NCBI GenBank assembly: GCA_045837725.1
Contig: JBEWZL010000149.1
Span: 62,001-111,151, forward strand
Length of the DNA stretch: 49,151 nt
Direction: 5' to 3'
Source of the DNA: Vermamoeba vermiformis
Taxonomy: Eukaryota
Part shown: positions 1-49,151 of the stretch, in pieces
How positions within the stretch are numbered: position 1 is the first letter of the stretch
Layout: each line of letters opens with the position of its first letter
Position numbers and translations under genes: made by a program
Notes under the pieces: model-generated
What the model was told of the DNA's origin: nothing
The model's database searches: none
What the model saw: only the letters and a program-made list of their open reading frames with translations

Positions 1-12
1 CGATTTGATTAG

Positions 13-125
13 GCTCTGCTACGCCTACTTCATCTCCTGTCGCAACCACTCCTGCTAAAAAGTCTTCTGCATCCGTTGCTGCTTTCAGCGGATTTGTTTT
101 GTTGGCTGGATTATTTGCTTTTTAG
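13..125 (+). CDS. 3' terminal exon of a gene entering from the left; likely GPI-anchored surface protein
   Basis: After acceptor ttag (9-12) it reads SATPTSSPVATTPAKKSSASVAAFSGFVLLAGLFAF*: Ser/Thr/Pro stalk, small residues, then a hydrophobic tail typical of a GPI signal. Confidence 0.7.
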
Positions 126-176
126 AAGCGTATTTGCGTTAATAAATATGATTTTATTTGTTCGTATTTATTTGTA

Positions 177-4071
<3,895 letters not shown>

Positions 4072-4305
4072 CTTGCGCTGCAATCGCCAGTGAAATAAAT
4101 AATGATAATAGTTATTCACAACTGATTTGTTTTTGGCGCGACGAGCCCTAATTATGGTTTTAAGTGAAATCTCATAATTTGCCAAAAATAGTAATTGCAA
4201 CGATCCACCACTCTGCGTTAGGAAGTATTTGATCTTAATGGAGACTAAGGTAGATAAATAAAGGTTTATGAAAATTGTACAAGTTTAAACGGATCTAGCT
4301 GGAGG

Positions 4306-7300
4306 TTATTTCTTTTCAGCCAGTATTTTCTTCAGTCGTTCATTTTCAGCCATTAATACTTCAACTTCGTTGCCTAGCGTCTTAATATCCTCCTATAAAT
4401 AAATCATCAGTATTGAAACTAATTTCCAGTACGCTACTTTAATTCATGAAAGAAATCTCGTACGCGAGATTAAAACGAAATTGAACGCTACATGAGGGTC
4501 AAAAATAAGACGTACCTGTAACTGCATGTTCTTCAACAACGTTTCTTCCATTACTGAGCCCATCTTATTAAACTTTTCATTTTCAAGCGCGTCTTTACGA
4601 GGACTCGAGAACAATCCACCGCTTTGCGCTGGAGTACTTGCTGACGGTTGTTGCGCCATATTAGCACCCATATACATCGAAAATTAGTCATCCGAGCATT
4701 ATGTACCAAGGAAGATAAAAATATGGCAATAATTTCTGCGAATAAAAAAACCATTTCGTACCTTGAGCATTAACTGTTGCTTTTGAATCAATCGACTCTT
4801 CTTGTCGAGTTCAATCGACAACTCGTTGATAGTATCTTTATACACATTCATCTAAATGGTTCATAGTAAGTAAGACATCGGACACTGCGGGATCTGAGCT
4901 AGATCTTACCTTCTCCTCCAAGAAGAAATTACGCTCTTGCAATTGACCCAATCGTACTCCCAAGATCTCAATATCCTTCTGCATCACGTGCGTAGTCGGT
5001 GCAGAGTTGTGTACTTGACTCGCGGTAATTGAGATAACAGGAGCTACGAGACCGGGGTTGTAGGTCGGAGTGGATGTGCCCGAGTTGTCTGTAGATTTGC
5101 GCGGTGAGGGCGTGGGAGTTGGTCGATCGAATTCAGCTGAAGACTATAAGCATAATATGATTAGTTGGAATACTTTCATAAAATATATTGAGTGTCAAGA
5201 GCTTACTCTGCTGGATTGGCCGCCAGTGCTATTTTCTCGACGATGACCATAGTTCGAAGAAGTACGATGAAGAGCTGTGGGACATGTTAATACAATACTA
5301 AGGGGCGTATAATATTGTGTACGTACTTGGAGTAATGGATCCGGATGCGGTCAAGCTGATCGAAGGCGAAGGCGGGGCAGCAGCTTGAAGTGCTTTAATT
5401 TGAGCTTGCAATTGTTTGACCATATTAATATTCTGCTTTTCAGCGATGGTGTGCTGCATTTGCAAGTCTTTGATGTGTTGCTCCAATTCCGCAATTTTAT
5501 TCTGACGCTCTTCGTGCGCCGCTTTTTCGTTGGAAATTTCGTCGTCCTTTGACTTCAAACTGCTCTCTAATTGCGTAACTTTGTCGCTAAGCTCGGCTAG
5601 TTTCTGCTGAGTAGTTTGATTTTCTTCTTGGAACTTTTTGTTTTGTTCTTCAGCCGTGTCTTTTTGGCCCTTTAACTCGGTCAATTGTGCCTCGATTTGT
5701 TCGATCTGCAAAAACGAGAATAAGACAATGATATTATAGGGCTATATATATATATTATATCGATCTTACTTGAGCCTTCAACGTAATGTTTTGTTCGGTT
5801 TGTTCTTTAACGCTATTTTGTTCTTTTTCTAATTCGCTCTTGTACTTGCCGCATTGAATAGCTGCGTTTTGGTGTTTTTCTAAATATAGAAATCGTTAGT
5901 TAATCTTTGCAAAAATGATCGTGCAAACGGTTTTACCTTTCAACGTGGCAACTTCTTTCTTCAATTGTTCCAAATCACTTTCAGCGCCAGTCACGGTGTG
6001 GGAAAGTTTCTAAAAAAGGAAATGTTAGCATACTTTGCAAAGCCAACGTCGATAAAATAATAATAAGACGAACCTCTTTCTCTTTCAATAGCGCGGTCAA
6101 TTGAGCCGCAGTATCATGATGTTTCTTTTGCAATTCTTCGTGTTGAGCCGTGACTTGTTCGTATTTCTTCGTAATATCGGAGAGGTCGTCCGAGAAATGT
6201 TGCAAACTTTCGCGCAAGGTATTAATTTGGCTATCCTACAATCACGAATAAACATTAGATACCTCGAACAAAGAATATCATTTTAAGTCATTCGTACCTT
6301 AGCTTGCAATAGTTCATCACGTTCATTAACAAATGCATCCGAGCGAACTGAATTCTTTTTCCACTCATCAGCTTGTTCTTTCAATTTGGTTGCTTTGGTG
6401 TTCAACTCGTTGAATTCTTTTTTCAACTTGTCGCGCTCACTGTTCCATTGCTCAGTTTTTTCCTGTTTATCAGTAGTCGGTTAGAGTTTGACAAGCGATA
6501 TTGCATATGACACGTGTCACAAAAATAGTTTGACACGTGTCATTGTATCGCAACGTACCTTCAATGTCTTTTCAGCGCGGTTCCTCTCCTGCATAATGGC
6601 CTTTTCAAGTTCTTGCACACGAGCCTCCAAGTTCTGAATGGCGTCACGTGCTGCGTCGAGTTCTTCCGCCTTGCCGCCCATGCGCTTGATAATCTCTTCG
6701 CGGTCTTTATTTCCAACGTCAACTTCTTTGCGCAATTGTTCAGCCTGTAACACCAACAAAAGGTTAAAATCATTATTATGGTATGATTTGGCTATTGCTT
6801 TGTTAGTACTTACGTTCTTTTCAGCAGCGGTAACTTTCTCCTTCAATTGCTCTAATTCAGTAGTGTGGGCGGCCTTCAATTTTCTACGAAATTGTTAGTC
6901 AATTGAGCTGACAGTTCGACAGCCTAAAATAGTGATCAGTATTACTGTCAATGACTTACTCGACCTGTTGCTGCTTGTCTTTGATCTTCTCTTGCAAATC
7001 AACCATGCCTTGCGTCAAGTCTTCAACTTCTTTGGCATGTTTTTCTTTCATCTCGGCGAGGGACGCGTTCAATCTTTGCAGTTCTTCGTCTTTGGTTTTA
7101 ACGAGCTCTGATTGGTCAGCTGACGCGGCTGATTGTTCTTTCAGTGAATTGAGTTCCGATTCCAAATGTTCGCGAATCGAATTCTTCTCGGCGAGATCTT
7201 TTTCGAGATCAGCGGACTTTTTGGTCAAAGCTTCAATTTGCGAATTCTTTTCGTCGGTCAATTTTTCCAATTGTTGCTTCATTTCGTCATTTGCAGATGT

Positions 7301-9912
7301 CAATGACTTGATTTCAGCGCTCAGTTGTTCATTTTGGGCCTTGAGTGTCGTCAATTCGTTAAGTTTTTCCGACATCTCTTCGTTGCCTCGTTCCAAGGTC
7401 GCGAGTTTTTCCGCTTTAGCGGTCAATTCTTCATTTTGAGCCTTTAAAGCGTCAAGTTCAGCTAATTTAGCCTTATTTGACTCATTTTCAGCTTTGAGCG
7501 AATCCAATTCTGCCAACTTTGCAGTCGATTCTTCGTTATTCTTCTTCAAAAGTTCAATTTCGCTTAGTTTTTCCGTCAACTCTTCGTTAGTCTTCTTGAG
7601 GACTTCGATCTCTTTCAATTGTTCCGTCAAACCTTCGTTATTTTTCTTGAGCTCTTCAATCTCGTTTAACTTTGCGCTCATTTCATCGTTCTGAGATTTG
7701 AGTGCATCGAGATCGGACAATTTCTTCCTCAATTCACCGTTCTCCGTGTCAAGATCGATAACTTGTTGCGCCAGGTCTTCATTGTTTATCTTGAAAAACT
7801 CCATTTCCTTCAATTTCGCCGCCAATTCTTCGTTGGTCTTCTTTAAGACGTCGATTTCTTTGAGTTTTTCCGCCAGATCCGCGTTCTGTTTCTTGACTTC
7901 ATCGAGTTCCTCCACTTTTTTCAACAATTCTTCGTTGCCTTGCTTAAAGATTCGAGATCGTCAATCTTTTGACGCAGTTCTTCGTTGTTCTGTTTCAACG
8001 CGGCAATCTCTTTGAGTTTTTCCGATGACACTTCGAGACTTTGCGTTAATTCAGAGACCTTAGAATTCAATTCTTCTCGTTCAGCAGTCAATTTGCTGAT
8101 CTGCGAATTCAATTCTTCTTTCTCCTTGGTCACTGATTCAACTTGCTTTGCGCCAGTTTCTTCGTGCTCCTTCAGTCTTTGCAACAATTCGTCATTCTGC
8201 TGTCTCAATTGTTCCGCTTCTTTCGTTACTTCTTCGAGTTTTCCCTGCGTCTCTTGTGCACCGCTAGCCAATTTAGCAGTCAACTCGTCATTGGTCTGTT
8301 GCAGCTTGTTGACTTCAGCCTCCAAAGTTGATTTTTGTGCGGAGATTTGTTCGAGATCTTGTTGCAATTTAGTAGCCGCGGCATCACTCTGCGATGATTT
8401 TTCAGTCAATTTTGTCAACTTTTCGTTGACTTCTGCGACGAGTTGATCGCGTTCATGAAGCTGTTCGACCAAGGTTTGCTTCTCTTGCCTGACATTCTCA
8501 AGCTTGTTTTGAAGCTCGCTGACTTGTGCTTGGTACTCACTATTCGATTCAACAACATTTTGTAGCCTAGTTGAATTTCACATCAATACGCAAATTCAAA
8601 AAGTGACCGGATCCAATTAAAAAAATAATTTCATATTTGCGAAAACTAAATAAATAAGCACTATAATAATATTATAATGTTATTATTATGGTACTTACTT
8701 TTCACTGAGCACGGTCAAAGCTTGATTATCAGATTGTTGTTGCGAATCGAGTTCGCTGTGTTTCTTTTCAGCCGAAGCAAGTTGCGCAATCTTTTCGCTC
8801 AAATCTTTGCTGAGCTGTTCTATTTTTAGCTCGTGTTGTTTCTCGTTCGATTTTAAGGTCTCGAGTTCAGTGTCTTTCAACCGAACATTTTCTTCGAGTG
8901 TTTGCAACTTCTCTTGAAAACCCTTGATAATATCTTCTTTCTTATGAATTTGCTGTTGCAATTCTTCCTTCAATTTATTAACCTCGTCTATAATATTTTC
9001 AAGCGATTAGATTCTGAAACAATGGAGATCTAGTGTACGATCCAACAAAGAAAATTCAATAGAAAGTTTGTAAATGCTCTAAATATAGTAAATATATCAT
9101 AGATAATGATATTAGTACTACATATCCCATATTAGCGTTGATATAATTATTTGATGCAAGATCTCATACCGTCCGAATGCGCGGCAACTCCATTAGTACC
9201 ATTAGCTTGATTACTGCCACTTTTCTTCAATTTATCGAATTCTTCTTGCAATGTTCGATTTGCTTCGTATAAACTCTTAATATTGCCCTTCAAAGCAGCT
9301 TGCTGGATTTGAAAAAAAAAGGTAGCGACGTTAGATCCGAAATAACGAAGTGAGGAGAGGAATTTTATGTGTAAAGACATGTATTTACCTGTTCTCTATT
9401 CTCTTCTGTTAGTTGCGTAATTGTTTGCATTAAATTCTTATTTTCAGCTATGATCGCAGCAATTTCAGCTTTATCTCTCGATTTTGACATTAGATCTGCT
9501 CATTAAATTAATTAATATTATTTAAAAATCATTCGGAAAAGCATGTAAACCGTTAGTAAGCGTTAATTTGGTTGCGTGTCTTCCGATCAGAATATCGCAT
9601 CTATTTTTCAATTAAAAATTTTCAAAACTTACCTGTCAATCTCTTAAGCTCCTTTTCCTTCTCTAATAGAGTATGCTCAAGATGCTCGAAGTCTAAATAA
9701 ATTTTATATAATTAATTATCGAAAAGATACGGGTATTTTATTATTAGCCAAATTATAAATAGATCGGCCGTAATTAATATCCTACCTTGATTTCTCTTAT
9801 TTTCGCGCTCAATATTTTCATATTTTTCTTGTTTTAATGCCAAGAGCTGCATTTGGAGAGTATTAAACTCTTCAAAGCTGATCGACACGGCTTCGTTGGA
9901 TTTGTCAGCCAT
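4306..9912 (-). CDS. Large coiled-coil protein, GRIPAP1/GRASP-1-like termini; apparent 1-nt deletion near 7944
   Basis: N-term SFEEFNTLQMQLLALKQEKY and C-term MEETLLKNMQLQEDIKTLGNEV resemble the conserved ends of GRIPAP1 as recalled; long heptad-rich ORFs 6956-8472; multiple GT-AG introns. Confidence 0.75.
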
Positions 9913-10568
9913 GATTTATATTCAGCTTAATAATACTAATATTAATAAAAATATTTGACGAGGTCCTCGGTCCAAATATAATGTTGGCGTGATCCACGTA
10001 AGATGCGCTGTTTGCAATCTCGACGTGGACAAAGACGTCTGCTACTTGCGAACGAAATTCACGTTCGAATTAGCACAATACGCAATAATAAATATACTAC
10101 TACAAGGCGTGTTCGCGTCCTTGCCAAGTTAAGAACTAAAAACAAAACTCGCAATTCAAAAATTTTTATTTGAAACAACCACGCACCAGATCTGCCTTAT
10201 AATTATTATTATAATTCGTAAATAATGCAGTATATTTAGCTCGGCGTTTGATTATGATCAACAGCAAAATGATTATATTTGCACTTAATGCTTACAGCTG
10301 CGCTTACTAAGGTAACGGAATAATTGAACGGCCAATCAAGGCCAGGAAAAATCTAGCTTATTCTGCAATCAATGATTGAAAATTTCAAATAATAAAATAT
10401 TAATAACAAAACGAAACCAGATTTTTCGGATGAAGGGTAATTAAAAATTACTTGAATATTTGATATGAGGACCAATTCCGTGTCCCCTTGTGTACTAAAA
10501 GATTATAAAAGAATATTTAGGTCAAGTTAATTAAGTACGAAGTAATCAACCAAACCTTTAGCTTTCAG

Positions 10569-11353
10569 ATGCCAACTTCCAAACCAGTTCTCGTAGTTGC
10601 TATTGCCCTTTGCTTTGCAACGATTGTTCTTTGCTATGCTCCTGCCAAACCAAAGCCACCAAATCAGTTCCAAGCATCGTACTTCACTCTTGGCTTGCAT
10701 TATGACTTCACACGAATCTACTTTGATGCGATCGGCAAACAGTAAGTGTAGCGAAACTCAAAGCAATCTATAAGCGTATTGTCATCGAGTATTATACTAA
10801 GAAGTTCTATTGTTACAGAATCCGAGTAGATTTTTGGAATCAAAAAGGCGAAAAAACAGATTCGTTCATTCGCTTGTTCAACATTGTAAGTGGTTATTAT
10901 TTATTAGTATCATCGTACCTAACAATTTGATTCATACAGGGCAAGATGTACAAGCTAAACAGCACTGCTTGTGAGTTCTACATGCCGCTTCTTCCTTGGT
11001 CAGATCCGTTTGTTATTTTAAACACTGCTACTTTTGCTGGAAACAGAACTTTGCCTGATGGTTCACTTTGTGACGCATGGGTGAATGACTCTGGTAATTA
11101 TATCAATATTCATTGAAATCGGAACAATTCCTAACTATTACACTTAACTATTATCGCAGGCTTCGGATCTAGTTTTGTCTCGTGCTGGAAAGACAACGTA
11201 ATGAAGTTGCAAATAGTCACCGGTAAAAATGTGCCCTCGGTGATTACTTACACGACTGACTACGAGCCCTACGTGGATAAGAACGTGTTTGAATTGCCTA
11301 AGAACTGCAACAACAATCAGAATGTGCGTGGGAAAAAGCCTCATCGAGCGTAA
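10569..11353 (+). CDS. Secreted ependymin-related (EPDR/LolA-fold-like) protein, 4 exons
   Basis: Signal peptide MPTSKPVLVVAIALCFATIVLC; KPPNQFQASY, IYFDAIGKQIRVD, CDAW and C-terminal VFELPKNC pattern typical of ependymin-related proteins. Confidence 0.6.
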
Positions 11354-11806
11354 CGTAGCAGCTAACTCGATCAACTTGTTCGCGCAATATTTGCATTAAA
11401 GACGAGCTTCAGCTTGAAGCTTTTTATTACAATATCTCAAAACAATTGATACATTTGCTATATTGAAACAATTTTAGAGGCCTAAAAGTACGGTACGTAA
11501 CCCTCACGTTTTATCGAATTCATTCTAACGAGTAGATGTTCACAGTGGTTCAGGTCACTATCTTGTGATTGGTGAGAACGACTAATAATATAGCTTATCA
11601 TAGCTGATAAAGTTGTTAACTCAGTTGGAAGCAAAACATTGCGGAGTTCAGTCAATTAATGTCACAATCTGCTGCCAATTTTCGATAGGGTGACATTTTG
11701 TCCCGTTCAAACACGTTTCGTGATTGCGAGATTTCCCGTTGGTAAGAAAATACTTATCGCATGTTAATTAACATTTATGTAGAGCTATACTCCTTAGCCA
11801 CAACAA

Positions 11807-13502
11807 ATGCATTGTATTTTTGCAATTACTGCCACCGTCCTATTGTGCCTTATCGGGCAAGCGCATTTAGCCTGTCAAAGCCAAACTGTGGATCAATGGG
11901 TTCCCGATAATGTTAAGTTGATGTCGCTTGAATTTGGCTTAAAAGACAGTACCAACGGATCGGTAAGAAACTTTCAGAATGTACATCCAGAAGTTGATCT
12001 CAAAAATAAAATTAGGCTCCGTACGTGTGGAAAGTCAAGAATTCGAAAACGAGCCAGGTTTATTTCCAAAAAGATCAGCAAGAACCCGCCATGCTAAACG
12101 CAATTTTGTTTTTAATCAACCGTAAGTTTGTGGATGCGACACGGATGAGGCAAAAAAGTTCTAACTTGAATTTTTATAGAAGCAACGCTCATAGGAGGTC
12201 TTAATATGACGTATATAAACTACTCCACTATAGTCGAGTTCGTTCCAACAGCTTCATTCATTTGCCAAAGTGATACGAGCGCTATTTGGGGACCTACTTA
12301 TCCCGATTACAGAAAAAACGACTACGATCAACGAAGACGATTTCAAAATCTTCAACTGTATCTTCATTATAGTGCTCCTCGAGGTAAGATCATGATCGTA
12401 TTATTCTAGCTGATTTAAAATTTAGAAACGAGCTACATCCGCCAAGTTTTATTTATCAAGAATACTCGGAAGTACACCTGAGCGCGTAGAATTATTGGGA
12501 AGATTTCAAACAGATTCCTATGCGCAAAATATTAGTCCTATTGATAATGAGGGACGCTACTTCACGGGGTAAGAGTAAAGAACGATGAAAAAAAACTCCG
12601 ATTAAAACATCTCTTTTGCAGCTTTCCGTTCCAAGAAGGCGATATGGGATTTAAAGGCACCGATCCTGCGTCAAAAAATTCTCTCATAGTTCCGTCTGTT
12701 CACGTTGAAGGTGTGATCTGACAAAAACTCAAATTAGAAATAATCTAATCTTCCCCTTATTAAGGTTCAAGAGGCCGAGATAAGACAGGTTTAATAGGCT
12801 GCGATTTTTTTAATCTTGTTATCTCGCCGACTTACCGCACAGTTGTTGCACCGGGCGAAGAGATCGCGTTGATGTACATTGCTTCGTTTGGTCTCAACAG
12901 ATCTCTCGCACTAAGCAACGCTGCTGAGATTGATACTGAACCAGCTTATATCTTCCACGGTATAATATTCTATACTCTTGCTAAGTTCATTGACCTTACT
13001 TTTTGTTCCAGATTTGAGCGCGGATCAGTTATTGATGATTCGTAATTGGGATGGATGCCCCGCCATTGCTGTTGGGACTAGTGTAGCTATACGTCCTTCT
13101 TCTGCTTGTTCGACAGATCACATTTGTCAATTCACTGCATCCGTTACTTCAACCAGAGGTTCGTTACAAACATCTTAGGTCTAATTAATCTAATGATTTA
13201 TTTTAGCTTCAACCGGTTTTACGCATCGTGTAGTGAGTTCTAAAGGCATAGAACTCGTTGCAGTTCAATCATCCGGATCATTCTCAGTGCCTGAAACAGC
13301 AGATCTGATGACTCATCAGCTGTGGTACAAAGATTGCCTCGTTAAAGAGACCTTATTTAATAAGACAGGCTCTTTCGAACCAGTACCATTCCCAGTCACT
13401 GCGACGCCTTTCACGGAGGCGGCACCTTCTCAAATCGTTAGTGATGCATCAGTACTTGGTATTTCGTCCATTCTCTGCGTATTAGCATTCGTTCTGTTCT
13501 AG
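11807..13502 (+). CDS. Uncharacterised secreted, probably GPI-anchored protein (8 exons); paralog A of tandem pair
   Basis: Signal peptide MHCIFAITATVLLCLIGQAHLA; C-terminal SDASVLGISSILCVLAFVLF*; exon structure shared with 13674-15289. Confidence 0.8.
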
Positions 13503-13673
13503 AATCAGAACCTTTAATATGCAACGTTTCTAGTTAAATAAAGTATTCTTTGGTCACTTACAGGTGAAATTCCGATGTTTAACGAATGGCAAATGACATT
13601 TTGTCCCATGCGATTAATTTCAGTTTGTCGTACTCTACTTATACGTATGCCAGAAGAGTACTCTCAATTAAAA

Positions 13674-15289
13674 ATGCGATATTTAACAACTCTAACTGCC
13701 CTATGGACTCTATTAGGCCTCTTCCAATTTGTGCATCTGGCTTGTCAAACAGTTGGAGTGGACGATTGGAATAAAGGAATACAGCCTATGAACTTTACTT
13801 TTGGACTTAAAGACAGTACGAACGGCTCGGTAAGTCTTCAAACCCGTCTCAGTAGATCTAACCTAAAATTGATTTAAAGGCGCCCTATCAATGGAACATT
13901 GGAAACGGCATGTATACAACCGCAGGCGATTATTACTTGTATACAAATCAAAGGTCATTGCTGACGAGAATGTATATCTCAATTAACCGTAAGTTTGTGG
14001 ACGAGACACGGATGAGGCAAAAAAACGAAATTCTAATTTCATTAATACACCAGAGACCCCATTACAAGGGGGTCTTAACATGACGGTAATTAACTCCTAT
14101 GCGCCGTTAACCTTGGGGACTGTAGTAGAATTCGTTCCAACAGCTTCGTTCACCTGTCAAAGTGACACGAGCGCTGTTTGGGGACCTGCTTATCCTGACA
14201 GTCGCCAAGAAGACAATAGACCTCGCGGAAGATTTCAAAATATTCAAGTATACTCGCATTACAGCATTCCACAAGGTATACTTAAGGTTGTTTTAATGGT
14301 TTTGGAAACTTACTATATACTCAGAGACGAGCTACATCCGCCAAGTATTATTCATCAAGAATATCGGAAGTACCTCCGAACGAGTCGAATTATGGGGCCA
14401 ATGGTGGGCTAAAGTGTATCCTGGAAACGTCAGCCCGATTGACAACGAAGGTCGTTACTACACTGCGTAAGTTTCCTACACGATAAAAGAAAATTAATTA
14501 ACTTGGCATTTCAAAGCTTTCCTTTTCAAGAAGGAGACGAGGGTCAATTCGGAGATTATCCCGCTACTCGCAGTACTTACATCATCAGTTCGCTGCACAT
14601 TGCAGGTATGCCCAATAACAGCTGCTTGATTATGCTTATAATTCTTTGATTAGGACAGCGTGCTCGAGATAAGACTGGCATCATCGGCTCTGACGCCGTG
14701 ATTTTTATTTCGCCCAATTATCACACGGTTCTCGCGCCCGGTCAAGAGTTCGCATGGATGTTGATCACTTCGTTTGGTCTCAACCAATCTCTTGCACTAA
14801 GCAACGCTGCTGAGATTGATACAGAACCCGCTTATATCTTCCATGGTACGATATCTTATGCTGTGGTTCAAGTTCATTGACCTTACTTTTTGTTCCAGAT
14901 CTGAGTGCGGATCAACTTTCGCTGATTCGAAACTGGGGCGGTTGTGAAGTGATTATCGGACCTGATACTAATGTCACTATCACTCCTCCGTCTCAATGCG
15001 CGAGTGGTCAAACGAATGATTTCACTGTTCAAGTAACGTCTAGCAGAAGTACGTAACAGTCACCATCACGATATTTCAACCTCGTACAAAAGTGACAATA
15101 TTTTTTTGGTCAGATGATTTGACAGCTGGTTTCACGCACCGTGTGATTGGTCAGAACGGCAATGAACTCGTAGCAGCGCAATCTTCGACCACGATCTCAG
15201 TGCCGAATGGTGCAGGCGCAGTGAAACATCAGCTGTGGTACAAAGAGTGTCTCGTGAAAGAAACGAACTTCAACGCGTGTGCCAACTAA
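13674..15289 (+). CDS. Uncharacterised secreted protein (8 exons); paralog B of tandem pair, lacks GPI tail
   Basis: Signal peptide MRYLTTLTALWTLLGLFQFVHLA; shared blocks FGLKDSTNGS, VEFVPTASFxCQSDTSA, SLALSNAAEIDTEPAYIFH, HQLWYKxCLVKET; ends FNACAN*. Confidence 0.8.
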
Positions 15290-15864
15290 CGACAGTACTG
15301 TCGAATAACGAAATTAAATCTTTTGTTCTTTTGCTTCTATGTATCCTCAGAAGGCACTCCGTCTAACAGGCTTTAGTAATTAAATTGTTTCTACGGTGCT
15401 TGCTCGCTTTCTTCGTCGAAGTTAGTACTGCTGAAAGATTCAGCAGTCTCGTGCCTCTACACGATGCAGTTTGAAGCAGATTAGTTGACCAATTAATTAT
15501 TTTAAAAATCAGAAAAAGTTAATTTTACCGTTTTTTTAATTAACTAACCGTTATCTATATCTAATATTTATCGGCAGAGCGTTCAATTTAATAATTAAAT
15601 TATAAAATAATTGATTTTTTGCGATCACGGCTGGCTAAACAAATTTGCTCACCAGGCATTTCACCGGCGATGCAGACAATGACAATAAAATAATAGGTCC
15701 ACCTTATTCCGACATTTGCAGCACGTTTGTTGTTACGAGTTTGATTCTCGAGAAATTGATCAGAAACTCCGAAAACAGCAACAAAATGTCGCGCGTGATT
15801 TCACCCATTTCAGCAAAGGACTTTGTCCACAGCACCACAACTAACACTAACACCAACGCCCAAC

Positions 15865-17356
15865 ATGGCCACTATTAAATTCTACAGCGCTTCTGATGCG
15901 CTCTATGGATGCTTTTCAAATTTCTCTGAGCACGGCGTGTTCATCAACGGCAAAGAATGGCGTACTGTTGAACACTTCTTCCAAGTACGTAATTTAAAAA
16001 TCAATTAAAAATTATAGCGCTGTATTTTGCTATGAATTCTGATTTTTTTCAGATGTCGTCATGATCATTATTAATAATTGATTGTAAGGCTCAAAAATTC
16101 GCTGGAACCGAATATGAAGAGACTGTTCGGCTAGCAAAGACACCCGCCGAAGCTAAAGAGCTCGGCCGCTCCGGAACTCTCCGCGCAGATTGGGAGCAAG
16201 TGAGAGCTGATCCAAAACGTCTTAGCGCAATGATTTCGATATTTATATGCATATTTATTCCTTAGGTTAAAGAAGATATTATGAAGGAAGGTTTACTCGC
16301 AAAATTTATCCGACACAAAGACGCACGCAAAGCCCTCTTTTCGACCGGATCTTACCGCATTGTCGAGCACACACAAAACGACAGGTACTGGGGAGATGGA
16401 GGCGACGGCAGCGGCCGAAATAGACTCGGCGAGCTGCTGGTCCAAGTTCGCGAGGAACTGAAAGTACGGTACGAGGATGAGGCCAAGCAAGTGCTCATGA
16501 ACAGCAAACCCGTCCTTGGAGAACGAGCCAGATCTGCAAAGGTTCGAAAAGTAAGTGATGGCTGCAATGTAATTTGGCTCGGTATAGCTAATTAATCTTA
16601 TTTTAGCAACGGAACGTCTATCGATTTGAAGACGGATCTGCAATTATGGAGAAAAATAACGATGCACACGGCCAAGTTTCAGTTGTTGGCTCAAATATAG
16701 GTACGTATTGATCATAATTCTCACTATATGAGCTGACTATAGGTTTCGGGAACTATATTGACACGTGTCTATTTTTAGATATCCCTATTTCAGCACTGCC
16801 CACGAGTGCCAAATTTGTTGTCCATCGCAATCAGTACCAACGCAAATGGGAACAACGACGCGGTGTGAATACAGAACTCGCTGACCAAGACGATGAAGAT
16901 AATGATCAAATTGACGACGAAAGCGCAAATTATTATTACGATAGAGATCACAAGAAGAATGCCTCATTGGCCGATTATATTAGCGGCTCTTCTAATGAGG
17001 TAAGAATGCCACATCCGCTTCAGATCCGGATCTGAAATGTTAAAATCGTCTATTTGCGTACATGGTGCTAACGTTATAATTTGCAGGAGAGTGGCAGTGA
17101 AGAAGAACAAGTGGCCGACTTTTTGCGATCTCCCGCGGACTGTATTAGCTCGGTCAAGTCAAACTTAGAGCTTTACAATTCTATCGATAAGAACGACACT
17201 AATAACAGCAACGATGAAATGGTTGGCTTTGTTAAAGAAGAGCTTAAGAAGCAACAACAAGCTTTGATCCAGTTCATTGACCAGCCGCAAGAAGAACAAG
17301 TGATGATGGATCTGCTCACCCAACTTGAAGCTCTGAATCTTGTGCTTGCCGTGTAA
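15865..17356 (+). CDS. NADAR (YbiA/RibX-like) domain protein with acidic linker and helical C-terminal domain
   Basis: YGCFSNFS, WRTVEHFFQAQKF, RADWEQVK, IVEHTQNDRYWGDGGDGSGRNRLGELLVQVRE are NADAR family motifs; 6 exons. Confidence 0.9.
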
Positions 17357-17692
17357 TATAGTTTGCGAAACCTTATAATTAAATGTGCATACGTTCAAAA
17401 CACTTCTAGTCTTATCACTTGAACGCTCTCAATCAAGTAGTGTTCGGATGGGAACCGAAATCCGCTAAACAATAATACAAATGGTTTATTATTATCCACA
17501 ATACAACAAATAAAAACGATATAACTTTACAAGTAAATATAACAACTACAAACGGATCTAAAGACTAACAAGGCAAAATAACGAAACGCGACGTTTAAAG
17601 TCTTTGTTTTTCGCTATTTAGCCTAGTTAAGCCATAAAAATCCATGTGCAAGTATGCCACAGAATTGTAGCATATTAAAGTTTCCGGTTCTC

Positions 17693-18892
17693 TTAAAGAA
17701 TAATACATCTGCGACCACTGCTAGGTTTCTTTTGTTTCTTTTGAGTGGTTGCATCCTTTTCGCTTTGCTTGGACTTAACCCATTGGTCAATTTGTCGCAC
17801 GAGCTCAATGTAAGGTTCAGAAATGTTAACGCGGTTCTTGGCCGAAGTCTACGAAAAAAAGTTAGCAAATCCGGATTCAAAAACACCAGTACAAATGGTT
17901 TATAGTCATGAATCGCGCATTATGACTGCCACGATATGCTTACCTCGATGAATGGTGCGTTAATGCTGCGAGCAAAGGCTTGTCCGTCAGCGAATTGTAC
18001 ATCTCGTAATTCTTCCAAATCGCTCTTATTACCAACAATAACAACGGGGAATGAAGCTTCGTCCTTGACTCGAAGCATTTGGTTGTGCAAGGTCTTCAAT
18101 TTCTTAAAGCTCTCAAGGTTATCGATCGAATAAACCATCAAGAAACCTTGACCTTGGCGCAAGTACTGATCTGTTCAGAATAAAATTATTAGTTGACATA
18201 TGACGTGATTGAGTAAATCTTCGCGATGAAGTATTGTAGACATTCGATGAATAAATATTAATCTTCAAATTAACGTGATTCAGAAGCGGAAAAGTTACGG
18301 ATGTCACAATCCGGAATCCGTTTTCAATTTCCGAAATTGTCAATTCTAATATTTTGAATCCATTAAATACCTCTCATAGCATTGTATTCTTCTTGTCCAG
18401 CTGTTTATTGAAATATACGTTAATATAATCCATAAAATGCGTTGATTATCTTACCTGTATCTAAAATGTCTAATACGACTGCTCTTCCGTCAACCTCGAG
18501 TTGTTTTCTAAATATTCGTGTCAATGATTGCTGGTTCAAATAAAATATATGAAGTTTTAGACGGAATGGATTTCTCTCCAAATATTTGTCCAGTATTTAA
18601 CGTCGATGTTTACCTGTATGAATTCTCTATAATAATATAATATCATGTTAGTAATTATATTAAATTATCAGCATTATTAAAGCTTACCAATAGTAGGATC
18701 ATACTCGTAAATAAACATTTGTTGTGTCAGCTGAATTGTCAGAGCGCTCTTTCCAACACCACCTATTATAAATAATACAACAATGAGCCTCTATCATTGC
18801 ATAGGATAATTAATTCAGTCTTTTCTCCGCCATATCTGCTCACCTTCACCAACGACAACGATTTTATACAAACTATCCTTATTAGTTGCCAT
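17693..18892 (-). CDS. Ras subfamily small GTPase, RasC-like, with CAAX (CIIL)
   Basis: Spliced: [47 protein letters not shown]-term [15 protein letters not shown]. Confidence 0.95.
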
Positions 18893-19092
18893 TATTCTTT
18901 AAAGTATACACAGTGTTGTTACTAAGCTACGCAGAGACAAAATGTCGCGCTAGCACCGCCAAAAGATTCGTGTCCAAAACTGTCAAACGTGTCTCGAAAT
19001 GAAATTTCGCCTGGCTTGATCGCGATTCGTTCGTTATTTTTAGAGAATGTAATTCGGCCGTTCTTCGCGTCATTATGAGGTTGTATTGACGA

Positions 19093-22000
19093 CTAATCCA
19101 TAGGATGAAGTTCATAAAAGCATACGTCTAAGCCATTCAAAGAAGTCTTAAACTCGATCTGCGACGAATTAAAGGTTTGTAGCAGTTCCACTTCGCCGTT
19201 GAGCATGACTTGCGTGAGAACATATGATTTGGCAGGAGATATCGCATAATCGAAGACCGCATCCATTTTCCAAAGCACATTTTTGATCTCGTCCAAACCA
19301 CCGTTCACGATAAAGATACCTAAACAACTCCGTTTAATAACTAATCAAGTTTCATATGTTTCAATAGGGGTCTTAGCCAGAATCTTTGTCCAGCCGAAAT
19401 CGAACGATCGAAAAACACCTGAAATCTTACCGAGAGAATTCTTTTCGCTAGAACTCCAGACTGTGCTTGCAATAGTCGGCACGCAATCATGCGAATTATC
19501 ACGAGTATAGTTATTATGTATTGGCCTCATGAGCTGTCCGCCAATGAAGTAATCCAAGCCCAGCGTTCTGTACCGCATCAAAGTCGCGATGTAGTCCACA
19601 ATGAACCCTTGGTGCTCGCTCTCGAAGAACTGTAAGTAGCCGTCAGCTCCATCCAAAGCAAACCAACCAAGCTGAGTGCCATACACGAACATCTTAACCG
19701 GGGTTAGTAGAAGATCCTTCCGCAGTTGTGTTACGTGTCACCGTATTGTCACGCCTCACTTACCGTCGCCATCTCTTTCGTAAATTGAGCGGGAGCTGAG
19801 GTCAAACGGCCAGAGAAGTATTTGCCGAATGTGATAGTGTGGTCGGAATAGACTGCTTGAAAGAGCGGTACCATTCGACAGTTTTTGTAACCTCCAATTA
19901 CCAAATAACCCGCGAGATACGGCATGTACACTTCTGCGTTTGACTCTGATGAAAATAGTTAATTAGACCAGATCTGGCTTGAAACAAAAAAAAAAAGAAA
20001 GGATTTGAGTAGACTCATAGCCCCCGCATTCAGCCAATGAAGGAAGTGTTCACCCCACGGGTCGGTGGAGCGAATCGAGGAGGCTGAGTATTTTCCTCGT
20101 CCACTAATTCCATCAAACAAACTGCAAAACAACGAGTTTTGTTCGGAACCAATGTTCTCGCTTAATTTTGTTGTGGGAGCAGACAGAGCGTTTAGTCCGC
20201 AACCAAAAATGCGCTTCCTTCACTTTAACAGCACAGCTTACCTGAAACCAACGCGAAACTGGTGTCGATCTCGGATCTGATTCGGATCAGGACGTCGTTG
20301 TAACCATCGGACTGGTTCAAAGGGTCAGAAAACGTCTAAAAAAAGTATCTGAGGTTGCATTACCCAGTATGAGCCTCCTCCACGAGGGTGCTTGTGTTTC
20401 GGGTCGTAGAAGAGCGCGGCAGGCTTAGATGCGAGCTAGTTCTTCGTTAGAAAATTATCTAAAAATAGTACGACTTACTTGGTCAATATATACACCGTCA
20501 ACAAAATGTTTCTTGGCAAATTCAGTGGTAAGTGAGCTGATCGGAAGTTAATTTTTTGCGATCGAATCTGATTTGATTCTTACGTCAGCTTTTTTTGCCA
20601 GAAAGATGTCGAAGGACACATAACCGCCCATTGTTGATCATTTTCGTACTCTTCAATATACATTGGAGCGTGGCTGGGCTTAGATCTCGCTGCACTGGAT
20701 TTACAGCAGTGCTTCTCGCCCTCGTCAGGAACCCAAGTTTGCGTATTTATATCATATATCCTTCCGTTGATATAAGGCACCAATCTCACTCCTGTTATAC
20801 TCTTTAGACCATTTCTGGTACCAGATCGTTCGTGTGATTTCTTACCTTGCGCTTGAAGTCGCTTAGTGACCTCATCAAAATGCTCTTTAGCAGGGAAATA
20901 ATTCGGAAAGTTGGTTTCCCATCGCTCTTGATGCCACACATACCAATGCGCCACTACATTGGATGCGTTGAAATGCTTGCTCTTGTTAAAGACAGCAAGG
21001 AACCGATTGACGTTGCGTTCAAACACGAGCGGATCACCTGATAGATACATTGTTACTTCCGGAGAAAGAGACAATTTTCACTGCTTAGACTAACCTAAAT
21101 CATATTCCAACTCTCTGGGAGTCCAATGCGAGTTGATCCACAAGGTCGTTTCTTTGAACCACTGCGGAATATCTTTGCGCGCCTTCGTAGGTCCAGCCCT
21201 ATATGTAAGGTAAGCATATTATCCTTATTAGTAATAAAGCTAGTGGAACTTACTTTGTCCAAGGAGCGTTCTTTAAGGCCCAATTGCGATAGATCTGAGA
21301 GCCATCCCACCAGTCGCCACAAAACGGGCCTACAATCGATGATATTATAGATAATTCCAACGATCGGCCCTACTTACCGATGAGAAACGGAACGGATTCG
21401 ATCTGCCAAGTCAACGGCAGGATATTGTTTTCAGGGATGAGCTTTGCAGTAAATCCAATTCCTAAGGTATGAAATATTAGTTATACGTTGTTCTATTGTT
21501 GCGATTTAGTTGCCTTTCAACGTGGTAAAAGATTGCAGCCCTTTTTGAGTTGCTGTCGGATCTATTATACCGTAGAACAGCCCAAGACCACGACTGCACG
21601 GCATAGTACTGTTTTTTGCCTTTTCAGAATGGTGTATCATAAAGGGCATTGAAACTGGACCTGAAGGATATCGGTCACCGGTCCAGCTCGGTAACACTTT
21701 GCGTTCACCCAGTTCTACAACAATAGAGCTTATTAACAGCGGTAAAAATATATCAGGAGCGAGATATTACCATTAGGTACGTATACTACGTCGTTTAGAA
21801 GTTTGCCAGCGAGATTGGAAACAATCATAAAGTTATAATAAAATAACGCTAGATCTCCACCCACCGGCCCCTACGACATGTTAGGTTAGTATACATTTTA
21901 CAGTAAATGCACAGCCTACTATCAATATCTTGCTCTCTGCCAAGCCACTTGGTTGCAGTACAATTTGTACCGAAACATTGACGGACGAGTTTGTCCCTTT

Positions 22001-22547
22001 AATCGCTAGCCAATTCGTAAGTTTAATGTAAAAAATAGCTGTATTTTATGCTTAACGTACTAGTATTAATCCAGTGCAAGTACAGAGTTGCCGTTGAATT
22101 GCTTGTAGCGAGTTCGTATTTCATAGTTTCCGTTGGAGCAGATCCATCTACGAGCTGAAGACTTTTGCATTAAATATCTACATTATCCTTATTAAGGGTA
22201 TTATGAGCTTACGTATTCAACGCCCTGCACATCCCGAAAGGATAGGATCCAAATCTGGTTTGGAGTTAAACCGTTCATGCAGGAGTAGGCATCTGAGCTG
22301 TTAATAAACTTCAACGCGATTGATTGCAGCCCAAAACTTTGTCTATCGAATTGCCAACGCGCGTTTGAATTTTCTAATATTATATTACCGCTACAATATT
22401 CATTTTAATTAGATCCGAATTTTGTATTGAAAAATAATGTCTTGAAATGCTAAATATATTTTATTACCTCTTTTCGATCGTCTCCCCGCGATGTAAACCA
22501 ATGAGACAACAGATTAACAAGCAAGCCACTACAAACCGTATTATCAT
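19093..22547 (-). CDS. Secreted DUF6259-like putative glycoside hydrolase (many introns)
   Basis: Signal peptide MIIRFVVACLLICCLIG; HWYVWH..NFPNYFPAK, VRLVPYINGRIYD, MCPSTSFWQ, VDGVYIDQ, HPRGGGSYW, ESNAEVYM match the DUF6259 pattern as recalled. Confidence 0.7.
19986..20000 (-). terminator. Poly-T tract (TTTC then T11) directly 3' of candidate ncRNA; Pol III-type terminator
   Basis: Plus-strand A-run 19986-19996 abuts the 3' arm of the terminal stem. Confidence 0.5.
20001..20111 (-). ncRNA. Candidate novel structured small RNA (~111-118 nt) nested in a 296-nt intron (19946-20241)
   Basis: GC-rich island; ends pair (GGAATT-AGTGGAC / GTCTACT-C-AAATCC); inner stems AGCCTCC/GGGGGCT and ATTCGCT/GGCTGAAT; followed by poly-T; preceded by TCCCACAA at -67..-60. 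Confidence 0.65.
20171..20178 (-). promoter_or_regulatory. DUSE/USE-like snRNA-type upstream element TCCCACAA
   Basis: Matches the Dictyostelium upstream sequence element consensus WCCCAYAA at roughly the expected ~60 nt distance from the candidate RNA 5' end. Confidence 0.55.
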
Positions 22548-22737
22548 TTCATTAGATCGCTCTGAGTAGGTTCTTTAACGGATGAAAAACAAGATCGCTC
22601 AGGAAACGATCAGTAGTTGAATAGACTTTCCTACGAATATTCGTTTTCAATACCAGGGACAGCCAAATTAAGATAATTTTTTGGGTGCTTAGCTATAAGT
22701 GCTTATAAACATAATATTATTACACAAAGAGCGCAAT

Positions 22738-23894
22738 ATGAGGAATACATTGTCTATTGTTATTGTAGCTCTGTTTTCATTGCAGATCGTTGCTAGATGT
22801 CAAGAACTTCCTATCCCAAATCGGTATGAAGGAATGAAGATAGGTAGGCGGAATAAATATTAATACCCGAGAATGCTAATAATACTCAAGCGGTGCAAAT
22901 TTGAGGAAGGAAGTCTTCATTTAAAAATTAGGCATTTATTATTTTATTCGCTTAAAATTGACCTTGACCGTTAAAATTAATCCTATAATTAGTGCGTAAA
23001 TTCTTATTATATTTAGGTAATCCTGCGGCGCCTATTTTGTTGGAAGAATTCCTTGATCTTCAGTGTATGAAATGTCAAGCTGCGCATCCGACAATCAAAC
23101 AAGTTCTTACGCACTACGGACCCGATAAGATTTATTATATTCAACACATTAACCCGTTAGACTTGCATAGACAAGCATGGGATGCTGCCAAGGTAAACTT
23201 CATCATGTTGAATGGCACGCACTTAGATCGCGGCTTATTATTCATACAGTCAGTCGTAATATATTAATAATTTTATTAAATAGTCCGCTGCTGTAGTCAA
23301 CAAGTATGCTCCACAGCGTAAGTTCATTTTGTCGAGTTGAGCGCGTACCTTAGCAAATTGAGACTGACATTTGTATCGATAAGACTATTGGGACTACATT
23401 GACTACATGTTCGCCAATCAAAATCAATATTACGACGCCGCATTCTTTAACAAGACCGAAGCTCAGTTGTACGATCTGTTCGCGAGCTGGGGTGAACAAT
23501 ACGGCATTAAGAAGAGCTTGTTTATCAAAGAGATGTCGAGCGATTATGCTTTTTCAGTAGCTGATATGTACGTATAGTATATATGAATATGAGATGAACT
23601 ACACATTCGAAGTTTATCGGATCCGATGTGGGAGATTTGTCGTACCTAAAGTACTATTTCTACTTAATGAACTAACATATTATGCTAGGGGACGATTGTT
23701 CTCGGTGACTAGAGGCGTTCATTATACTCCTACATTCTATGTCAATGGTGTTAAGGCTACACAAGTCGACTCAACTACGACCGTGCAGCAGTGGATCCAG
23801 TTCTTAGGTAACCTATAGATATTACTCGCTTATATCACTGCGATATATCCTAATGTATTTATCGATAGACCCATTGATTTCCGGTGGAAATTAG
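22738..23894 (+). CDS. Secreted DsbA/thioredoxin-fold protein (CMKC)
   Basis: Signal peptide; GNPAAPILLEEFLDLQCMKC, PLDLHRQAW, GVHYTPTFYVNG (cis-Pro loop); 6 exons. Confidence 0.9.
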
Positions 23895-24149
23895 ACAATG
23901 TAAACTAGCAATAAAATCAGCCTTGGACACGAGCTGCTTTTTACGCTGCAACACCACTTAAAGCTTGTTTTTGGATGGCTATACGCAGGTACGCGTTATT
24001 TTGTGTATTACGCACTATAGACACGTGCTGTTGTTCACTTTAGAACGAGCACAATTACGCGAAATTTAGATCCCGCTTTTGCCCGAGCCAAAAACATTTA
24101 AAAATCATTTTTCGTTTCTTCTGCAATAATTTATAGTAACTAACGTGGT

Positions 24150-25000
24150 ATGGATCCAACATCGCTCGTTGTATATATTTTACGGCTTGTTGGAGTCTCA
24201 TTATTTCCGATCTGTCGTGCAATATGCTTCTTGATTTTAAATGCTAAAATAGATGATAGAAGGAAGGATACTAGGTAAAAATACCAAATATTTGCTCGGA
24301 AAGTATTATTTAAAAGCTAATAACATTCTTCTAGATGCGTAACACTGCAGACACTTTTTACAGCGGGTGCTATGGTCGTAGCAATTCTCGCGCAAACTGA
24401 TCCTAGCTTAAACTTGTCTTGGACAATCATCCCTGTCCCTCCGGTTAGTCTTTGTCAATTGGTACCGAAACCAGATCCGCTAACACAAACAATTCCAGGA
24501 GCCTGATTTAATTCTCGCGTGCATCGGCATTGCAATTGTAATTTTAGCTTGTATATTATTATTTATTTCTGTTGGAAGGCTTGTTAAAGCGTCAGATGAT
24601 GGTGACATAAAGGTAAGACTTCAAAATGATGATCTTTCTTCCGGACAAAATTTCAACCAATCAGTACTGTTTACTAATGATCTGTTCTTTTTTTAGGCTA
24701 TCGTTCAAAGAGGTCCTTATCGGTTCGTTAGGCATCCTATTTCACGCTGCATTTTTTATCTACGTAGTGGGCTCGTTCATCATTCGATTGAATTGGTTCT
24801 TTACCTTATTAGTAATGCTCGCATGGCTCTTTGGGACAATCGCATTGGCCGATGAAGAACAGCATTTACTTTCCCTCTACGGTAAAGATTATTTGGACTA
24901 TAAAAAGGCTGTAGGCGCTGTATGGCCTTGCACTTGTGGCGATTGTGGTTTATCGAGAAAGAAGGCCGTTGCTATCATCGAGGCTAAAGAGCACGCGTAA
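24150..25000 (+). CDS. ICMT/PEMT-family integral membrane methyltransferase-like protein; apparent +1 insertion at 24740-24742
   Basis: Hydrophobic segments; IVQRGPYRFVRHP followed (after removing one T) by IHAAFF...EEQHLLSLYGKDYLDYKKAV. Confidence 0.8.
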
Positions 25001-26001
25001 TCAGCTGCCCGCCATCCAACAAAATATTGTACAAATAAAGCGTCATTGAATTTGAATTAATTCGTTCGATATGTCCACAAACCCCAATCATCACAAAAAA
25101 TAATAGATTCATCGTCAGTAATTTTATAATTACGAATAGTTTACTGAACAACGACGTAACGTTTAACTATTGCGGTCGAAATGAGCGTTGTAATATTTTC
25201 TTCAGGTAATAATATTTTTATTTTCAAGTAATATTAATATAACCATTATCAACGATAGTCGCCTACAAACATGTAGTCGGCGCAAATTTTTTTAAACGGT
25301 TTGATTTTCTTTTTGAAAATTCCGATCTCGATCGAGTATTCCATTGCGCAAGGCTTCATTATTTATTCATATGTCAAAGGTCATATAAATAATTGCATTC
25401 GCTTACCCAAGGCTTACACCTTTTCTTCGTAGTGCTGCATCCCGGACAGACAACGTGATGGCTTGGTACACAGCAACTGCCCGCTGTCATTGAACGTTCA
25501 CTAATAAAGGAAACGCCAACGTCGCAATGAGGTAATGTAGCTACAATCCTTGCTTACCTCAACCGCATTATTTTTCTTAGCAACTTTGGCAATGTACAAC
25601 CTGGTCTAATTAAATGAATAGGACACGTAGGGCGAGGCTTCAGTTTCTAGTACATTACGACAATCGACGCACATAATCAGCCGCGTGATTCACCAGGGGA
25701 CTGCAAATTGATCCGATCCACATAGTACGGAGAGCAACTTTGCTCTGCAGTATTAGCAACATATGGTTATCTTAGCACGGGTGAGCACTACATTAGTTTA
25801 TTATGTCAATTTGTGCGTGAGATTGCGTTAAGGGACAAAAAAGATCACATTAGTATTTTACGAATCACACACAATGAATATGACACCTGACACTTCTAGC
25901 GGGCCAACCGCGAATCTTTTGTCGATAAAAATGGTTTCGGTGCAGCTGTTTTGACACACTTTTCCTTCCAGACTCGACCACAAGAGACAGTATCCCACAC
26001 A

Positions 26002-29000
26002 ATGGGCAAGCAAGTCTCTCGTAAAACGAGAAACATCTTGATTATCTGCGCTGCGGCCTTCGTCGCCGCTGCTGCAGCCGTTCTTCTTGGAGTTTTGCTT
26101 ACTCAATTACCCAAAAACGGTGATAACAATAACCCTCAAGTCGGTAAGCGAATTTTATTCGATCTGCGGTTTAATTTGTTTTTAATTTTTCAATTCATCG
26201 TGACATACATTTGGTCCGGTCCCAACCGAAGATTGACTTTTTAATCCAGAATATCTTCCACAAAGCGCTAAAGGAGAACTGCTTGTTGCTGAAAAAGTCT
26301 GGGCTACTCGTCCAAATGGTGATGCTCTTATTATTGCGAGAAGCTACGACGGAAACGTGTGGGAAGCTATGCCAGATCAAGACAACGAACCTCCACAAAT
26401 TGATTGCAATGACCAAGGTCAATGCACCATGCAGACTGACGGAGAGTTCAAGACTTACTCCGTGTATGTACCTCAACAACTCAAGGAACTTTCTCCAATG
26501 CATCTCGCCTCTCGTCTTCACTTGCAAGCTACCTTCGGTGCTACCAAGGACGAGTTGTTGCGTGTTTCAAGCGCCTACGGCACTGACTACAGCCTCTGGG
26601 TTCTGGATCAAATGAGATTGACTCCTACCTACTCGAGAACGTACTACCGTCAACGTGCTAACGCTCGCCCTGGTCACTTCCAAATGGGACGCACTACCAA
26701 GCCGTGCGATATTGGCTCACGCTGGCACAGCTACTTGTTCGAGGCTACTGACAAGTACCGCTCGCTTCAGATTACTTTGAATAGTGCTGCAAGCCGATTC
26801 GTCATCCGAGTCAACAACGTTGTGCGTGGTGAAGTTACTACCTTATTCAACAAGCCTTATCCCGCCGTTGGCTACACTTTCCCGTTGAACTTGCGCATCT
26901 GCACTGTGATCGAAGAAGTCGGAGGAGCGATGACCCTCACTCTCACCAACCAAACTCAGGTTTGCAACATTGGCTGGAAGAACCCTGCCATCGAATACAT
27001 TACCGCCAGTGCTATTCAAACTTATGGACCCAACGACGCTCTTCTTGACCCTGTCATTGGTGCTCGTACCGGATCTGTCATTCTCAAGAACCGTGTGGTC
27101 TCCTGCACTGGTGCTTCAGATGGTGCCGGTAACTACTACATTCGCCAAGGCAACACCACTTACATCTTCGACGCTCGTATCAAGTTGATGCGCAACACGA
27201 TGGACACACCTTCCTACGTTGAAGCTGCATACACTGGTCAATGCCCTGTTGTTGCCAAGACTTACGAAAATCGTGGCCAATGTGTCAGACGTTCAGCGTG
27301 CAGTGGATCGACTTCATTCAAGTCTGCAACTTTCACTCTTAACGATGACATCCTCCGTGCTTGGTACACCAACTCCTCGCTCTACGTCTACTACGTCACT
27401 GATTTGAGACTCGCTGATCCCTACGACGTGTCTCCTTGCTCTAGTGGTACCTCCCGCTGGCAGCGCATCGTCAAAGGAGCCTGCCCTCAACCTACCAACT
27501 TGGATACTACTACTAAGGCCACTATAGTCGCTGCTCTCACCGCAACTAATGACCCCAATCCTTACGTCCGTGACATCTCGTTGACCGGTGCTAACTGCAA
27601 TCCCGTTAATGCTACTATTGGCGCTCAAATCGATGCTGCTGGTGAATGCTTCCAACACGTTCATCCCGATCTTTACAGCGTTCGTGACTTCACCCGCTGG
27701 GTCGATATTCACGACGGCAACAGCGATGCCATGGCTAACGGAAAGTAAGCTTAAAAAGTATTTTAATCCACGCGTGACGGTTCTAATTATCTTTACAATT
27801 AGCCCCAACCCTATTTCCAAGTGGGCAGAGATTTACAAGCAAACCTTCCTGCCATTCCCTTCCACTCATCCAATGAGCCGCTTCGCTGATCGTCGTGGTT
27901 TTATTCCTCTCGTTGGCCGCTACGGAGACACCATCAACTTCCAAGATCTGTCTACTGATTTGCAAACTGAAGAAATTGCCACTTTGGTTGGCGCTCTGCG
28001 TCCGACCTCTGCTGGTGACAGCTTTGTTGCTTGTGGCTCGTACGGAGAGGTTGAAAACATTGCCGATTTGGGCTACCACTACAACGTGTGGAACTTCAAC
28101 GCCACGGCTTACCAAACCGAATACATGGAATGGCCTGTCCCTGCTAAGACTGATCACTTCACCGTCCTCGAGAACGTCGCTTTGAAGGCAACCGATCAAC
28201 TTCGTCAACGTGTTGCTTGGTCTTTGCTCAATATTGTCACTATTGCCTCACAAGATATCGACTTCCAAGAGTACATTGAAGGCTGGCTCAGCTACTACGA
28301 CATGTTAGTTCGCAACGCTTTCGGCAACTACATGGATGTTATGCGCGATGTATCTTATCACCCTCTGATGGGTCAATACCTCAGCTACTACCAAAACAAG
28401 GCTTACTCTGTCCAAAACAACTACCCCGATGAGAACTACGCTAGAGAAATCATGCAACTTTTCAGCATTGGTTTGTGGCGACTCAACGACGACGGCACTC
28501 AAAAGGTCGACCAAGACGGCGTTCCTATGGAGACTTATACTAACGACGATATCATCGACTTTGCTCGTTTGTGGACTGGTTTTGATCGTCAAGCCATCCG
28601 TGACAACTTTGCCACTATCTTCGCCTTCGGCACTTCTTCCAACTACGTCGACAAGATGCAAATCAGACCTCAATGGCGCGACAGATTCCCCAAGGCCAAG
28701 CTCGACTCTGGTTACCTCGGTGATACTTACCCTCTTTGCGATGACATGCCCGCTCAAGCTTTCTTGCGTGAAGGTGCTCGTTACGAGTTCACTGGCTCGT
28801 TCTCCGTTGAAGGTGACTTGATTGACGCTGAAAATACCACCATTGGTGTTGGTTTGCGTGGCCGTCTCCAACCGTCAACTACCTCAGCCCTTTACCAAGC
28901 CCTCTGCGCTCCTGCTTCAGCTGGTGGTGCTTGCACTTTCCCTCTGACTGTCACTTTGACTTCCAACTTGGCTTGCACCGGTAAAGAATGCAACGCTCAG

Positions 29001-32000
29001 CGCGTCATTGCAGTCAAGATTGTGGATCCTGTTGCTAAGGTCACTCGATACTACCAATACGTCGGCCTGCCTTGCGTCCGCTTGACTCTCTTTGACAACG
29101 GTCAATTGATCAAGCGTGATGGTTCTCGTTCTCAATGCGCTGATCCCACTACTCGCGTGGCCTCACCTACTTGCTGCAGTGGTACCGCCGTTGCATCAAA
29201 CTATACCTCTGAGTGCTTGTTCGCCAACGAAGCCGCTGACTTTGCCACCACTCAACAACGTTGTCAAAGCATGGGTCTTAGCGTCTGCTCCACTAGCCAG
29301 GTTAAACTTGGAACTACTTGGGCTAATTCGTGTGCCCAATATGCCTATGCTTGGACCAACACCTCTTGCTCCGTTCAAGTCCAAGTCTACGCTACTGGTC
29401 AAATCGGTATCGTTGATCCTATTGGCAGCAATTGGTTCAACATTCTCAAGCCCAGCTCGAACAACCTCTTCCGCGTCCGTTGGGATAATGCAGTCTATCC
29501 TCAAGCCGATAACGTTACTTGCCCTGCTGGCTGCGGCTTCCAAGCTACTCCTGATGGCGCTGGTTCTTGCTTGTGCAACTTCACTATCAACGCCGGACCT
29601 ATCTTCGGACAACTCTCCGATCTCAACGGAATCAACGCCGATGACGCTATCAACGCTATTGCCCAAAAGGCATTCGTTGGATCCGTCAAGCCTGGTCTCT
29701 ACGACGAAGGTACTTACTCTACTTGCAGCAGCTCTGAATGCACTCGATTGTCCAACGTCGTTGTCTGGCTGCACAAGGACGACAACGGTGGCTTGAGCGA
29801 GAAAACAATCTTCCAATTGCCTCCTGTTCGTCTTGGTGGTCGCGATCGTTACTTGCTCAACAAGGTCTCGACTGTTGTTGTCAGTGACTCGTACTCCTTC
29901 CGCAATCCTCCTCACTTCACACCGCTCCTCGGTGAGCTCACTGACGTTGCTGCTGACTACCTCTCGGACAACTTGTGGGTCCGCAAGGCTGAGTACGAAG
30001 TGGAGTCATTGCTCGAGCACTTGTTCGAACACGACAACACTGCCGTCTTCGTGTCCTACCGTCTCATTCAACAAATGGTCACTTCCAACCCTTCACCTCG
30101 TTACGTTAAGTCAGTAGTCAATGCCTTCCGCAACGGTGCCGTTGGTGACGTTAGATTCTCTGGCAAGTACGGTGACTTGGGAGCCACTGTCTATGCCATC
30201 TTGATGGACCACGAAGCTCGTTCACCCATCGTTGAAGCAGACAAGACTTACGGCATGTTGCGTGACCCCTTGCTCAAGGTCTACCACTTCATGCGATCGC
30301 TTGGCTACACCTCACCGAAGGGCCGTGAAGTCGCTCTTTGGGACATGGATCAAGTCATTGGTGTGCAGCCTTTCACCGCCCCGACTGTGTTTGGTTTCTA
30401 CTTGCCTGAATACAGACCTCAAGGCCGTGTTGGCGACGCTGGTCTCGTCGGTCCTCAAGTCCAAATTGCCACCACTCCTGCCTTGGTTGGATACCTCAAC
30501 GGCATCACTTCGCTGATTGACAACGGCCTTACCAGCTGCGACGGTGGATTTGCTCTCCCGCAAACCTTTGGACCCCGCACTTGCAATGCTAACGGCCCTA
30601 ACCCCACTGCTGACGGCATCGTCTCGTACACTCCCCCTGACGGTGTTGGCGTTGAAGGTATTATTGATGAGCTCGACATGATTCTCCTTGGCGGCCGCTT
30701 GAACCCTCAAACTCGCGCTACTTTCATCCAAGAGTACAACAACATCTACACGAACGACACTATGGCCCCTCAAGCTTTGCGACACTTGCTCAAGCTCTTT
30801 GCCATCAGCTCCGAGTACCAAACTACCAACATAAACGCTTTGACAACTACGCCACGCACCGAGTCTAATGCAGTGAAGCCTCAAGGTCGCAAGTTCAAGG
30901 CCATCGTCGTCATCTTCGAGTACGGTGGTTGCGACAGTTACAGCTTGCTCGTGCCTCACTCCAACTGCCCCAAGAAGGACATGTACAACGAGTACCGGAC
31001 TGTTCGTACTGACGCTGCTTTGGACAAAAGCGTTCTCTTGCCCATCAACGTCCCTGCTGGCACTCAGCCCTGCAACACGTTCGGTGTTCATCCGATCATG
31101 AAGAACGTACAAGCCCTGTACAACGAAGGCAGCGCTCTCTTCGCTACTAACATTGGTTCGTTGGTTGAGCCCGTCACCAAAGACCAAGTCAACAGACGCA
31201 CTGGCCGCCTTCCTCCTTCACTCTTCGCACACAACATTATGCAACGTAACGTCCAGAACGTGTACGCGCAGTACCTCGCTGCCAATGGTGTGCTCGGTCG
31301 TCTCACTGACGCGCTTTTGGAGAACAACCCGCCTTACGCCTCAGCCCTTTTCAGTCTCAGTGGCAACGTGAAGATGGTCCAAGGCAAACTGCCCGCTGAT
31401 TACCTCTCTGGCTCAGCTGGTGTTGTCAGAGTCCGCAGCTTGAACAAGATTGCGTCTGCTCTCGGAAACATCACTGAATATGTCTCTGACTCCGTGTACG
31501 CTGACACTTACGCTGACACGATGCGCACTTCTGTCGGCAAGACTGAAGTCCTCGGCACACTTCTCGCCAACACCAATCTCACCACAACCTTCGGCAAGAC
31601 CGGTCTTGACTTGCAAATGTCACAAGTTGCCAAGCTGATCAAGTCCATGCCTGACGCCACTGGCATTGAACGTGCCGTGTTCTTCACTTCCCTGGGCGGC
31701 TTTGACACTCACGCCACTTTCGACTTGAGCGCCGTACTTGGGCCCTGTTGACACTGCTGTTGGCAACTTTGCGGCTGAAATGAAGGCTCAGGGCCGATGG
31801 GACGACGTTGTGATTCTTTCTGTGTCAGACTTTGCACGTACTTTGACTAGCAACGGCAAGGGCACTGATCACGCGTGGGGAGGCAATCACTTTGTCGCTG
31901 GTGGCAGCATCAAGGGCGGTCAGATCCTCGGTCACTACCCCGAAATTCTTTCCGACGACGGTCCTCAGATCCTCACTAGAGGTCGTGTTATTCCGACGAT

Positions 32001-32139
32001 GCCTTTTGAAGGCATGTGGAAGGGCATTGCCGAGTGGTTCGGAGTGCCTGCCGACCAAATGGAAAAAGTTTTGCCTAACGTTAACAACTTCCCTGCTGAC
32101 GTCATGTACTCCAAGGAACAGATGTTCAAGAAGTTCTAA
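26002..32139 (+). CDS. ~1,990-aa membrane-anchored DUF1800 + DUF1501 fusion protein (3 exons; apparent +1 insertion near 31741)
   Basis: Introns 26144-26249 and 27745-27802; N-terminal TM anchor; DUF1800 motifs LQATFG, DQLRQRVAW, PDENYAREIMQLFSIGL, VTSNPSPRYV, APTVFGFY; DUF1501 motifs GGCDS, GGFDTH, SDFART, GTDHAWGG. Confidence 0.85.
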
Positions 32140-32197
32140 ACTTGTATTCGTAGTATAATAGTAAAATAGTTCATTAATAATAACCACGACTTTATGT

Positions 32198-35138
32198 TTA
32201 GAGTCGGATCCAGTTCATTTTTGTCTCTTTGTCAAATAGATATACAATCCATTCCTAAAATAATAATATTAATGATCAATACAATCAACTTTAAATATAA
32301 TACGTTCTTCTACGTACTTTGGTTTCTGAGTGACAGACCAGATCGGAATGACAGGCTTGCTCGGATCCAATTTCCAGTTGTAATACTTGGCTACTGTGCT
32401 CATCACTGCTCGCATTTCAATCTTCGCAAAAGTCTGGCCAATGCCTATACCATATCAGGTTAATTCTTGCACAGCAGTATTATTTCCTTATTTGGAAGTA
32501 GGTTGCTCGATTTTAAGAATTAGGGTTAGGGTTTGGCTTACAGTTCCTGGGACCACTGCTGAACGGCATAAAAGTCGGGTAATGCGACTGATTGTTGGCG
32601 AAACGTTCGGGATCAAATTTGTCGGGCTAAATAAGGCAATTATTAGTTAATGATTGATATTTACATACTAATGTTACTTACGTTGGGGAAATATTTCGGG
32701 TTATGATTCATCAAGTGAATAGGCACCATAATCGCCGTGCCCTTGCCAATGAAATAATCACCGAGTTGCACGTCCTCGACCATTTCACGCACTAAAAATA
32801 GAAAATAAAAAGTCATTAGTCGGAATCCATGATCGGACCAGTAATTTGCAAAGCTGGGCGTCTATCAACTGGAAATTTCCTAATTTGGTAGTTTCCAATG
32901 CGTACCTGAACCACCAGGAGTGACAGGTGTCATTCGCATGCTCTCTTTGACAGCCATGTCCAACAATGTCATGCGCGACAAGTCATCGTACTCGGGGAAT
33001 TCTTTTCCTTTCAACACCTACAGATAGAGTTGGTCAATTGTAGTTCACTGAACCAAATTCTATTTCATGAACGAACCTCATCGACTTCTTGCTGTATTTT
33101 AGTGATCCATTCAGGATTGTTAGCCGTGTGGTACAAGAACCATGTCATTGCTAAAAAAGGAAAGAAAATCATTAGTAAAACTCGGTGCGATTAGCTCATT
33201 CATGCCAAATATGGTAATAAAGCTTAAGCAACGGACTTTGGGTGTTTTTGAGCTAGAAAAATGACCGATCTATCGATCAATTGACTATTACTATAAATGG
33301 CAATAACTTACAGTGCGCAGTGGTCTCGTGTCCAGCGACCAAAAAAATGACATTTTCACTGACAATCTCGTCTTCAGTCATGGTCTTGCCAGTCTCAGGG
33401 TCCTCAGCGTGTATCATCATATTCAACAGGTCCTTTTTGTTCTTCAGTGCTTCGGGGTCACGCTTGCGATCTTCGAGACATTTTTGCGCCAAGGAACGCA
33501 CTCGCTTCCTAAGAGGATAGATATAAAAAATAATGAATCACGTGATCTGAATGCCTCGCACAACAACTCTTGATATGTAATTTCACTACACGATTACTTA
33601 TATCACTTTGAATAAGATATTATGAATAATTGATTAGTGCAGAAAAATAATTAATTTGCACTGTGGGAAAAAGACCAATAATAAATAGATGCAAAGTTTA
33701 AGGATTACAAGTGCCTTAATAGTACGTACCTTAACTGTGCCAATCTCCATGAAGCAAATGGATTGAGTCTGTGGCCGAGTGGATCCACTGATCTCAATTC
33801 AACTTCGTGCATCAGCTGTGACATGGCGTCAATGGCATCTTTGTTCGCACCATACAAGGCACCGTAGTTGACTCCGAAGGCTGCGGCTGTCAACACGTCC
33901 TAAAAATAGAAACGATACCTGTCAGATACTATGTGTCTCGAATGATAAAAATAAACTTCATAAAATACTGCGTCGAGGGCGTCAAAATTGACACGTGTCA
34001 TCAGAAAACTTTTTTCACGTGTCAAACTCCACCCTCGACAATAATTGTTAATTTATGCCGTAATTTAAACTAAGCATGCGTTTGACGTGTCGTATCGTAT
34101 GATACAGGTGTCATTTTGACACGTGTCACTGATGTGTTTCCACGTCAAAATGTCATCGTTCAATAAGCAACATGTCACCATAGAGCTGTCACCAATGACC
34201 TACCAAAGCCACTTTCTGCAGTATGTCGTTGATGTTGATCGACTGACGCGCATCACGTGTGTTCAAGAACTCGGTCAACTGCTTCAACTCGTCGATCATC
34301 AAGGGGTACATGCCTTTGATCGCAGTCATGCTGAACATTGGATTCATCAAACGACGTTGACGGTGCCAATATGCTCCTATATTATAAAAGGTCATTGTTA
34401 ATCCGAGTGATTTTTAGAACTTCGGATTCGGTGTTGATCCGGATCCAAAAAGAAATGTCTACGGGTGTACTTTAATACTATACTACTCACAATGGATACA
34501 TACCATCAGACATTAATAAATCATTGTCGTTGATAATTCTCAGAACATCATACGTCTTGCCTTTGTAGTTTGAGGATAAAGAGTCGATCGCGTACTGGAA
34601 AATAAATAATGCCAGAATTAGCCGTGGTAAAAACATGCGATAATACTAATATTATCATTACATACATTAGGGTTAGACATCATAACAATATCAGGTGCTA
34701 TTAAACCTCCACGCAATAAAACGAAATCGCCGTACTTCTCGTACAAGCGGTCAAAGTGAGCCATTGGCCGGCCCGGAACATCGGAAGTAGCTCCGAGAGC
34801 TTGTAATGCGCCAGCTATACAGCTCGATGGATATGGGCCTGATCATTAGGTTAGATCACAGGATCGGATCCTTATTTTAAAATATTCTAGTAGTTATAAT
34901 TTTAATAAATAATTGTCGTAATTGTTATATGATTACCTGGCATTTTTTTCTTCCATTCAGGCTCACGTAGAAGGGTCTAAAAATTAATTTAGATTATTTT
35001 TTGTTTATTTCAATTACCACGGCCATAATAATTGTATTAAATATATTTTAAGAAACATACCACCCATATAATTATTTTTGGGAGCACGAAATACAAAATC
35101 GTAAGAATAGAAATAAGCACGATCCAAGAAACCATCAT
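32198..35138 (-). CDS. Cytochrome P450
   Basis: N-terminal anchor; FLVAGHETTA (I helix), KESMR (ExxR), FDPERF, heme motif PFSSGPRNCIG split by an intron inside the Cys codon. Confidence 0.95.
33972..34039. repeat. Imperfect inverted repeat in a long P450 intron, within a cluster of GACACGTGTC-like palindromes
   Basis: GTCGAGGG...TTGACACGTG / CACGTGTCAA...CCCTCGAC. Confidence 0.7.
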
Positions 35139-35558
35139 TAAAGTCCTGAAACTGCTCTTCAGACGCTAATATGTGCTAGTACTAATCTTGATTTCAAAAT
35201 ACAAGACCACAGGTGATTTTTTTTGTGGCTAATTCGCCGCAGCGCAATCTCGGTCTAACTTTTATTCCGCCGTAACAATTTATCGCACTAGCGATCCGAA
35301 CAATAGGATTATCAATAGACCGGCTACTGATTATTGCAACTTCAATTGCCTTTGATACATTTAGTAAGTAGTAACTAACGTTTTACAGCAAAGGCCCTTC
35401 GCCTTTCATTTTTGATTTCGCAGCGCTTAGTTGTTACAGCGCGATATGATTTAAGGTCTTTTATTACCGTTATCGCTTCTATTAAACAAGTATTATTTAC
35501 ATTTACGTCAGTAACTTTACAATTAAATAAAACAAAAAAATTAGTTTCGCGCTACGTT

Positions 35559-37542
35559 TTAGATCCGGGTCGGATTAATAACAGCAGTGCTGGGGATGAA
35601 ATTAGCAGGATTAGGCATGCCTCGGCTCATCATAGCGTAATTAGATGCGTCAGGTCGGATGAAATTGAATGTATTGACTTTAATGGGCAACGGCGGCAAG
35701 CGAGTTCGAGTACCAGGAACATAATCCAAACTAAAAATAGCAACAAAATTAATATGGCACTCATCAAAAGGCTACATCATAATGATATAATATAAGTATA
35801 TGAGGTACTTACTATTTTTGCAAGGTAAAAATGTTGTTTCGGAATCTGACCATAAGATCCAAATTGCAATGAGGACTAGCATTAACGAGATTATCGCCCA
35901 TAGTCGCAATAATCTTTTCATTCTCCTTCAACAACTCTTTAACGCGTTGTTCGACATTCTCGTGGACTTCAATGGGTGGTCGTTGAGTGGCTGGTCCGCC
36001 CATCATGCTGGCAGCGGGCGGAGATTTTTGAAGGATTGAAAACGAGACCGGCATGCCGTTAGGACCAACACTTGGAGGCTTTTGTCCGACTGCTGGGTGC
36101 ACTGGATACACACCACTGCCATGGATAGGACTGGTAATATAACGTGTCAGTCTCGTGTCAAACTACATGTCACCAAAATTAAAACGCAGAAGAAATTCAA
36201 TAACGCCATTATGCTGTCAATAGTGTAATACTATATGTACATTATAGAGTACTTACGGTGTGCCAAAATGCATTTCTTCTTCGCTCTTCTTACGCTTGAG
36301 TGCGGGACCGTCACTTGGCGAGGTTGGTCCTCGGCTAGGAACAGAAGCAGGCTTGGGTCGTTGATAGCTTGAAGTAGTGCTAGTCGGTGTTGTGGGAATG
36401 CTGTCGTTGTCGGGCGATGCAACTGATCTCAAGCCACGAGCCTGAATTATCGCGATAATTAGCCCACGCAAAATTTCAAATTCAAAAAAAAAATGATACT
36501 AGTCTAATTACAACTACACAGCGAATAATATAATATATACCGCCATCGCGCCAGTATAATTGCTGTTAAAAAAAGTAATGACTGCGAAGCTCTTTCGTAC
36601 CTTTTTCTTGGCTTTTCTGGCCTTTGCTTCTTCTGCATCTGGGTTGTATTCCTCGTCGTCGTCGCCTCTACGCCGCTTATTATTTTTAAGGGTAGACTTG
36701 CTTTGTCTATTTGACTTGGGCTCTTTATCAACAGATTGCTCGTCGGAGTCCATAGTACTAAATTAGGAAAATTAGACTTTGTTCATAATGTTAGGTAACA
36801 ACTAAAGAAATTGGGCTCTGGCATTTTGCTCAAGCAAGTAATATATTATTAAGAATAATTAAACTAATATCGCGTGGCAAAAAGCTTGGCGTGCCAACAA
36901 TAATTTTTTGATCGACGAGAAATTTTCAAAGAGAAAGATTAAAATGCGTCGATTGGGAATTTAAAGTTATAATTATGCTTAAAATAATTATGTATTATTA
37001 TTCTTACTTTTTATCGGTATTTGGAGTGCTAACTGGGGCAGATTGAACTTTAGATTCGGTTGGCGTGGCATTAGGTGGGGGAGTAGGTTCTGATTTGGGT
37101 GGTTTGGTTTCACTAGGGACTGAGGTATCCATGCTGTTAGCCCCCAATCCAGGGAACATGTTCTGCGAGGCCGTCATCTGAGTGGGCGGATCTTCGAGCG
37201 GATTCCAATCGCTAGTGTAAGAGCGCGTGTAGCTAGTTGTATTATTCTCGATATCATTTAAATTGAAATCGTTGTAATCGGTCGCTCCAGCGACTTCGTC
37301 CTACATTAATTAAAGCTGTAAGCAAACGGCAGATTTGCAAATCGTTTTCATCGTTAAATAATTATGTATCAACTTGATAAACAGATCAAAAAATATTGTA
37401 CGATCGATAATATCGAGGGGTTTTGCAAATATATTTTTTAACGTGTGTAAATGCTAGAATTGCAATTCGTCGCGGATCCCAGTCAAAAGATGTGACAGCT
37501 TACCAAGCTAAAACCTGGAAAATCATCTTGAAATGCGTCCAT
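35559..37542 (-). CDS. Low-complexity nuclear-type protein with C-terminal DUF3755-like motif
   Basis: Basic NLS-like KRRR and KRKK; C-term LLKENEKIIATMGDNL..NLDLMVRFRNNIFTLQN..RLPPLPIKVN resembles plant DUF3755 as recalled. Confidence 0.6.
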
Positions 37543-38209
37543 TGTTGCTTATATTCGATTTATATATTTATAGTGGTCAGTTAAGTCAGTTCTTCATACA
37601 ATTCACAAATTAAAGTTTTGCGTCAAATCTGCACTGTCAACGATGTTGAGTTTCAACAAAGTAAGTGTGTGATATCGTTCAATGTTGTATTTAAAATACA
37701 AATCGTATGTCTTTACGACAAAATTCACTATTTTGATAAAAAGTACAGAACTTTTGCAACCGTGACTTAATCGAGAAAATTTCGCGACTTAACCACAGAA
37801 TTTCTCGTGCTTGGCTTCGGTAGGTTTATTTCGTCCTATTAACACTCTTACAATACAATACATACCATAGACTAACGGCCTATCGTCCAACTCGAATGCA
37901 TCTTGAACCTTTGACGAGATTGGATTAGCTGAATCTCGATATCCCTATCGAGTTTTAATACAACTTGCGTACCACGAGACAACATAATGATATGATACTT
38001 TTGCGCGCGAGCAGATATGGCTGTAGTTACAAGCACAACTTCAGACTAGAAAAGCTTGATCCTAGTAGCCGTTACAAAAAAATTCAAAATCAATTACCAG
38101 GACAGTCGAAGACAATTTAGTTCCAAATATTATTTATATTGGGTGATTTGTACATGTTTATACAGTTTTTACAATATTTTTCAATAGTTTTGGAGTGTTT
38201 TCAGGTTGC

Positions 38210-39001
38210 TTAGAAGATCTTGACTGGTTTTTGAGGCTCTTCAGGTTTGTAACGGATATATAACACGCCATTATTCAATTCGACTAATATCTTATCAGTA
38301 GATACGGGTTGAGACAATTGGAAGGTTCGTTCGGCCTCACCAATGAATCTAAACGAAAAATATTCAGATTAGTCACTGAATTTCATATTTGCATGAATTC
38401 AATTGCACGTACCTCTCTCTATGCCACAATTCAGTGGTAGGGCTTGAATAATCGAAAGGCTCGCTTCTCTTGGTCTTTACAGTCAAAGTTCGTTGATGAG
38501 AATCCACGATCACATCAATATCTTTTCTGTCGACGCCCGGAACATCAACAGCGATGATAATCTCTTCACCGTCCTTGGTAATATCTATAGGTACGTTAGT
38601 GTAAGTTACCAGATTATTTTGTAAAGCAGATTCGACGTACCAGTTGCCAAGTACTTTTTGGTAGAGTGAGTTTGACGAGGCAGATCGAACCTGGAAGGAC
38701 CGTTGAAGAAGATGTCGTTGCGAGATCGGTGGAGGATGTTATGAACAAAGTCGCCAAATGAAGTGCGAGGTCTAGATTTGGTGCAAGTGCGCTGAGGTAA
38801 TGAAACAGATTCAGTTGTCTTTTGCTCGTCTACTTGTTGCTGATTATTTTGTTCTGTAGTTGCCTCGTCAGTATTGTCACTTTCTTCGGTGATTTGGAAC
38901 TCGTGTGTCTCGTCAAGACGTTTTGTTTCCGCATCGGCTTTTACCGCGTAAGCAAATCCGATTACAATAATCAAAAGAAAGGCGAAGATTGATCTTTGCA
39001 T
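38210..39001 (-). CDS. Small heat shock protein (alpha-crystallin domain) with signal peptide, 3 exons
   Basis: MQRSIFAFLLIIVIGFAYA; DITKDGEEIIIAVDVPGVDRKDIDV, WHRERFIGEAERTFQL, VELNNGVLYI. Confidence 0.9.
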
Positions 39002-39104
39002 TGTTACTTGTGTTGTTGTATTGTCCTTTGTTAGACTTGAATGAATGATTTTGTTGCGTCCAACCTCGCTTTTTATTGTTGTTTTTGATGACAAAGCAGA
39101 TCGG

Positions 39105-39257
39105 TGACGTGGCTGCAAGAATTCTTGGTGATTCATTAACACAGCCACAATTCCTAACTCCGTAGGGTATTGATGACGTGTTTCGTATGCTCTCGACGAG
39201 ATACGTGGCTAATCTCGTTAAGATAGCTTAAACAAGCCAGATTCATGCCGCGTCATC
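39105..39257. promoter_or_regulatory. Cluster of UPRE/bZIP-like sites upstream of the sHSP gene
   Basis: TGACGTGG 39105-39112, GATGACGTGT 39172-39181, TACGTGG 39202-39208, CCGCGTCATC 39248-39257. Confidence 0.45.
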
Positions 39258-39406
39258 AAGATGCGCCGATCGGAGTTAACTCTCAAGACCTGAGGTTGGT
39301 CTTCAGTATTTTTAATGTTATGTGTATCCTACTACCAGTCATCTAAGGCGCACTGTAGGTAAGAGGTCAATTAATCGAAAAAAAATCATTTTATTTATCT
39401 TTCAAG

Positions 39407-41138
39407 ATGCACGTACAGAGGTGGCTTCCATCATTCGCTAGAACATTATCAACACGGCAAAATATTGCCAGAAAATGCATTCGCACTAGCACACTATTTT
39501 TCTGTACGCCCCAAACAGAAGCATCTAGTTTCTAGATCTTTCGTCACCTCGTTCGCTGCATCCAAAAAAGTATCATTATTTGATACCACAGCTGGTCTTG
39601 AATATTCACCCGGCAAACGGATAGCTGATTCAGTGCCTCACGAGAACAAACCAATCGTAGTTGTCTTTGGATGGCTTGGCGCTTCACGAAAAAATCTTCA
39701 AAAATACGTAGATTGGTATACAGAACGCGGATATGATACTATTGATTATTTAGCACCGAGGTAATTATTCAAAAAACTTGGGAAAATTGGATTTAATTCA
39801 GCAACGAACTTGCGCTTTTACCTTCTTTTTAACGCAATATCATTTCATAATAACTAGTTATATATTTTTGCGATACATTTAGTCGTATGCATATTGATAA
39901 TCAATATACTGCGGTTGAAAATTTCAAACTTGATATTTCTTCTCCCGACGGAATTCCGGTGTTCCGAGTAGCATTCCTTTGCAAAAATTTTATCAATTTT
40001 ATTATTTATAAATAAATAACCGATCAACCTCAGCATGGCCTCGGCGTTCATCACCGCGACAGTACGAACAAGTCACATGGCCATGAAACAACTAGTCGAA
40101 CATTACAACACAGCCGCGCAATCTCATCAACGAGATATAGTCTTCCACGTGCTCAGTTTGAACGGATTTTATCACTATTTGTTCCTATTAATAGAAATGC
40201 GCAATTCGAAGCATCACAGCGATTTATTGAAGCACGTCAAAGGTGTCATTATTGACTCGGCACCAGCACGCATAACTTTTGACATTTTGACACGTGGATT
40301 TGTTGGAGCTGTCATGGGCGTATTCAAGCATAAAGTAAGTATTGCTATATTATATTAAAAGGACGATCGGATCTCGTTTTAAAAATACTTTGACATTTGC
40401 AAACACGTTACTTTCGACAATTGAATTTTTGTTACAAATTCATATTAAGGGCTCGCGATAAATTATACAGGTAGTAGGTGCCTTTGTTAATAAGTAGTGA
40501 CCCGAACACGATGTTGCAAGACGTCTCGGGCACGACCACACTAACAAGAATGCACCGCTTCCCGTCCGATCAGCGAAGTTAAGCTTGTTCAGGCCTTCTT
40601 AGTACTGGGGTAGGAGACTACCTGGGAATCGGAGGTGTTGTGCTCTTTCTCTTTTTTACTTTTTATAGTCCTTCATATTCTTTTATCTTGTTAAATATGA
40701 GGCAAGATCCAGATCCAGATCCGCGTCACATTTTTTTGGCATTTTTGTCGTAAGCTTAACGTTTTTGTTTAGCCTCAATATGAACACCCGATTGTAACAC
40801 CGATATTCAAGTTTTTATGGAGATTAGCATTAGCGAGGCCGAGGAATAGACAATTTATCGATCTGATCCACAAAGAATTAATTCAAGGTCAACCAATCCA
40901 CAGCGATCAATTGTATTTATATAGCACTGCCGATGAGTTAATTCCGCACGAAGAAATAGAGTATCAAATCAACGTCCAGAAAGAGCGCGGAGTCAATGTC
41001 AAAACTCACAATTTTGTGGTCACACCGCACGTGGCTCATTTTAGATTTCAACCTGCGGTATATGGCAAGCTAATAGAGGACTTTTTGGAGAGCAAGTGGA
41101 AGAAACACGACCAACAACAGGATCCGGTTCCTAAATAA
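39407..41138 (+). CDS. TMEM53/DUF829-family alpha/beta-hydrolase-fold protein; start uncertain (39407 needs a 1-nt correction at 39459-39462, or spliced start at 39316)
   Basis: VVVFGWLGASRKNLQKYVDWY, FHVLSLNG, GVIIDSAP, LYLYSTADELIP, PHVAHFRFQPAVY; introns 39761-40033 and 40335-40772. Confidence 0.85.
40528..40646 (+). rRNA. 5S ribosomal RNA gene (119 nt) inside an intron
   Basis: Helix I GGGCACGAC/GTTGTGCTC; conserved CCGATC..GAAGTTAAGC, TTAGTACTGG, GGAGAC, CCTGGGAA; followed by T-rich terminator TTTCTCTTTTTT. Confidence 0.95.
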
Positions 41139-41356
41139 AAATAACCCTTCCACGGTTTTAAGTCGTATTATTATGCTTGACGCTATGGTGGTAACTGCGT
41201 TAGATTCAATCATGATTTTGAAAAAAATAGATAAGTTGGGCTTCGTTTGGAGATCCAAAAATGTTTCTTTTTTAATAGGTAATAGTAATAATACAGGTTT
41301 TAAATAAATAATGCGCAGGTCTATGGTACAAAATGACTATTGATATTGTTGAGGTC

Positions 41357-43457
41357 TTACTCGTCAATAGCATCAAAATTGAGTTTGTTCGATGGTCGCA
41401 GATCTCCTCGGACAGATTTAAATATTTGTGGCCTTTTGAAGGTAAATCCTAATATAGTATGTCGATCTTGCATAACCTTTTGGCCTCGAATAGGCGTTGT
41501 TAGAATATCGAGGTAATGCGGATCGGCATCTGTTTCCTCTTCATTTTCGCTTAAAGAAGACTCTTCATCTTGTCCATTCTCCGTCTGATTTTCTTTATCC
41601 TCATCGTGGCACTATTTATAAATAAAATGAACGTCAAAAAACGAAAAATAAAATTGATAAAATTTTGTACTGGCCGGATGTATCGATTGTTTTAGTTACT
41701 TACGCCTGATGAAGCAAAAGAACTCTTTCCTTTCTCTTTGTCAAATGATCGGTTATGTCGTGATGTACTGCGCCTCTTTTCTTTTTCAGCGGTTTCATTT
41801 TCATTTTCGGATTCGCAGAAGTACGAGGTATCAAGCTCGTCATTGAGCTGTATTATGCAATATTAACGTCTATATAATGTTGATAATAATACGCACCTTT
41901 GGCACGAATAGCGGTTTGACTTGTTTTAAATTGTCCCAATCGAGATCGCGGAAGAACGGATGCGCTTTTATGCTTTGAACGCCATTATTACCTAATCGTT
42001 TATCAGGAGACGTCAAGAATCTAAAATTTAAATCAGAATATGAATTAAAATAAAATTTATAACCACGTACTGTTGAATCAGATCCGTTGCTTCCTCGCTG
42101 AAGTTGGGCCTAATATAAGTCTCTAACATATAGGGGACATATTCTCGCCAGTTCTTAATATTCTCGAAGACGGCATCGGGTGTTTCAGCACTAAATGGCG
42201 CGAATCCTAAGAAAATTAAAGTCAGAAACGAATCCGGTTCGTAACGTTAGAAAGATTCGATTTACCTGTCAACATTTCAAAGAATATGCAGCCAATTGAC
42301 CACCAATCGACCTCTCGACCGTAGCTTCTAGCATTATTATCGTACGTAAGCACTTCTGGGCTCATGTAATCGGGCGATCCGACAACGGAGAACGCTTTTT
42401 GTCTTTTTGTTAAATTTTGGCATGCGTTGAACGGAGTTCCTATAAAAATATTAATAATATGCATATCACATAATATTAGATTATTCTTACGTTGTCCACG
42501 AAGTCCAAATTGTTTTTTGGGCATTGGCGAAGCCAGTACGTGATGCTTGCTCGAAACACCTTCTTTAGAAAGACTAGAAAGACATTAATATAGACGTATT
42601 ATCAATATTTATCGCGTACCCAAAGTCAGTTAGCTTTAATCTACCCTGTGCGTCAATAAGAAAGTTGTCTGGTTTGAGATCCCTGTTTTCAGATGCGTTA
42701 AAAATGGTTCCGTATATGATTAGATGTGATATTAATATACCTATGAATGTACTCGAGCTGGTGTAGGCTATTAACGGCCATAATCATATCGGCTAAATAA
42801 ACTTTGGCTTCGTCTTCCGTCAAAGTCTGCAAATCGTCCAACAGACGGCGCAGATCTCCACCAGGACAATATTCCTAGAATAATACTTGATTAGTAAGAC
42901 CGTAATATGTATTTTATATTTACCATAGCTAAATAGAGCTTTTCGTTATCTTGAAATGAGTACATTAATTGAACCAAATACGACGTTAAATGCTTGGCGA
43001 GCACGTCTCGTTCATTTTTAATATTACGGACCTATATAAATAGTTGATAAGGAGATTTTAATCCAAATAATCAAGCTTACTTTGTTTTTCTTCCAAATAA
43101 GGGATTTTTTCATCATTTTTAATGCTAATAATTCGCCTGTATCCTTCTTTCGACATAAATGGACCTAATAATACGTTATATACGTATATATAGTAGAAAA
43201 GAATAAATACCTCACCAAAGGAGCCTTTTCCAATTTTTTTAAGCAAATGAAAATCTGCTAACGAGATCTTGGGCTTTGGAGCCGCAGATATTTTCATTTC
43301 TAAAGAGAAACGGCAGATATTAATAAAAATATAATTATTTAGGGTAATTCTTACTTTTTCGGAGCTGATCGACCGGAGGATCTGCATACAGCTCGCTTAG
43401 TGGTCGTTTTTTCTCCTTATATTTATGTAATAAGTCTTCAAACTCCTCGGACGCCAT
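41357..43457 (-). CDS. AGC kinase, NDR/LATS/Dbf2-like
   Basis: IGKGSFGEV, ALKMMKK, EYCPGGDL, HRDLKPDN, TDFGLS, AFSVVGSPDYMSPEVL, DWWSIGCI, C-terminal ILGFTFKR hydrophobic motif. Confidence 0.92.
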
Positions 43458-43631
43458 TTCATTAAGACGGTGTTGCGATTTGCTTGGAATTTTAATTGAT
43501 AATACGTCATTTTTGACCGTTACGCATTTAAATCTTTTGGCGCGCAAAAAAAATTGACGCTCAGTTTTTTCCAACCAATGTGAACTTCACATATATTTAC
43601 ATCGTTTATGTTTAAAAAGTAGCTGCATATT

Positions 43632-45428
43632 CTAAACACGTCTAGTATAGACAAAAACATCGTGGGTGAACGGATTCGCGATCTGTAAAGCATTTCTCAT
43701 CGAAAAGAATGCGGCGCCGGTTCCAAATATGCCGAGGCCTAATTAAAGGTATTAATATTGCGAAAAATTACTAAGAAATCGAAGGACGTACCACCCCAAA
43801 GTTGAATCCAGTCAAATCCGTTACGGAAGGCTAAAACAATCATAAAAATGCCCGCGCCGACAGCAGAGAGCAAAGAGAAAGCAACCAAAATTGTCATGTA
43901 ATTTCTCGTGACCACGTTTCGCGCCAACTTGAATCTATTTTCTTCCAATTTTCCTTCGAATTGAGCGTGTACCAGCGCAGCTTCAAATTCAGTGATGGAT
44001 GCTAGTTGATAGATACTTTGACGCGTATTATCGTTCTTATGGATGACCAATTGTCCGTAGTGAGCAATGCCCTCAGTTTTTCTGATTCTAATCTCCTTGA
44101 CCTCGGCCAAATTGACGCTGCTGATGCGAACTTTTCTGGAGGCCTGTTGCGCTATAATAATATTCTTTGAAGTAATAACAATGGCTTGTTTGCGATTCTT
44201 CATTGGCGTAGCGAATCCTAATGTCGGCAACAATACTGCAACGGGCAACATGATTTGTGTTATAGAGGTCCAACCGACAATGATGACCACCAGAATCAAG
44301 CCTAGGTGAAATAAATTAGTTCCAAGAAAATAAAATAAAATTGAATGGTTACTACGTGCCTGATGAAATCCATATGTAAAATCCGAGCATAAACCGAGAT
44401 AAGGAAACAACCAGATCGAGGTGCTGCGTAGTCTCAAGGACGAAATTGACCGCTTGATTTTCTCGCGAAATTTCCTTAGCGATGCTGTACCGCAGTTGAC
44501 TAGTCGTAATATTGTCCAATCCAAATGTAAACTTGTCATTCGCTTCAACATCGTCTTCCACGATCAAGTACTGCGAGGATAATAACTTTTCTTCTTCACT
44601 TGTAGCGGAACCGCGGAACAATTGTAAGACGTACAATAATGCGGTGAATCCAGTTCCAACCAATAAAATAACAAAGGCAGCGAACTAGTGAAATTTGATT
44701 AGTACATCCAAAATAAAAAAGTGTCTATTATCAAATTAAGGAGTGGTGACGTACCTCTGGAACTACTAATGTGTACCATAGACCTAAGATGGAGCTCACT
44801 GCACCAGTAATTGTAAGGCCAAAATAGGTTTCGTGTCGATCGCAAGCCTTGCACATGAAATTAGCATTTTGACTCGTCTCACCGCACTCTCTGCATCTCT
44901 TGTAGTCTCCTATAATATCAGTGTTATTAAAGTTGCCTCTAGAAGACAGGCAAAGGTTAGATCTTACCTCGTGCACCGGAGTTCATTTTGCATCGCAAGT
45001 TTTTTGCTTTAGATGATCTAAACCACGAAAATAAAGTAAAGGCCGTCAAGAGAATCATGGCAATAGTCAGACTAAAGGTTAATTAGTTTTTTAGGTACGG
45101 ATCTACCCCAGACTTACCAAAAGATGACTATGCCGTACTTCGAACAAATGTAAGGAGAAGTCGAAATTCGATTTAGAGCACATGTAAGCTCGGGGCATAT
45201 TTCGTTAGCAAAATTGACCAGGCCAGAACCGGAACACGTTGAGGTGGCATCTAATTTTATTTTAATTTTATTTTTGATAATACGATACGTACTCTTTAAT
45301 GTAAGACAAGTATTTGTTTCAGGGCACCACTGGCAAAATTCCCCACTAGTGAAATTAATCGCGTTTGTTGGCAGATTCCACTGATCAATTAAACAATCGC
45401 CACAACTGGAGGCAGTGCTGCAACTCAT
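43632..45428 (-). CDS. Uncharacterised multi-pass membrane protein with Cys-rich PSI-like N-terminus and CxxC..CxxC motif
   Basis: CSTASSCGDCL..CQWCPETNTC; CRECGE..CKACD; several hydrophobic segments; continuous frame requires a GC-AG intron 44302-44359. Confidence 0.7.
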
Positions 45429-45671
45429 TCTGTGTTACTCGATTGCTCAGGTACTTAAAATACATTCGCGGATACTTGTTGTTTAAATAGTTTGGTTTAA
45501 AATTATCCGTTTTCCTTTTTTTCGTGTTTTGGAACTTTTGGCGGCCAAGAAAATTCAGTACGTCACCAAAATCTGAGTACATTGCTTTTCCCTAATGCAT
45601 CCTAACGTATCATTGTGCCATAATTTTTAGCAGAAATAACGGATTTAAAGGGCTTTCAAGCTCGATCTTTT

Positions 45672-45837
45672 TTAATTACCGACAGTGTTCATGCGATCAA
45701 CAAGGCATAGAACAGCTCGATCAATGGAAGTGGTTCATTGCACGAAAAAGTGCTTCGACCGAGTGGCTTCAAACGAGTGTTTGGGGACCTCATCATAATT
45801 TTGGAAACGCGATGGCTGCGCAAAGCGCGCTGTCGCC
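45672..45837 (+). ncRNA. U1 snRNA-like gene with non-canonical 5' end (variant or pseudogene)
   Basis: SL1 stem TGTTC-ATGC/GCAT-A-GAACA with loop GATCAACAAG; SL2 loop ATTGCAC (45737-45743); SL3; Sm site AATTTTGG (45797-45804); SL4 45809-45836; length ~166 nt. Confidence 0.85.
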
Positions 45838-45983
45838 ACTCAATAACAAAGAAATAAACGGGGAAATGTGAGAGGAAAATTCAATTGAGGTGATTTTCGA
45901 ATACACTTCGAAGAACGGTTCTTTCGGCCGACCTCTTACGAGCATTTTTTGTTAAAGTTCATTTTATTTGTTTGTTTCGTTAT

Positions 45984-47691
45984 TTATTCGCTTGGAGCAC
46001 CGCTTTTGGCCTTTTCTGCTTCTTTTTCTTTCTTCAACTCGGTAACTAACGAAATTAATTCAACGTTAATCTTAGATGCGTCCGTCGCATGCTTGATCGC
46101 GTCATCCAGTCTGCCTTCAAGTCTAGCAATAACGGCCAAATTAAAGTGAGCAGTTGCAAAATTAGGTTCTATTTGAGCAGCTCGTTCAAACAACTTTCGA
46201 GCCTCATCCATTTTGCCAGCTTGTTGTAGCGCATCTAGAATAACGTAAGTTCAATTATGTAGAATAGTTAACTATGATATATTATACGTACTAGCTTTGT
46301 TGGAGATTGCAACTACGTTATTTCCATTAATTTCAATCGCCTTATCGTAAAATTGCAAGCTTTCATCCACCTTATTCTGTTTCAAACAAATGTTGGCTAA
46401 TTTCAAACAAATTTCATCCGATTTTGAATCGAGTGCAAATGCTCTTCTATAATAACCTTCAGCCTTCTCGTAATGATTCAATCTGTCGTGACTTAAGGCC
46501 AAGTTGACTAAGACTTCGTAATCATCAGGGATTCATTTCTTCTACGCGTTCAAAGTGTTTAATAGCGTCTTCATATTTAAGCAAATTAAAGTACGTCGTG
46601 CCAAGCGTGAAATGCGCTGTTGTTTCCATCGGGTTGAGTTCTACGGCGTGCGTCAACACTTTCTGTGCTTCATCGTACTTCTCCATAGAGAAATAAAGAG
46701 TGCCTAAGCATTAATACGTCAGAAAATAAATTACATCAGCAACGGATGTGCATCTGGATCGTAACCTAAATTTCTCTTCGGGAAAAAGAATTAATGCCAT
46801 CGACTAGTAGTATGATATAATATGCGATATGTAATTACGATATTCGATGGTCGCAAATGAAAGTTAAGCGGATCTGACTTACCCAAGTTAGAATAAACTT
46901 CAGGGTTGTTGGGATCGACTTCTTTAGCTTTCAACAAGGACTCGATCGCTTCATCCTTCTTGTGCAAGAAAAATAAAGAAATACCACGCTTGTTAAGAGC
47001 ACTAGCGTAATTACTATCGAGGGATAAAACTTTGTCGAACATTTTCAACGCGGTCGCGTGATCTCCTAAATTTTGGTAGGCAACTCCGCTATAGTGATAA
47101 GCCTACGAGAGTATTATTATTTAAATAATACTATTTTTAATGATAATTGAGTACCTGCAAGTAATCTGGATCCACTTCCAGCGCTTTGTTCAACACGTAG
47201 ATCGCTTCTTGGTAGTCTTTATTTTTCAAATGGCAAAATCCGAGAGCGACATATGCCTCTTTATTTCCAGGATTGATTTTAAGTTCTTTTTGGAACGCTG
47301 ATGTTGCAGGACCAATATTTCTGAAATATACGATCAGATCTTCGTTCTGACAATTTTCAAAAATATTTGCTTACTGGTTTCTTAAATAATGCAACCCCAT
47401 CTCCATATAATCCACGGTCTTTCTCTTCGCCATTTCATCCCGGCTAAATTAATAAAATTTTAATTATTATTTTCTAACGCGTAAATAATCATGTTTAACT
47501 TACCTGAGCGGTTTCATCGATACGTTTTTAGACGTAGAAAAATATTTTACATTTGATCGATGAACTTCTGATTGTCGGAAAAGAGTTTGATGAATCTGCT
47601 TTTTGTTAGCAGATCGCTTTCCAGATACAATAGTTGGCCTAGTGGATCTCGACACTACAGTCGATATGTTGCGGATACATCTTGCTAACAT
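45984..47691 (-). CDS. TPR-repeat protein with probable mitochondrial presequence; apparent +1 insertion at 46528-46530
   Basis: MLARCIRNISTVVSRSTR..; repeated TPR units such as AIESLLKAKEVDPNNPEVYSNLG and FERAAQIEPNFATAHFNLA. Confidence 0.88.
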
Positions 47692-47845
47692 TGTTTGTGG
47701 TTTGTAGTTCAGGAGTGAGCTCAACAAGTCACTTGTTTGAAAAAATGACAAAAGACGCAGCAGCGCACGAAACATTATAGTTCAAATACTGAGAGTCAGA
47801 CCACATAACTCAGCTAACTTTTACATAGTACGGGTGTACGGTATT

Positions 47846-49151
47846 ATGGTAATATCTTGGCAAAAGCGGAAATCGTTGAATTACTAATGTGGTTAGGAGG
47901 ACTTGCATCACGTAGAATTTCATTCGCTTCCAAATGAAGTTCAAAAGCTATTAGTTTCTTGGTTGAATTTAGATCTGCGTAGCGCTTTAAGGTAATTGAA
48001 TTGATCGATAAAAACCAGCAATTTTATTTTTAAAAATGTTGTAAGAGCTTACTCTTCACTTCCCAATAGTAGTACTACCAGCTGTACATGATTTCATAAT
48101 TTTACGTAATATTTTGGAATTTCTGAACGCCAGCAAACGCATCGACAACTATTTTTAACTCATCAAACCTAGGCTTCAAGCAATAAGCAAGACGTTCAAA
48201 CAACACGTCTGGGAAACATTATCACGCTTTGATTGCGCGTCAGTTGCTGAATCCGCTGTTCAAACTTTACTGGATCGGGTCATCCCCGCTGCATTGCTTA
48301 ATTTAGATTTATCGAGTAGATATAACTATTATTAGTACCTAACAAAAAAGCGGCTAATTGTTGTTAGGACGCGGAGAGGCTCTTGGATCCGAAGAAATTT
48401 TTAACCTTCGAAAAAAATTTCCGAATCTCATTACCCTTGCTGTTAAATTCAAAATATATGGGATGAACTTGGAGCATATCAAACATATTTTAGAGGAGCA
48501 GTCTGGTTCGTTAGCAGAATTAGCGTTCTATGGTGAAGCGCCTGAACTAGATTACATAAAGAACGCTTCAAGAACTCTACGTGTTATCATCAACAACATG
48601 GGAGAAGGCATCGGAGTATCGAACTTCAGCGACGAGGATATGGGCACTATTAATTTCAACGTGCCTACGGTTTACGTTAATTATCAACAGCAAGATCCGA
48701 TCCAAATCCAACAAAACGTAACCTGTGGTTCTTCGCTTGGAGACTACACGCTTATCGGAACAGAGAGCGGTACATTATACATATACAAAGACACTAAGAG
48801 TGATGCCGGGCTGGTTTTAGAACGCGTTGTGTCAGATGTACATTCTGAGCGGATCAACTCTATTACTCTCGCGCATGACCAGCTTGTAGTGGCATCTATG
48901 GTAAGATTACACTTTATAAATATCACTTTTCAGATATTTTTAAACTGTCGTAAAATATCATCAACATTGGTTCATGCATTAAATTTCCTTTTTAGGATGG
49001 TTTCGTATCGGCGTGGGTTCTGGATTCAGAGGAAGGCAATGGGGTTCCTATTTTGGCATTGAAGACTCAGATCCAGTTTTATCAACCTATCTACTACGCT
49101 TTCTATCACAAGTCATCGGAATACTATTTGGCTGCTTCCAAGCGAACGGTC
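47846..49151 (+). CDS. F-box protein with downstream WD40-like repeats (runs off the window)
   Basis: ATG-only first coding exon, then FHSLPNEVQKLLVSWL..ALRLQAISKTF (F-box); IGTESGTLYIY and VHSERINSITL..LVVASMDG (WD40-like). Confidence 0.7.

Follow-up and report, generated by a model that had tools for sequence, protein, structure and literature searches.

The window, i.e. the whole stretch of 49,151 nt analysed here, very probably holds on its minus strand a real small-RNA gene that belongs to a new family. The RNA unit concerned is located in a DUF6259 gene (Pfam 1.4e-21), inside an intron that is oversized. Its reading as a gene is based on sequence features, a strand-specific fold, the absence of a family match, unit-length contigs joined head to tail and a compensatory change. 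On balance, with chances only slightly better than even, we take it to be a ncRNA gene of about 105 nt from an undescribed family, which would have its own Pol III/snRNA-type transcription and whose product would be trimmed and closed into a 105-nt circle. Of the interpretation given in the earlier note on this DNA, the part that stood is that of a structured small RNA without a described family. The features of the locus, in the direction of the unit, are as follows.

19946-20241, minus strand: host intron of the DUF6259 gene, 296 nt (GTAAGC...CATCAG), containing the entire unit in sense.
20171-20178, minus strand: TCCCACAA, a match to the dictyostelid WCCCAYAA, at -68 to -61 relative to 20110.
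20006-20110, minus strand: RNA unit of 105 nt, GC 0.53; its extent is that of the head-to-tail form from a root metatranscriptome.
20099-20105, minus strand: 5' arm of the terminal stem, AGUGGAC, pairing with 20008-20014 in the predicted minimum-energy and centroid folds.
20093-20098, minus strand: GAGGAA, candidate pseudoknot arm, complementary by reading to UUCCUU at 20040-20045.
20079-20085, minus strand: 5' arm of the second stem, AGCCUCC, pairing with 20019-20025 in the predicted minimum-energy and centroid folds.
20049-20074, minus strand: predicted 10-bp hairpin (20074-20065/20058-20049) with a 6-nt loop (20064-20059) and the covarying pair 20066:20057.
20040-20045, minus strand: UUCCUU, inside a 23-nt stretch (20048-20026) that is single-stranded in the centroid fold.
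20019-20025, minus strand: 3' arm of the second stem, GGGGGCU, in the predicted minimum-energy and centroid folds.
20008-20014, minus strand: 3' arm of the terminal stem, GUCUACU, in the predicted folds.
20001-20005, minus strand: 3' trailer AAUCC, which lengthens the predicted terminal helix via 20111-20106 and is missing from the head-to-tail form.
19986-20000, minus strand: TTTC followed by T11 (19996-19986), a candidate Pol III-type terminator.

RNA-level evidence for the unit was obtained from a root metatranscriptome (run X4), a random-primed RNA library whose assembled contigs were compared with the locus. Three contigs, with a depth of about 4 to 8, map to 20006-20110, which is exactly the unit; across the flanking intron and both exons, in all bins of 19780-19988 and 20122-20320, the depth is zero. 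The contigs reveal neither strand nor ends and do not by themselves distinguish RNA from DNA in the library, and, X4 being a metagenome, the matching RNA may come from a relative instead of the locus itself. The environmental RNA stops at 20006, ahead of the trailer and the T run, and is linked there head to tail to 20110; neither had been foreseen in the earlier note. In two raw-read RNA runs with the same species label (X7 and X9, about 12.9 million records), one partly fitting read each was found for the unit and none for the host exons. Runs X2, X3, X5 and X6, each with about 5% of the sampled words, were left out of the evidence.

One of the X4 contigs (record 2; depth 4.2, length 129 nt) covers 20098 to 20006, followed directly by 20110 to 20075. 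The short side of this joint (20006|20110) has 36 letters, the threshold for a joint being 31; no letters are shared at the joint and the period is exactly 105. Two of the 93 letters in one piece and none of the 36 in the other differ from the locus, and differences at a depth below 5 are possibly errors. A second, borderline contig (depth 4.3) has a short side of 30 letters, one under the threshold. Since record 2 joins 20006 to 20110 with a period of 105, the RNA would be circular or concatemeric, two forms that contigs do not tell apart; the joint, seen in one fully bridging contig at a depth of about 4 in one run, suggests a circle.

The secondary structure of the unit was predicted and compared with that of shuffled sequences. 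The minus-strand unit folds better than the shuffles (z -2.15; 4 of 200 shuffles equally good), and weaker values were obtained for the unit plus flanks on the same strand (z -1.96; 7 of 200) and for the circular fold (z -1.64; 27 of 500); 135 of 200 shuffles were as good as the plus-strand unit (z +0.53). With z near -2, the quality of the minus-strand fold is modest. Four G-U pairs are present in it, whose plus-strand counterparts would be A/C mismatches.

A terminal stem of about 13 bp had been proposed. The helix is indeed predicted, with 12 pairs when the flanks are included (20111-20109/20003-20001, 20107-20106/20006-20005 and 20105-20099/20014-20008, one of them G-U), and it is broken at 20108/20004, an A/A mismatch, and at 20007, where a C is bulged. 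That it runs on into the flanks (G20111 and AAUCC) is expected if the unit has a precursor. A k-turn-like GA dinucleotide pair (20098-20097 and 20016-20015) flanks the terminal stem. The proposed inner stem AGCCUCC/GGGGGCU (20085-20079/20025-20019) was recovered in both the minimum-energy and the centroid fold. The other one, ATTCGCT with GGCTGAAT, is absent from every predicted fold, and its 5' arm belongs to the 10-bp hairpin (20074-20049), which the earlier note did not mention. GAGGAA (20098-20093) and UUCCUU (20045-20040) are both there, complementary and unpaired in the centroid fold; they are candidate arms of the pseudoknot suggested between them.

The 10-bp hairpin is the sole helix showing covariation. 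A second sequence variant in X4 (record 3, depth 4.3) has four minus-strand changes relative to the locus, all four of which are compatible with this predicted hairpin. Two of them, 20066 A>G and 20057 U>C, lie on both sides of one pair and turn A-U into G-C; 20068 C>U, opposite G20055, turns C-G into U-G, and 20064 C>U is in the loop.

These data bear on the explanation that the unit has no function, being a chance GC-rich insertion remnant, with contigs that are an assembly or reverse-transcription artefact of an unrelated abundant RNA. The low contig depth, the fold z of about -2 and an upstream motif that is not enriched (see below) would be in keeping with it. We nevertheless consider it very improbable: the contigs match 105 consecutive letters with 0 to 2 differences and end exactly at the unit borders, the linked changes preserve a helix, and the T11 tract and the GC content are both extreme for the window. 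Furthermore, a joint at which no letters are common speaks against template switching at microhomology.

To known families the unit could not be assigned. The Rfam search of the window at gathering level (4227 families) gave the 5S rRNA only and nothing for the unit, and ARAGORN gave no tRNA gene in the window, in a 401-nt context or in a head-to-tail triple of the unit; the lack of a known-family match claimed beforehand was thus confirmed with both programs. Permissive Rfam scans (E up to 10) gave two and three matches, all far under the gathering scores, and those overlapping the unit are all on the plus strand. Among them, the snoRNA matches score 12.3 to 14.8 bits, while the gathering scores are 49 and 50, so that they fall at least 35 bits short; on reading the unit, neither ACA 3 nt from the 3' end nor CUGA adjoining the terminal stem was seen. 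The Y_RNA and Vault models match the unit neither at gathering level nor at E up to 10. Of the loose likeness to vault and Y RNAs that had been proposed, the panhandle shape therefore stays and membership by the Rfam models does not.

For self-cleaving ribozymes (hammerhead, hairpin, twister, pistol, hatchet and HDV), no Rfam match was found on either strand of the linear genomic copy; one partial plus-strand match to CPEB3 was seen at the unit (9.3 bits, E 7.8). By eye, the hammerhead core is missing from both strands. Because a run of letters in the unit is reminiscent of the HDV ribozyme, an HDV-like fold was tried by hand; it was rejected, since pairing of the 5' end with 20076-20072 is limited to 5 bp and that strand has no hairpin ahead of it.

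Relatives and further copies were also searched for. No second copy was found in the window by blastn (best match after the self-match, E 1.1), and no match in the viral contigs or in the prokaryote genomes scanned. A 20-mer search of metagenome contigs with the most conserved part gave one locus, a chance match which lies within a protein-kinase-like reading frame and whose flanks show no likeness. Four 17-letter strings of the unit were not found in the full texts searched, and literature searches on circular small RNAs in Dictyostelium and on 5S within amoeba introns turned up nothing relevant to it.

The head-to-tail form and the presence of two sequence variants in one sample are shared with viroid-like and retrozyme-like circles. 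An inserted selfish element, i.e. a small circular or tandem RNA of viroid-like or retrozyme-like type or a transcribed satellite, of which the intron copy would be a unit-length insertion and the environmental head-to-tail RNA the replicating or tandem form, was therefore weighed. The genomic copy is exactly one unit and single in the window, and it is bordered by a weak direct repeat (TTTGTTTGATG upstream and TTTGTTTCAAG downstream, 9 of 11 letters alike). The size fits poorly: 105 nt is less than half of the 220-450 nt given for viroids in PMC8781251, and far under the 600-1000 nt given for retrozyme circles in PMC5680766. The unit also differs in having a chromosomal copy framed by a promoter-like motif and a terminator-like tract, a good fold in one polarity only, with a helix that extends into the flanks, and, barring the CPEB3 match, no known ribozyme on either strand. 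In addition, no high-depth tandem copy of the unit was seen in run X1, which is probably DNA and comes from a close relative (7 of 168 letters differ). Altogether, a selfish origin appears quite unlikely. In one large survey (preprint 10.1101/2022.07.19.500677), monomers shorter than 100 nt were left out, which places circles of about 105 nt at the edge of the searched range.

The position of the unit in its host gene was examined in detail. The exon ends of the DUF6259 gene were set by tblastn with P0001 and P0002, and reading of the sequence against the protein mapping places the host intron at 20241 to 19946, with the 5' exon ending in ...FALVS and the 3' exon beginning with ESNAEVY; if the 5' splice site is read through, a stop follows after 5 codons. 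The best relative of the DUF6259 protein is 55% identical; a Ras fragment is 96% identical to two proteins, and a protein atlas gave no usable hit. The two preceding introns of the DUF6259 gene measure 43 nt (20478-20436) and 52 nt (20363-20312), and the claim that this intron, with 296 nt, is oversized was borne out. The unit is GC-rich in comparison with the window, whose GC is about 39%. As the unit and the host gene are on one strand, release from the spliced intron could also give rise to the RNA.

Intronic snoRNAs are released from spliced introns and trimmed to a protein-protected core, and the unit might be such an intron-derived RNA without a promoter of its own, the T run being mere intron sequence. 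It lies entirely within the intron, and the 3' end of the mature RNA, as given by the X4 contigs, precedes the T run, so that this end can be accounted for without Pol III termination. Host exons are absent in X4, which argues against such an origin, although a stable RNA could outlast the mRNA, and the box C/D and H/ACA families have no match, the weak snoRNA matches being on the opposite strand. The sequences on both sides of the unit and a second nested RNA gene, described below, likewise count against it, and we regard this origin as unlikely.

Upstream of the unit, TCCCACAA was found at 20178-20171, where it had been reported. WCCCAYAA is not enriched in the window (3 matches against 4.65 expected; at least 3 in 87 of 100 shuffles), which would suit an intron-derived RNA, and the remaining two matches fall in protein-coding sequence; the weight of TCCCACAA thus comes from its position only. 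The 5' end defined by the joint (20110), which was derived independently, is 61 nt from it, a distance documented for the dictyostelid element and not expected of an RNA without its own promoter. The chance of a WCCCAYAA within 5 nt on either side of the stated distance is about 5e-4 (4.65 per 98,302 strand positions, with the dictyostelid consensus). According to PMC7919456, an element about 60 nt before the start is known only from Dictyostelia, and the authors did not expect it elsewhere. Inspection of the sequence gave no TATA-like box near -30 of the unit.

Downstream, the reported T11 tract was located at 19996-19986. No T run in the window is longer, and the tract begins 10 nt past the unit, which again is not what an intron-derived RNA would lead one to expect. 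With both strands pooled, the window has eight runs of T>=8 and two of T>=10; from the density of T>=8 runs (0.081 per kb per strand), the chance that one starts within 25 nt of the unit is about 0.002. Among the 30 T>=7 runs of the window, T11 is the one whose preceding 120 nt rank first both in GC (0.50) and in lowness of folding energy (-36.3). The best other small-RNA candidate before a T>=7 run (1484-1491, minus strand) was rejected, that run being the pyrimidine tract of an aconitase intron (Pfam). Independent Pol III transcription of the unit is a plausible proposal.

The window contains one other RNA gene, a 5S rRNA gene (Rfam 104.7 bits), which is nested in sense in a DUF829 gene, within an intron of 438 nt; after it comes TTTCTCTTTTTT, comparable to the TTTC-T11 after the unit. 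The 5S gene is a precedent in the same window for an intron-nested RNA gene, and it certainly has its own promoter, which weighs against deriving the unit from its intron on account of the location. The organism places Pol III genes, among them the unit if it is one, in oversized sense-strand introns, and this raises the question of Pol II/Pol III interference. No upstream motif longer than 7 nt is common to the 5S gene and the unit. A common promoter was rejected, the two shared 7-mers being at unequal distances (CCGAACA at -36 and -26, ATTTTTG at -100 and -103).

Returning to a gene with its own transcription, we infer from these observations its promoter, polymerase, cutting and ligation steps, a circle over a concatemer, and its function. 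The upstream element at -68 to -61 would direct the polymerase to start at G20110 or G20111, and termination would occur in the TTTC-T11 tract. The transcript is predicted to form a panhandle in which the 3' part, AAUCC trailer included, is paired to the 5' end, and in which a three-way junction would bear the 10-bp hairpin and the 23-nt single-stranded stretch. Trailer and U tail would then be removed at A20006, and the ends, 4 nt apart on the terminal helix, would be joined. The stable product would be a covalently closed circle of 105 nt with its junction within a 7-nt hairpin loop (CA|GAAUU), and, being closed and strongly structured, it would resist exonucleases. Its likeliest role may be that of a protein-bound scaffold or decoy, as for Y and vault RNAs.

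In the predicted fold the cut site at 20006 lies within a continuous helix and not in a bulge; together with the triphosphate that a 20110 start would carry, this makes known cutting and ligation pathways fit poorly. Archaeal circular small RNAs, tricRNAs and permuted tRNA genes are cut at bulge-helix-bulge motifs and ligated. The unit would be like them as a small gene-encoded, non-spliceosomal circle, and its ends are staggered by 4 bp on the predicted helix, matching the central-helix spacing of that motif. It differs from tricRNAs and permuted tRNAs in that no tRNA lies around or inside it and both cut sites are in a predicted continuous helix without 3-nt bulges; on the latter ground, bulge-helix-bulge processing of the unit was rejected.

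To our knowledge, the gene-encoded small circles of eukaryotes have two sources, tRNA introns and back-splicing. A further reading, which is possible and which we put forward only tentatively as doubtful, is that a panhandle of about 115 nt from a chromosomal Pol III-type gene is trimmed and then sealed as a 105-nt covalently closed circle and represents a new class of eukaryotic circular ncRNA; this class would originate neither from back-splicing nor from a tRNA intron would be conserved enough to appear in root metatranscriptomes, and would lie at the lower size bound that circular-RNA surveys have until now left out. The unit matters in having RNA-level support and covariation and yet no family, with a stable form that is apparently a unit-length circle. 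If this is true, a circle from a dedicated small-RNA gene implies an undescribed route of end processing and ligation for such transcripts. Each new family of Pol III small RNAs has opened a piece of cell biology; as far as we know, the small structured Pol III RNAs (Y, vault, Class I and SRP) are few and have barely been catalogued beyond animals and yeasts.

Among known RNAs, the dictyostelid Class I RNAs are alike in a WCCCAYAA-type element about 60 nt upstream, a terminal stem, a downstream T run and a GC-richer island (PMC7919456). The same paper gives them 42-85 nt, an AAG start, a CUGU end and an 11-nt motif beside the stem, and states that they were not found outside Dictyostelia. The unit differs from them, with 105 nt, a GAAUU start and a CUCA end.

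Y and vault RNAs are panhandle RNAs made by Pol III, with lengths of about 85-140 nt. They have in common with the unit a similar size, ends paired in a long terminal helix and a T run downstream; the environmental form of the unit differs in being without a U tail and joined head to tail. The Ro-binding helix of Y RNA has a bulged C on its 5' strand, whereas the sole bulged C of the unit (20007) is on the 3' strand. Vault RNA genes have internal box A and box B promoters (PMC7904556). Partial look-alikes of these boxes, judged by eye against the box consensus, are present in the unit, AGTGG at 20105-20101 and TCGATTC at 20078-20072.

The 105-nt unit (20110->20006, minus strand) is nested in an intron of a DUF6259 gene (Pfam 1.4e-21), which is split by short GTAAGT-type introns and whose exon ends were fixed by mapping with two relatives. 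The earlier note had called this intron oversized, and indeed it measures 296 nt, as read from the sequence and the mapped exon ends, against 43 and 52 nt for the two introns directly upstream. Readthrough of its 5' splice site leads to a stop after five codons, which marks this as a true intron. The GC content of the window is about 39%, its introns measure 43-52 nt, and bacterial-type genes are present. In the protein search, DUF6259 (host gene at 19100-22340, minus strand) was named elsewhere almost exclusively in Planctomycetes, Verrucomicrobia and bacteria of similar kind. The nearest relative is 55% identical, and since the host gene carries spliceosomal introns, it is an older acquired gene. 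The features of the locus are as follows.

20478-20436, minus strand: intron of the DUF6259 gene, 43 nt
20363-20312, minus strand: intron of the DUF6259 gene, 52 nt
20241->19946, minus strand: intron holding the unit, 296 nt
20178-20171, minus strand: TCCCACAA, a WCCCAYAA match from the motif search of the window
20105-20099 with 20014-20008, minus strand: terminal stem, predicted
Within the unit, minus strand: weak 3-bp hairpin, predicted
20085-20079 with 20025-20019, minus strand: stem AGCCUCC/GGGGGCU, predicted
20074-20065 with 20058-20049, minus strand: 10-bp hairpin, predicted
20048-20026, minus strand: 23 nt predicted to be single-stranded
19996-19986, minus strand: T11, preceded by TTTC, downstream of the unit

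At the gathering level, Rfam gave no match in the whole window except a 5S rRNA gene. Permissive scans of 19900-20300 and 19985-20125 gave 2 and 3 matches, each of which falls short of its gathering score by 26 bits or more; those overlapping the unit (snoR143, sR53 and a CPEB3 ribozyme fragment of 9.3 bits) are all on the plus strand. This agrees with the earlier note, which could match the unit to none of the known RNA types it considered. ARAGORN detected no tRNA in the window, the local context or a head-to-tail triple of the unit, no second copy of the unit was found in the window, and its strings had no match in a literature full-text search. The unit would work like the Pol III panhandle RNAs, but membership tests separate it from Y RNA, vault RNA, dictyostelid Class I RNA, snoRNA, tRNA-intron circles and viroid-like RNAs. 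Viroids are given as 220-450 nt in length (PMC8781251) and retrozyme circles as 600-1000 nt (PMC5680766), and a large circular-RNA survey dropped monomers below 100 nt (preprint 10.1101/2022.07.19.500677); therefore, a circle of 105 nt lies at the edge of the searched range.

The minus strand of 20006-20110 has a predicted folding energy of -35.7 kcal/mol (z -2.15, 4 of 200 shuffles as good), and with flanks (19995-20120) the value is -39.3 (z -1.96, 7 of 200), whereas the plus strand of the unit gives -24.9 (z +0.53, 135 of 200). This strand specificity arises because of four G-U pairs. In the genomic context the terminal helix is predicted to extend outward by UU 20107-20106 with AA 20006-20005 and by GGA 20111-20109 with UCC 20003-20001, with an A/A mismatch and a bulged C; together with the terminal stem, this accounts for the helix of about 13 bp noted earlier. 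The AGCCTCC/GGGGGCT stem also recurs in the prediction. On the contrary, the third stem of the earlier note, ATTCGCT/GGCTGAAT, is not predicted and competes with the 10-bp hairpin, which had been missed. When folded as a circle, the unit retains all stems (-29.7 kcal/mol). Where the terminal stem ends on its inner side, GA dinucleotides (20097-20098 and 20015-20016, minus strand) are opposed, adjoining a 2-3-nt bulge and the three-way junction; this arrangement is presumably k-turn-like and could bind an L7Ae/Snu13-type protein.

No public run contained as much as half of the words of 19700-20500, and six contained 5-7%; four runs were compared with 19780-20320. In X4, a random-primed root metatranscriptome kept as contigs, all three contigs fell on the unit, and the depth was zero in all bins of 19780-19988 and 20122-20320, which take in what remains of the intron and the exons on either side of it. 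Record 2 (129 nt, depth 4.2) runs 20098->20006 with 2 other letters and then 20110->20075 with none, so that its joint goes back 105, with a short side of 36 letters and no letter common to the two sides of the joint. In record 3 (128 nt, depth 4.3), a second variant, this topology recurs with seven letters changed at the joint; its short side of 30 letters is one under the 31-letter rule for joints. Both variants have one stretch in common, which forms record 4 (36 nt, depth 8). Records 2 and 3 overlap by 30 letters at both ends, which we read as the product of a 31-mer graph for two cycles sharing one segment. From this topology, the unit in that library is a 105-nt circle or a head-to-tail multimer. 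Its ends are G20110 (5') and A20006 (3'), the AAUCC trailer and U tract are absent, and in both variants the loop around the joint preserves AGAAU. Release of the unit from the host intron is judged an unlikely origin. In X7 and X9, raw RNA reads with the same species label, one partly fitting read each was found per ~12.9 million records, and none on the host exons.

X1, labelled as probably DNA and from a close relative, gave a single 168-nt contig over 20139-20306 (7 other letters, depth 3.2) and nothing on the unit; it lends no support to a high-copy tandem DNA array there, although the coverage is thin. That the unit was inserted as a copy of some circular or tandem selfish element, for which a head-to-tail multimer would be a fitting form, is judged improbable. 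A weak direct repeat surrounds the unit and T tract, TTTGTTTGATG (20111-20121, upstream) and TTTGTTTCAAG (19979-19989, downstream), with 9 of 11 letters alike on the minus strand. Either a target-site duplication or coincidence within a T/G-rich part of the intron could explain it.

On the minus strand, the second variant carries 20066 A>G and 20057 U>C, which change both sides of one predicted pair from A-U to G-C, 20068 C>U opposite G20055 (C-G to U-G, fitting the minus strand only), and, in the loop of the hairpin, 20064 C>U. Each of the four changes is compatible with the 10-bp hairpin, to which the covariation applies, the remaining differences (2 in record 2, 5 in record 3) being counted without listed places. 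A single contig under depth 5 may carry errors; in our judgement, four linked changes in a separately assembled contig represent a real variant, and chance or artefact is a highly improbable account of the whole. The observation is real, with one stem corrected, and the earlier interpretation finds support in part: judging from the Rfam searches, the X4 contigs and the covariation, a genuine RNA of an undescribed family is very probably encoded here, as had been proposed.

The GC content is 0.53 in 20006-20110 versus 0.43 and 0.28 in the two intron flanks. The T11 tract reported after the unit is the longest T run of the window (both strands together, eight runs of T>=8 and two of T>=10). When the 120 nt preceding each of 30 T>=7 runs are compared, those before T11 are the richest in GC (0.50) and the lowest in folding energy (-36.3 kcal/mol). 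From the T-run density of the window, the chance of a T>=8 run beginning within 25 nt downstream of the unit is estimated at ~0.002. The upstream 8-mer TCCCACAA is likewise present as described and ends 61 nt before 20110, a 5' end given independently by the joint. WCCCAYAA is not enriched in the window (3 found, 4.65 expected) and the other two copies are within coding sequence; the weight of the 8-mer is its position, not its frequency, the chance of a match within +/-5 nt of that distance being ~5e-4 as estimated from the motif density. According to one study, the element precedes the start of Class I RNA genes by ~60 nt in Dictyostelia and, in D. discoideum, also occurs before many other non-coding RNA genes transcribed by Pol II and Pol III, and the authors did not expect it outside Dictyostelia (PMC7919456). 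That it acts in the present organism would be an extrapolation.

We consider it reasonably probable that the unit is a self-contained small-RNA gene whose transcript forms a panhandle, is trimmed of its trailer at A20006 and is then closed to a circle. The transcript would start at G20110 or G20111 and end in the U tract. After trimming, sealing would place the junction in a 7-nt loop that the pair A20105-U20008 closes. A stagger of four base pairs separates the two ends, which is the spacing of a bulge-helix-bulge site; however, the predicted fold has no bulges there, and a primary 5' end would bear a triphosphate. By analogy with Y or vault RNA, the product might resist nucleases and act as a scaffold or decoy for protein. 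Of the whole account, the circular form is of most interest and is the least secure.

A precedent for intron nesting exists in the same window:

40528-40646, plus strand: 5S rRNA gene, Rfam 104.7 bits

This gene is in sense orientation within a 438-nt intron (40335-40772, plus strand) of a DUF829 gene, whose exon before the intron reads ...FKHK up to 40334 and whose next exon opens with PQYEHP at 40773. Downstream of the 5S gene comes TTTCTCTTTTTT. The upstream regions of the 5S gene and the unit have nothing longer than 7 nt in common, as expected if the 5S gene uses an internal promoter. Both oversized introns seen in the window contain a small-RNA gene. Elsewhere, a GC-rich block (26237-32139, plus strand; 0.49-0.54 versus about 0.39) has very long open frames, in which DUF1800 and DUF1501 domains of bacterial type are spread over three overlapping frames; it resembles a gene gained by horizontal transfer, with introns few or absent. 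At 6956-8577 (minus strand) there are long coiled-coil reading frames of 334 and 218 aa, rich in NEEL and KLKE repeats.

Follow-up and report, generated by a model that had tools for sequence, protein, structure and literature searches.

The window analysed here, by which we mean the whole stretch of 49,151 nucleotides, carries on its plus strand at 45672-45837 a gene of the U1 snRNA family whose segment for pairing with the 5' splice site is altered. Its 5' end reads UUAAUUACC-GA, compared to the canonical U1 head ACUUACCUG, which is complementary to CAG/GUAAGU. We tentatively read the gene as a functional variant paralog of U1, a reading to which we give somewhat less than an even chance, and it is probably a side-copy rather than the main U1 of the organism. 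The sequence ACUUAC of U1 is among the most conserved RNA sequences of eukaryotes, and we know of only a few lineages in which it is altered.

Membership in the U1 family and anatomy of the RNA

In a search with the covariance model RF00003 (U1), all model positions (1-166 of 166) aligned to 45672-45837 on the plus strand with a score of 30.2 bits, corresponding to an E-value of 1.2e-5 in a 901-base search and of 6.6e-4 when the whole window was searched against 4227 families. The score is below the Rfam gathering threshold of 69.5 bits, and the gene therefore goes unreported in a default Rfam scan, which returned only a 5S rRNA gene in the window. No Rfam family besides U1 matched at E-values up to 10 in 45300-46200, and a second U1-like match was absent from the window with both RF00003 and a body-only model. 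The pattern of three motifs with their spacing (SL1 loop, SL2 loop and Sm site) was found at a single place in the window and was absent from all 100 shuffles. The full-length alignment, together with the three correctly spaced motifs, places the locus in the U1 family, though far under the curated threshold. The body-only covariance model, R1, was built from environmental U1 genes and matched 45681-45839 with 29.2 bits (E 1.9e-9; next-best match 9 bits); its panel was picked by the candidate's own three motifs, which makes this match partly circular, and we give it little weight, the consensus structure having caught only 28 pairs. The features of the locus and its immediate surroundings are as follows.

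45255, minus strand: poly(A) site of a small flanking gene, from loose T-runs in three RNA runs
45616-45623, plus strand: TGCCATAA, the upstream element of the initial annotation (sequence present only)
45643-45650, plus strand: TATA-like ATTTAAAG, 24-31 nt upstream of A45674, a putative promoter element
45650-45673, plus strand: short hairpin followed by a six-T run, abutting the gene start
45672-45837, plus strand: U1-type snRNA gene over the full Rfam alignment length (RF00003, 30.2 bits), likely RNA start A45674
45674-45682, plus strand: 5' splice-site pairing region AATTACC-GA (RF00003 alignment)
45686-45714, plus strand: stem-loop 1, 9 pairs, one bulged A, 10-nt loop (folds)
45695-45704, plus strand: SL1 loop GATCAACAAG (RNA: GAUCAACAAG), read directly, on a 9-bp closing stem, putative U1-70K site
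45715-45764, plus strand: stem-loop 2, 15 pairs, an internal loop extra to the consensus, one G-A mismatch
45737-45743, plus strand: SL2 loop ATTGCAC (RNA AUUGCAC), exact match, putative U1A site
45765-45789, plus strand: stem-loop 3, 10 pairs, one bulge (folds)
45795-45804, plus strand: Sm site ATAATTTTGG (RNA: AUAAUUUUGG), between SL3 and SL4, one base shorter than the Rfam consensus
45809-45836, plus strand: stem-loop 4, G+C-rich terminal hairpin, 12 pairs, one bulge (folds)
45984-45986, minus strand: stop codon of the TPR-repeat flanking gene

When pairing was barred in the 5' end, the two loops and the Sm site, the RNA took the shape of the U1 cloverleaf, its four stem-loops holding 46 pairs in total (-46.9 kcal/mol). 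The unconstrained minimum was -51.9 kcal/mol (z -1.94 against shuffles), and the SL2 loop is partly paired in that fold. Stem-loops 1, 3 and 4 together comprise 31 pairs that are free of mismatches and interrupted by three single-base bulges only, and the environmental panel described below agrees with the candidate at 26 loop and Sm positions. The irregularities consist of bulges at nt 38, 116 and 146, the insertion in SL2 and its G-A mismatch; helix H, which closes the four-way junction, is Watson-Crick in two of its four consensus pairs. We take the SL1 and SL2 loops to be the binding sites of U1-70K and U1A, respectively, as they are in other organisms. Direct reading, the RF00003 alignment and the constrained fold thus bear out the initial annotation in that SL1 loop, SL2 loop, Sm site and SL4 are all in place. 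The candidate shares with canonical U1 its length of 166 nt, the order and spacing of SL1 to SL4, both loop motifs and the Sm site; it differs in its weak helix H, its score and its 5' end, where three of 12 positions are changed. That the resemblance to U1 is fortuitous, or that the locus encodes another small RNA, appears very improbable to us. The score under the gathering threshold would be in keeping with such an origin, as would the modest z-score of the minimum free energy, with equally good folds in seven of 200 shuffles, but neither accounts for an alignment over the full model length, for three U1-specific motifs in the right order and spacing, or for the lack of matches to other families around the locus.

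The sequence at 45672-45680 is TTAATTACC, followed by GACAG to 45685. Compared to the consensus, there is A for C at position 4 and U for A at position 1, a base is missing after ACC, and A replaces G two bases on; the changes (three) cluster in the 12-nt 5' end. In the textbook register, position 4 of U1 (C4) pairs with donor position +5. Both the reading of a non-canonical end, AAUUACC-GA, on a U1-type gene and its best pairing partner by this register, G/GUAAUU, had been put forward before, and both stand.

The altered end is real in the DNA. A Logan DNA contig of the public run X2 (record 7, 821 nt) is identical to 45417-46237, with no differences and no gaps across the gene and its flanks; X2 is possibly the source sample of the window and does not represent independent biology. 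A consensus-polishing artefact at the 5' end is excluded by this contig, and an assembly error is unlikely. The contig has a depth of 565.6, compared to 528.7-711 for neighbouring contigs. Since it runs unbroken through the gene at the depth of its flanks, the gene appears to be single-copy and to share no 31-mers with another abundant locus of the genome, and a recent near-identical duplicate is unlikely. In the flanking genes, the X2 DNA contigs have numerous alternative letters, six of them between 44553 and 44643, for instance. Three RNA runs with the same species label (X21-X23, about 13 million records each) gave 13, 27 and 24 reads on 8452 bases (40700-49151) and are uninformative on U1 expression; most of their reads are 95-99% alike to the window. 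Taken together, this similarity and the alternative letters suggest that one species name covers divergent strains or haplotypes.

Surroundings of the gene and U1 genes from the environment

The genes of this eukaryotic window are densely packed, their exons measuring roughly 100 amino acids and their introns about 46-60 nt. The candidate lies alone in a spacer of roughly 400 nt between two genes on the minus strand. No open reading frame of at least 50 amino acids covers its 5' end, and Pfam gave nothing usable on the small neighbouring open reading frames. For a neighbouring open reading frame of 274 amino acids, only three homologues (59-64% identity) were found among 5.8 billion proteins; the lineage is poorly sampled. 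Part of the window is also represented in water metagenomes.

Several observations concern other parts of the window. The 5S rRNA gene lies at 40528-40646 (plus strand, 104.7 bits), inside a 436-nt intron (40336-40771) of a DUF829 gene; it has the same strand as its host gene and is followed by a T-run. The TPR-repeat gene contains two in-frame stops at about 46520-46530 (minus strand) unless one base is skipped in AATCCCTGATGA; this apparent frameshift is either real or a homopolymer error, and the X2 contigs list no indel there. At 26237-32136 on the plus strand, overlapping open reading frames of 503 and 1388 amino acids in different frames, together with one of 136 amino acids, encode a nearly intronless DUF1800/DUF1501 protein. 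The G+C content of this region is 49-54%, compared to 36-44% around it, and the nearest Atlas cluster is eukaryotic and diatom-rich (0.93); a second Atlas comparison yielded weak plant WD40 matches (0.83), and neither gave a placement of the lineage. The gene may have been acquired, and there may be a frameshift or a small intron near 27600-27750.

Metagenome contigs were scanned with the candidate's three motifs, which yielded 31 loci with 21 distinct U1 genes, a sample chosen by motif and not at random. Rfam returned 24 U1 matches on 20 distinct loci, four further paralogs included, with scores of 56-167 bits; the 30.2 bits of the candidate are the lowest U1 score of the analysis. None of the 31 metagenome loci is a close relative, the highest identity being 49%. 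A 21-nt probe had one match in prokaryote genome contigs, in bacterial sequence without U1 features, which we dismissed as chance, and none in viral contigs. The SL1 loop variant of the candidate is found in the 31 metagenome loci as well, where it mostly accompanies canonical 5' ends. The identity of the candidate to the 21 environmental genes is 40-49%, and its stems are kept through different sequence, which speaks for constraint on the body.

Among 25 distinct environmental U1 genes, the 5' end is ACUUACC in 19 and cut by the contig end in one, and the remaining five deviate. The deviating ends are found at these loci.

L005
L016/L023
L027, two copies
L029, copy at 456-616

All 24 environmental genes with a visible 5' end, the five deviants included, have C at position 4, and A at this position has no parallel in the sample. 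One of these loci is L027, a 2.1-kb marine metagenome contig that carries three divergent U1-like genes together with a U5 gene at 1426-1531 and a U2 gene at 1710-1822.

L027, 127-269: U1-like, head ACGUACC, 71.6 bits
L027, 551-713: U1-like, head ACAUACC, 56.0 bits
L027, 973-1134: U1-like, head ACUUACC, 80.7 bits

These look like a natural set of U1 paralogs varying at the base that faces donor position +4. A comparable pair is formed by L016:975-1132 and L023, with ACGUACC, and L012:600-757 and L013, with ACUUACC; the two forms have 92% identity along 191 nt and lie in unrelated flanking sequence, and the contig names of L013 and L016 have a sample prefix in common. At 66.1 bits, the ACGUACC copy of L016 stays under the Rfam gathering score. 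A different deviation was observed at L005:963-1125 (minus strand, U1 at 81.4 bits), where the head AUACUAACAAUG has no likeness to the complement of any donor and is similar to a branch-site word. U1 paralogs with altered heads thus occur in nature, and some differ considerably from each other. The L027 and L016/L023 versus L012/L013 sets resemble the candidate in being divergent U1-like paralogs with altered 5' ends, some of them below the gathering score; unlike it, the L027 and L016/L023 sets vary at position 5 (donor +4) and keep C4, and they are 41-46% identical to it.

The environmental genes also inform on the region upstream of the candidate. In most of those recovered, TATAAA is located about 30 nt upstream of the first base, and several have a T-rich stretch just before it. 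By analogy, ATTTAAAG is a better-placed promoter candidate than TGCCATAA, with chance occurrence in the A+T-rich spacer a possible explanation. The proposal that TGCCATAA is an upstream element finds no support, as it has no conserved counterpart upstream of the environmental U1 genes. A scan for terminator-like sites returned one site, the hairpin and T-run at 45650-45673, compared to 0.6 expected from shuffles; the scan is of bacterial type and not meaningful for a eukaryote.

Local donor sites and the altered head

We curated 33 donor sites by hand according to protein sense across the junctions and re-read their coordinates. They derive from a mitochondrial-type aconitase gene (15), an AGC-type kinase gene (12), the TPR gene (5) and the DUF829 gene (1). 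Three of the 12 kinase-gene donors have read support; in this gene, RNA reads support an intron of 46 nt (7 reads) as well as two ends of exons. The bases at the 33 donors are distributed as follows.

Donor +3: A 32
Donor +4: A 19, C 10, T 4
Donor +5: G 21, A 8, T 4, C 0
Donor +6: T 19

The most frequent hexamers are GTACGT (7), GTAAGT (5) and GTAAGA (4), and GTAAT occurs only twice. A plausible 34th donor, GAG/GTAATT at 39761, would bring +5 T to five of 34. We scored pairing as the number of Watson-Crick pairs from -1 to +6, using the end of locus L019 as the canonical one, and the canonical end paired better than that of the candidate at 21 of the 33 donors, equally well at 8 and worse at 4. 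The head is thus not complementary to the dominant donor, which has G at +5, and it pairs better than the canonical end at four of the 33 sites only. Across the window, GTAATT was seen 45 times (49.8 expected), compared to 47 for GTAAGT (25.4 expected) and 38 for GTACGT (21.3 expected).

These counts do not support the earlier suggestion that GTAATN donors are common here: with GTAAT at two and +5 T at four of 33 donors and no enrichment of the GTAATT hexamer, such donors account for only some one in eight to one in sixteen. Three of the six GTAATN sites cited in its favour were examined; those at 2003 (minus strand) and 39761 are backed by protein homology, and the one at 11094 appears only in an unreliable automatic list. 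Automatic approaches did not contribute to the donor set. A first intron finder was overrun by false sites and discarded, and filtering for a single possible donor likewise gave mostly false sites. A second finder listed 61 GTA donors (+5 G 38, T 13, A 8, C 2) and was set aside as unreliable because it called at least one wrong donor (2685-2751, where homology supports 2736) and was biased by its own matrix.

Donors with GTACGT include those at 3160, 2736, 2527, 2434, 924, 42070 and 46291 (minus), and GTACGC and GTGCGT were observed besides; G follows at +5 in eight of nine donors with C at +4. Since no donor hexamer is more frequent than GTACGT (7 of 33), we would expect another locus of this genome to encode a U1 of the ACGUAC type, which has been reported for Mastigamoeba.

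Variant paralog, decaying copy or main U1

The reading that we prefer would run as follows. In an intron-rich microbial eukaryote, a structurally intact, single-copy gene of the U1 family has AAUUACC in the place of ACUUACC. It would be transcribed from a TATA-type snRNA promoter with a start near A45674, and the RNA would assemble with Sm proteins, U1-70K and U1A as any U1 does. Its UUACC would pair with donor positions -1 to +4 and leave the usual G at +5 unpaired, and the particle might therefore be suited to no more than the few donors with U at +5, or serve as a weak or regulatory U1. Since G at +5 is kept by most local donors, the gene would be an old variant paralog, accompanied at another place in the genome by a canonical U1 and perhaps by one of the ACGUAC type as well. 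The constrained body, the absence of signs of a fresh copy, the concentration of changes in the head, the TATA-like element at -31 to -24 and the gene's own spacer argue for this variant paralog, as does, by analogy, the existence of divergent U1 paralogs with altered ends (L027; L016 versus L012). It is weakened by the lowest U1 score of the analysis, by the irregularities of helix H (2 of 4) and SL2 (insertion and G-A mismatch), which could be decay, by an A at position 4 for which we found no functional precedent, and by the small number of donors that would profit (4 of 33). In a wider form, for which the prospects are distinctly poorer, the genome would hold several U1 snRNAs with different heads, and the candidate would be one of them, functional, and the first known case in which a U1 has exchanged the otherwise invariant C4. 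Donors with U at +5 would then be its targets, or it would be a deliberately weak U1, or, in a bolder version, the only U1, with pairing at +5 abandoned.

The most serious competitor of the variant paralog is a pseudogene: the organism would have a U1 of its own that is just as divergent, and the candidate would be a defunct copy of it with a small number of mutations, three of which fall in the 5' end. We consider this unlikely, if a little less so than the set of several U1 snRNAs just described. Such a copy would explain the score of 30.2 compared to 56-167 bits and three changes in the most conserved segment of U1, among them the loss of a C4 kept in 24 of 24 environmental genes; a weak helix H, an irregular SL2 and a Sm site one base short would follow, as would a head that misfits the local donors. 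Moreover, no transcript was seen, with the RNA runs barely mapping, and each irregularity could be a single mutation, spaced so as to explain the absence of shared 31-mers. Against decay stand the 31 mismatch-free pairs of SL1, SL3 and SL4 and the 26 intact loop and Sm positions. Neutral decay would consist mostly of substitutions that break pairs, whereas the deviations seen here are mainly bulges; stem-breaking substitutions, truncation or lost motifs, as expected of a pseudogene, were not found, and the irregularities of SL2 and helix H are compatible with early decay. Nor does the gene appear to be near-identical to a functional master copy, the X2 contig spanning gene and flanks at single-copy depth. 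This contig argues against a recent copy and weakens the option of a recent pseudogene raised in the initial annotation. A TATA-like element at the usual distance and an intergenic slot of its own in a compact genome are further points against a dead copy. Changed or relaxed selection on the head alone fits the pattern better than decay of the whole gene.

It is also conceivable, and in our view improbable, that the candidate is the main or only U1 of a divergent lineage with A at position 4. Pairing with U6, not with U1, would in that case keep G at donor +5. The gene is single-copy and appears to share no 31-mer with another abundant locus, and the low Rfam score could be an effect of a poorly sampled lineage, to which the few homologues of the 274-aa open reading frame testify. 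The donors themselves are loose beyond GTA, +5 being G in no more than 21 of 33 and A in 8. In small protist genomes a single U1 is frequent, and the Entamoeba preprint gives one candidate per species; a sole U1 may also mismatch the dominant donor, as is known from yeast at +4. In contrast, the donors give no sign of co-evolution, as U at +5 (4 of 33) is below the background of A+T-rich introns and G is commonest. C4 is present in 24 of 24 environmental genes and in every modified U1 that the preprint names (ACAAAC, ACGUAC and ACAUAC). The 5S rRNA gene of the window scores normally (104.7 bits), which indicates that the RNAs of this organism are not divergent across the board.

Variant and atypical U1 genes are already known, and it is the change at position 4 that sets the candidate apart from both human variant U1 RNAs and the sets of Amoebozoa. 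Of human variant U1 RNAs, 52% are changed in the 5' splice-site region (PMC3561869), and only a few affect splicing when tested (PMC10870369). They combine, like the candidate, a U1 body with protein-binding sites and a changed region for 5' splice-site pairing, and their role in splicing is uncertain; the misfit between head and the bulk of donors is a further resemblance. Unlike the candidate, with its single copy, unique body and compact protist-like genome, they form large and recent gene families a few bases off U1, and they sit beside canonical U1 genes, while a canonical partner of the candidate is an assumption of ours. In Amoebozoa, co-evolved U1 RNAs with ACAAAC in Entamoeba and ACGUAC in Mastigamoeba balamuthi and a mixed set of standard and modified (ACAUAC) U1 in Physarum are reported in a preprint (bioRxiv 10.1101/2022.06.08.495308). 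These RNAs share with the candidate the four stem-loops, the sites for 70K, U1A and Sm and a modified pairing sequence, and they too were found by covariance searches and score poorly with the standard model. Their changes, however, face donor +3 or +4, match the dominant donor and retain C4, whereas the change in the candidate faces +5 and mismatches the dominant G (21 of 33). The literature, supplements apart, gave no match for a U1 head AAUUACC or for comparable protist U1 heads, and nothing relevant on rotifer U1.

If the gene is a pseudogene, the finding is an ordinary one. The candidate and two environmental variants score below the Rfam gathering score, and standard annotation thus misses exactly those U1 genes that have unusual heads. 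If the gene is functional, its A at position 4 would make clear that the pair between C4 and G5 itself can be lost or repurposed, and nature would have provided an experiment on how far U1, as opposed to U6, governs the choice of donors.
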